A stretch of DNA of 64,000 bases, from assembly GCA_965644265.1 (NCBI GenBank), contig OZ286465.1, positions 21,824,001 to 21,888,000 on the forward strand. Direction: 5' to 3'. This document shows positions 1 to 64,000 of this stretch, piece after piece (position 1 is the first letter of the stretch; every line of letters begins with the position of its first letter). The notes beneath the pieces were generated by a model. That model saw only the letters and a program-made list of their open reading frames with translations, did no database searches and was not told where the DNA came from. The stretch comes from Glycera tridactyla. Its lineage: Eukaryota. Made by a program: the position numbers and the translations under genes.

Positions 1-570
1 ATAGATGGGGTCTCCCAAAGGACCTGGTTGGTTTTGGGGTGAAAATTGGTTTTTCAGAAATGGGTTTTCCAAAGATGGTGGCTGTTCATAAACACACGAA
101 ACTTGGTGTGGATTTAATTCATGGCATTCCCTAATGAATGCCAACCATAGATGGGGTCTCCCAAATGGCCTGGTTAGTTATGGGGTGAAAATTGGTTTTT
201 CAGAAATGGGTTTTTCCAAAGATGGTGGCTGTTCATAAACACACCAAACTTGGTGTGGATTTAATTCATAGCATTTCCTAATGAATGCCAGCCATAGATG
301 GAGTCTCCCAAAAGGCCTGGTTGGTTTTGGGGTGAAAATTGGTTTTTTTCAGAAATGGATTTTTCTAAAGATGGTGACTGTTTGTAGCCACTCCAAACTT
401 GGCGTGGGTGCAATTCATAGCATACTCGAATGAATGCCAGCCATGAATGGGGTCTCTCAACATGCCTGATAGATTTCGGGGGGAAATTGTTTTTTCAGAA
501 ATGGATTCTTATGATGATGAACACTTTTCCTCGCCAAAGCATCCCTCATTGATTCTCAGCCATGTATGGG
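1..570. repeat. Degenerate tandem array, ~146-149 bp unit, ~4 copies, cut by the window edge
   Basis: Unit ATAGATGGGGTCTCCCAAA...CCAAACTTGGTGTGGATTTAATTC...GAATGCCAGCC restarts at 1, 147, 294 and ~443. Confidence 0.85.
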
Positions 571-1769
571 ATTGCCCATTAGCCCTACTGCAGGGCTTTC
601 CGTTAACTTTTTTCTTCAGCTGTCATTCAGGCAGATGAAGTAGGATTTTTACCTGCCCTCCCTGTCATTTTCACCCGCCCTCCTACATATTATCATAGCC
701 CGAATAAGTTTGGGTACCTATCCATTGGGCTGGCAGATTGAAAAAATCACCTGCCTGCCTGTGCTAGTAGGGCAACCACTAGCGTAGAGCCGTGTTATTT
801 TAGAGAAATTTACTTTTTAAAAAAGATTTTTTGAGGAAAGGTACCTCTCCAAGCATAATTATGTATTGGGTCTTCCTATGCAATCAGGAACTGTATGCAC
901 CCATCAAAGAAGCAGCACTGTTTTGTTTATGTAAACTTTAAATATAAATGCCTTTCTTGAAGCGGCGTGTTGTGTGGCTTCGCCAAGGCGAGGTCCGCCT
1001 TCAGTGAAGGCTATGTTTTCGTGAAGAAATCGTTGATAAATATGGAATTTGTTCGATTACCGCTGGATATCTCTCACAATTACCATGACGTACGATATAT
1101 ACAGGCGTTCTGCGAATATAAATAAAAATTACCAGCTATAAATGCATTTTCCGGGCGTCTGTCTGTTCGTCTTTGCGGCTAGCAACGTATACAAGCACAT
1201 GCTCGGTAAGTGTGCTCAACCGTAACAAAACGCAGTCAATTTATCGTTTTTGAAGTTAATTTCTAATGGAATCGTCTTGCCTCTATGAGTGAACATTTGG
1301 TGCAAATTTGGAATCTTTCCACTCTCTCCTCATTCTGAGATTTAGTTCTGTGTCATTTCTGGAACATTTGGTGCATTTTCAGGCTATTATATGTACATTG
1401 AATATTTCTGGAATTTGTCGTGAACGTTAGCACCCTTTCGGTTCGGGTTGGCTCCCTCTGACTCCGGGTTGGCTCCCTCTGACCGATTCCTGGATGCATC
1501 TCTGCATTTGAGGATGCGGCTGTAATAGCCATCATATACCAGTTGGTGGTTCACAAAATCTAGGGGAAAAGTTTCTTTTAGGGGTTTTGGATGTTGGCCA
1601 ATCACATCCCTGAACATGTACGACTTGAACGACTTGTCATACTGTATATTGCCGAATGTACGCGCGGTGTGCGAAGACATTGTCAAGTGCCATGTGTGTC
1701 TATTTGTAATCTGGTCATCGCAGGTGCTGTAGACGAGTCAAAATTACAGGGTGTGCATTTAAACGGGTA

Positions 1770-2430
1770 CAGTGAAACCTGTGACAAGAGATCCCCCAAA
1801 GAGAGACCACCTCTGGCGGGAGACCGCTTTTCAACGGCAGCTTTCTATATGACATAATCCAGGGTTCGCACAGACTCTGGAAATGTTCTGGAAATCATTA
1901 TCTATACTGGAAATGTTCTGGAAAACATGTTTTTACTTAAATGTTCTGGAAAAATACTGGAATTTTGAGATTTGCACTCTGGAACTCATACCTATGTTCT
2001 GGAGATCAGCAAAAACCTAGTAATTTCACTCATTTTTGCTGATTAACAGTGAACACTGTAGACATCAATAGTTCTGATAGATCTCAAAATGACCACGAAG
2101 ATGGGCACATGAGAAATCGTGACCACCATCATAATGGAGAATTTCAGAAAATTCAGTGGTTCAGACATACTACCTCTAGTTGCTGATGCTGCGCATATAA
2201 AATCACCATTCATTATGATGCATTCATTTAGAAAACCATGAATTTCTGGTTGCGTGTGTTCTGGAAATTCTTCATGGTGTACTGGAAATGTTCTGGAAAA
2301 ACTCTGGAATTTTTTCATAAGAATCTTGTATGAACCATGTAATCAAATATACCTCCGACGAGAGACCACCTGTTTTGAGAGACCGCTTTTTGATGACATT
2401 CAAGGCAGTCTCTCGTTGCAGGTTTCACTG
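1770..2430. mobile_element. Tc1/pogo(Tigger)-like MITE (TA|CAGTGAAACCTG...CAGGTTTCACTG|TA) with a nested insertion
   Basis: TIRs flanked by TA. Related copies at ~5535-5730, 6671-6847, 10260-10397, ~14740-14920, ~33088-33150, ~34740-34840, ~37438-37597, ~58400-58550. Confidence 0.8.
1860..2339. mobile_element. Non-autonomous DNA transposon nested in the pogo-like MITE, 5-bp TSD
   Basis: Ends CAGGGTTCGCACAG / TTGTATGAACCATG; TAATC at 1855-1859 and 2340-2344. Removing it restores the host motif GACATA(A/G)TCAAATATACC seen at ~5636. Confidence 0.75.
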
Positions 2431-2491
2431 TATGGGCATATAACGGGCAATATATGGTATGATGTCAAAACATGCCGTTGATGACTTGCAG

Positions 2492-5400
2492 GTGTGTGTA
2501 TGCTAATGTACGTATCGTGCCTGAACGGATACTCCCAGACCCCCTCATCGGGGCGATTCCCGCTTCCCATCAGCGTTTCATCACAGATCCCGTGGATATC
2601 TCGTTACCGCCAGTAGCACCGAAAAAGAAATGGAAGCGTTCACGAAGCAGCAGTAGCAGTAGCAGTGGTGGCGGGGATGCAGCTGCAGCATTATTACAGC
2701 AGTTCTTCATCTCCATCAAGAAACGACCGGTGAGTACGGTCAAACCTGTACAAGAGGCCACCTCTACAGGGTTAGCAGAGATGCCAACTGCTATGATTTT
2801 GCAGTAGCAGCTACTCTTTTTAGACCAAAATTCTTGCATTTTAGTGGTAATGCTACTCTGGAAAATCAGGATTTTTCCTATTATTCCATTGCAAATACTG
2901 GCACTGCTACTCTTTGAAATTGGCACTGCTACTATTTTTGGCCATCAGAGGCTGGCATCTATGGTTTAGATGAGAAATGGAAGACCTGGTGGCTTATTGG
3001 AACCATGGGTTTGGTGATTTTTTACCCTAAATGGATATTGTGACTGTATCCTTCAGAAACAATACACACATTTTCATCACATCCATACTTCGCATGACCA
3101 TTGTTATGAAGAGAAGTGACAGTATTATGAGAAGAATTGTGGGGTGAGCGCCTTGAAAATACCACCAGCGGAGTGGCTAAAATTAGTTGCTCTAGCAGAA
3201 AGGGTACGGTCGCACAGTATCTTCCATTGAAGTACTCCTGTGCAGAACACCATGAACTCGTTCATAATGACAAATTCTTGGTGAGAGGTCATGTTTAGGG
3301 TTTGTACAAGTGCACTCTGTTACTGAATCATGGTGTGATCTTTTGAAAGTCATAGTTGGATGTTGACAAGTCTGAATTGAATTCATGTAACAAAATTTGA
3401 TGCATCTTGATGTTGTAGATAAACCGATTGAGCAGTGCCAACTTGACATGGTGGCCTCCGTGGGTGTACAACCAGTATGATGTGGTATGTAGCTTTTTAT
3501 GCCCCCAACCAGAGGTGGGGGGAGGGGCATAGTCCATGTCTAATCCAGAGGGGGTGAATGGCCCCACAGATCTGACAGGATGCCCCTTGTTTTGGGGTGG
3601 AGGGGGGCAATTTGCCCTATCAGAAAGCCCTTCGTGCATTTAGATATATATATATATATATATAGTGCATGGTGAGAGAAATTCTGCTGACATGAATTCT
3701 TCATTCTGCCAGTATTTTTTAGAATGACATGTAGCAGAGAAGCCGCCAGGCGCGCGATCGCCTGGGCTCCATCAGTACCGCTGCGTGAACGAAAACGCGA
3801 AATCCCGCAATCAAATTCAGCGAGTGCGCGAAAATTTTTTGAGAAACATGCGGAAAATGTTAGTCATTTCTTCAGATACGAATGATATTCGGGCATCTTG
3901 ATCGAGAAGTGTGCAGCTTTTGCCATGTGACTTGTAAATACGTCTTCTGCGCATTTTGTTTTTGCATTAGTTCCCGATAATTCCATAGTGTGGTGCTGTT
4001 CGCACCTTGGTTCAGCCGATCGCAGCACCACTAGGCACGTAGTGAGATTAATGAGAACTATTGGCAGCTTCGTTTTGGCGCGAAATTTTGAATGCCAGTA
4101 TCGTGAACGTGTCAGATTGACAAATTTGACTCTATATGAATTGGCTATTGTGTCATACAGTTTAATGTCATAATAACACTTCTAGATATTAAAAAAGGTT
4201 CCTGAAAATTGGAAATGAAGATCCCCTCTTCAAAAGTCGGATCCCCTTCATCTCAGAAGTCTGAGGGGGAATTCCCCTCTCTGGGAAAAATTCCTGGAAG
4301 CATCTCTGATGTAGGGTGTAATTTAAAGCTGAAATATTAGCACATAAAATTCAATTCAGCCTGAAACTCATTTAGTGATCTTTCTCATGCCATACAGCAT
4401 CGGCTCAAGAAAGAAGTGAAGGATGAATTGAGAAGTTGGAACGAGACGTTGAACCCGGAAAAGATGCCTCAAGATGCGGTGGAGTTATCCTTCTGGGTGG
4501 CGGCAAATCTCCCGCTAGATGACAGTTTGAAGCTCCGGCTGCTCGGGATCGACAATGCTATTCAGCGATTGCGGGTGGAACTTTCTATTATTCGAAAGGT
4601 AAGGCAGATCTTATTAATAAACACTTCTTTAATCATGCTTCTGTAAAGTACAGGGTCTGCTCTCTTGAAAGAGATTTGCTGCAGGTGCGTGGCAAAAATC
4701 CACACCTGTCTGCTCGATAGAGTTGTTTGTTAGTACAGTGGATACCATCAAATACGATGGTACAATATAGTCATCTTCAATCACATAGGTAATTTAACAC
4801 AAGAAATTGTGCATAAATAGGTATAATATGTCGGTCTTTCAATTTACTGATATAGGCGGTTCATTCGTATAATTTCTATTATCAGAGAAACTGAGACATA
4901 CTCAAGTTTCATACAACATCTTTCATACAAAGCCATAGGTTAATAAGTATGCTGTTTTGAATTGTGGTACAGTTTGAATTTCCTTCAGCTGTGGTGTCAG
5001 ATGGTTCCAGAATCTTGGTCCATCAATAGTCCATTCATAGTCAAACTTTTGCACAACGAGAGCAAGCCCAGCATGTGTGAGAGGCAATAGTGCACTCTGA
5101 TGAGAAATGTGAGTCCTTGCATTGGGCAGGAACAGATTCTGCTCTGGAAAATTGAAGAATTGATTATTGATGAAAATTTGACCCCAAACCCCTATTTATC
5201 TGAAATTGTATTCACCCCACTGGCTAGAACATGACCTTCCACATTACATTTGATTGGATTCCTAATGTAGCCGACCATGGCTTCAATGCACATATGTATG
5301 GATGCCTACCTGCCTACCCAGTGGTTTCCCTGGCTTTCCAAGAGGCTTTGGTTGTAATAGAGCTGCGTTATGATTTCTTGAGCCAGTGCATTTGGATTGA

Positions 5401-7504
5401 GAAACCTACGATTATGGTGAATGAGTTTCTGGATAGCCTAAAATGGCAGATATCGATGGAAATGTAATGGAGTGAGCCTTTGCTTATCAAATGCGGGAAG
5501 AAAGGCTTAGGTGGTTGGCTTCTGAGACTTAATACGATGAAACCTGTCTTGGGAGACCCCTCTTTTGGGGGACCACCCTCCAGTGGGAGACCATCCTCTG
5601 ATGGGAGACCGCTCTTTACCGGCTCTTCTCTATTTGACATAGTCAAATATACCTGCAATGAGAGACCACCTGTCTTGAGAGACCACTTTTTATTGGCGTC
5701 TGGGGCGGTCTCCCAAGACAGGTTTTACTGTATCTCTGAATTCTTCTGCAGTACTTATTGCAACCAAATTTGAATTCTATCCCACTCTACTCTGCTCCTA
5801 ATTTCAACATGGATGAATCTTGAATGAATTTGTTGTCCTCAATTTTTTTAGAGTACTGTGATGTGCTGCAAGGACTGTGGTGTCCTGATCGCAAATAAGA
5901 AGGACATCTTCACGATGTCACAAGAAGGTCCACTCGGCGCTTACGTCAATCCCGGTGGCCACGTGCACGAGACACTCACCGTCTACAAAGCAGAGGGCCT
6001 CAGTCTCATCGGGCATCCATCAACGCAAAACAGCTGGTTCCCCGGGTGAGTTTATCTCCTATCAATTCATGTACGAGTGAGTGTGACTTGTCGGAACATT
6101 CCCACTATTCCTGGGATCGCAGGAATTTGTTGTCAAAATTGGAAACCTGTTATCAAGTGTGGTTTGACCTGGCTTAGAGACCACCCTTGTACAAAGGCCA
6201 CTTGTCTATGAATGTCACCCTGATCATTGTCTGCAACAGCATCACCTTCAGTGAACAACCTCTATATGAAGGTCACCTGTCTAAAATGACCACTGTTTGT
6301 TGTGAACAAGGGTGGTCTTTGTAGACAGGTTCAATTGTGGTCACATGGCTAGATCTGCAGGTTTGCACCCAGAGGTGGGCACTGGGGGCATTTCACACAT
6401 TCTGTCTAGTATCGGCGCCTTGTTGAGGCAATCAGGGGCCATGATGCATCCTATATCAACAAAAGGGTTGCACCCTGCCATCTTGAGTGAACCCATTTGG
6501 GGAAATTGTGTTAAGAAATGCCCCATTTTGTCAAAATGCCCAATGCCACCGTTACATAAATCATAGATGCAACCCTGCATCTGCCATAGTTGGATTCAAA
6601 ATATCGCGATGTTTTAAGGTCTTTCCTTCACTTTCCTGTCATGTGCATTAAATGTCCTGGTGTAGAACTACAGTAAAATCTGCTATAGTGTAATCCTGTC
6701 CACAGTGAAATCCTGTCTACAGTGAAAATAAAAATCTGGCCCGAACATTTTTTTTTTCACTATAATTGACCTGAATATAGTGAAATTCTGTCTACAGTGA
6801 AAAGAAAAATCTGGCCCGTGACTTTTCACTATAGACAGGTTTTACTGTACTACTTTGCGAGGATTTTTTCTTGAATCAGGGCCGTCTCATTTCTGAATGC
6901 TAAGCAGGGTGGATAGGGGAGTTCTTTTACCTCTGACCCTGTGAAACATCTCCTACTATCAGTCTGCATTCATAAAGGAATCCACCTGAACTACAGAGAA
7001 CTCTGCAATGTATAATTGACCAGGGTTTTGTGAAATAGAATATTTTGTATCAGGCTTTGCACTAAATATCAATCTGGCATACAGTCAAACTTATCTTAAG
7101 CATAAAGCAGCGGGACATGAAAAATGTGTTTGCTTAGAACAGGTCAAATATAGTGAAATTATTCTGTTGGGATGAACAGAATCCTGTTGCTCAGGACCCG
7201 CTCTTGCTTAGTACAAGTCTTGCTTAGGACAAGTTCAACTGTATATGTTGAAGCTCAAGAAAGGGAACGTTCATGGATGATATTATTCTACTCATGTGCT
7301 GTGTTCATCACTTTCAGGTATGCGTGGACAATTGTACAGTGTCGGCAATGTGCCTCTCACATGGGTTGGAAGTTCACGTCGGTGAAGCGTAAGCTGCAGC
7401 CGAGTAAATTCTGGGGCCTGTGTCGGTCGTCGCTGGTGCCGGGCTTACAGAGTGATGAGGAGGAGCCGCTCGATTCTGGCGACAGATGGGAACCTTTCAT
7501 GTGA
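2492..7504 (+). CDS. CRBN: Cereblon, 3' part. Exons 2492-2729, 3419-3484, 4398-4598, 5852-6045, 7318-7504 (stop); 5' exons lie outside the window
   Basis: All introns are GT-AG with consistent phases (0,0,0,2). Product ...[14 protein letters not shown]...|[22 protein letters not shown]|[14 protein letters not shown]...[31 protein letters not shown]..|[33 protein letters not shown]|[23 protein letters not shown] matches the Lon-like C-terminal region and the CULT/thalidomide-binding domain (two CxxC, tri-Trp cage). Confidence 0.95.
2776..2963. mobile_element. MITE, TIR CAGAGATGCCAAC, 6-bp TSD; second copy 56148-56333
   Basis: Flanks GGTTAG/GTTTAG here and a perfect CTACCT/CTACCT at 56142-56147 and 56334-56339. 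Confidence 0.75.
3419..3484 (+). CDS. CRBN: CRBN 66-nt exon, absent from the ORF track
   Basis: TTGTAG|ATA...GTG|GTATGT; encodes [22 protein letters not shown], comparable to human ANLTSWPRWLYSLYD. Confidence 0.9.
3735..4308. mobile_element. MITE family with CAGAGATGC termini and 6-bp TSD; copies 40097-40833 and 47872-48616
   Basis: Shared CpG-rich internal sequence. TSD ATGTAG (3729-3734/4309-4314), TGAGGG (47866-47871/48617-48622), ATGCAC with one extra T at 40834. Confidence 0.85.
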
Positions 7505-8038
7505 ATGCAAAATGTGATAACTTAAAAGACTGTGGCAAGCTTCTTGGAACGGATCATGTATATAGCCCTGTCACTTGATATATGTGATGACGTAGTGATA
7601 TTCAAGATTTTGTTATTTAAAATCGGTGCTTATTATCATGCATATTATTATTATTATTATTGTCAAAACTATCATCATTATTCTGAGGAAGACAGAACTA
7701 TTACATCATAATTGTTATGGATGATTCGTTAGGATGACTATTAGTGCTTTGACGATTTCCTGATTAGATTGAATATTGCATTATTGTGAGGTCTGTTTTA
7801 TCGATCCTGTGAGTTGAAAATCAAGTTAATGATTGAGGATTGGTAGTATGTTGGTTGATGTTTGTACACCAAAAATATGAGCAAAGGTTCTCCATCATCT
7901 TGTGTTCAGGGTTTGTGAGAGTGATGTCTGCAGGGGAGTGAACATCTAGCTTTCATTGACCAGGAACAAACGGCATACAAAATCCTTTGGGTCGATACAT
8001 GCTGTTAAACCTCAAGCAAACAAACAAACCCATAAATA

Positions 8039-8620
8039 CTGTAGTCTCGCGCGTATACGCGCAGTGAGCGAAATCGTGACATCCATGGGAAAACCGGGGT
8101 GCGCGTACGTCCGAAGATGCGCGTATAGTACTTTCGTGCAAACGCGCACCTTGTCGAAACTCTCTGTTTTTGCTTTATTCTTCGCCCTATCACGTGGAAC
8201 GAAGCACTTACCAACACCCGGCCGCCATTTTTCTTGATGATGTAAATATTAACTTTATTTCTCCCATGATGCTTTGCGCCTGCGAACCCTAGTCCCGACA
8301 GAACCGTCTGCGATTGAATATTTGTATGACACAAATAGAGAACGAGGTTGGGGTTGGAGGGAACAGGGTACGCACGATTAATATTTTTCAACATCTCCCA
8401 TCATGCAATGCGCGGAGGAGACGGATACAACATGGCGATTCGTTGACAATGATAAGTAAAAAGATCGATTTCTCGTTCATTCTTTCGGGTTTCACACATT
8501 TCAACCGGGATTTTTCGAGGGTGCGCGTATGCCTGAGAAGGGTGCGCGTATTGCGACATTCGAGCCAAACATGGGGGTGCGCGTTTGTCCGAACGTGCGC
8601 GTACACGCGCGAGACTACAG
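8039..8620. mobile_element. TA-flanked MITE with long imperfect CpG-rich TIRs (CTGTAGTCTCGCGCGT...ACGCGCGAGACTACAG)
   Basis: TA at 8037-8038 and 8621-8622; 16-bp terminal inverted repeat. Confidence 0.8.
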
Positions 8621-11600
8621 TAATTCTTGCAGTGCAGTTTACCCATTGTTCCGCATTATCACAAGTACCTGTGCTTGGGTACAGTGGGAGAGAGAACCAA
8701 TCGATTGTGGGGTCTTTCATGATGATCAGGGGGTGTTAGGGCCCTGAATCAGCAAGGCGGTTGCACCCAACCCCTATTGATGGAAAGCATAGCTTCCATC
8801 TCACACTGATAGATGGTGATTCAGAGGGATATAATCCAACTATAAAATGGCAGTGAATCATCAATGAAGTTTTCTGAATATCGGGTATTATTGATTAGAT
8901 GTACTCTCCAACTGTGTGACAGTTTGGATACCTAAGTTATGTTCGTTTATTCTCGATTTCTGATCATTGGTTAGTTGGACATTGTAGCTAGACAGTATTG
9001 ATGATCACCACTGTTTTAAACCTGTGTGCGAACAAAGAAGTATTGTTGATATTGTTGAAACTGAGAGTCTTAATTTCAGACTAGTTTTCAAAGTGTCGGT
9101 AATGAGTTACTTCGAACTTCCATCAGCTGCTTAAGCTGAAATGAGTATTGAATGCTGTTGATTTCCTTTATTCTTGAAATGAGAAAGGTATATGACTTGT
9201 GGTTCTTGGGAGAACTGATTAAAATTGAAATAAAAATAAATAAATAAATAAATAAAAATAGAATAAATAATAATAAAAATAATGAAATATACATTTACTA
9301 TGTGAGCAGAAAAGTACTGTTTATCTGTGCCACCGCTGTGTTTTGCAATAAAATTACCATACTGTCCCTTATTAGTGCCCGGACCCCTATTATCTCCCCC
9401 CCCCCCAATGATATATACCGAATGCAGGCTGAATAAAGAGCGGCATCTGTATAATCACTTTATCTCATTCCGACGTGTTGATCACATGTTTCCTTGAAAT
9501 AATTCTGAATGCGAAAGTGCCTTGAAAAGCCTTGAATTTGGCTGCAATGATGTCAGTATTAGAGATAACCTTTCAAATACTTCATCCTGTGCTGTGTGTT
9601 TGAGGAAGTGATGTCTGCAGGGCACTGAATGTATAGCTTTCATCGACCAGTAAGACATGTCATCTCCATCATTGGAGGTTGTGTGCCAAACCGAACCAAA
9701 CTCCCTTTTCACCTCACATCAGGACCCCTAACCCAGATTTCTGAATTCTCTTCTCGTGTGATGTACTTCGCTTAAAAGGAAAGCATTACCATCAGACTTG
9801 TGTATCACTTTCTTGTCTGCTACATAGACATTGATAGGTCCATTCAGGTCCATTTGATACATCAGAGGTGTGTCTGAACTGTCCGCTACTACCACTTAAC
9901 AGCTTTCCTGGTTCCCAATCATCTTGTGTTCAGAGTTTGTGAGAGCGATGCCTGCAGGGTGTAGTATCTATAAACGCCAAGTAGACAGCGCATCCAGCTG
10001 TCATAGATGACACATGACGTACACAATCATTGGGTTGAGACGTGCCTAGAAACACCAACCAGCCAACCAACCGACCAACCAACCAACCAGCTAGTCACAC
10101 TCAGTTGATACAGGCGTTTCGCACTAGCTCCTCTCTAGTCTTAGAGGGTGATAATTAGTGGAAATAATACTAGTTCCACGATGATATCCTACCTGTATGA
10201 TGCAGTCATGGATATCTCATTGAAATTCAGTAATCCCAGATGAGGGCTTAAATCAATTACAGTGAAACCTGTCTTGGGAGACCCCTCTAATGGGAGACTG
10301 CTCTTTATCGGCTCTTTTCTATTTGACGTAGTCAAATATACCTCCAATGAGAGACCACTTGTCTTGAGAGACCTGTCTTGAGAGACAGGTTTTACTGTAC
10401 TTCCTGGTAAAAATGCACTTCAGTCACTTACCTCTCCCTCCCATCTAACTGGAAGTTGTGATGATCAAAATCACATATCTGATTTCACTCTCACCAGCTG
10501 ACCAGTGATCTAAGATGGGAGATGATGACCCCATACCAACATCACAGGGGGGGGTTATGTATGAAGGAAGGGCAGGGGTGGGCTGACTGCTTTCACCCTG
10601 CATATGATCACTCAAAGCAGACATCCATCAAGATACAGTAGCTAATTTCAAACCAGAAATTTCCTAGTTCACTCTTGTACAATTATCTACATATTCTTCT
10701 GGTTGGAAGCTGTGGAGAGTCCATGAAAAAACCAATCAACCTGAAAAATGAGATACAAAGTATTACCCCTATTGGTTACCATTGATACTGAGGAGGCCTC
10801 AGTGACATAACTAGAATTACCAGCCTGTCTGTGCATGCCTGGACCCTTACTGAGGCTGGGAGAAGGGTAGTGTGAAAAGCCAGTATTCATCCATTAGATG
10901 GGAGGACACCAAACTTTACTCTCAGTCGAGCCACCTTTATTTGTTAGTTGTATGGATTTTCAGTTTAGGAAATGACTATTGCTTGAAATTTGACAGGGCT
11001 TGTGAAGCTCAAGAATGTATATAGTGTGTGTAAAAATTGTTGGATAGTGCATTTTGCTTGAATAAATGTCATGCAAAACGAGGTTGTGTGGTCTCATTTT
11101 GTTTACAAGTTCCGTCAACTGGGGGTACATATATATATGTATATATGTTTATATATTTATATATGCTAGTGCGGGTTTGTCAGATACAGTCCTGATTGAG
11201 AGTTTAGAAGGTGATGAAGCTTTTTTTGCCGCTCCTCAGTTCTGAGAAATGTAATATTCAGTTCCATCTCCACTAACACTGGGTAGGGTGGAATGCCAGG
11301 GTCTCCATAGATGGCAGCCACCAATGAGCAGGGGTCATTATGCCCCATGGTGTGTAAACACCGGAGGGGCATTATGTTTTCAAACTTGGTGTACAGACTC
11401 CCCTAAGATACCTGATGATGTTGGGGTGGCCATCTTGAATTTCAAGGTCACTAAGGGCAAAAATGTTGAAACGCTTTCCGGGCGATAACTAAGTGCTAGC
11501 CTTCTCAAACTTTGGTATGGTAAGACAGACACCTTTTGATTTTGGGCCATTGAGTGAAAAGGTATTAGTTTTGTTCATATGATCTATTTTTATTCATTCT

Positions 11601-11629
11601 TCCTGTGACAGCAGTATTCTCCGAATCTA

Positions 11630-11920
11630 ATGCCTTTCCTTGTGTCAAGTGCTGCGCTTTGCAAAAAAAGCATTGCTATCTGGCTTGAGTGTTGGCTTCC
11701 AGCTAGTTACATAGTTAGATATGCCATCATTAGATTCACTTAGTTCATGAAGAGTAGGTAGAGGTGTGTCTGAACTGTCAGCTACTTCCACTTGACAACC
11801 TTTCAGGTTCCCATCATCTTGTGATCAGGGTTTGTGAGAGTGATGTCTGCAGGGGAGACCAGGAACACATCGCACACATAATCCTGTGGGTCGATACATA
11901 CCGTTAGACCTCAAACAAGC
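11630..11920 (+). mobile_element. Interspersed retroposon family (SINE or LINE 3' UTR) ending GTTAAACCTC(AAAC)n
   Basis: Shared core GAACTGTCAGCTACTTCCACTTGACA...CCCATCATCTTGTGTTCAGGGTTTGTGAGAGTGATG. Copies at ~7880-8030, 9600-9680, 9790-9960, 12030-12285, 57311-57580 (+) and ~36620-36735, 37100-37320, 44373-44650 (-). Confidence 0.75.
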
Positions 11921-12269
11921 ACACAGCGGAGCATTCGCACCCGCTGAGTGCATCTAGTTACTTTTACTTTGGAGTGTTGCCATATAGCAACCAACGTGTT
12001 GCACTTTGCTTGAAATGAAGCATTTCTATCAGGCATGAGTATCTGCTTCTGACCAGTTACATAGTTGGCTATTCCATTTTTGAGTTTGCCATATTCCTGT
12101 AAAGATAGAGAGAAGTGTCAGCTACTTCCACTTGACACCCATTCAGATTCCCCATCATCTTGTGTCATGGTTTGTGTAAATGGTGCCTGCCAAAGATAAA
12201 ATAGCTAGCATTGTCCAGGAACACAAGGCATACATATTCCATTGGGCTGATACATGCCATTAAACCTCA

Positions 12270-13580
12270 ACCAAACCAAACTCACTAACACTGAGGAATG
12301 ACTTTCATTCAGTTCCATCCCCACTAACACTAATGCGTGACTTTCACACAGTTCCATCGCACTATTTTTTTGTGACTTATTTAATTCCATCTCCCCTAGC
12401 ACTAAGGAGTGACTTTCATTCAGTCCTATCTCCACTAACACTAAGGAGTGACTTTTATTCAGTTCCATTCCCACTAAGGAGTGACTTTCATTCAGTTCCA
12501 TCTCCACTAACACTAAGGCATGACTTCCAGGCAGTTCCATCTCCACTAACACTAAGAAGTGACTTTTATTCAGTTCCATCTCCACTAACACTAGGGCATG
12601 ACTTTCATGCAGTTCCATTCCCACTATCTCTAAGAAGTGACTTCAACACAGTTCCATCCCCACTAAGAAGTGACTTTCATGCAGTTAAATAACACCTTGA
12701 GTGTCTTGACTCTCATAAATGTTCACCTTCTGTTGGGGATCCGGTAGGAGGAGTCTTGAACGATCCCACCCATGCCCATTGCATGGGCGTCAAAAAATAG
12801 CAAAGACCGAGCTGATGTGACGTTAAACCACAACAAACAAACCAACTAATCCATCACCACTAATACGGATGAGTGACATTTCACACAGTTCAATCCCCAC
12901 CAGCACTGATGAGTGACTTTTCATCTAATTCAATCACCACTGACACTGAGGAGTGCCTTTTCACGTAGTTCAATCCCCACTAACACTAAGGAGTGACTTC
13001 ATGCAGTTCCATCACCACTAACACTAAGTAGTGATTTCCCCCATAGTCTCACCCCCACTAACACCAAGGAGCGATGGCCCCCATAGTTCCAACCCCACTA
13101 ACACTAAGGAGTGATGGCCCCCATAGTTCCATCCCCACTAACACTAAGGAGTGGCTTCCCCCATTGGTTCCATCCCACTAACATTGAGGAGTGACCCCCC
13201 CCCCCCCCCACAGTTCCACCCCCACTAGCACTAAGGAGCGATTTCCCCATAATTCCATCCCCACTAACACTAAGGAGTGGCTTCCCCCAATGATTCCATC
13301 CCCACTAACACTAAGGAGTGACTCCCCTCCCCCCACAGTTCCACCCCCACTAACACTAAGGAGTGACCCCCCCCCCCCCCCCCAGTTCCACCCCACTAAC
13401 ACCAAGGAGCGATTTCCCCAAAGTTCCATCCCCACAAACACTAAGGAGCGACTTCCCCATAGTTCCATTCCCACTAACACTAAGGACTGACCCCCCCCCC
13501 CCCACTTCCACCCCCACTAACACTAAGGAGCGATTTCCCCATAGTTCCATCCCCACTAACACTAAGGAGTGACTCCACGC
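12270..13580. repeat. ~39-40 bp minisatellite (CAGTTCCATCTCCACTAACACTAAGGAGTGACTTTCATT-like), interrupted by a SINE-like element
   Basis: Dozens of degenerate units; explains the repetitive ORFs in the track. Confidence 0.9.
12694..12845 (+). mobile_element. SINE-like 3' portion with GACGTT(A/T)AACC + (AAC/CCAA)n tail; second copy ~14565-14725
   Basis: Shared ACCTTGAGTGTCT...GGAGGAGTCTTG...CCCATTGCATGGG...GCTGA(T/C)GTGACGTT. Confidence 0.65.
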
Positions 13581-13833
13581 AGTTCAACTGATGCTGTCAC
13601 CGCTGCTTCTTCATCATCATCCACGCATTGTGGCTAATGCCCATACAGATATCCATGAACCAAGTTTAGCTAAACTTACTCGAAGGAGCACCAGGAGCAT
13701 TCTGTATCGGCCCTCTCTGCAGAGACTACCTTTCTATTAAGACTACTTTCACTATGTGACGGACAGATTAGACTATTTTTAATCTCCAGTGATCCCCAGT
13801 GAGAAGGTCATTTATTGGACATAGTCATACTGA

Positions 13834-13834
13834 C

Positions 13835-13885
<51 letters not shown>

Positions 13886-14128
13886 TTTTTAGTGATAGAA
13901 ATCATGTCAGAGACATATTTCCAGATTGTACTGGCGACAGGTCCATGAAATGTGTTCAAAACGCCCAAATTATTTTTTGCTTGTATGGGATTTGAACCAT
14001 CAACCTTCCAGTTTGGCACCCTTGCCAGCGAGAAACTGCCAGCGCTCCTGTCCTCTACACCACGGAGGGTCTATAAGAATGGATTCACTATGGATGCAGT
14101 CAAGCCAGAGCACTGGCAGTGTGACACA

Positions 14129-14187
<59 letters not shown>
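13834..14187. repeat. Two (CA)n microsatellites, ~13834-13884 and ~14124-14187
   Basis: Direct reading. Confidence 0.95.
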
Positions 14188-15031
14188 TTGAGCCATGCAG
14201 AATGATAGAATGTTCACCAAAAGTGTCCGAAATGAAACGGTGAAAAGACGAAATCAATCGATGGATTGTCTAAATGAATAGGTAAATGTCCGAAATGATT
14301 TTGTAAAGGTGTAAATGAAGAGGTGAATGGGCGAAATCAATGTTATACTACCGGTATGTACATTGGACAGGTGACCTTCCAAAGAGGCTGTTTTTGTGAA
14401 CATACTCTCATCCCATGGTTACCTCAAGATGGCCTCTCTATGGAGGTGGTCTCTCGACCAGGTTCGACTGTGCTTTGAACATGCTGAACAGCCATATTCA
14501 AACATCTCAATTTCAATCGCAGATGTACCACTCGAAAGTATTTGGTTGGCATTTCCAGAAATGACACCTTGAGTGTCTGTGAATTTCATAAATTTTCGCC
14601 CTCCGTTTGGGGCCCAGAAGGAGGAGTCTTGGAAGTCCCACCCACGCCCATTGCATGGGTGTCACAATATAGGACGGATGGTGCTGACGTGACGTTTAAC
14701 CAGAACCAACCAACCAACCAACCATTTCCAATATATATATATACATTTGAACCTGTCTATAAAGACCGCCTTCGGTCGCATCGAAAAGTGGTCTTCATGG
14801 GCAAGTGGTCTTTATAGAGGTTGTTTACTGTTGGAAATACTACCACGGTCGCAGCTCAGGGGGGTCTATATAGAGAGTTGGTCTTTGTAGAGAGGTAGTC
14901 TTTAGAGCAGGTTCGACTGCATGGATGGCTCAATGTTGTGCGTAGTCTATCAACGAGTGTGTATAAATTACGTTTCTACATCACGGTACGTGGTGCATTT
15001 TCCTGTTTCAAGTTCCATAGTTTGTTTGCCT

Positions 15032-15102
15032 GCCTTGGTGGCTCAGTCGTAGCATGCTGGGCTGGCGTGCAATGGGTTTGAGGTTCAATCCCCAGTCCTA
15101 CC
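15032..15102 (+). pseudogene. tRNA-derived SINE head or tRNA pseudogene; similar heads on - at ~47080-47165 and ~13940-14030
   Basis: A box TGGCTCAGTCG (15039-15049) and B box GGTTCAATCC (15082-15091); no convincing acceptor stem. Confidence 0.55.
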
Positions 15103-15718
15103 ATGCAGGAATGTTTCACCCTTCATCTTCGCTCCTCCTTGGCAGGTGGTCTGATTTAGCCTACTCAAGTGCAGAAAATGGACCTAAAACCTCAACATTT
15201 CATTTCCGCAGTTTGTTTGAAATGAAGGCATCTTTCTCAGGTTTAAGAGTCGACATCCGGCCAGTTACATAAGATGCAGTCGATCCTACCCCAGAGGCCA
15301 CACTGAGCTCAGGCCATCATAGCATGTTCTATTAGTTTTTGGAAAGCACAAAATGTGCAATAATTATGCTGTTAAAGTAACTTGATTAGGAAATTATATA
15401 TAACATTTCCTAATTACTAGATAGAATCATGCTATTTAAATACATTTCAGAAAACGTCATTTCAATATAACATTCTACATTTTTTTTGGCGATTTTTGCC
15501 AGGAATAAAATGAATGTTAAGTTAACCATTTCACCATTAGACGTTCGGCTCATTCGATGGTTAGATAATTCTGCGACCCTTCTCTTTCACATTCACCTCT
15601 GTTGGTACTCTGGCGAAAAAAGGCGGGAATCGTGAAGGTGATGTCAGTGCCATCTATCGGTGATATTTACAACCATTGGATGGTGACAATCGCCACCAGG
15701 TTGCACTGTCGAGCAAAA

Positions 15719-15742
15719 ATGGCGTCGAACGGGGAAGTCAAG
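15719..15742 (+). CDS. Candidate first coding exon (MASNGEVK), tentatively of the Myb/SANT-like gene
   Basis: CAAAAATGGCG start context (YY1-like) in a CpG-rich stretch, strong donor AAG|GTAAGA, phase 0 matching the acceptor at 29373. The linkage is inferred. Confidence 0.45.
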
Positions 15743-16321
15743 GTAAGAAGGTTAAAGCTACAATTTTCAGTAAAATAATGCTTGATTCTCTACCTATTAT
15801 CCGCCAGGCGATTGTGTCGATGTTTATGCGTACCAAGAAACATCCCCATCTTGAACTGGCGCTTCGCATTAGACTCTGGAAGAGTTTTCCTACGTCGGAC
15901 CTATTTTCGCCGTGGACCATTTTCCACGAGTTGTGACTGGGAAGTAAATTTCAAGTTCCCAAGCTGTCACTTGTTGTCCACGCGATCTCACAGTCTGACT
16001 AGGCAGTGAATTATATTAGTGAGCAGATGGGCTGGAAGAAATACACTCCGAACTATCCTGGATAATATTCTCTCGGGTTGACACGTCTGACTTTCTAAAG
16101 TTCACAAGTGTCAGTGTTAGACCACACCATGTGTATCCCAGACAGATCCAAGTTATGCTATCCTGGCTATGGCAATATACACTGAATCAGGTATACAAGA
16201 TTGTTGACTCACCATCCACTCAGTCGTCCCTATCGCATAGGAATCTGAATTTCTGTGTGAATCAAGTAATGTGTCCACCGTCCAAACCCTGCATGAGTTT
16301 GCAGAGTAACGAGACAAGTCA

Positions 16322-16550
16322 ACCTTACGTTACCTTACGTAGCCCCTGGACGCAGGTCATTTTTATGACCTCTGTATCCAGATCGTTAGTGATCTATATA
16401 AACTTGCATGCGCTTTGGGTTAGAAGTGGGTATCGGCTCTGTAGTTATATTTTCCTGGGTGATGCTGCCAGTGTTTGTCGAGCAGATTTTTGAGGCTGTT
16501 GATGGAGGTGGCCTTCACTACTTCGTTCGGAAGGTTGTTCCAGTGATGTA
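16322..16550 (-). mobile_element. 3' end of the CR1-group LINE, separated from its body by the Ngaro insertion
   Basis: Minus frame VHHWNNLPNEVVKATSINSLKNLLDKHW..* (stop 16420-16422); 3' hairpin AGGTCAT-TTTT-ATGACCT (16354-16371); short tandem tail (ACGTAAGGT)x2. Confidence 0.9.
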
Positions 16551-17246
16551 CGATTGAGAAGGGGGGGACAGAATCGACAAACTAGAAAATGCTTAATCAA
16601 TTTTTAATTGACAAAATATGCAGCCAGCCACACAGCTCGGCCGAGAAGAAAGATGACTTATCAAATCACTGCTTGGCGTACGCCACAGCAGCTTCAAGAT
16701 ATCTAACCAGATTAGATATTCATTAGCAACAACTTAAAGGGCAAATGCCCGTAACTAGTAAAACAGATTCGTGTAATTACCGCAGATGGGTAGGCCAGTA
16801 GGCCTCAAAGGCAGTCTGAAAAATTACAGTCAGACGCCGCTACATATGGACTTCACGGGAAGGCTAATTACCACCAACCCGGGCAGAGCATCTCTATGCG
16901 GATCTATGGAAATGAAAGATATGAGCTGTATAATCAACCTATTACATGAAGTTCAAAAGTCAGTCTACTCCGTCGAGCGCATTACAGCCCGACTGTCTTC
17001 CGTTGGCTCATTGGTTGACAATGGACTTCACAGGTAGGCTATTTACTGCCTGCCTGGTTAAGCAACATGTGTTTGAGCCCTTGAGGCGTGAGTAATGTAC
17101 TGCAGAATTCAAGTTACTGAGTGAAAATCAGCCCTATTTATCACAGTATTATGAGATATCTTTCTATTTAACAAGGCTGACATTCCAAAGGATATTTGAG
17201 AGCTGAAAAAGCCCTCCCTCCTGGTCTTCCTGTATGACCGCCAAGG
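16551..17246 (-). repeat. Split direct repeat B2, ~696 bp, copy of B1 17633-18329
   Basis: By eye differs only by a G-run (7 vs 8) and A16776 vs G17859. Confidence 0.95.
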
Positions 17247-17324
17247 GCGACATTTAGTCGGGAAAAACCCCTAAAAACAGGATGATTACAAAGGAGGTGT
17301 CTATATGGGGATGGAGGTGGGTAA

Positions 17325-17635
17325 ATCCAAAAATTCCGTCCACCCGAAATTGCAACCTGCCGCCCAGCTGGTTGAATTCAAAATGGCGCTGATTCAGGCG
17401 TTGACGCTGTGACGTGGCATCGCCAAGTACGTGACGTCACAAACATCACCATGGTGACTATTGTTGCTCCCTGGAAGGGGAGCTAGACAATCATGTGGCT
17501 AACTGTAAAATTAACATGCTATCCAGCACAACACGTACATAAAACCTTAATCCAATCAGTCAATAGCAGAATTATTTGAGCATTCCATCCCCCCCACTCA
17601 ACCGCAAATGTCAGCCCATGGGTGGCATTTTCCGA
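17325..17635 (-). repeat. Split direct repeat A2, 311 bp, copy of A1 23200-23510
   Basis: By eye two substitutions (17411/23286, 17475/23350). Contains CRE-like GTGACGTCAC and YY1-like CAAAATGGCG motifs. Confidence 0.95.
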
Positions 17636-18428
17636 TTGAGAAGGGGGGGGACAGAATCGACAAACTAGAAAATGCTTAATCAATTTTTAATTGACAAAAT
17701 ATGCAGCCAGCCACACAGCTCGGCCGAGAAGAAAGATGACTTATCAAATCACTGCTTGGCGTACGCCACAGCAGCTTCAAGATATCTAACCAGATTAGAT
17801 ATTCATTAGCAACAACTTAAAGGGCAAATGCCCGTAACTAGTAAAACAGATTCGTGTAGTTACCGCAGATGGGTAGGCCAGTAGGCCTCAAAGGCAGTCT
17901 GAAAAATTACAGTCAGACGCCGCTACATATGGACTTCACGGGAAGGCTAATTACCACCAACCCGGGCAGAGCATCTCTATGCGGATCTATGGAAATGAAA
18001 GATATGAGCTGTATAATCAACCTATTACATGAAGTTCAAAAGTCAGTCTACTCCGTCGAGCGCATTACAGCCCGACTGTCTTCCGTTGGCTCATTGGTTG
18101 ACAATGGACTTCACAGGTAGGCTATTTACTGCCTGCCTGGTTAAGCAACATGTGTTTGAGCCCTTGAGGCGTGAGTAATGTACTGCAGAATTCAAGTTAC
18201 TGAGTGAAAATCAGCCCTATTTATCACAGTATTATGAGATATCTTTCTATTTAACAAGGCTGACATTCCAAAGGATATTTGAGAGCTGAAAAAGCCCTCC
18301 CTCCTGGTCTTCCTGTATGACCGCCAAGGCATATGTTGAAGGCAAGCCTTCAACACGGGCATCAGAGAAAACCACCACACCCGCCTGCTGGCCTGACCTC
18401 GAATAGCGACAGGCGAGACAGGCTCTCT

Positions 18429-19340
18429 CTATAAAGATAACAAGTCCGGGCGTATATAGCGCAGGAAACAAAAGGATTTCCAGCGTCCAAGAAGTTTAAT
18501 TTGTACCACTGACGCCCCGGACGACGCCAGGTCGGAGCACGCTCCAATTCGGAAGCTGTGCGGCGTGTATTTCATTGGGTCAAGACCCAGAAGAGTGACG
18601 GCCTTCTTAAGACAACTCCTGAACCATGTCTGGCCATACGGGGTGCCCGTGTGGTCGCACATAAGGTGCCCAGGGGCTGAGCCTCTGACATGCAAAAATA
18701 AAGCTAAGCGAGTAACTGGGCAGGTTGAGTTATTGGTAGCAACCAGCCTGATCTTAAGAGGCTCAAAAGCTGTCGTTTTGGACGAGGCCAGAGTTAAAAT
18801 GGCTGCTGAGATACCGTTGACTGAAACTTCGTATTCGATATTATTCAAAGTTAAGGCGTGATCGGAAAGTGGAGATCGGAATAGTTCGCTGATCCGCAAT
18901 GCCGCAGCATATAGCAAACAAACTGCCGCTTTAAAAGCTAATTGATCGTAAGTGGCGGACGCCACGGCGCCTGTCACTTGTACTATGTCAGCCAGCAAGC
19001 CCAGAGTAATGGGCCTGCGGGCGTCTCTTTTAGGCGCTGATTTCCTGAAAGAGAGCAACAGTTTTCGAATACGGAATGAGCTAGTAGGCTCGATTTTGTC
19101 TCTGGCTTTGTGTGCAAAAGCAATGGCGGCGCAAATATTGCGAATAGTACTATACGATAAGTCGGCAAAATGAGCAAGAATGATGAAAAGTTCAACAAGT
19201 TTACCACTCACTGGAAAAATGGGGGGCAAACCAGTGATCTCTATAACAAAATTGACGAACTGATTCCAGTATCTTGAATAGCTTCGAAGGGTGGATGATG
19301 CCACGCTACGAGACAAACAAAACCCTACAATCCTGTCCAA
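18429..19340 (-). CDS. Tyrosine recombinase of the Ngaro element (frame open from ~19440; no ATG near its start)
   Basis: Catalytic set AALRISEL (R), SSKT (K), HSFRIG (HxxR), LGRW (W), RYIR (Y); overlaps the pol stop. Confidence 0.93.
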   Translation of the reverse strand: MDRIVGFCLSRSVASSTLRSYSRYWNQFVNFVIEITGLPPIFPVSGKLVELFIILAHFADLSYSTIRNICAAIAFAHKARDKIEPTSSFRIRKLLLSFRKSAPKRDARRPITLGLLADIVQVTGAVASATYDQLAFKAAVCLLYAAALRISELFRSPLSDHALTLNNIEYEVSVNGISAAILTLASSKTTAFEPLKIRLVATNNSTCPVTRLALFLHVRGSAPGHLMCDHTGTPYGQTWFRSCLKKAVTLLGLDPMKYTPHSFRIGACSDLASSGASVVQIKLLGRWKSFCFLRYIRPDLLSL

Positions 19341-20965
19341 TTGCTCGGCATTAATTGAGTAGGAATTTGCTCGGGGCTTGGACGCAATCCCAGACGGCGA
19401 AGGCCCATCTCTCGGACCTGAAACCGAGAGATCGCATCAGCGATATTATTCTCCAGCCCCGGGATATGTTCGCTGTCAAAAACAATATTCATACACAAAG
19501 CGACCAACACAAGCTGCCTAACAAGTCGCATGACATGCTTGTCCTTGGACGACTGCTTATTGAGGATGGTTACTAGGGCGAGGTTATCTGTGTGGAAACG
19601 CACCCGGCAATTAGCCAACCGTTCTGCAAATATATGCACTGCCACCACAATGGGGAAAAGCTCTAGAAAAGTTTTGTGGAAATCCCTCCAGTGGGGAGGG
19701 AAAGGCACCTCGAACCATTGATCGCCCAAAAAACCTCCGCAGCCCTTAAAACACGCGTCTGTGTAAAGGTCCAATTCGGGACTTGACCAGATGCGGGAGG
19801 ACAAGAAGAAGGTCTTCCCATTATACTTTTGGAGAAAGAGCAACCAGATACGAAGGTCTTGCTTCACGTCTGATGACAACGCAATTTTGGAAAACGGTGT
19901 CCGTTTGCCACAAGTACAGTTAATTAATCTTCGGAGGAAAGGCCGTCCTGGTAGGACCACGTTGGCCGCCCATTGGAGACAACCCAAGATTTGCTGCAGG
20001 TCTGCCAAAGTGACGATGTCCGTACTCAGGAAAACCATAATGCGTTTGATATATTCCTCCACCTTATAATTTGGGAGAGTGGCATAGAAATCGGAAGTAT
20101 TCAATTCAATACCCAAGAAAACCAGAGATTTCGCTGGACCAACAGTTTTGTCCGGCGCCAGGGGCACCCCTAGGCGCTTACAAAGAGCACAAAAAATATG
20201 CAAGGATGTTGAACAAGAGGACTCCGTAGGGTCAAGGAGGAGGAAGTCATCTATGTAATGGATAATGTTTGTGATCCCAAACTTATTCTTTGCTATCCAT
20301 TCAATGGCTGTAGCAAATGTCTCAAATATTTTACAACTAGACCTGCCTCCAAAAACGAGGCATTTGTCATGATAAAACTTATCACCCACGCGAAAACCCA
20401 GCAAATGATACTCATTGGGGTCGATGGGCATGAGTCTGAACGCGGACACCACATCTGTTTTACATAGATAAGTTCCTCTTCCCATTGACATAATGCACTT
20501 GATCGCATCCCCCACGGATGAATATTTTACACACGCTTCGCTGTCTGGGATGAGGCCGTTGATTGATAAACAAGAATAAGGGTATGAGAGGTCTTGGATT
20601 AATCTATATTTCCCAGGTTCTTTTTTGGGCCTGATAGTGAGAGGTGCAATGTGCATATCATCAAACGGCATATCACTGAAGGGCCCGGCCATACGGCCCA
20701 GGCCAAGCTCTTTATTTACTAAATTTAGGACAATATCGGGATTTCTCTCAGCAGGAAGAGAATTTTTTGTGGCTTGGTAAACCGGCCCGGCCGCTCTACC
20801 CATTGAGAATCCATACGTGAATCCATTTACTAAATACAATGATGTCGCCCGGTCGTACCCATGTAATTGCCTGGCGAGCTCGTCTGGCGAAACAGGAGTT
20901 GGGAGCGCCGACGTGATAGGGAAAGGCCCCTCATTGAAGTAATTAAATCCTAAAACATAGAAAAA
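19325..20965 (-). CDS. Reverse transcriptase + RNase H (pol) of the Ngaro element; the frame opens at 20965, upstream of the track ORF start
   Basis: LPTPV..YLVNGFTYGF; KTDVVSAFR; FGGRSSC; YIDDFL; RNase H LYTDAC, LELFPI, TDN, IADAISR. Confidence 0.95.
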   Translation of the reverse strand, partial: FFYVLGFNYFNEGPFPITSALPTPVSPDELARQLHGYDRATSLYLVNGFTYGFSMGRAAGPVYQATKNSLPAERNPDIVLNLVNKELGLGRMAGPFSDMPFDDMHIAPLTIRPKKEPGKYRLIQDLSYPYSCLSINGLIPDSEACVKYSSVGDAIKCIMSMGRGTYLCKTDVVSAFRLMPIDPNEYHLLGFRVGDKFYHDKCLVFGGRSSCKIFETFATAIEWIAKNKFGITNIIHYIDDFLLLDPTESSCSTSLHIFCALCKRLGVPLAPDKTVGPAKSLVFLGIELNTSDFYATLPNYKVEEYIKRIMVFLSTDIVTLADLQQILGCLQWAANVVLPGRPFLRRLINCTCGKRTPFSKIALSSDVKQDLRIWLLFLQKYNGKTFFLSSRIWSSPELDLYTDACFKGCGGFLGDQWFEVPFPPHWRDFHKTFLELFPIVVAVHIFAERLANCRVRFHTDNLALVTILNKQSSKDKHVMRLVRQLVLVALCMNIVFDSEHIPGLENNIADAISRFQVREMGLRRLGLRPSPEQIPTQLMPSNWTGL

Positions 20966-20975
20966 TCAGAAAAAC

Positions 20976-22316
20976 CTAGTTCTTATTCTCTTTCTTGGCC
21001 TGGTCATGCTGTTTAGGGGCCGGCTCTTTGTTAGTTGTTTTCTTAGCATCACTGGATTTCGCACATTTGAACACAGGATGGGACGCCCCGCACCCGGGGG
21101 TGGGGCAAGAGTGTTTGTATCCGCAATCCTTGCCTTTGTTGCATGACTGGCCCTGATTGTGATAGGCGTAGCAGTATGCTCGCGGGACCTTATGGATAGT
21201 GATGTTACTGGAATCAAACCCCCCAGCCGAAGAAGGAGGTCTCGAAAAAGACGTTGTCTTTTTGGCGATGGCACGCGTATAGAGATCAGTCCTAATGGCA
21301 TCCCATGAGGGCGGCTGGGATGTGAATGAACGTTCTCTCCTATATACTTCGTCATACGACTTCCAATCTAAGCGATCGGTTGCCATTTGTTTGACGAAAC
21401 GATAATACGTAAGAAGCTCAGCCGCCAGCGAACTGTTGCCAGGCTTCCTAAGTAATACTGCCATGAAAATCTCAAAACATTGCGACCACTGATTAATATC
21501 TTTGATAGTGCGGGCCCCCTTCTGGACAAAAGATAACGCTCCTGTCGAATCAGACGGGGTAAACGCCAACTCAAATTTGGGTTCATATTCTGTAGGTAGA
21601 AGGGAAGCCAAGTTCAAGTAGGTACCTTGCCAAATTATACTGATAAGTTTCTTGTCCACAGCCTCACCACATTTTAAACCGGAACAAGTCAACGGGCCCG
21701 GGGAATGTAACTCCAGGATGGGAATATTCAAGATAGGGTCATCTTGAACATCGGCTTCAGCAATTTCAGAAAGCGAGTCACCCATACCTTTGTCCAAACC
21801 AGGCACCAGTCCCATGTCTGTAACTTCTGCAGCGTTTACGACTGTAATGGGAGCATCGTTCACCGTCGATTGGGTATCGGTAGAGCGCACACGCCCCTCT
21901 ACACTACGCCCCTGCATGTGGGAATCAAAAGAGTTCTTCAACTCAGAAACAGAAGATGCCCCTGAATTCACAGTAGTCGCTGCATCGTTGATGATTGCCA
22001 GTAGGGATGCATATTCCGCAGATGAAATGCTGGGGTTGGCTGAGGACTCACGAGGGCCAGAAGAGGAGCCGGCCACATTAAGTATGCCATTGGCGTGGTC
22101 CAATCTCACAGCCAATGGCACCGAAGACGACATATCATTGGGTGAAACAGCCACTCCACTGTCTGAAGTCACATCGGAAGCCGAGGCAACGTTGTCTGTT
22201 CGAGGATTCAGCACATCAGCCATAGGCGAGGAAAGGAGCCTATCTGTCAACTGTACTGCTCTCTTCGGGGTAGAAGGCGGGGCCAACTTCGACTTCGACG
22301 GACACTTGCGAGTCAT
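20976..22316 (-). CDS. Gag-like ORF1 of the Ngaro element (first ATG 22316; track start 22328 is TTG)
   Basis: C-terminal Cys/His knuckle CYAYHNQGQSCNKGKDCGYKHSCPTPGCGASHPVFKC and W..YDE.YR motif, typical of DIRS/Ngaro ORF1. Confidence 0.88.
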   Translation of the reverse strand: MTRKCPSKSKLAPPSTPKRAVQLTDRLLSSPMADVLNPRTDNVASASDVTSDSGVAVSPNDMSSSVPLAVRLDHANGILNVAGSSSGPRESSANPSISSAEYASLLAIINDAATTVNSGASSVSELKNSFDSHMQGRSVEGRVRSTDTQSTVNDAPITVVNAAEVTDMGLVPGLDKGMGDSLSEIAEADVQDDPILNIPILELHSPGPLTCSGLKCGEAVDKKLISIIWQGTYLNLASLLPTEYEPKFELAFTPSDSTGALSFVQKGARTIKDINQWSQCFEIFMAVLLRKPGNSSLAAELLTYYRFVKQMATDRLDWKSYDEVYRRERSFTSQPPSWDAIRTDLYTRAIAKKTTSFSRPPSSAGGFDSSNITIHKVPRAYCYAYHNQGQSCNKGKDCGYKHSCPTPGCGASHPVFKCAKSSDAKKTTNKEPAPKQHDQAKKENKN

Positions 22317-22719
22317 GGCACCTGCCAAAAAGATGCGAGAATATCATCGATGGTCGGGAGTGTGAGAGGGGGGGGGGGGGGGGGGAGGGGAAATGGGGGG
22401 GGGGGCGTGCATCAGCACAAGACACACGTCTCTGTGGAAATGCAAGGTGACCGGCGAAAAACAAGGATACAACAGCACGAGACGCACATCTACGTGGATC
22501 CCGCCTAAACTCGCAATATGCTTAGACCATGATTAAGAGGCGGGGACTGGGGACAGTTGGGGAGAAACAACGAGTGATAGTGTGAATAACATACCTTCGC
22601 TGTGTGTCAAGAAAAGAATTACGAAAGGGGGAAGTTGAGAACACCACGTTCCGTTGTTTGCCAACAATTCTATTTCTGTCACGTTGAGGGCGTGACACCT
22701 TGACAACTACAGCCGACAG

Positions 22720-22900
22720 GCCAATCAACGAACGAGTGTGAGTCACGTGGACAAAATACGGCCGTTCATTGGAAGCGGCACTCCAGGCCGACCCCGCACG
22801 AGGTCAGCCAGTGACGTCACACGAAGACGCTAATCTGATTGGAAGCGGCACTCCGATGTTACCGCAAAAGGCGGGAAAGAGTGCGGGCGAATCCTCGGCT
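22720..22900. promoter_or_regulatory. Motif cluster in the Ngaro 5' region (CCAAT/ATTGG several times, GTGACGTCAC, CACGTG)
   Basis: Motifs seen directly; function inferred. Confidence 0.35.
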
Positions 22901-23510
22901 CATTGGAGGGAGGGTTCAAAGAACACATTATAAGAAATAACAAATATTAGCGATACCATTGGGGCATCATTGAATTCTTCGAAACAGACAAATTATGTTC
23001 CTTCGAACCAACAGCATTAGCTGAACTGCCTCTTAATCGGCTAATAAATCTTGAACGGCCGGGGAGGCGTATCTAACAAAACCAAAAATACGTCTCAACA
23101 AAATTGACAAGGCTGGGCGGCACCTTAATGTTCTATTTCGTTGCGGAGACTGAACAGGGAACGGCGCATCTGGTCAGCAAAACGCTGAAAAGCCCAATGA
23201 TCCAAAAATTCCGTCCACCCGAAATTGCAACCTGCCGCCCAGCTGGTTGAATTCAAAATGGCGCTGATTCAGGCGTTGACGCTGTCACGTGGCATCGCCA
23301 AGTACGTGACGTCACAAACATCACCATGGTGACTATTGTTGCTCCCTGGGAGGGGAGCTAGACAATCATGTGGCTAACTGTAAAATTAACATGCTATCCA
23401 GCACAACACGTACATAAAACCTTAATCCAATCAGTCAATAGCAGAATTATTTGAGCATTCCATCCCCCCCACTCAACCGCAAATGTCAGCCCATGGGTGG
23501 CATTTTCCGA

Positions 23511-25560
23511 CTCTGTTTGTGAAGAAGTGCTTCCTTATATTTGTGCGGCTGTACTGATGGCTCAACTTCAGGTCATTTCCCCTGGTGGTTATTGTTGTGC
23601 TAGGCGAATGAAGATTCAGAATCTGCGGCAGGGAGTGGTCATACTTGTGGAGGAGTTTCCATGTCTCGATGATATCTCCTCGTAGTCTACGGAACCTCAG
23701 TGATGGTAGGGCCAGTTTCTGTAGCCGTTCCTCGTATGATAGATTCTTGAAGCCTGGTAGCTGTTTGGTGGCTCTACGCTGGACATTTTCAATCAGGGTG
23801 ATGTCTTTCAGTAGATGAGGGTTCCATATGGGGGCAGCATACTCGAGGTGGGGCCTCACGAAGGCTTTGAACAATAGTAGGAAGGTTTGTTGGTCAAGGT
23901 GAATGAATGTTCTCCTGATCATGCCTGCCATCCTGTTGGCTTTGTTTACCCGGGTGTTGATATCAAGTCGGAACTTTAGATCAGAGTCGATTGTTACTCC
24001 TACATCTTTCTCCGATGTTACGACTTCGAGATTGGTGTCCCCGCTGTCCAAGGTGTAGATCGGTTCAATGTCTGTAGTACCTATGCGTAGTATTTTGCAC
24101 TTGGTGAGGTTGAAACGGAGTAGCCAGATTTGTGTCCAGTCAGAGAGCGAGTGTATGTCATCTTGGAAGCTCTGGTGGTCGTCTTCATTACCTATCGTAG
24201 CCCAGGTTTTGGTGTCGTCGGCAAAGAGATACGTGTCTGACTTTGTGCAGTTGGGAAGGTCATTTATGATGATGACGAAGAGTAGGGGTCCGAGTACGGA
24301 GCCTTGCGGGACCCCGCTGGTGACTGGTCTCCATGTTGAATGAGTACCATTTATTACCATGCGTTGCTGGCGCCCAGAGAGGAAGTTTTGGATCCAACCT
24401 AAGACATCATCTTCAGAGTAGGGGTCCGAGTACGGAGCCTTGCGGGACCCCGCTGGTGACTGGTCTCCATGTTGAATGAGTACCATTTATTACCATGCGT
24501 TGCTGGCGCCCAGAGAGGAAGTTTTGGATCCAACCTAAGACATCATCTTCAATCCCGTAGCTTCTTGCCTTCAGCATTAGTCTTCTATGGGGTACTTTGT
24601 CGAACGCCTTCATGAAGTCCATATAGGCCACATTGATGCAGTCTCCATTGTCAAGGATAGCGGTCCATTTCTCTAGGGCATGTAGTAGTTGTAGAACAGT
24701 AGAGCGTCCTTGGATGAAGCCAAATTGGTATGGTGAGAATAGCGGTTTCATGTGGTCGTTCAGATGATCTCGTACGATAGATTCCATGATCTTGCACAGG
24801 ATACATGTGAGGCTTATGGGGCGGTAGTTCCCTGGATCATGTTTGTTGCCTTTTTTGAAGATAGCCGTGACGTTTGCATTCTTCCATATTTTTGGTAGGG
24901 TTTGCTGTTTCATACTCCTGTTGAACAGGGATGACAGTGGTTCTGCCAGTTCATTTCTGAGCTCATGGAGAATTGCTGGTGAAATGAAGTCAGGCCCTGG
25001 GCCCTTGGTAGGATCCAGGTTCTTCAGTTTCTTCAAAACTCCTTCCTTGGTAATTGATAACTGGTGCAGTGTGTTGTCGACTCTTGGGTCTATCTCGACA
25101 GTGGGGCAGTCAGGAGGTTCCTCTGTGAAGACCCCTGAGAAAAAGTCAGCAAGGGCTTCTGTCTTATCGGCATCTGTAGCGGCTATCTTTGTCTTCCCGT
25201 GCTGATCAGTGGAGTGCAGTTCGGAGATTCTTTCCCTTGTTTTGGTCTTGGCACTGACATAGGACCAAAATCGTTTGGGATTTGCCTTTGCTGCCTTCGC
25301 TATGTCCTTCTCGGTTGCTTTCTGGGCTTTGCGAGTCAGTTTCCTAATTTTATTCCTGATTCTCACGTAATCAAGGTACTTCTGGCCGCATCTTGTTTCC
25401 AGGAATCGTTGCCATGCTCGGTGCTTCTTTTTTATTGTCCGGGTTGTAGGTGTGTCTATGTTAGGAGCTCTCCTTTTCTGGGGGCCTGAGATGACTCTGG
25501 AGGGAATGTGCTTCTTTTGGAGACCTGCATTATCTTTTGGAGACCTGCATTATCAGTGAT
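23511..25560 (-). mobile_element. CR1/L2-group LINE, 5'-truncated ORF2 (RT), frameshifted by a 136-bp tandem duplication
   Basis: PGNYRPISLT, YMDFMKAFDKVPH, SGVPQGSVLGPLLF, LFADDTK, FVRPHLEYA, RLRGDIIE..K, RKHFFTNRV; continues at 16550. Confidence 0.93.
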
Positions 25561-25719
25561 CATGTATTGGTCTGCGGCATATATCAAAATATTATCATAC
25601 TTGAATGCGGTTCCAATTCAGAAGTTTTTATGCCCACTCTACTATATCACAAAACCTTGTAATGGCAGGGATAGCAAACAAGGGACTAGATAAAGTCCTT
25701 GCTGGGTGTAAGTTTGATG

Positions 25720-26950
25720 AATGAGTGTGCAGTAGGTAGTGCTGAGCTGTGAGACAGCAGGGGCAAGTGTGCAGTGGGGGGGGGGGGGGGGGTCCTCAGC
25801 TGTGAAACAGCAGGGGTAAAGGTGCAATAGGTAGGGGTTGAGCTGTGAGACAGCAGGGTAAGTGTGTAGTGCTGTGCTGTGAGACAGGAGGGGTTAGTGT
25901 GCAGTATGTAGGGGTTGAGCAGGAGATAGCAGGGGTAAGTGTGCAGTAGGTAGTTGTTGAGCTATGGGACAGCAGGGGTAAGTGTGTAGTAGGTAGGGCT
26001 GGGCTGTAAAGCAGCGGGGGTAAGTGTGCAGTAGGTGTGGTGCTGGTCTATGGGACAGCGGGGGTAAGTGTGTAGTAGGTAGGGCTGGGCTGTAAAGCAG
26101 CGGGGTTAAGTGTGCAGTAGGTAGGGCTGAGCTGTAAAGCAGTGGAGGTAGGTGTGCAGTAGGTAGTGGTTGAGCTATGGGACAGCAGGGGTAAGTGTGC
26201 AGTAGGTAAGGCTGGGCTGTAAAGCAGCGGGGGTAAGTGTGCAGTAGGTAGTGGTTGAGCTGTAAAGCAGCGGGGGTAAGTGTGCAGTAGGTAGGGCTGA
26301 GCTGTAAAGCAGTGAGGGTAAGTGTGCAGTAGGTGTGGTGCTGGGTTATGGGACAGCAGGGGTAAGTGTGATGTTGGCAGGGTGAACTTTGAGACAGCAG
26401 GGGTAAGTGTGCAGTAGGTAGGGGTTGATCTATGAGACAGCAAGAGTGAGTGTGCAGTAGTTGGTGTGAATTGTGAGACAACAGGTGTAAGTGTGCAATA
26501 GGTAGGGCTGAGCTGAGACAGCAGGGGTAGTTGTGCAGTAGGTAGGGGTTGGGCTGAGACAGCAGGGGTGAGTGTGGAGTAGGTAGGGGTTGAGCTATGA
26601 GACAGCAAGGGTGAGTGTGCAGTAGTTGGGGTGAATTGCCAGACAGCAGAGAATTAAAGGGCTGAGCTGTGGGACAGCAGGGGTAAGGGTGCAATACATG
26701 TAGTAAGGGTTGAGTTATCATACAGCAGCGTTATGTGTGAAGTAGGTGAGGTGCTGAGCTGCGAGACAGCAGGGGTAAATGTGCAGGGGGGGGGGGGGGT
26801 GTTCAGTTGTGAGACTGCATGGGCGATTGAGTGCACTAGGTTGGTGTGTTTGTGTGTGTGTGTGAGGGGGGTGGGGGGTGGGGGGTTGCTGGGCTGTGAG
26901 ACAACAGGGGCGAGTGTGCAGTGGGTTTGGGTGCTGAGCTGTGAGGATGA
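25720..26950. repeat. ~43-bp minisatellite (GAGCTGTAAAGCAGCGGGGGTAAGTGTGCAGTAGGTAGTGGTT-like)
   Basis: About 25-28 degenerate units; source of the spurious low-complexity ORFs. Confidence 0.9.
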
Positions 26951-28939
26951 TGGCTTCAGATCTACTTGGGGTAGGGGAAATATGATGGAGAGGGTACCAA
27001 TTTCAAAATACAGCGATTGAGCTGGCAAACATTCATGGTGAGAGGTTTCGCCTCCATACAGAAATATGTTTCAGTTTTCTATGTTTGAATTTTGAGTCTG
27101 ATTTGAGGGTGATGGGGTGCCAGATGATTCATTTGTATGTACCGTAATTTGAGATATGATTGTCCCAATTCTTTTCTCTCTCTATTTTTGAATGGAAAAG
27201 CCCTAGGTCTAAATTTAATTTTTTTCTTCAATCAGCCGATCATGTGACCATAAATCTTTATCATCCGATCAAGAGTCTAGTGGGTGTTTTCACGTCGCCT
27301 ACCCTTCCACCTCGCTGCCATGGTTTTATTCGTCATCGTAAACCACATGTACGGTACGCCCACTCAAAAATTCGCGTTAGTCACGTGACACGTTGATTCG
27401 GCAGCAAAACAATCGAGGTCAGGGGTCAACTGGCAGTGATGCGTGTTCGATTGTCGCGTCACGGCAATAAACAGACCCTACCTATTGCTGTTTGAGGCTG
27501 CTAACGTATGTATTTTCACTCAAAAATCATGGTAAACTGCATAATAGATGGATATATCGGATGATAAGTCCAGAATGCTACTCGTGCTGGGTACGTGGAT
27601 ACCGTAAAAGCCTCGTATCGATCCCCGGGGAGGCGCTTCCCCGGGGATCGCTACTCGCCTATTACGGTCTCCCCGTACCCGGCACTCATTGCATTCTTTC
27701 TGATTCTTGCATCCTCAGCAGGGTATTAGCCAGCCATATGTCCAGCTGTCATTTGGACCCCCTATCTTGATATTGGATGGCCTCTTAAATCAAGAGGGTG
27801 CCCAGTAGGGCGTCCATTAATCCCCTTAGTCAATACTATGACAGTAGTACTAGAAACAATGCCAGTTGCTCTCCAGGGCATCAAATTTGGTAATCAAACA
27901 CAAGACAGTTAATCCCTGCCTAATTAGTCAGGGAGTAATCACTTGCTCATTACCTTCCACCTCAAATTTTGTGTAGGTACTAGCCAGTGGTCATCCCAGC
28001 CTCATTGAGGTAATCATACTGCTACCTTATAGCCTGCTCACAAATATTCTGATCTGTTTTCATTGCCAAAAATGCTTGATTACATCACTGCCACTATAAA
28101 GCCTGATTGATTTATTGGCATTACTACAGTCACGATTCAGCTTTAGAATATAAAATTGTGTTCTATAACAGAACAGATTCATATAATGGATCAAGACCAG
28201 TGCTTGATGATGAATTGCAGCATTTCAGATATTTCCTGTCTTCAAGTGAAGCTCAAATTTTGAAAATGACTAAGAGACAGCTAGCAATGATTCCTGTGAT
28301 AGAAAAACTAAGTTGAATGAAGGTCATTTATAAATCAATATAAGATATCTAGGAAAGCATTGTAATATTATTTCAGGGCATGCTGAAACTACCCATCCTC
28401 GTTATTTTTCTAATTTTTCGGAAAATGTCGTCCATGCTAATTTTCTAGCTTTGGGAAATATTTGGACTCCCTGTTTTGGCTGGCTGGCTAACATCGACCC
28501 TGATCCTCAGAGCTTGGTGATCCTAGAGCGTGCAGACTCACATATTTTGTTTAGTGATGCAGGGGGAGTAAAAATTGTGTGTATTCCAAGCGCTGTTGGA
28601 TGAATTGGAAAGGAGTCATGTTTTCTTCAATCTTGGCTGGGCCGCCAGGTCTCCCTTCTTAATGCATCAAAAATTCAAAAAAGTGCCAAAATCCTGACCT
28701 GGTATCTCACTGATGGCCTACCCAACTCTGTTGTGGTTCTTCATGGTTCGCTGTGGTTGATTGATTGATTGGTTTTTGTTTAACGTCCTTTCAACACCAA
28801 ATGGGTCATATCGGACTAAAGTGTTCTATTGTACTATGGACTTACTCGTCTATACAAAATTATTGTATTCAGGAAGTAATGTGTGGAAATGAACATTGGG
28901 TTGAAAAATAAATAATCAATGTATTTTTTTTCTTTTCAA

Positions 28940-29110
28940 ATTTTTCTCAATAAAAATAAACTATTAGCTGAAGGAAGGAACACTGTTCCGGGAAAAATCC
29001 CCTACTCTTTTCGAAAAGCAACAGTGGATCTTTTACGTGCTTGTGGCATAGACACATACTCACACGGCCGGCCTTTGATTCCCAGTCAGCATGCACTGAG
29101 CAAGCATGCT
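28940..29110 (-). mobile_element. SINE fragment with a Deu/Meta-like central domain
   Basis: Minus strand CACGTAAAAGATCCAC...CTTTTCGAAAAGAGTAGGGG...CCCGG resembles the conserved domain of DeuSINE/MetaSINE superfamilies (from memory). Confidence 0.5.
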
Positions 29111-29116
29111 CACAAT

Positions 29117-29317
29117 TCATATCCTTCGAAAAAGCCCGATGTCTTCAAGAAAATCAAATATGTTTTGGATGTTGGCATTCTCAAATAACTCTTTCATGTC
29201 TTGAAGATCATAATGGGTGATTCTTGTCTGTGCAAAGTCTGCACATTCAAGTTCTGTGGATGTGGTCATGGTGCTGGATCGGTGTGGTATCATCTTTAAT
29301 CTCGGGATTCCATTCAT
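29117..29317 (-). mobile_element. Degenerate 3' end of a LINE ORF2 (I/Nimb-like)
   Basis: ECADFAQTR...MKELFENANIQNIFDFLEDIGLFRRI* resembles the C-terminus of I-group ORF2. Confidence 0.6.
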
Positions 29318-29372
29318 TTAGTCTAGTTTATATTGTATCTTTTGTGATTGTAAATTTTTGCTTGTTCTTCAG

Positions 29373-31787
29373 AAATTGAAGGAGAAAATTCGCAGTATAC
29401 ACACCTACTCCAAGTCATCAGGGGTGACGTCCCAACAACAGACGAGATCGTCAAATTCGTCGATACAGCAGAAGCACCCGTCAGACCCACCCCAGAAACG
29501 GTCCAAGAAAGAATTCCACAGCTACGCAAAGACATGGACGGAGAATCCAAAGTTCGAGGAGGCTTCGTTACCGCCGGATGTGGAAGTTGACATCGAGATA
29601 TGCGAGGAGTTGGAGGCGGAGAGCGATCAGGACGAGCAGAGCATGATCATCGACGATCTCCAGCTGCAGCAACAGCTGGCGGAATCTTCAGGAAGACCGT
29701 CCCGCTCTCGTAAACTTCGACAACTGCGTGGCGCCAAATTCCAGGTATACATCCAACACCATTCCGTCATTAAACAAAGAATATGATTGTTTTAAAGATC
29801 CTTCCTTTTTCATGATTTTTCAAGCAAATATTTTGTATTTGATGATCATGTGAACTATGCAAGAAATTGCTGATTTTACAGGATTCCAGATTTTGGCCAA
29901 AAAATCACTCAACTTTCATTTCAGAGTGGTGTATTGGGTTCCTTACATGCAAACACGTCCATGCATCTCTGTATATCCAATTCTGTCTCTTGATAATTTA
30001 TGCATGAAATTGACATAATTTATTTGTTTCAGTCACTGCCACAGCCGCGCAATGAACATTGGTCGAAGGCTGAGAAGGACTGGTTGAAGAACATGGCTAG
30101 CTCGTACGGGGGTCGGTTGACTCCGAGCTTCTGGCAGAAGTGTGCCAATGGTCTCAATGCAAAGTTTTCCACCAAAAGAACAAGTAGGTTTCATCTGATT
30201 TGTTGTGCCATATTTCAGGCATAAATACACATGTACGCATGGTTGAACAGCATTTTATGAACATGCGAACTAAATTCTTGTCAAATCCAAACATTTCACG
30301 TGATAAATCTGCCATTTTTTGTCAGATCTGAGTTTTGATAGCACGAATGTATCATATAGGTCTTCCGGCGATTATTGAACCTGGTTTCGTGTAGTCTGTG
30401 TGCTTTTGAAGAGAATATGCCATCATTTCATTGCATTTTTTTGTCGAATCTGCCGGCATTATCCGCATTATTTGTATGTGAATCAATGGAGATACATCCG
30501 CAGCACTTTCCGCGGAACCAGCATGAAATTGACATATTTGGTGTTCTCTGGTGAAGTGTACCAGAGAACTTTGCCGAGATTACATTTCTATTGACCAGAG
30601 ATGTCAACATAGTTTGTCAGCATGTATTATATCAATCCGATTCAAAATTGCGGTCCTAGGGCGAAAAAATACCCGCCACGTTTGAACTTGACAGACTTCA
30701 CATTCTGAATAATGGTGCACATCATAAAATTGTTGTGAATTGATTTCCTGTCATGTGCTCGGTCAAGAAATTTGGTCAGATAAGTTGGCAACAGTTGAAC
30801 ACTGATTAATATATGATTGATGAAGGTATGGTGGTTTTTGTTGCAGTTAACAAGTGCCGTAACATGTATAGGAGGTTACAAGCAAATATTGCATGTGAAG
30901 CTTTAATGACCTTGAACCCAGGCGAAAAGTCTCAAGGTCACTCGCCATCGACTGGGTAAGGATTTTCATCTCAGTTCAGGTCTCGCCATCTCATTTATCT
31001 TCAATCAAGACAGCACCATGCTAAGGCCTGCCCAACTGGCAAAAACAGGCGAATTAATTTGTGAGGGCAGGTACCGAAAATATCGTCAGACTGCCTGCTC
31101 AATGGGCAGGTACCTAACCATCATTTAGTCTTGTGAAAATATGCAAAACTTGAGGTGGAAATGTTAGTGGGCAGCTCAAAATCCCATTTCGCCAGCCGGA
31201 AGGACAGCCTAAGAAATGTAAAGCTCTGATCAATCCACTCAAGCAGTGAAATGATCATGCTCACACAAGGTAGATGCATGTGTATGTATGAATGTCTGTC
31301 CCAATCTACCAAGCAATCCGTGAATATTGGAAGATTGAATGCATGATTTTTTGCTTTCAGGGTATGTACTCCCAGTACTTCAACATCCTGTGATAGCAGC
31401 AGCCAGTTGATATTCCATGGACGATTACCGAGCATCACAACGGCTGCTTCACCCACTTCCCACCAGGTGTCGTTGGCTACCAATGCGCCGGGTCACCACG
31501 CCAAACAGAACGTGCCTGCAAACATCGGCTCCGGCGTCCCCATCATCATCACTCCCGATGGTTCGTCAGAAGACGATCCCCCGCCCAACATCTCAATCGA
31601 GGAGAGTCACACTCTCATGCAGGCGGTACTATCGCTGTCATCCACGCAGATCGCTAACATCGCACTGCAAATCCCTGGCATCAAAATGGCGATTATCAAA
31701 CAGTTGAAAGACTCTGGCGGTGCGCGAACGGATGCGACAAGAGAGCTAGCGGACCATTCTTATGATTACCATTTGCCGCCATCTTGA
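29373..31787 (+). CDS. Myb/SANT-like DNA-binding protein. Exons 29373-29744, 30033-30183, 30847-30955, 31361-31787 (stop); ~360 aa with the tentative first exon
   Basis: GT-AG junctions with phases 0,1,2 all consistent. The spliced domain HWSKAEKDWLKNM...FWQKCANGLNAKFSTKRT|INKCRNMYRRL has Myb/SANT-like helix spacing. Confidence 0.8.
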
Positions 31788-31921
31788 GAATGATTTCCGT
31801 CTAGTTGTTTTTCCTCCCCATGTCTTCCGTGCACATTCTCATAGAGGAGTGTGTATCTGCTGCATTATAATATTGGATGGGTTGGGGATTTTTCGTCTTA
31901 AAACACATTGATCTGATGTAA

Positions 31922-32867
31922 GGGCTATTCCATTTGAAAAGGGGTGAGGGGCCGGTCAGGAAAAATTTTGAACCTCACCCACCCCCGCTTTTTGATTATT
32001 CTGACCCTCCCTCAACCCTGCTTTTTAATTTTTCACCTCCAGTTTCGAATGCGACCCTCCCCCTCCCCCTGCTTTTCGAAAACAAGACTGAGAGATGACA
32101 AATACGTCGAATTTCTTGATAATTGACATAATTCTGATGGATATTTGCAATTTCCAAGAAGTACTCAGAATCTGACAGCATTTTAATCCAAGAATCCATG
32201 ATTAACGAAAAAATTCGAATCGAATTAGCATCCTGGCGGCCTACGTGCTCAACACGTGTTTCTGGAATAATTCGACCCGCCATCTCGTGCTCGGTGGCTA
32301 CAACTCCCGGTTTCGCCGGTAGATGGCGGGGCGAATCCGACAGCGCCCGTGATACTCAGTAGACGTGACCACCAGCATACCAAACGATTTCCGCTTCCGC
32401 TCATCGATATTCGTTGTATTCTCTTATGATTTATATTTTTCTGTCACCTATTTGCCATCTATGAGAAGAAACCGCCATTTTCTTGCATTATTCGTGTACC
32501 TTTCGAAAAAGTTGATGCAGTTTTTCTATTCATTGTGCTTGTGACATCTAGTAACCAAGATGGCGGCGCCCATGATGAACACGAGCCAGGTCAAACAGAC
32601 TGCAATATATTGACTAATAGTTGCCGGATTTGGTGTTTTAGGTCGCTTTTCAACACGAAAGTTCTGATTTCCGGCCCTCCCCCACTTTTTGATTTTTCGA
32701 TCATCACACACCCCCGCTTTCCGATTTTCCCCTAATATCGTCCCCCCGCATTTGATTTTTCAGACGCCCCACCCCCGCTTTCGATTTTTCAGAGACCCCC
32801 CCCCCCCCCCCCCGCTTTTTTTTTCGCTTCCAGACCGCCCCCCCCATCTTAATAAATGGAATAGCCC
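31922..32867. mobile_element. PIF/Harbinger-like non-autonomous element
   Basis: TIR GGGCTATTCCATTT / AAATGGAATAGCCC; TAA at 31919-31921 and 32868-32870. Confidence 0.8.
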
Positions 32868-35800
32868 TAAGATAAAAACTCTTGGTCACTACAATATTTC
32901 AATGTTTCAACTGTTTCAGTGGTGATGTTCTAGCAGGAACTATAAGCCACTTGTGACAATTACCACCTACCCATGAGTCAGTGAATAGTCAGGAATTTAT
33001 AGAAATTGAATTCAGTAAATTAAATTCTTGTCTGTAATTTTGGGCATTCAGGATGAAAGTCGTAAAAATTCAGGAAAAATCTACAGGTACAGTGAAACCT
33101 GAAATCTGACCTCTGGACAGACCACCGTGAACTGGAGACAGCTTTTTTGGGGGCAGCTCTCGTATTTACATGTACCTCCTTCGAGAACAAACATGACAAT
33201 TCACGATCACATCATCACTGGAAGAGGAGGTTTGTATTCAGTGACATCGACTTCTTTCAATGTTCCCATAGGTATCTTTTTTAACAATATTTTTTTGATT
33301 GAGAAATCTTGGAAAAACTGAGGTGAATAAATATGCGGGATTGACTGTTGGTGAGTGTACAAGTCTGGTTGCAATGTGTGCATCTCAAGACCATTAACGA
33401 CTTGGAGTAATCTCTGTGAAAGGTGTCCTTCCTCGATTATATATTGTGAAATGACTGTGCCTGCCATTTCCTGCCAAACACTGATGTGATTGATCTGATG
33501 ATCTTTGGATTTCTATGTTTTTCAGGACGAATGAAGAAATGCTGTCAATAGGAGATCAGTGATTGAGATTTGTCCAAGAGTACAACCCTTCCCAATGAAG
33601 ATGTCATTTGAGATAATCTTCATAGAGAAATCTAGAGTGATGAAAGTTTCTGGTCAAATTTAGACTTGAGCTATCGGAGGAGGAAGTCCCATATTCAATA
33701 TGAGAATGATAGTTCATTCAATATTTTCCTTTTAAGTAGCTCGGATCATGATGTTAAAACATGTGTGTGCGCGCGTGTGTGTGTGTGTGTGCGTGCGTGC
33801 GCATGTGTGTGAGTTCTGCATTTGTATACGCGTACAACAACATATACAGTCAGGAAAACCTGCATTGAACTACTACTGCAGTTAAGCAACCTCCTACCGT
33901 AAAGTCACTTGCGGATTTGTCATTGGGTGTACTCTTTCAATATTATGATCCTATCTTGAGTAATCTCTTTCTGGCTTCCTGAGGGTGGTTAGCTAATACA
34001 AGTTTGACTGTATTCACATTTTGTGTGAGTGTTTGTGTGTCTGTGTGTGAGTGTGTCAGCAAGGTTTTGTTTTATTGCTTGTTTGTGTGTGCTTGGTCCT
34101 CCTCTTTACCCAGAACAACTTTCAAGAAAATCCGGTTTGGAATCTTGCAGAACAGGCCTCTGTGATTATATGGTACGTTTAACTTTAATATTTGTAATTG
34201 TTTAAGAAATGCTCAATCTCACTTTAGTGCATGGCACTTTGTCCATGAAATGCGTAAGTCCTGTGAGGGTGATGGTCATATGGATATCAGAGAAGTGATT
34301 ATTCCAAGGATTTCCGTGTTGTTGAAGAATAATGCATATGACAGACAAGAGCATTTCATGCTGATTATTTTGGATCATGAAAATTAGACCAGTTTTTCGT
34401 GGTGAGCCAGTGACATCCCTGAGATATTGATACATTAGGATCCCAACTACTAAAGCGATCTTTCCTACATCAGATAGATTGGATCGGATTTTGATGACGT
34501 TCAAAAGACATGTGTAGATCTCAACTGAGCAATCCTCGCAACCTCAGTCAGCCCCTCAGATGGACGACGCCGTTTCCAGGACGGCTTTTGCCAACATTGA
34601 ATGCAGTCTCTTGTCAGGTTCCACTGTACTTCCGAATTTCTGGGTCAATTTCTGATCGTAAGCTTGTACTCTCAAAGGCTGGCCTTGAGCATTCATTATT
34701 TACAAGGCATAAAGACCACCTGAGCTGCGACCGTGGTAGTATTTTCAACAGTAAATGACCTCTCTGTAAAGACCACCTGCCCATATAGACCGCTTTTTGT
34801 TGCGACAGAAGGCGGTCTTTATAGACAGGTTCGACTATATATATTGCAGCGATGTATCTGGCTTAAAAAAAGACTGGGCCGAGGTTCCACTCAGTGGGAA
34901 AACAGTGGGCCGATTTCAGGATTTGTGGGCCAAGGCATGCGTTGCGTGGCCAATAATAAAAAAAAAAGATAAAAACCTGTTGGCACATTTTGAGTTCGTT
35001 ATTTGCATACAACTTCCATTTTGTTTCAGGTGTGAAGAGGTTCATTCTTGCATCATGAATGTATGACAAAGTTGGAGATCGTACAAATTGCACGAGCTAA
35101 TATTGCTGGTTATACAGACGCCAATCTGCATTCAGCAAATATTCGTTGTAATTTAACAATTCCTTCTGTTCTAGGAAAAATGGTGCTTATCTGCTCATTT
35201 CAGGGATTTTTAATTGATCTGAAAAACGAGCTCTGATTAATCAGATCAGCAGCCAGAATAGTCGATTAAATCGATCTTTGCATCGCTCGGCGGAACACTA
35301 TTGGATAGAACATTATTTATCACAGTCTCTTTATTGTTAGAAGAGATTGCTCTCCACTGCTCTGTAACAGACTATAATCAGCCAAATTATCACATAAAAT
35401 CTCTATAGAGATGTGTCTCATTGTTACACAAAATGTTATCTGTGTGTAGAAGGCGTTTGGGATTTGTCTTTGTATGCAGTGTGGGATTTTGATTTGAGCA
35501 CTCACTTGGAATTCATCCAAAATATTCAAATTTACATTACATCAACTTGGAGAATATAATCTCAGGAAATTTTGTTCCAATTCTCAAGTCAAGGCTCTGC
35601 GGTATATGTCAAAAAGAAAATGGTGCCCAGATTTTGCTCCAATCAGGGTCTAAATCTGCAATATGGAGAGAGATTGTGGAGGCCATCTCATTGTACAAGT
35701 TTACAAATCTGATTTTATGAGGGAAACATGTATTTGGAGAGACAAAAGTTTGATGATTTCTGAATGAATGGTCTTCAATGAATCCTGCAGCATAGAGTAA

Positions 35801-38800
35801 TGACCTACGATATCCTAGGGTGATTACTCTATGCCTGCAGTGAGGTTGGTAATGAGTGTGGTTCATTTACAACCTGCTTGTGTGGAGAGGGTGGCACTTA
35901 TATTGGGTCAGGGTGGAACCCGATCCTGGCCACCAGCTGTTATTACCTCCTCCCCTCGTGCGCCATAGTCGGCCCATTCGATTATAATTAGATGCGCCAA
36001 TTTTGTATATGACACGCCATGGCGCGCTCGGCGCTGCCCAGATACATCCCTGATATTGAGATGAAATAGCAAAAAAAATTACAGACGGTTGTATACTCTC
36101 ATCAGTAATTAGTAAGCAACATGGGTGTGGGTATCCAAGCCTGGAGGATTGCTTTCTTTGTCTGATACCGGTGTTCTTTCATCCAGTACACTTTCCCTAC
36201 ATGTTTTGTAGGATGTTTTGTGGCCAATGAGTCTGATGTGTGTGTGTCAACAAGGCAGATGTAAATAATAGTGTGTTTTGAAAGTACTATGTACTGTATG
36301 TGATGGAATAAAATATGATAAATGCTAGTATTATTGATTTACTGCTTATTATACAGGTATATCAGAGTCCCTCTGTAATTGATCGGACTGCCTGGATTTC
36401 TTATCAGATTGAAATTTGAAATATGTCGTAAGCCGGACAGGAGATTCCTCCAATCTTGGCTGGGCTGCCAGGTCTCCCTTCTTCAGGGGTATGGAATTTT
36501 AAGGCTTGAAACCCCAGCCTGGTATTTCATTGATGACCTGTCCGACTTTGTCTCAACTGCTCATGGTGTTGCTGAGTCAGCCATGAGTGGGATGTGTTGG
36601 CAACGTTTTGATTGATATTTTGGATCTAACTATGTAAATGGCTGGAAGCTAACACTTGAGCCTGATAGCAATGCTTTCATTTTGAGCAAAGCGTAGCACT
36701 TGAAACAGGGGAAAGCATCAGATTTGGATAATGCTGACAGTCTAATTTATCTCGACAGGGCTTAAAATGATAAAATGAACGCATACTCTGCTTAAAAGAT
36801 TTATTCATAGAAATACTATGCAGACGCGTACATATATCATAAATAGCATCAGTTAGCATGTACATTTCATACATCCAATTCACCAACAGATTATACATTA
36901 TATTGTTCCTATCACCTTAACTGATGATGACATTTTCAAAAAGTACAAAAAACGTCAATGGAACAAAAACCACTACTGTCATATTCAGTAGGTGTACCAC
37001 TTCGGAGAACCTTGAGCCAATAAAATATGACAAGTATATGAAAAAAAAACATATACAATAAGACTTATAACTCAATCATTAACATACTGAAAGCATGAAT
37101 CATATTCAATCCAGTTAAACAATTAGTGTCAGTCAATCTACTATAAGCTAGCTCTCCCCTGCAGACACCACTCTCACAAACCCTGAACACAAGGGATGGG
37201 GCAGCCAAAAGGTTGTCAAGTGGAAGTAGCTGACAGTTCAGACACACCTTTTACTACTCAACGTGAACATGGTCACCCTTGATATGGCATATCTAACTAT
37301 GTGACCGGCTGATAGCTGCACTCGATACTGCAAAAAGAGACTTATGTTTAGGAATGGCTCAAACTGGAGAGAGCATTTTCACTGAGTACAACCTTGACTT
37401 GCATTAAATGCTTTCTAAATTGATGGAGAACATAAACAGTGAAACCTGCACTAGGCAAAATCCTGTCTTAAGCACATACCCCACGGTCTGCCCGGATGTT
37501 TTTTCTCACGATAATTGTCCTGCGCTAAGCAAAATCCTGTCTTAAGTGAAAGAAAAATTTGGTCCCGTGACTTTTTACTTAAGACAGGTTTTACTGTAGT
37601 TTTGTTTGGTTCAGGTTTAATGGCATGTATTGGCGTGAGGAGTTGACAATGTAAGGTTGCTCCCCTAGATGTGACAGATGGAGACCTACCGTCAAACTCC
37701 GAGCACACACATACTCATCAATCTTGAGATTTATAGGCTTCACATACTGATTATATGATTGATTGATTGATTGGCATGTATCAAACACTAGGATGTAGGA
37801 TCTGATAAAGCTAGCAAATATTATACTCTAGTCAACAACCGGTAGCCCAGCCGATTGTGACATCCTTGACGTCGCAGAAGTCACCTCTGTGATGTCATCA
37901 GTTGCTGACATTGCTAGGCGGTTTGTCTATGTCTCACAGATACGGGATGTGATGATGCAGGTCACCCGGGAACCAAGGCTTGCATGAAAATTGTTCTTAC
38001 CTTACTGTCATGCTATATGGATGTTGTGGATGATAGCCTGCTTAGTGCTACGTTTAAAATAGATGTACCTCGATATAAATGACTCAGTAGTCTTGGAAAA
38101 GTAAAAAAAAATCACGAGTGGAGTCTGATGATCAGAAATGATATATTTTTGACAATGTTACATCGGTTGATTGTAAGTATAAACATCAAGAACAACCTCA
38201 TAACCAACAAAAGCAGATACCAACATAAAGTTGAGTGCCCATGTAATGAATATATCACAACATTTTCGACATCTCCAGCAGGTGCTCAAAGGCACACATA
38301 TTTCCCAGTTTTCACTTTCACTTCTTGTCTGGGCACTGATAGGCTATTTCATCACAGGTATGCCTACCAGGGCACATATCTCATTCACACTCCTTGCTCA
38401 AGTCGGCATTACAACTTCAACAAGAAATTCACAGAACAAAATGACTGCCAAACATACCTGTATGTTTTTCATAATCTAACTCACTCATAGCCATCCAAAA
38501 GGATGATTCAAATTAAGTAAACTATAATAACATACCATATCATTGAAACCTACTAATGGTGCCATGTTTATAACAAAATACCACATTAACACTGTTACAG
38601 GGATACAGAGATCTGATTTTAAGATTTTCCCAATCTCAGAAGTCAATGGAAAGTCACAGTTTCATGGGCTTGTCAAATTGTCGGCAATCTAACTTCATTC
38701 TGGATCCAGCTCTTGAATGGGCTATCCTCCAGATAAGATGAATGGCAATGATGATCGTGAAGTTAACCTACTTTGGAACAGTTGTTGAAGCGTGTTATGA

Positions 38801-39104
38801 CGTTTTGACCACTCTGCCAGCAGTCTTGCTCACATACTGAGTCGGTGGTGGCTATGGTCTGCTGCCCAGGATATAGGAGGTTGTTGTAGACTGGTGGGAG
38901 GTGGTATCCCTGGTCCCTGTTGATGGTCGAAACGTCATAACACACTTCAACAACTGTTCCAAAGTAGGTTAACTTTACGTTCATCATGGATCATCTTGGA
39001 ACCAAGAACAACATATTTGCAAATGAATGGCAATCATAATAGTTCATCTCCCACGCCGCCTTCTTCCCCGCAAATTTGCTGCTAGGACTCAACAGCGCAT
39101 CACC

Positions 39105-42100
39105 TCAGTCCAGTAGTTTGTCGTTGTGTTCCTGCTTGTGGCAAGCCGTCCAATCCTCCACTGAAAGGAAGAAGTGGGTCCCAGTCAGTCGGATACAACA
39201 GCAATATATGTTCACAGATGAAAATGGTTAAAACCGAATTATAAATTCTTAGAGTTTTCACAAACAGTGCACAGCTGCCAAGCAATCTCCCAAGACAGGA
39301 TCATTCATCTGATATGCTCGATCACAGGTGAATATTGGAGGCCTGGCAGATAGATACGATGGAGTGGTATACTGTTCTCAGAATACCACATATGGCCTAG
39401 AGATGTGGGTGATGCAATCAACACTGGTAAATCTGGGAGAACAATCGCTGAAACATTTGCATGCACATACACCCACATATATATGCACACATTCTTTCAT
39501 CAGGTTCAAGCCATTCTGATTCCATTCCTGAATCAAACTTCCTACAATTAAATTGACGCCATCATGGGAATATTGACAGCTGAATATCCAAAATTTCCTC
39601 AAGCATTCTTTGAAGACCTTATGGGTGAATTATTGACTAAATTTTAAAAATCTCCATGAGTGTTACTTTTTCAAATCACTATCCAACTTGGCAAATGATT
39701 TTGATGTCCTCAACTCCCATGAAAGAAGTGACATACTACAGAATCTAAGATTTCATTATACTCCAAAAAGATGATCGAATCATACTCACACTGACAGTCT
39801 CTACCGCAGTAGTATCGCACGTTGGTGATGCCCTCCTCCTTGCACCTGGAAGAGATGGATATTCATCGAATTACATCGGTTGAAAAAAGTAACATTTTCA
39901 GTGATGCCATCTAAGGTATAAACAGCACACAGAAAGAAAAGCTTACACAGAGTAATCCTTAGGGAGCATTAGATCTGGCTTGCATCTTTATACATAAAGG
40001 CATACATGTATATGAGTGATAACAGGCATCACAGCCCCCCCCCCCCCCCCCCCCACGCAGCGGTGATCTTGATTTTTGACCAGGGGTCACATGCACCAGA
40101 GATGCCGCCAGGCCGGGCGATTCCGGGATGCTCGCGATTCCTCCATCATCGCCCGAGCTCCATTAGTATCACTGCGTGAACGAAAACGCTCAATCCCGCG
40201 ATCAGATTTAGCAAGTGCGCGAATAAAAATCGAGAAATATGCGGAAAACGTCTAGTCGATTCGTCAAATTCGAAGTATATTCGTCCATCTTGATTGAGAT
40301 GCGCAGCTTTCTGCTGGGTGACTCGTAAATAAGTCTTCTGCGCATGTTGTTTTCGCGTTAGTTCTTGACCATTCCGTGATGTGGCGCTGCTCGCAGCCGA
40401 TCGCAGCGCCAATCGGCACGTAGCGGGATTAATGCGAACTATCGGCAGCTTCGTTTTGGCGCGAAAATTTGAATGCTAGTGTGGTGAACGTGTCAGATTG
40501 ACTAAGTACCCAGTCAGTGAGTGGGGTTATTCCAATAATAGTCAAACCTGCTCAAACCACCTTCCCTAAAAGGCAACTTTCCTACTAAAACCACTTTTTT
40601 ACCCAACCAGTTGCACAGATTCAACATATTTTTTTCAATCAAATTTTATTTGATTTCTATTTGAATTGGCTATAGTGTCGTACAATTTAATGTCATAATA
40701 CCACTTCTAGATATCGAAAAAGGTTCCTGAAAATTGGAAATGAAGATCCCCCCCTTCATAAGTCAGATCCCCCTCATCTCAGAAGTCTGGGGGGGAATTC
40801 CCCCTCCGGGAAAAATTCCTGGAAGCATCTCTGTATGCACTGAAATGGAGATGTCGCTTGATCATCCCAGATGAGTTTGATCTATATCCAGCCTGCATCG
40901 AAAGGGAGATGTCCCAACATGGGCTTATTATCGAAAATTCATCATTGGTTTGGTCCGTATCTGCAAAAACCTTGCAAGAGGTGCTTTGAAGAAGGTTTTC
41001 AACAATTCTGGATGTGAGCTAATCACATCCATGGGTGATGAATCAAAACAAGCAGTATCAAACACACTGCATTGATAGTCACCTTACACTGGAGACAAAC
41101 AAATTGCATAATAGTCATCAAAAACTCACCTCTGACATTTCTTGTATGCCTTCGGCTTCGGTTCCTCACTTCCACAGTGACTACAGACTCTAAGTTTACG
41201 AACTGCGCTCGCCGTTACATCTTTATCTTCAGCGCCATTAGGATCCAAAGTTTTTGTACTAGTGAAGCGAAAGCTTGCCATATCAGCGGGAAGATCTTTA
41301 GGAGCCTGATTTTCAGCCGATGGCGAAGAAGGGGTCTTATTATTCAGATCAGCAGGAGTTGGTTTTTTGGCAACCTTTTTATTTTTCTTTGATTTTGGTT
41401 CATCGGTGGTGGAAGTCGTGGTGGTGGTTGTGACCGTTGGTGCGAAGGGTTTGTTGGGGTCCACTCCTGTGACGGTGACGTTCTGCGTGGTACTGTGTGT
41501 CGTCGTCTTGGTGCTTGTTTTCTTGCTGGGACTGCTAGAGGCAGATGAAGCTTTGAGGTCAGGGTTCAAATTGATTGTGCCCAAATCTTGAGTCAAACCA
41601 TTCAGATTGAGGTGGACCTGCAAAATATAAAGTGATCATCCCACCTCATTCTCTAAGTCACTCTTGTGAGGAAACTATACCCCTGACAAGAGACTACCTC
41701 AAATTTGGGGGACTGAGGCTTATCAAATTTTGAGGACAGGCCACATCCATAATTCCATGAGTTAAATCTGACCCAGTCCCTGAAGGTCACAGGTCAAGTA
41801 CCAAGAAGACAGGAACATATTTCACTGATGTTGCAGAAACACCGACATTGCCGAAAACCCAATTTCAAAAACGGAATTCGTGTGTATGGCATGCTCTATG
41901 CAGTAAAACACTGACTAGAGGTGACTGACCTGCATATTTTTGGGTCCTCCTTTCTTTATGTGAGCATGCGGCTGTCCCTCGCCGGGATTGAGACCGATGT
42001 TGATGGAGCCAGCAAGATCCGGAATGTTGATATTCATGTGTCCGCCCTGCATCGATACATTTTGCGAGCTGGCCTCGATCTTCACCATACCAGGCGGAAC

Positions 42101-45100
42101 CTTCACCTTCCCTTTACCCTTCCCTGAAAACATACAAATTTGACATAAAATTTGTGGGGTGTTATTGTCCTGATGGTAAGATATGATTTTCTCTATATAA
42201 AGAAGTTTAGGATTCATCCTCAAGTTTTGTCATGAGCACAGCTCGCTGCATTTGCACTCAATATCAAGGAAATTCAAAGATGTGCAGAACAATGACATCC
42301 CACTTTTAATGCCAGCAAAGGGGAATGCAGGGTTGCAGCCAGGATTTCAAAAATTGAAGGCATTTACCCCCTCAATTTCAAGTAAGGGGGGCATTTCTTC
42401 ATCATATCAAAAAGTGCTCCTCTTTGTTGATTGATTAGAAGAGAGGCCCTAAGTCGATGAAATGTGTGAAATGAGTTCCATTTGCACTACTAACCTGACC
42501 GTTTGTTATTTGCTTGGGTTTAACGTCCTTTGAACCACCTTTGGTTATATCGGACTGAAAAATGGAAAATGCTGAAGAAAAGAGGCACCGCTGCCAGGGG
42601 CCGTCGCTACTCTTTGTGAAAGACAGCAGTGCTTCTTCTAAGTGCATACAGGAAAAGACTCCTATGCACACGGCCAGACTTTGATATGCCAGTCCTAACC
42701 CGACTGTGATATTTTCTACCAGTTATGTTTTTTTGTACACATGCATGTGTGAGCTTGAAAACACCGGTTTGAAATAGGGAACTGGCAATCGCCGGTTTCA
42801 CTGGTTCTAACTGGGAGTTATAGTAATCTTGAATACCGTTTCATAAAATCATTACTTTTTCATTACTGCTGGTGAAAACCAGTAACACGGGTGGAAAACT
42901 GGCTCACAAGTTCTAACCAGCATTTCCTACCTCACACATGAAATGGTAATGAATAGTAATGGACGTATTTAATATTTGGGGAATATGTATTCAGACACAC
43001 TTTCTGTAACATGGGGAGAACAGCTTGTATCGAAGCAGGTATCCAAATTCCTATTCCCCATCTATCATATTATTTCATCTTATTCAAGATTACTATAACT
43101 CCCGGTTAGAACCGCTGAAACCGGCGATTGCCGGTTCCCTATTTCAAACCGGTGTTTTCAAGCTCACACATGAGCTGCAAATCAGGGCTCTGCCTTCGAT
43201 TTCTTTTTGTCGTGGAAAAAATAAAGATCTTTTGATTTGATTTGATTCTGATAGTGTGCCCTTGTGAGGGACAGAACCTTTGGCTTACCCTTCCCTGCAC
43301 CATAAACGACATGCTGTTGGAGACGGACTTGGTGCTGCTGCTGATGAGTGTGAACATGAACTTGATGGAGATGCTGATGCGTTGCTAGGTGACACGCCCC
43401 TGCGCCATGTGGTCCGGCCTGCCCACATGCTCCTCCATGAGAACAGCCATGCTGAACACCAGGTGTCGGCATCGGCATCGGTGCAGGTCCTTGTGGGGTC
43501 CCATTTGGTCTGGGTCCCTGCGATCCTGGACTTGGCATTGGTATCGGCCCCCCGGGTCCATGATTAGGCACCGGCATCGGCCTATTACCAACATCAGGCT
43601 GTAATTGTCGAGATACTGAAAATGAAGTTGAAACAAACTGTGCTTGGTCTAGGGAAATCTATAGCAGTAAGAGATGTGATTGGCTCTAGCCGAAAACCTG
43701 ACAAGGGGTGATTTTCACCAAGATTTTGTGGACAAAGAAACCCCAACGACTGCTGACTAATGGCTACTAAAACTGCATTCAATCTCTGTGCTCAAACTCC
43801 ACTGATTCTGGTCTGATATTCATGATCTAAAGTTCAAAATAATATGCTCTTCTCTGACATATGCATGGATAGCTGCATTGTGATCAAAAAGCAGGAAATC
43901 CACAGACCCGCAGAACAATCACATCCCTGCAGTAAACTGATAAATTGTAGCAAAACGGTTCATTTGTGATAGGAGGACTCAGCAATGCCAACCTGTGATG
44001 GCCAAACAAGGTAATCATATCTATTTCAGGGATGTGATTGGCTCACAACCAAAAACACTGAAAACCTCACAGGGAGCACTTATACCAAAATTCCATCGAT
44101 CAACAAACCCAAGGAACTGGTGACTGAATGCTACTAGGACTCCATACAAACAATGTGCTCTATCTCCACTAATACTGTTCCTATTTTCATGATCTAAAAG
44201 CCAAAATAATCAGCAGAGATTGGTCTTTGCTGTCTGGAGCATGTCTTGCTGGTTGTCAGCAAAAACACGGAAATCCGCAGGTAAATCACTTGCCTGCTAT
44301 TTTCAAGACAATGATGCCATTATTTACGATCAACAATTAATTGACAGGATAGGGTTGAGATACAGAATGTTGTTTGTTTGAGGTTTAACGGCATATATCA
44401 ACTCAGAGGATTATGTATGCTGTGTGTTCCAGGACAACGAAACCTAGATGTTCTGTCCCCTGCTGGCATCACTCACACGAACCCTGAATGCAAGATGATG
44501 GGGAACCTGAAAGGTTGTCAGTTGGAAGTAGCTGACATGTCAGACACACCTGTAACTCCATAACATTATGAAATGAACCTGATAGCAATGCTTTCTTTTT
44601 GAGCAAAGTGCAGCATTTGAAACAAGGAAAAGCTTTAGATTCCGAGAATACTCAACCAATGTGTTCAAATACAAACTGTCAACTTCAAACCATGAGATAT
44701 ACTGATGGCAATGACAGTTGTAGCAGGAGGTGCTTGGTCGGTGGGTCGGTGAGTGGGTGGGTGTGTAGGTAGGTAGGTAGGTAGGTAGGTAGGTAGGTAG
44801 GTAGGTAGGTGGGTAGGTAGGTGGTCAAATGAATGAATGAAACCTTACATTTTCTGAATCCTTGGAGATTCGACATAATATACATCAGCAGTTCGCGCAT
44901 TTTCGCATCCTTTATCACTGCCCAAACTTTCACCCCTGTGTTCAGCTGAAACTCGCAGCAGTCTGGATTCAGCGACACCATCCCAATGTTGTCAGGCAGA
45001 AACTTTGGAAGACAGAAAGAAATTCAACAGATGTGAATGTATGCTACTAACATGCGGTCTAGCTCTCTCTGAATTTCAAACATACCATGCTTCTTTACTC

Positions 45101-48100
45101 AAGACTGAAAATTCTTTTACCTGTCCCAAAAACATCCAAAGACTTTTGCTGAAAAAAAGTGATAAGCATTCCCATTGATCATCTACCTAATCCAATTGCT
45201 GCACATTGCATTTTTTACCTCACCGTATTATATTCTCACTTTTATCACACAGATTAAGAAAGAAATGAACAAAAAGTAGTTCTCAACTGTGAAGTATCAC
45301 ATGCAATACTCAACACCTGATACTTCATTGAAAAGGTCACATCCATGTGATAACATCATTCGAACACTTATCTTATTTGTAATACAACGAGCATCCAACG
45401 AGTCAATGTCCCATGCTGGCTGAGATATACTAGACACGAGGGCTGCATCCCTGCATGAAATTTCTTTGGATTTGAACAATATGGCCAATCCAAGTCCACT
45501 CATATGGATTCCAATCCTTGGTCTATCGAGTCATCTTTGATCATGGAATCTAGCTACCTGAAAAAACATCAGTTCACTCAGATCTGCAGATCTCAGAGCT
45601 GCATCCAGGAATTCATCAAGTGGGGCCAATTTCGGGCCAATTGGCCCCTAACTATGAAAAATTCGCGCCAATCCTGAAAATTGGGGCCAACAGCAAGACC
45701 GAATCAGTCATTGGGCAAAAATCTTCACAGAACACATTTTTCCCGCCAAAACTATCACCGCGGACCATGGGGTAACGCTGCGAAAAGTTGTTTCATTCGA
45801 TGAATGTCCGCCATCTCACTGATATTCGGCGAACTGCGCACTTTGAAGTCGTTTGAAACGCGCGCGCTGATTGGCTGAGATCGACTGGTTATGTTTCTAC
45901 GAGCCAATAAGAATTGAGAAGACAAATCGCCGTCGTCTTCGCACATGAGCAATGGCTGCCGCTAGTCATATCGCCAAATTCTATCAGATTAGACATGACG
46001 AAATACAGGTTTGTGGCGCAGTTCACTAGTCGAATCGCGTGGATATTTCGACAAAAGTGTAGCAGTTGGCGTGCAGTCATGTTCGATTCGCGCCAATGTT
46101 CATTTTTTCGCGGGAATCACACCAAGGCGCGGCCTGGATGCAGCTCTGAGATCTGTAGAGCAATCACCTGCCTGCCACATACAAATAGTATCTCACCTCA
46201 AATGTTGCTTGCGAACTTGTCCCTTTCAGCGTCATATTAGCGCTGTTTCTTGCGTTATCAAAAATCATGGTGAAGATGGCTTTGATCCAGCCACAATTGC
46301 CCTGGGCACGAGAGTCCCACTTCACTTTGCAGTCATGTACTGTTACATTCAGCGAACCACCTGCAACGGCAATACAGAACATCATAGGATAGCCTGATCT
46401 CCGCTCAATGCTTGTGCTTGAATGAGATGAGTGACTTGCTTGACTCGGACATTAGCGTGGAACAAGCAATAAGCATAGAACAGTTTGCTCATGATAAAGA
46501 ACTCTTGTTGAATAGGGCACATCATGCAAAATCCATCAATGTATTTTGTGTGTGTAGAACCTAAATTCGTGGCATGCAGTGAAAAATTGAATGTTGAAGG
46601 AATTGTTTTACGGACATTATATTTGCCAGTTTAGCCGCCTGCAGATCCATGTTAATTTCAGAGCTGATACTAGAGATCAAAGGGAGCTGCGAGAGTGGGA
46701 GATCTGCACTTTTCCGCACGGCGCATATTACATCAATTTTGACCCTCGACATGGGATAAATCTGCTGATCCCACGGGAGTTTTTAAAAAACCATGATTGA
46801 CCTATACTAAGCATGAACTTGCTCTAAGCATACGGTTTCATGTCTCTCAACTTCATGCCTAGGACAAGTATGGCGGAACATGTATTGCCATATGTGGAAG
46901 AGTTTGATCCAATCCGATAAATTTCTTACCTGTAGGCTGCTGGGGGGTTCCCATAGGCTTGTACCCCTTCTCCGTTTCCACCAACTATCATCAGAAAGGA
47001 AAGAAGATAAGTTGAAACTGTGTTTCATGATACACCATTGAAATGTACAAATTACATTCTCAGAGATCATCCGATTTCTTGTGGATTTGAACCTGGGATC
47101 TCCAGCATGGCATCCACCACCTAGGCTGTGGAGGAGCAAGCTGACTTACACGCTGAGCTATGTGGACCACTCATGTAAGTAGTCACACAGCACAGCCAGG
47201 TGCATGCTCCACTCCATACACAGACATCCTGAGACCCAGTTGACCATCCGTTCATACCCGTGTTATAGACAGATGGGCACGTTTTCTGCTCATGCTTCTG
47301 CATGTACCGGTATATCTGGCAATAGACAAACATTTGCAATGTCAAATATTCCTCAATAATGATCTTCAAACATGCAAGTACAGTCAATAACTATGCATTA
47401 CATGGCTTTTTTTATATCCGTATTTTTCGCAAATTGCAAGCAACATTGTGAGCTTCATCACTGACAACATAAAATTCACAGAAAGCGAAAAAGTATTTCA
47501 AAATGAAACAATGTACATACGTGTATATTATCAATGTTGTCGCTGATCAGGGCGAGCGCCCTCATATTGCAAGCTTTTATATTCTCTTCATCCGTCTGCG
47601 TGCTGTTGATTCGTTTGTAGTAAGTCAAAACTTTCTCTGGCAGAAGCAGCTTAATGCCTGAAAAAATGCCATCATAATCCACATCAACATCAGCTAGACA
47701 ACACACTCAGTATTCAACTCCAAGCAAAACTGACAGAGGCAATTCACCTGAGCACCAGCAATCGTAATTAAGTCCTGCCCTCAGGAAAATGACACCAAAA
47801 CATCCAGCAGGGAAGTGGTAGCCGGACAGTGTACACTGAAATCAGTGAGTGTCTAACACAGTAAATGAGGGCAGAGATGCTTCCAGGATTTTTTCCCGAA
47901 GGGAGAATTCCCCCCAGACTTCTGAGATGAGGGGGATCTGACTTATGAAGGGGGATCTTCATTTCCAATTCTCAGGAACCTTTTTCAATATCTAGAAGTG
48001 GTATTATGACATTAAATTGTACGACACTATAGCCAATTGAAATAGAAATCAAATAAAATTTGATTAAAAAAAAAAATGTTGAATCTGTGCAATTGGTTGG

Positions 48101-51100
48101 GTAAAAATAGTCGTTTTAATAGGAAGTTGCCTTTTAGGGAAGGTGGTTTGAGCAGGTTTGACTATTATTGAAATAACCCCACTCACTGACTAAGTACTTA
48201 GTAAATCTGACACGTTCACCATACTAGCATTCAAATTTTTGCGCCAAAACAAAGCTGCCGATAGTTCGCATTAATCTCACTACGTGCTGAGTGGCGCTGC
48301 AATCTACTCAACCAAGAAGCGAACAGCGCCACATCGCGGAATTATCGGGAACTAACGCGAAAACAACATGCGCAGAAGACGTTTTTACAAGTCACACGGC
48401 AAAAGCTGCGCAGTTCTTGATCAAGATGGCCGAATATCGTTCATATCTGAAGAAATGACTAATGTTTTCCGCATATGTCTCGATTTTTGTTCGTGCACTG
48501 GCTGAATCTAATCACGGGATATCGCGTTATCGTTCGCGCAGTGACACTAATGGAGCGCGGGCGATGATGGAAGAATCGTGAGCATCCCGCGATCGCGCGG
48601 CCTGGCGGCATCTCTGTGAGGGTATAATCCACTTTGAAAAGTGACTCATACACCGAACAATCACATTCCTGAATTCCGTATCATGTGGCACCATGTTTAG
48701 GACTTTCCATGGCTCCTCCAGCATGCAAATTTAGTACGTATATATATATATATAAATATATATACATGTGTATATAGATGTACATTTTACCTGAAGTTCT
48801 GCATCAGGGCTCTACATTAAATTTGTGCTTCAGCTGTTCTTCTGGCAGGTGGAGAGGAATTTTCACCTGCCCTCCTGCATACAATCATTGGCTAAATAAT
48901 GGTTAAGTACCTGCCCATTGGACAGACAGACTCATAAAGTCACCTGCCTGTGCCTGTAGGGCAACCATTAACGTAGTGCCCTGTGGATACCCATGAGTTT
49001 GAAAAGGTATATAATTGACACCTTAAACATGAATTACAACCTCTTTCACCTATTCATGGATCCCCAATGAGCCTCCTACATTGAGGTCTTCAACCAATGT
49101 GTATGGGCACAGGTGACCTTAAAGGTTATATTAGGCTGTCTCCCCAAGAAATTCATCCGTCCAGCCCAACATGACATATACTGCAGTTCATACAAGTGGC
49201 TTATAAAACATAATTGTCCGCCCTAGATTCATTGTTGACCCGGACAAACCCTTAATGTAAAGCCCTGTGGATTCTATCATCATCATCACCTTCCATCCTT
49301 GGATTTTATCCTTCAGCAGCCCCCCATCCCTAAATTCCAAAAGTTTAGGCTGGTGATGGTGAGCAACATCTGTACTTTGTCTTCGGTGTTTCATGAAAGC
49401 AACTCCAAATTTTGTTCCGATGCATTCTGAACAGACCATCCAAATGACCCATGACAAAAAACCACAGCATATTCTCTGAGAATATCCTACCTTTGGCCTG
49501 GTCTGGAGTGGGACCGAATAACAAGTCATCAAGTACCGCAGGTAGGCTCAGCGTTTCACACAATGGCCTCACGTCATAATTGTTCTGGGCCTTTTTCTCA
49601 GGTACCACCCACTTGCCAGAATCGGACAGACTCCTGTACACCTCCTGCATTGAATGTGAACATACATATATTACGAGTCAACCTGTGCATTCTTAATTTC
49701 ACATGTATTCTGGGCACCTTCAGTGAAATTAAACACACTAAGAATTCGTCAGCCAGTGAATACATATTTAAGGATGTGGTCAGCTCACAACCAAAAACAC
49801 TGAAAACCTGACTGGGAGCACTTCTACCAAAATTTTGTCAATCAGCAGACCCAAACACCTGCTGACTGAAGGCTACTAGAACTCCATACACACATCGTGA
49901 TCTATCTCCACCAATACTGGTCCGATTTTCAAGATCTCTGCTGTCACTTACACAACTCGCTGTTTACGAGCAAAAACACGGAAATCCGTGGAACAATCAC
50001 GATCCTGCATATGTGTAATTTTCATACCTGATCTTTTGAATGGTTCATTCAGCAAGACCATCACCAAATTCAAGGCCTTTTCAGGGACCTTTCAAGGACC
50101 CAGTTATCATTTCTAAGGCCCAGTTAATGGCACATGAAATTATCAAAATAAAAATTAACTATAATATGATGTACCAGTTGATCAAATATGTCTCCTTGGG
50201 CCATCTGAATTAACAATGTAATTGCAAGTGAGACCAAGTCATAGTCCAGTGGTCTACTAATGATAGGCTTCAACATTTTCTGCCTCAATTGCAAAGGTAT
50301 ACATGCCCTATCCACTGCCAGGATAACCATTCATTTCAAGGCCTTACCAGCTCCGATGCTGCTAAAATCAAGGACTTCTCAAGTCCAAGTCCTTTTCAAG
50401 GTCTTTTCAAGGTCGATGGTCATTTTCAAGGACTTTTCAAGTCCTGTGCAAACCCTGTTTCGTCATTATTTGAAATAAACCCTGGAAACCTGACCGGAGG
50501 TACTTTTCACAAAGATTTCATGGACCAATAAACCCCCAAATACTGCTGAGTGATGGCCAGTATAAATTGATACAAACTTTGTGCTCCATCTTCACTAATT
50601 TTGGTCCTATTCCCATGATCTCAAAGCCAAAATAATCAGCATGAAATGTTTTTTTCTGTCATCTCTGGGCCTGCAGAGAAATCACATCGCTGGAATGAAC
50701 TCACCTTGACAGAAGAGCTCGGTTTTCTTGATAGACGAACGTATATGATGCCCTCTACCTTATAGAGCAGCATCAAGACAGATGGCGGAGGGCTGGAATG
50801 ATGATGATGATGATGCTGACAAGAGTTGTGTGTGCAAGGAACGCCACGTACTGCCTCGGGGGTGTGAGTCGCCTCATTCGAAGTATCGCCATGTGCATTG
50901 CATGAATCAGACATCGTCAACAGGGTGGAAGGCGCAGATTTCTGATCACCTACTGCCTTTGACGAAAAATCCGCCACAATCTGTGCAGCCGCTGCAAACC
51001 CTGCCTCCTCACCCTGACCACCCTTTTTCTTCTTCTTGTTCCTATTTCGCTTCTTCTTTCCACCAGCTGAAGCGGCACTGCTGACTTCGGGAAGTCTTGA

Positions 51101-54100
51101 TACCAATTCTATGATATCAGTTTCTGTGTCTGTGCATGCATCAACCTTGACCTTGGGTGCCTTCCCTTGAGTCTGGACACCGGACTCCTGAAGCGTTCGC
51201 TTCGACTTGACGTACTCGTAGAACTGTCGGAATCGCTGTATATCGACATTGTCGCGCCAATCGGAGCGCTTGGATGCCTTGGGGTTGTAGAGTGGATTAC
51301 TTGGATCACAAAATCGAGGATCCCCGTGATTCCACCCGATCAAGTGCATCGGTCCTTCGGGATCCCCCGAAAGCATCTCCAGCGAGAATATGCTGAAGAT
51401 GGGATCAATGTCGTCATTCCGGGATTGCTGGTCCGTCTCTATGTCTTTGCTAGGTGGCGTCCAATAGGAATCATTCGATGGATCTATCTCCTCTGTCGTC
51501 TCCAGCCATTTGCGTAAGCAGCATACTATAGACCCAGCAAATCTCATGTATAATGGTAATACCAAATAAACCTAAGAAAAAAGAACACCACAGTAGCACA
51601 TACTATTAGTGTTTGGACACAACTTCCATTTTTTCCCTAGCCAAATTCATTTGAAGAAGAAATTTGGTGAACTTTCTGAAAGTCACAATGTTCCTCCTGA
51701 CGCTTCAAAAATCAGTTTTTAAGCAGGATTCCTTCCAACAAATCTCTCAGGCTTGAAACCTACTGATAATGTGTTTTTGTGAATCTGAAACAATTAAGCA
51801 TTCAGTGCTGAAATCTCCTAAATTTAAAACATGGACTCAACCAAACTTCCTGGAAGATATCATGCTTTAGCACAAAAGCAGTTTTCATCAATATACAGGT
51901 TATATTTAACGGTTATCACATTCAAAAATATAGGTGGGTGAAGTCAAAGCCGATTTTAGAATTTGGGACAGGATGTACAGAACTGATCGGAAGTAAGAAT
52001 TTAAGGCACAGAATGTTTGATACCATTATAATTTGTAATATGTGGCTTGATGAATGCGGAACTCACCTTCAGATAAGTTGTTTTTTCTCCAGGAGGCCCA
52101 AATAATCGCCGGAATACATCTCTGAAATGAATAGATTAAACAATGTCAAAAATATGCAAACACACATGCACCCACACCCTTACAGGCACAAACTCATATA
52201 CATGTATACACCCTCACACAGTTACTTTTCGCACTCACGCACAATATTCTTGAATCATTTGGTGTTTTTTCAATATATTGATGAACTGGTCTACACAACC
52301 ATAAATTGGGGAAGCGGGCTAGTAGAAGAAATATTGACCCCCACCCACACTTCTGGCACTTTTGGGGTCCCCCTATTAGCAACTTCAAATAAAAAGACCA
52401 AAACTTAGAAGCATTTTAATATGGATGACTACACCTTCCAAATTCTGAATATTTCGACACACTTTACCCAAAATTACAACTGGCACTTCATTTCTGTTTC
52501 TTTTCTCTGTACTTATGGATTTTTATTAATGTAAGATTATTGGCTGAGGAATAGAGCACTCCTTCTGGAGAACTTCTCCAACATTTTTTGGGAAATAACA
52601 GAGTGAGCATGACTGAACAATATGCTGATCATAAAGTCTAAAATCAAGAGTCAGCAGGCTTGACACAGCATTACAGAATCATACTCATAACAAGGCATCA
52701 GTGATGCGGGGTCCCCCGCCGATGTGGGACTATGACAGTGAGCACCTCTGCTTCCTGAACTGTGCAGAAAAAATGTGTTGGTTTTCTTCATATGGGGTCG
52801 ACAATGTGCATGCCATTATGGAGTGTTTCAATATGCCCATGGGCAGCCCAGCACTTGCTCAAGCCCAGAATAATTGTGCCAGTGCACATATGAACAATGA
52901 GCAAGATCAATAAGATATAATTTGGTATGAATCAGTGCATTTGTTTTGAATACATAGGTTCTGCACAGCGCATACCATCCTGAAGTGCTTGAAGCTCTTC
53001 AAGAAGATGCTTCCAGAAAGGTTGATTCAGTGTGGATTGGTGCAGCAGTCCACACTACATGGGTTCCTATAAGTCCATACCATCGACAATTTTAAATGTC
53101 AATGGGCAGCCTATGCTACCCATCACTTGCCCAAACCCATGATAAAGATGTCAGTGCACAGCTACACATCAAGACACTTCAGGGAAAGTTCATTCGATGT
53201 GGATCGGTGAAGCTGTTTTAGAGAGATGAGTTCCATTAAGTCCAAATAAGAGTGCATGCCATATTGAAGTCCTTCAGATATTTCAACTGCCCATGTGCAG
53301 CCCATTGCATGTACAAATCTGTAATAAATCTGCCAGTGCATACCTACACATCAGGACGCTTCAGGAAAACTTTATTTTGTGTGAATCGGTGGAGCGGTTG
53401 TGGAGATATGAGTTCTGCAAAGTGTGGATGGGAGTGCCTAGCATTCAGACATTTCACCTGCCCATGGGGCAGCCAATCACATGGCAGAAGCCAGAATAAA
53501 TGGGCCAGTGCACACCTACACATCACGGCACTTCTAGGAAACTTGATTTGTCGTGAATCGGTGCAGCCATAGTGGAGATATGAGTTCCGCAAAATCCTGA
53601 TGACATCCTGAAGTTTCTCACATTTCACCTGCCCGTGGGCAGGCAATCACATGCCCAATACCAGAATAAACATGCCAGTGCACACCTACACATCACGACG
53701 CTTCCAGGAAACTTGATTTGGTGTGAATCGGTGCAGCCATAGTGGAGATATGAGTTCCGCAAAATCCTGATGACATCCTGAAGTTTTCCACATTTCACCT
53801 GCCCGTGGGCAGGCAATCACGTGCCCAATTCCAGAATAAACATGCCAGTGCACACCTACACATCAAGACGCTTCCAGGAAACTTGATATGGTGTGAATCG
53901 GTGCAGCCATAGTGGAGATATGAGTTCCGCAAAATCCTGATGACATCCTGAAGTTTTTCACATTTCACCTGCCCGTGGGCAGGCAATCACATGCCCAATA
54001 CCAGAATAAACATGCCAGTGCATACCTACACATCACGACGCTTCCAGGAAACTTGATTTTGTGTGAATCGGTGCAGCCATAGTGGAGATATGAGTTCCGC

Positions 54101-57100
54101 AAAATCCTGATGACATCCTGAAGTTTTCCACATTTCACCTGCCCGTGGGCAGGCAATCACGTGCCCAATTCCAGAATAAACATGCCAGTGCACACCTACA
54201 CATCACGACGCTTCCAGGAAACTTGATTTGGTGTGAATCGGTGCAGCCATAGTGGAGATATGAGTTCCGCAAAATCCTGACGACATCCTAAAGTTTTTCA
54301 CATTTCACCTGCCCCGTGGGCAGGCAATCACATGCCCAAATCCAGAATAAACGTGCCAGTGCACACCTACACATCAAGACGCTTCCAGGAAACTTGATTT
54401 GGTGTGAATCGGTGCAGCGGTTCCACAGATACAGGTTCCGCAAAGTTGACGTGCGCGGACGGACACCGGACGGACACCGGACGGACAAGGGACGCACGGA
54501 CGGACGGACGGACGGACGGACGGACAGACGGACGGACGGACGGACGGACGGACGGACAGACGCCCACTATTTTATAGTCCCCCTTCCGGTGTCCCGGCGG
54601 GGGACAATCAGGTAAACAGGGATGTGATTGGCTCACAACCAAAAACACTGAAAACCTGAACGGGAGCACTTATATACCAAGATTTTGTTGATCAACAAAC
54701 CCAAGCAACTGGTGACTGAAGGCTGAAGACTGACTGAACTCCGTACAAACATTGTGCTCTATCTCCACTAATACTGGTCCAATTTTCATGATCTAAAAGC
54801 CAGAATAATCAGCACAGAATGATCTCTGCTCCCATTTTATGTCCTGCTGTTCTTGAGCAAAAACACGGAAATCCGCGGATCCGTGGAAGAATCACATCCC
54901 TGGGTAAAAGAGGCTTCGAAGAGTACACTTGAAAGTATGACATTGATGTTTTCAGCTGGATGTTCATCTGGACAGATGACATGGAATTCTTGGTTGTCCA
55001 TCTAAGAAACGTACTTGTCCACAACCAATATTAGGTATAATTTATCACGACAAAATGCAGTCATCCATCAGACAAATCAATCATGAAATTCATTGCCATG
55101 TACTCGTATCCAAAAGCTTATCTGGAAAAACTTACCGAGTTTCACGTATATAGAAGGGATCCTTTGCTGCAAAAAAATACAAAGCAGATTACATTAAAAG
55201 CAGAAAAGATGGCTATAGCGATCTAAACTCAATTCAGGCTGGTCTGTCTTTGTCTCAATGCTGGTTATGAATTTGTTAGGAATTTCGAGTGCACTGAACT
55301 GTAAGGGTGGGACGATTCACCGAAATTTTGATAATATCGATTGTTTGCAAAAGAAACAATCGTTTCGAAACTAGGAGAAAATGCAGCTTGTTTTAAAAAA
55401 AAAACATTGCTGAGAGCCCAAATATTGGAGATTTGATGAACTTTTTACTAGAAATGCCTTTATATTTGATAGTAATTGGCAATATTTCAAGACGACCAAA
55501 ATATGGGTGACTTGCTCATGTCACTCGCAACTGGGAGGACCATGCCAGACTCCTGAAAGAGGGCTGCACGGCATTTTGTGTCGTCATTCATTTCGTGAGG
55601 TGTGTTTCTAGAAATGTTTCGTATCGTGACTAAAGTGTTTTGTCCCAGCCCTACTGAACTGCAACTTACTCATGCTGTGACGAAGGAATATGCTGCAATT
55701 TTCAGCAGCTTTCTCGGTATACAACGGATAGCATTGTAATCAGTACCAAACTGCATCCTGTTTCAATACTAAAAGGAGCCCTTTACCAAACACTGAAAAC
55801 TTCTGATCGAAATCCCAAACTCATTCCAGGATTCCTGGCTAGCCACAAACCTTCATTCATGTTTCAATTAAACTCACCAAAACTTTTTGATCCGAGATAT
55901 TGCAATAGCTGACGATTCTGTGCAACCTGCACGATGTCCATGATTAGAGTTCGTGCCAAAGTCACTTTACCTGAAAGAGAAATCACGGAAATCAGGTAGT
56001 GTTAATTACAATGCAAATAATAATAAAGCTATGTTAATGATTCTATTCACAATCAGAGATGCATCTTCAGGGCGCGACAAGATGGCCTCCCACCTGCCCC
56101 TTGCAGGTAGATTTCCAAGGGGGCAGGTTGATTTTGAAACCTACCTCATAGATGCCAACCTCTGATGGACAAAAATAGTAGCAGTGCCAATTTCAAACAG
56201 TAGCAGTGCAGTATTTGCAATGGGATAAAAAGGAAAATCCAGATTTTTCAGAGTAGCATCACTCATAAAATGCAAAAATTTTGGCCTGGAAAGAGTAGTT
56301 GCTACTCCAAAATCGTAGCAGTTGGCATCTCTGCTACCTGCCCAGTGGACAGTTGGCAAATGATCATAAATGCAATGAATGCATAATGGAGGCATGCTTA
56401 ATTCTGGAGGGGGCAGGTAGATCTGAAAATTTACCTGCCACCGGGCAGGTGGATTATTTTGATGTTGTCGTGGCCTGCATCACAAATTCTTGTCAAAATA
56501 TATGAAAGCATGGCTCAAGTTGGACTAACAAAATATGCTATTCACACAATCATACAGGCTATGGCGGCAAAGTGGAAACATTCTGATCCTGTCTGACATT
56601 CAAATATCATAGATCACCCTCTACAATGGATAACCCTTGCCGGAGACCAAAACAGAAGGACATGGGTGAGTTCTTGACAGAGATTTCAATGGGTTTTTTT
56701 TGGTTGTGTGGCGAATGTGGTTCTGTAGATTCCAAATAATTTCCTGACATGATTCTTCAGTGTCTTTATTTTCAATGATAGTTTTGAGGGGCATCCACCA
56801 TCTTGTTTTGATGATGATGTTTCTAATGGCTCATGTGGTAAATCGATATTCGCATAAATATCGCTACTTAGACGTGTTATCTCTCTGAGATAGATGTCTA
56901 CATCGATCAATTGTTAGGAATCAGTCAAGTCACATTAGGACTATCCCATTTTGTGAGGGGAAGCAGAGAAAAACAGGACCACTAACACTAATCCTGAATT
57001 TTCAGTACCTGTTCCCACCTAATTGTGTACAACACAGGGACCCTCTCTCCTCTGATACTGAGCATGGGCTTATTTTCACCCATAAATTCATAACATCCCC

Positions 57101-59183
57101 AACCCCATTCCAAATAGTATCAAGTGACAATTTGATATGGAATATCAACCTCCTCTGTTATTACTTTTGTTTTCCACCTGTTTCCAGGCAGGTGAATTGA
57201 AAATCAACCTGTTCATCTTGAATATCTACCCTGTCAGCACATCCTACATGCAGTAGCCCAGCCAAGCCCCATCCCTACGCTTGTGTTCTGAATCACCTTT
57301 CACCCTCACCCTTGGGTGTTAGCTTCCAGCCAGCTATATAGTTAGATATGCCATCATAGGTTTATTATGTATATGTTCAGATTAGGTAGACGTGTGTTTG
57401 AACTGTCAGCTACTTCCACTTGACAGCCTTTCAGGTTCCCCATCATCTTGTGTTCAGGGTTTGTGAGAGTGATGTCGGCAGGGGAGAGAACATCTAGCTT
57501 TCATCAACCAGGAACACAGGGCATAAATAATCCTGTGGGTTGATACATGCCGTTAAACCTCAAACAAACAATACAAACAACCCCTCCAAAATACAAATAT
57601 ATCCAAATATATCACATTTCTGCATCAAGTAAGCTGGTAAGAGTGGCCGATACGCCAGGGCCAGGGTTGAAATAAAAATATCTCATACCATCAATGAATT
57701 GCTCATGGATGTCAATGAAGACCTTATCGATGATGATATCATAGTTTTCTGGTTTTTCCGGGAACTTGATGACTCCATATTTCATCGAGAATGATCGAAA
57801 TGACATCACAAAGCGAATCCAGAATTCCTTGCCCTGAAAGTATACGTAAACAGCTTTTCACATAGGTGATAACTCCTAAGGTCTGGTTTCGCCTCCTGGC
57901 CAAGCATGTTTATCAAGACCGAACTCATTATTGGATGTATTCATTCTTGAACGTACACGTCACAATCATTATTCTCTTGAACAGGCCACTCACATGGCAA
58001 TAATAAATTGGACTTCACATCTTGATTAGGCCTTTATCCACACAAACATCTCATCCTTAAATATTTTAAAGTGCACAAACTCTAGCGAGCAGGCTTTTTT
58101 TTAAAGGCGGAGAGTGTTTCTACCAATCTCAGGGATGTGATTGGCTCACAACCAAAAACACTGAAAACCTGAATAGGAGCACTTATACCGAGATTTTGTC
58201 GATCAGCAAACCAAAACAACTGGTGACTGAAAGCTACTAGAACTCCATACAAACACTGAGCTCCATCTCCACTAATACTGGTCCGCTTTCATGATCTAAA
58301 AGTAGTGTTGGGATTTGATTTTTTCTCAAGTTTGAAGCTTGATTTTCAAAACCAAACGAACAAATTCTTGTAACCAGCCCCCCCCCCCCATTGTATATCA
58401 CAGTCGAAACTCTATAAGGACCACCTTCGGCCTTCATAGAGAGGTGGTCTTTATAGTGAGGTAATTCTATAAAATACTACCAAGGTCGCAGCTCAGGTTT
58501 TTCTTTATAAAGAGGTGGTCTTCACAGAGAGGTGATCTTTAGAAGAGTTTGGAATGTACCCTTTTTACCACTTTCATCATGAGGGGATTTTGGATGACAT
58601 TCAGGGGTAGAGTCAATAAGATTAGAAACTGAGAACTTGCCTTGTACCAGAACTCATTGTGTTTCCATGGTAACCAATTATTTCCCACTTACTCATAGAG
58701 CACATATGTTCCAGCATGTGGATGGGAGGGTATGAAGCCTGAAGGGGGTAATGTGAGCTGATATAGGGGTCAGATGTGGATGTATCCATCATCAAAATAG
58801 ACAGTCAAGTGGGATCAGGTGGTTATGAAATCAAATAATCAAACATCAAGTTTGTGTTCAAATGTTTGATTTGTTGGAGCAATCGAATCAAATTCGACTA
58901 TAATCGAATTTCGGCACATCACTATCTAAAAGCCAAAACAATCAGCAGAGTACTCTTTGCTGTTATGTGCATGGCACGGACTGGAACAATCACAACCCCG
59001 CAATCTGCTCTCCCTAAAACCAGACTGATCATCTGATAATAGTCAAGTCACTGGGTATCCTACCTGGTCATTCCACATTCGTTTGAAGGCATCCCAATGG
59101 CGTTGTAAGTAGTCATACTCTACGGGTCCAATCTCAGTATCGAACAGCGAGAAATCGCTGTCACATAGCCTTATTTTCCTCAT
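39105..59183 (-). CDS. ~894-aa protein with C-terminal MYND zinc finger. Exons 59064-59183, 57689-57833, 55136-55166, 52067-52121, 50705-51571, 49491-49644, 47521-47657, 46930-46984, 43289-43615, 41930-42123, 41130-41617, 39790-39845, 39105-39160 (stop)
   Basis: All 12 introns are GT-AG with matching phases. The spliced finger reads CSHCGSEEPKPKAYKKCQR|CKEEGITNVRYYCGRDCQ|LEDWTACHKQEH (CxxC..CxxC..YCxxxCQxxxW..H). The start codon is uncertain: the exon begins at 59190 and a short upstream coding exon 59529-59545 is possible. Confidence 0.82.
42744..43172. mobile_element. MITE with ~90-bp TIRs
   Basis: 42744-42834 is the near-perfect reverse complement of 43081-43172; no TSD recognised. Confidence 0.75.
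44766..44823. repeat. (TAGG)n microsatellite
   Basis: Direct reading. Confidence 0.95.
45594..46148. mobile_element. MITE, perfect 16-bp TIR CAGAGCTGCATCCAGG, 6-bp TSD AGATCT
   Basis: AGATCT at 45588-45593 and 46149-46154. Confidence 0.85.
52689..54608 (+). mobile_element. Helentron-associated (HINE/DINE-1/pearl-like) non-autonomous element with internal 170-bp tandem array
   Basis: 5' subTIR GTCCCCCGCCG (52711-52721) is the exact reverse complement of 54595-54605; 170-bp units (53556, 53726, 53896, 54066, 54236, plus degenerate upstream copies); (GGAC)n at ~54456-54560; 3' GC-rich hairpin. Confidence 0.8.
54617..54902. mobile_element. MITE family with CAGGGATGTGATT TIR and 6-bp TSD; copies 44027-44296, ~43670-43929, ~49769-50007, truncated ~58130-58285
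   Basis: TSD GGTAAA (54611-54616/54903-54908) and CTATTT (44021-44026/44297-44302). Confidence 0.85.
55302..55653. mobile_element. Canonical hAT-type MITE with 8-bp TSD
   Basis: Termini TAAGGGTGGGAC / GTCCCAGCCCTA; CTGAACTG at 55294-55301 and 55654-55661. Confidence 0.75.
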
Positions 59184-59654
59184 TGTAGTCCTGCAAACAA
59201 AACATTCATACAGTCAAACTTGTCTTAAGCATGAAGCCACAGGACATGAAAAATGTGTGTGCTTAGAGCAAGTTCATGCTTAGTACAGGTCAAATATAGT
59301 GAAAAATACTCTGGCGGGATGAACAAAATCCTGCTGCTTAGGACAAGTTCTTGCTTAGTACAAGTCATGATTAGGACAAGTTTGACTGTATATATTATCG
59401 CAACACCTGGACATGGATCATGTCATGATCATGTGGTGCCAAACAATTCGGCTAAACCAAAAGGTTCGCATTTTTTTTGTGTATGGTGCATTTCTTAAGC
59501 CAGATGAGAAAAGTTAGTCTTTGGCTACCTCCTTTGTGAACGCATGAATGTCGTTCCAGATTAGCAGCTCGAATGGCGTGGACAGACATTGTGATCAGTG
59601 GCAGTCAGCAGTGGTTCTATGTATATGGTTATCAGCAGGTTGTATGGTCATAAA

Positions 59655-60003
59655 CAGGTTAGGGCCCGGCCTGGGCCTAATTCGGCTGGGTGACAATTGT
59701 CGACAATCTTGCGTTCGACTCGTCATATTGTTAACAAATTGTCGACAATTGGCGACAATATGATGAGTCGAACGCAAGATTGTCGACAATTGCCGAACTT
59801 GCTCCTGTTATCAGGTTATCCCAGTCTGGTCCAGTACGTTCTGGGATCCCAGCTAGACACTGAAATTAGGCTATCAGTTAACCATGAATGGTTCCAAATA
59901 TTTCCTCAAAATCACTATTTATTCCTAAATCCAACTAGCTTCTATATATTGGCTTGAAAACTGACTATTCTCTGATTCTCAGGAGCCAACTTTTATCAAC
60001 CTG
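59655..60003. mobile_element. CAGGTT-terminated element with 5-bp TSD ATAAA
   Basis: ATAAA at 59650-59654 and 60004-60008; internal similarity to 60140-60300. Confidence 0.7.
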
Positions 60004-60053
60004 ATAAACCATTAAACATGGGATTCCGATTGGTTTCCACCCTGGCCACTGAC

Positions 60054-60994
60054 CAGGTTAGGGCCTGGCCTGTTATTCCAGTACGTACTGGAATCACAGG
60101 GCGTACTGAAATCACAGTACACCAGGTGTACTGTGATTACAGTACGTCCTGGGATCCCAGGACACTGAGCTCAGGCTATCAGTCAACCATGAATAGGTCC
60201 ACACTTTTCCTCAAAATCACTATTTATTCCGAAATCCCACTTGCTGACAGATATTGGCTTGAAAACTGATCATTCACTGATTAAGAAGAGCCCACTTTTA
60301 TCAAAATCGGGTAATTTGGACCTGAAATATGCAGTTGGGAGTTGGAGGCAAAGATGACAAATCATAAAACTTCGACAGATTTTTGTATCCTGACAAATTT
60401 TTGAATGATGAGCTCACTGTAAATTCATTTTTATTTTGGAGGCAGAAGTTCACTCTTCAATTTGAGTGCAAGTTGAGAAAAATCCACCGAGGGGTTTTCC
60501 AATGGCAAGCTGATTTCGACAGATTTTTGTATCCTGACAAATTTTTGAATGATGAGCTCACTGTAAATTCATTTTTATTTTGGAGGCAGAAGTTCACTCT
60601 TCAATTTGAGTGCAAGTTGAGAAAAATCCACCGAGGGGTTTTCCAATGGCAAGCTGATTTTGACATCAGAGATCATTAATAACACACATTTGCCTATTTT
60701 CAATGGCATACAATTCTGCTCGAACTCACACAATTGCTACAATATTGATATTCCCTGAATCAGAAAATACAGTATTTTCATGACAGTACTTTACAGGCAA
60801 TGAAAATCACAGTTCCAGAGAACAGTGAGGAAAAATCTGAACACACTTGGTTATTTACTCAAAACTCACTCATCACTGCAGGGTGTACTGAAATCCCAGT
60901 ACGCCCTGTGATTACAGTACACCCACCATCCTGTGATTCCAGTACGCCCTGTGATTCCAGTACGTACTGGAATAACAGGCCAGGCCCTAACCTG
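60054..60994. mobile_element. Long-TIR (~60 bp) element with 5-bp TSD CTGAC and an internal 147-bp tandem duplication
   Basis: CAGGTTAGGGCCTGGCCTGTTATTCCAGTACGTACTGGAATCACAGGGCGTACTG at both ends, inverted; CTGAC at 60049-60053 and 60995-60999; duplication ~60370-60663. Confidence 0.85.
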
Positions 60995-61949
60995 CTGACA
61001 GTGACAGCTGCTGCGGGCCGCCATTCACGAGTTGGGCGGATCATCTCTCATCTGCTCAATCCCAAACTTTCTATGTTTTACCTTTTGACATTTGTCCTAG
61101 TGGTCCAGTTGTAATTTTGTCGTAATACTCCAAAAAGTGCGAATAAACATGCAGACTAGGCTGTACAGCAAGCAGCCATGCTGGAAGTGAGGCCAAGGTG
61201 AAGGTCACTCTGCGTGCTGCAGGGAGCAGTCATTATTCTAGTTGAGTGCTTCCTGTGATGAATCACATGGGGAGTGCCAGCAGTTTCATTTTGGACAATG
61301 TGGGAGCAGGTGAGGTGGTTTTGTTTGTATAGTATTCATTTGATAATTTCTTCGTTGATTGATTGATTGATTGATGCTTTCATCTATTCTCTGTGATTTG
61401 TTAACTATTTCTTTGATTGCTTATTTATTTGTCGATTGATTTGTTCATTTATTAGTATGTTCACTGATTATTTGTTCATTTTTATATCCAACTTATCTAA
61501 ACATCAACGCTTATATATTTTTTTAATTGGATCAATATTCCCCATGTGCATATCTATCAGTCATTTAGTTACATCGTTCAATACTCACTTCATCTTGTAT
61601 CATCATTGAATTTAGTTCTCATCTGCATTTTTCGCCATCGTACTGACACCATTCGAAGTGTTTGGCTAACAGTTGATTCTAATCCCCTCAATTAGTTGTT
61701 ACTTGGTCCGTATTCACCAGAACACCTAGCAAGCTACCATGGGCTATCGCCACGCGGCCTCAGAAGATCTAGCATATGTTCTAGAGGGTCTCTTTTTGAT
61801 TTTCGCGTGAATAAAGAAGTGTTGATTATTATTATCATATCCTACTGTAGGTCCTGTCGATTATATCTCCAGATATATCAATTAATTCATCCACCTGATA
61901 TTGTTTAACTTCTTGAGTGCCAACTACTGGCCGAAACCCCATGCAATAT

Positions 61950-62530
61950 GAACGCTAGACAAACATTCTTCCAAACAAAAGAATGTACAGATCCACCACG
62001 ATGCAGTAAAAATGAACTTCCGTCAGCTCATCACCAGGAAAATAGAGAACCTGGAAGACACTGATCGTCGATCCTACTGGAGGCTAGTGGCCCAACTAAT
62101 AACGTTTGAGAAGGCCCTAGTTGATGATAACACATGACTGGGAAAGCCATTACAAAAACGTACTCGTCCCAGGTATTAAGGCGACACCCATAAACACAGA
62201 CATTACTACAACTAATAATGATCTGAAAAAGGAGCCATATTTTTCCAAACTCGACTTGTTCTTGTTCTTGTTTCGTATACTCCGCCTTTCTATGCTAGGC
62301 GAACCGTCATTGACGCGCTTTTTCTGTTTTGCTATAAAAAGAAAGAAAGAATTTCTCACACTCTTTCTCGTCAGTTTGCACTATCTATCTAATCACACAG
62401 AATGAAGTGACCACAGCCCTAAGAAAACTCAAACCAAACAAGGCTGTTGGCATCGATAACATCAGTGGTGAAATCCTTCAAGCAGCTGCTACCTACGTGT
62501 CCCGATGGTTCACCAAATTATTCAACACGA
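61950..62530 (+). pseudogene. Degenerate LINE ORF2 fragment (region just before the RT domain)
   Basis: WESHYKNVL.. and TTALRKLKPNKAVGIDNISGEILQ...WFTKLFNTI resemble the K.K..KA.G.D.I..E.L motif; frameshifted. Confidence 0.7.
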
Positions 62531-64000
62531 TTCCACCCACCCACACACACACTCACCCATCCATCCTTCCATTCTACCACCCACCCACCCATCCATCAAC
62601 ACACTCACCCATCCGTTCATCCGTCCATCCTACCGCCCACCAACCCATCCATCCTTCCACCCATACACTCACCCATCCATTCATGCATCCATCCTACCAC
62701 CCATGAACCCACCCATTCATCCTTCAACCCGTCCACCCATTCACCTATCCATCCACCCACCCAAACAGTCACCCATCAATTCATCCTACCACCCATAGAT
62801 CCACCTGCCCACCTATCCACTCATTGATCGATTGATCGATCGATTGATTCACCCATTCATTCGTCCATCCATTCAAGCTTTCCGCGCGCCACATCGAATA
62901 GATATCGTCGTCGTCGTCGTCGCTGCCGCCGCCGTCGTCATCATCATCAACTTCATTTTCCACTGTTTCCACCAATTTTCCATTTTCTTGTCAATTGCAA
63001 TATTTTTCATTTATATCAATCTGACTTTATCAACAATGATGGGAATGTGGTGATATATTTCATTATTACTCAGCGTTATTTTTAGTGTTCACTGTTCACA
63101 TTAAAACCTGTCTGTCTGACAAGATAAATATATGTTTTATGGGTCATTTTACCTGCACATCATTATTCATTCATCATCAAACTCATCTCATTATTTTTGT
63201 TATCATGTATCGTTCACCAAATTGTATCGTAGTTAAACTTTGTATATATGTTATATTCGTGACCCTGAAAATGAACACCACCACCATCATCACCACCACC
63301 ATCAATACCACCACCACAGCCACTGTCACCACCAACAGGCAGGCATCACAATCACCACTGCCACCATAGGCACCATCAACACCACTACCACCACTGCCAC
63401 CATCAGCACAACCACAACCTCCACCACCAGACATCATCACAAATACCACCATCACCACCCTACCCCCAAAACCGCCACTGCCACCACCATCGTCAGCTGC
63501 ACCACCACCATGCAGGTACCATCATCACCACAGCCACCATTCTATCTCTCCTGTCTTCCCCCTCTCTCTCCTCTCTCACTCCCTCCCTCTCCTGACTCTC
63601 TCCCTCCCTCCCTCCCTCCCTCCCTCCTCTCTCACTCCCTCCCTCTCACTCCCCCTCTCCCTTTCTCCATCTCTCTCCTGTCTCTCCCTATCTCTCCCCT
63701 CCCCACCCTCTCTCTCTCACTCCTCTCCCCTCCCTCCCTCCCTCCCTCCCCTCTCTGTCTGTCTGTCTGTCCGTGCGTCTGTCTGTCTGTCTGTCGCTCA
63801 GGCCGCTACAGCACTCTTGAGACAAACTTTGCCATGGCCAAGTCACCCTGCATGGTGGACCATCACCACGACCACCACGACCACCACCGTGACCACCACA
63901 TCCACCGCGACCACCACATCCACGCCACCAGTGACCACCACCACCACCACCACCACCACCGTGACACCACATCCACCCTGACCAACACCACCGTGACCAC
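62530..64000. repeat. Low-complexity block: (CCAT/ACCC)n, (CAC)n, CT-rich and (CTGT)n tracts
   Basis: Direct reading. Confidence 0.9.

Follow-up and report, generated by a model that had tools for sequence, protein, structure and literature searches.

A Ngaro-type element in the Glycera tridactyla genome

The window analyzed here, a 64,000-nt stretch of contig OZ286465.1 from Glycera tridactyla, contains a whole element (16551..23510, minus strand, as are all features described below) that is a young Ngaro-type retrotransposon. Among the split direct repeats, A1 (23200..23510) forms the left end and opens with a TCG triplet, B1 (17636..18329) immediately adjoins A2 (17321..17635), and B2 (16551..17246) forms the right end and closes with TCG, the triplet being found at three places, namely both ends and the B1/A2 junction. 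A1 and A2 are 99.4% identical over 311 nt and B1 is 99.7% identical to B2; the order A1 ... B1 A2 B2 also appears within the fetched flanks of 38 of the 71 copies of the clade. The element breaks a LINE frame that picks up again across the insertion site, with a 3-base junction and no target duplication, a mode of integration reported for DIRS1-like elements in the accessible part of the source (PMC3266345).

The enzymatic domains are all encoded on one strand in the order reverse transcriptase (RT; RVT_1, E = 3e-11), RNase H (RT_RNaseH, E = 0.01, a match below the cut-off) and tyrosine recombinase (Phage_integrase, E = 1e-07), and Pfam searches detected no methyltransferase, protease, integrase or env domain in the element. 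The predicted pol exon (19325..20949; Pfam RT and RNase H, without a methyltransferase) reaches its stop codon about 93 nt (30 codons) past the RNase H motif, and the predicted recombinase exon (18429..19417) overlaps these last 93 nt of pol. In the window copy, A1 is followed by a 638-nt gap whose borders are not GT..AG.

Upstream of pol lies a gag-like ORF of 446 codons (20976..22316), with a core that is kept from approximately residue 201 and a Cys/His finger at approximately 381-415. No Pfam family matched this ORF, its matches in the Atlas are unnamed eukaryotic clusters, and its predicted structure (mean pLDDT 56, pTM 0.30) yielded no fold match at E 0.001. The predicted shared first coding exon (21788..22321) carries the gag ATG at 22316 and encodes 176 codons plus one base; its product has a basic N-terminus and, in the predicted structure, a long helix (residues 99-141), three copies of which gave a score of 0.07 when modeled together.

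Enzyme frames without start codons and conserved splice sites

An earlier note on this DNA had claimed that the pol frame lacks an ATG before its TPV..GF..GF start and that the recombinase frame lacks one until past its catalytic Arg and Lys, and both statements hold. The earliest in-frame pol ATG is at 20803, downstream of TPV and both GF motifs, and the first recombinase ATG is at 18662 (residue 252), past the LRISE Arg and the SKT Lys. For comparison, we used an RT tree that consists solely of copies from the Glycera tridactyla genome, in which a branch with an SH-aLRT of 100 sets off clade A, comprising 26 families grouped at 80% identity (median nucleotide identity 60%). The earliest in-frame pol ATG is found at codon 44-98, past the conserved motifs, in 64 of 70 copies, and an in-frame ATG precedes the pol acceptor in 13 of 70 copies (3 of 26 families). 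The recombinase ATG wanders among clade A families from codon 4 to codon 252, or is missing, and lies within 26 codons of the junction in 4 of the 26.

The pol acceptor (20949..20975), located in the gag-pol spacer, comprises a branch-like CTGAT, a pyrimidine tract and TAG|G in phase 1. A phase-1 YAG is present at this position in all 26 families (AG and Y at -3 in 26/26, G at +1 in 20/26, T at -5 and -6 in 22 and 23 of 26), against a background chance expectation of about 0.03 for two fixed positions; a branch-like motif was found nearby in 16 of the 26, a bare count with no control. The spacer between the gag stop and the acceptor ranges from 25 to 206 nt and occurs in all three frames (remainders 37/23/8 among 68 copies), a freedom of length and frame that excludes a fixed gag-pol frameshift. 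In other clades, the two ORFs gag and pol overlap at a constant frame offset and share no conserved acceptor, and inspection by eye of the families with such an overlap revealed no conserved phase-1 pol acceptor; judging by these sequences, the pol acceptor is special to clade A.

The recombinase acceptor (19417..19441) is embedded in the RNase H motif ADAISRFQ and reads TTT CAG|G, again in phase 1. Its two codons are invariant in clade A families (TTT 26:0, CAG 26:0), compared with none of 85 control two-fold codon columns fixed at 95% or above, and the preceding Arg is encoded by AGR in 0 of 26 families, compared with 4-14 of 21-26 at 14 other Arg columns. The site and phase proposed for this acceptor are borne out, but not its description as a strong acceptor: the pyrimidine tract is modest, below a 12-of-16 cut-off, and the site rests on its TTTCAG core.

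Within gag, the phase-1 donor AAG|GTATGG (21782..21790) is likewise conserved. GGT serves as its glycine codon in 46 of 48 intact gags, compared with only 4-16 of 39-48 at other conserved Gly columns; G|GT is found in 19 of 19 families, with A at +3 in 18 and A at -2 in 18, the latter spanning 8 amino acids, and in 17 of 19 families the site is one of the three top-ranked of the 66-85 GT sites in gag. The second donor that had been proposed, GTG|GTGAGG after 21668 (21662..21670), is rejected, its Gly codon being GGT in only 4 of 47 gags, which leaves one gag donor instead of two. Donor-like sites lean to phase 1 in general (34 of 78).

From either gag donor, a join to either enzyme acceptor stays in frame. 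The joins from 21788 give an open Gag-Pol of 717 amino acids (to 20949) and an open Gag-recombinase of 505 amino acids (to 19417), as the earlier note had anticipated, and the conservation test that it proposed, an alignment of other copies, came out in favor of these sites when measured against internal controls. The donor, pyrimidine tract and YAG expected of GT-AG introns are kept beyond coding need. Among 40 further loci chosen by a gag or recombinase match, no clean spliced genomic copy was present; a pattern search for the exact junctions gave 0 matches, no splice-like gap was seen among loci L209-L304, and L269, at first sight like a Gag-Pol transcript, turned out to be a copy carrying a short deletion. 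No longer protein came up when the gag exon was used as the query, and the first metagenome scan and a viral scan gave no matches.

A candidate promoter and leader intron

Upstream of gag, a pair of CCAAT boxes spaced by 70 nt encloses a TGACGTCA motif (22768..22842) and forms a candidate internal promoter. The CCAAT pair is present in 23 of 61 clade copies and TGACGTCA occurs within 1.1 kb upstream in 53 of 63; we infer the promoter role of the region from these motifs. A predicted 273-nt leader intron in the 5' UTR (22322..22594; AAG|GTATGT ... GCAG|G) follows, with the best donor 161-190 nt past the second CCAAT box in 20 of 23 testable copies; in 54 of 61 copies, no more than 6 nt separate a YAG from the gag ATG. 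The leader donor after 22595 and the gag acceptor at 22321 are in place, but the claim that every acceptor, including that of gag, is in phase 1 had to be modified: the gag acceptor sits 0-30 nt before the ATG with phases 0/1/2 in 11/26/24 of 61 copies and is a 5' UTR acceptor, for which phase is irrelevant.

Probable production of three proteins from one start codon

Conserved sites, shared phase, open frames and the missing starts of the enzyme frames, from which the joins in RNA are deduced, suggest that alternative splicing very probably lets this element make three proteins with a single start codon. Transcripts would start at the internal CCAAT promoter and then shed the leader intron. 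With the donor at 21788 left unused, the product would be Gag; joining 21788 to 20949 would yield Gag(1-176)-RT/RNase H, and joining it to 19417 would yield Gag(1-176)-recombinase, so that the choice of splice may set the Gag-to-enzyme ratio. In the least secure step of this scheme, the 176 common residues could act as a tag directing both enzymes into the nucleus or a Gag particle and stands in for a full Gag-Pol polyprotein.

The acceptors might be real and yet be joined to the leader donor at 22595 or to a trans-spliced leader, in which case Gag-free pol and recombinase would, like foamy Pol, be translated without the Gag start, at downstream or non-AUG codons. Conservation of the leader donor extends to most testable copies (20/23), this donor outscores the gag donor (6.5 vs 6.0 by a simple score), and codon 4 of the recombinase frame is an ATG in a few families; nevertheless, this arrangement seems unlikely in view of the late pol ATG and the wandering or absent recombinase ATG, and it accounts for neither the conserved gag donor nor the common phase 1. 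We give somewhat less credence still to expression from unspliced RNA by reinitiation, internal entry or frameshifting, with the motifs as by-products of protein constraint on SRFQ of RNase H and KGM of Gag. SR(F/L)Q is indeed kept as protein across many Ngaro RNase H domains, and the fixed-frame gag-pol overlap of other clades, which lacks a conserved acceptor, implies that a non-splicing route exists in the group. Protein constraint, however, is unable to fix synonymous bases, and the pol acceptor lies in a non-coding spacer that is free in length and frame. A -1 frameshift into the recombinase frame was rejected as well, given that slippery heptamers occur in just 4 of 26 families, at scattered places, and that in 24 of 26 the recombinase frame runs into a stop within the 40 nt upstream.

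It is most improbable that only the Gag-recombinase splice is productive, with the pol acceptor giving a regulatory or minor RNA and RT made otherwise. This possibility draws on public gene models, in which gag-like starts are found on the recombinase, whereas only 3 of 120 pol homologs start with a gag-like basic motif. None of these homologs is closer than 48% to the window pol, and therefore they do not sample clade A, where all 26 families have an in-phase pol acceptor.

Ngaro elements of other animals

In 53 families from other sources, the recombinase acceptor codon is CAG in 43 and CAA in 2, compared with 16:21 and 13:16 in control columns. Among the families that lack this CAG, 17 of 22 have an in-frame CAG at -1 to +10 codons, and the five without a nearby CAG are those with their own ATGs for pol and recombinase. 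On this pattern of conservation, the recombinase acceptor looks ancient and ancestral in animal Ngaro elements, and the pol splice looks like a later addition of clade A that uncoupled pol from the end of gag. The donor side is less regular: outside clade A, a phase-1 AG|GTR was found in the 75 codons before the gag core in only 18 of 38 families, and a control stretch behind the core has 10 such sites.

Public gene models from several animal groups, which may be ab initio, show the recombinase fused to a gag-like start. Amphioxus P0175 passes from the gag start into the recombinase at the residue where P0177 stays in gag, the isoform pairs P0208/P0327 and P0255/P0334 differ by 6 residues and 1 residue, respectively, about that join, and P0001 joins a piece of RT to the recombinase. 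With a gag-start profile, only 4 of 14 recombinase extensions outscored all of their own shuffles, and the scores were at most 12 bits.

These observations can be combined into a broader scenario that we favor slightly. Most animal Ngaro elements would make a spliced Gag-recombinase via an RNase H acceptor kept across phyla; clade A would have added RT under the same exon, so that one Gag module tags three proteins and replaces the Gag-Pol polyprotein; families with their own starts would have dropped the splice sites; and the internal promoter would separate spliced mRNAs from genomic RNA.

Comparison with known systems

The element matches Ngaro elements (order DIRS, tyrosine-recombinase retrotransposons) as described in the accessible parts of the sources (PMC8547959, PMC4157794): the order is A1-ORFs-B1 A2 B2, the ORFs encode a gag-like protein, RT/RNase H and a recombinase, and there is no methyltransferase. 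PAT-like DIRS elements share the split direct repeats and the recombinase but have a methyltransferase behind RNase H (PMC4157794, in part), which is absent here. Ngaro ORFs have been described as separate, overlapping or 'frameshifted', with splicing unmentioned in the portions of these reports available to us (PMC3783388, PMC9210276), whereas here conserved splice sites connect the ORFs. The literature searched offers no account of how start-less Ngaro pol and recombinase frames are expressed; a Gag exon spliced onto enzymes is known from retroviruses, and we found no description of it for the Ngaro group in that literature, which excluded Goodwin and Poulter 2004 and Poulter and Butler 2015.

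Foamy viruses (Spumaretrovirinae) translate Pol independently of Gag, on a spliced subgenomic RNA, and a suboptimal splice site determines how much Pol is produced, according to the accessible part of the source (PMC7828637). The foamy-virus-like strategy suggested in the earlier note survives as regards spliced Pol but not as regards a Gag-free Pol with its own start, given that there is no conserved pol ATG and that the in-phase gag donor is conserved; the likeness is partial because here 176 residues of Gag would be attached to the enzymes. Spliced LTR retrotransposons (Drosophila copia, barley BARE1, Ogre and CRR) similarly balance structural and enzyme proteins by splicing, but in copia and BARE1 splicing yields Gag alone from one ORF, in Ogre it takes place between ORFs, and one Gag exon with two alternative enzyme exons is not described for any of the four in the parts of the sources available. 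For BARE, the corresponding part of the report describes two promoters that supply one pool of RNA for translation and another for replication (PMC3735527).

The proposed splicing would change the predicted proteins by adding approximately 100-250 residues to the recombinase, which is relevant to building an active element or studying the recombinase, and the exact junctions are now testable in existing RNA-seq from toad, amphioxus, scallop, sea anemone and lizard. Like retroviruses, this retroelement would need both splicing and export of unspliced RNA, and within one genome pol would be expressed in three ways, namely spliced, overlapped and from its own start.

Open frames and candidate splice sites

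The Ngaro-type element on the minus strand (23510-16551) comprises, in this order, A1, a 5' region, a gag-like ORF of 446 aa (22316-20976), a pol frame encoding RT and RNase H located 3' of the gag-like ORF, a recombinase (YR) frame overlapping the final 93 nt of pol, B1, A2, 74 unique bases and B2, which fits the Ngaro structure as set out in PMC8547959. The high identity of the terminal repeats (99.4% for A1 and A2, 99.7% for B1 and B2) indicates that the insertion is young. The splice sites proposed in the earlier note, namely a leader donor after 22595, a gag acceptor at 22321, gag donors after 21788 and 21668, a pol acceptor at 20949 and a recombinase acceptor at 19417, are all present at these coordinates, and its reading of the frames holds as well. 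No ATG precedes the TPV..GF..GF start of pol, the first one falling behind TPV and both GF motifs; in the recombinase, the earliest ATG encodes residue 252 and follows the catalytic LRISE Arg and SKT Lys. Joining the donor after 21788 to 20949 or 19417 yields stop-free, in-frame Gag-Pol (717 aa) and Gag-recombinase (505 aa) frames. We consider it very probable that this spliced arrangement is a real, well-supported feature.

Conservation of the acceptors in clade A

The genome contains at least 151 RT matches (46-100% identity), of which 120 with flanks were compared, together with 40 further loci. In an unrooted tree of 96 copies with near-complete pol, built by a quick method with no outgroup, a branch with SH-aLRT 100 sets clade A, the window element's own group (52 tree rows), apart from all other copies. 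At an 80% identity cut this group forms 26 families (median identity between families 60%). Altogether, 71 of 121 sequences were assigned to clade A, the 19 without intact pol being placed by similarity. Clade A (G000) consists of numerous low-copy families, many of which appear recently active because the terminal repeats are near-identical in most of those checked.

Both acceptors and their phase proved to be conserved across copies, a check that the earlier note had suggested. Because the recombinase acceptor lies inside the RNase H motif ADAISRFQ, its conservation had to be distinguished from constraint on the protein. In 26/26 families Phe is TTT and Gln is CAG, with six other Gln columns split roughly evenly and none of 85 upstream two-fold columns reaching 95%. 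The Arg codon preceding the acceptor is never AGA or AGG (0/26, whereas 14 other Arg columns have 4-14 such codons), the pattern predicted if AGs upstream of an acceptor are avoided. The next base after the acceptor is A or G in all 26 families, and the recombinase frame is closed at most 40 nt upstream in 24. All 65 clade A copies that retain the motif carry CAG; six lack the region.

For pol, with one copy taken per family, a phase-1 AG and C or T at -3 are found in 26/26, T at -5 in 22, T at -6 in 23 and G at +1 in 20, the profile of a classic acceptor. The site precedes the first conserved codon of pol by 2 or 5 nt, phase 1 in either position; the background for two fixed positions is ~0.03. 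The nearest AG is YAG in 64 of 70 copies (one of the 71 was not aligned), and the other six have YAG 2-3 nt further upstream, at the -5 position. The distance from the gag stop to the acceptor is 25-206 nt and covers all three frames (37/23/8 of 68 copies), so that a fixed frameshift or read-through from gag to pol can be excluded. Against the pol splice, 13/70 copies have an in-frame ATG ahead of the acceptor.

Gag donor and predicted leader intron

A scan of every codon column and phase in 48 intact gags singled out 21788 (GT plus purine in 46), located within a weakly conserved, probably disordered linker. The codon 5' of it encodes eight different residues and ends in A in 18/19 families; G/GT is present in 19/19 and A at +3 in 18/19. 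Ten further conserved Gly columns have GGT in just 4-16 copies. Of the two phase-1 gag donors claimed, only this one stood; that at 21668, with GGT in 4/47, falls among the control-like Gly columns and was rejected. Nor is the phase of the gag acceptor meaningful: 54/61 copies have a YAG no more than 6 nt from the gag ATG, in all phases (11/26/24), so that phase 1 in the window is due to chance and the site is a 5' UTR acceptor. By a simple consensus count rather than a trained splice model, the best leader donor is found 161-190 nt behind the second CCAAT box in 20 of the 23 copies with a CCAAT pair ~70 nt apart, the set to which this test was limited (38 copies lack the pair).

Public protein predictions

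Among public gene-model predictions, some of which may be ab initio, 15 recombinase homologues carry more than 100 additional N-terminal residues. A basic N-terminal motif is present in 9 of these 15, in 12/130 short recombinases, 3/120 pol homologues and 47/48 clade A gags; a gag-start profile gave weak support for only 4/14 extensions. Named sources include Branchiostoma, Argopecten, Pecten, Littorina, Nematostella, Procambarus, Bufo, Anolis and Eublepharis. The amphioxus prediction P0175 begins like the gag of P0177 and enters the recombinase where P0177 stays in gag; at one toad locus, three isoforms have 223 residues in common, after which they diverge and one runs into the recombinase. 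P0001 and P0177 appear to be joins made in modelling. P0189 and P0240 are protein predictions from 2.7- and 2.1-kb assembly contigs.

Expression plans outside clade A

Gln510 is CAG in 16 and CAA in none of the 28 non-A families of this genome, and CAG in 43 and CAA in two of 53 families drawn from contigs of metagenomes and genomes (control columns, 16:21 and 13:16), with AGR at the preceding Arg in 2/53. Of 22 families without CAG at Gln510, a simple count gives 17 with an in-frame CAG at -1 to +10 codons. The remaining five all possess their own ATG five codons ahead of the pol TP motif and another at recombinase codon 19; the gag donor is also absent in all three that are testable. L139, L141, L143, L146, L149, L151, L154 and L168 form a separate Ngaro group that has its own pol and recombinase ATGs and has lost the recombinase acceptor. 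Within this genome the own-ATG group provides a built-in control and represents a third strategy of expression.

A phase-1 AG/GTR ahead of the gag core is found in 18/38 non-A families, with 11/20 sites at 30-39 codons and 10 phase-1 sites in a control stretch, which lends moderate support to a gag donor there. In most non-A families (L116-L162, L196-L304), gag and pol overlap in a fixed frame, with pol at +1, and no conserved pol acceptor was seen in these overlapping families. Thus the recombinase splice looks old and the pol splice specific to clade A, an order that we infer, the tree being unrooted. In the overlapping families L240, L256 and L288, no ATG occurs close to where pol begins, and in L290 gag and pol form a single open frame of 980 codons. 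Ngaro-type contigs L288-L304, found inside bacterial metagenome-assembled genomes, are probably misbinned host DNA.

Proposed mechanism

From the observed sites, phase, conservation and open frames we infer the following route. The mRNA would start at an internal promoter and first lose the leader intron; leaving donor 21788 unused would give Gag, and its splicing would give Gag-Pol (838-nt intron) or Gag-recombinase (2370-nt intron). Neither fusion would include the gag core or the Cys/His finger. The Gag part that both share has a basic N-terminus and, in a predicted model with mean pLDDT 56, a single long helix (99-141) modelled with confidence; at a guess, it might serve as a tag. Spliced RNAs starting behind A1 would be unable to act as templates, and this would account for the retention of introns in the copies; PMC3735527 describes a similar arrangement in BARE.

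Spliced Ngaro or DIRS expression was not found in the literature covered. There is no statement of it in the portions available of PMC7192593, PMC9210276, PMC8547959, PMC4495291, PMC3783388, PMC6681497, PMC3266345, PMC8226300, PMC4157794, PMC5890265, PMC9341512, PMC7828637, PMC3735527 and PMC3537659. Within this coverage, spliced expression is provisionally new for Ngaro elements.

Insertion site

The element has inserted into the terminal part of a LINE-type RT frame, which it interrupts. There is no target duplication at its ends; the left end, the right end and the B1/A2 junction share a TCG triplet. About 638 nt directly 3' of A1, present in sibling copies L049, L050, L115 and L163, are missing from the window copy (23200/23199); this gap lacks GT..AG ends. 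The host frame (23473-25549 and from 16550 onwards) contains an exact tandem duplication of 136 nt at 24279-24550, and an array of degenerate ~42-nt repeats with strong G skew occupies 25724-26937.
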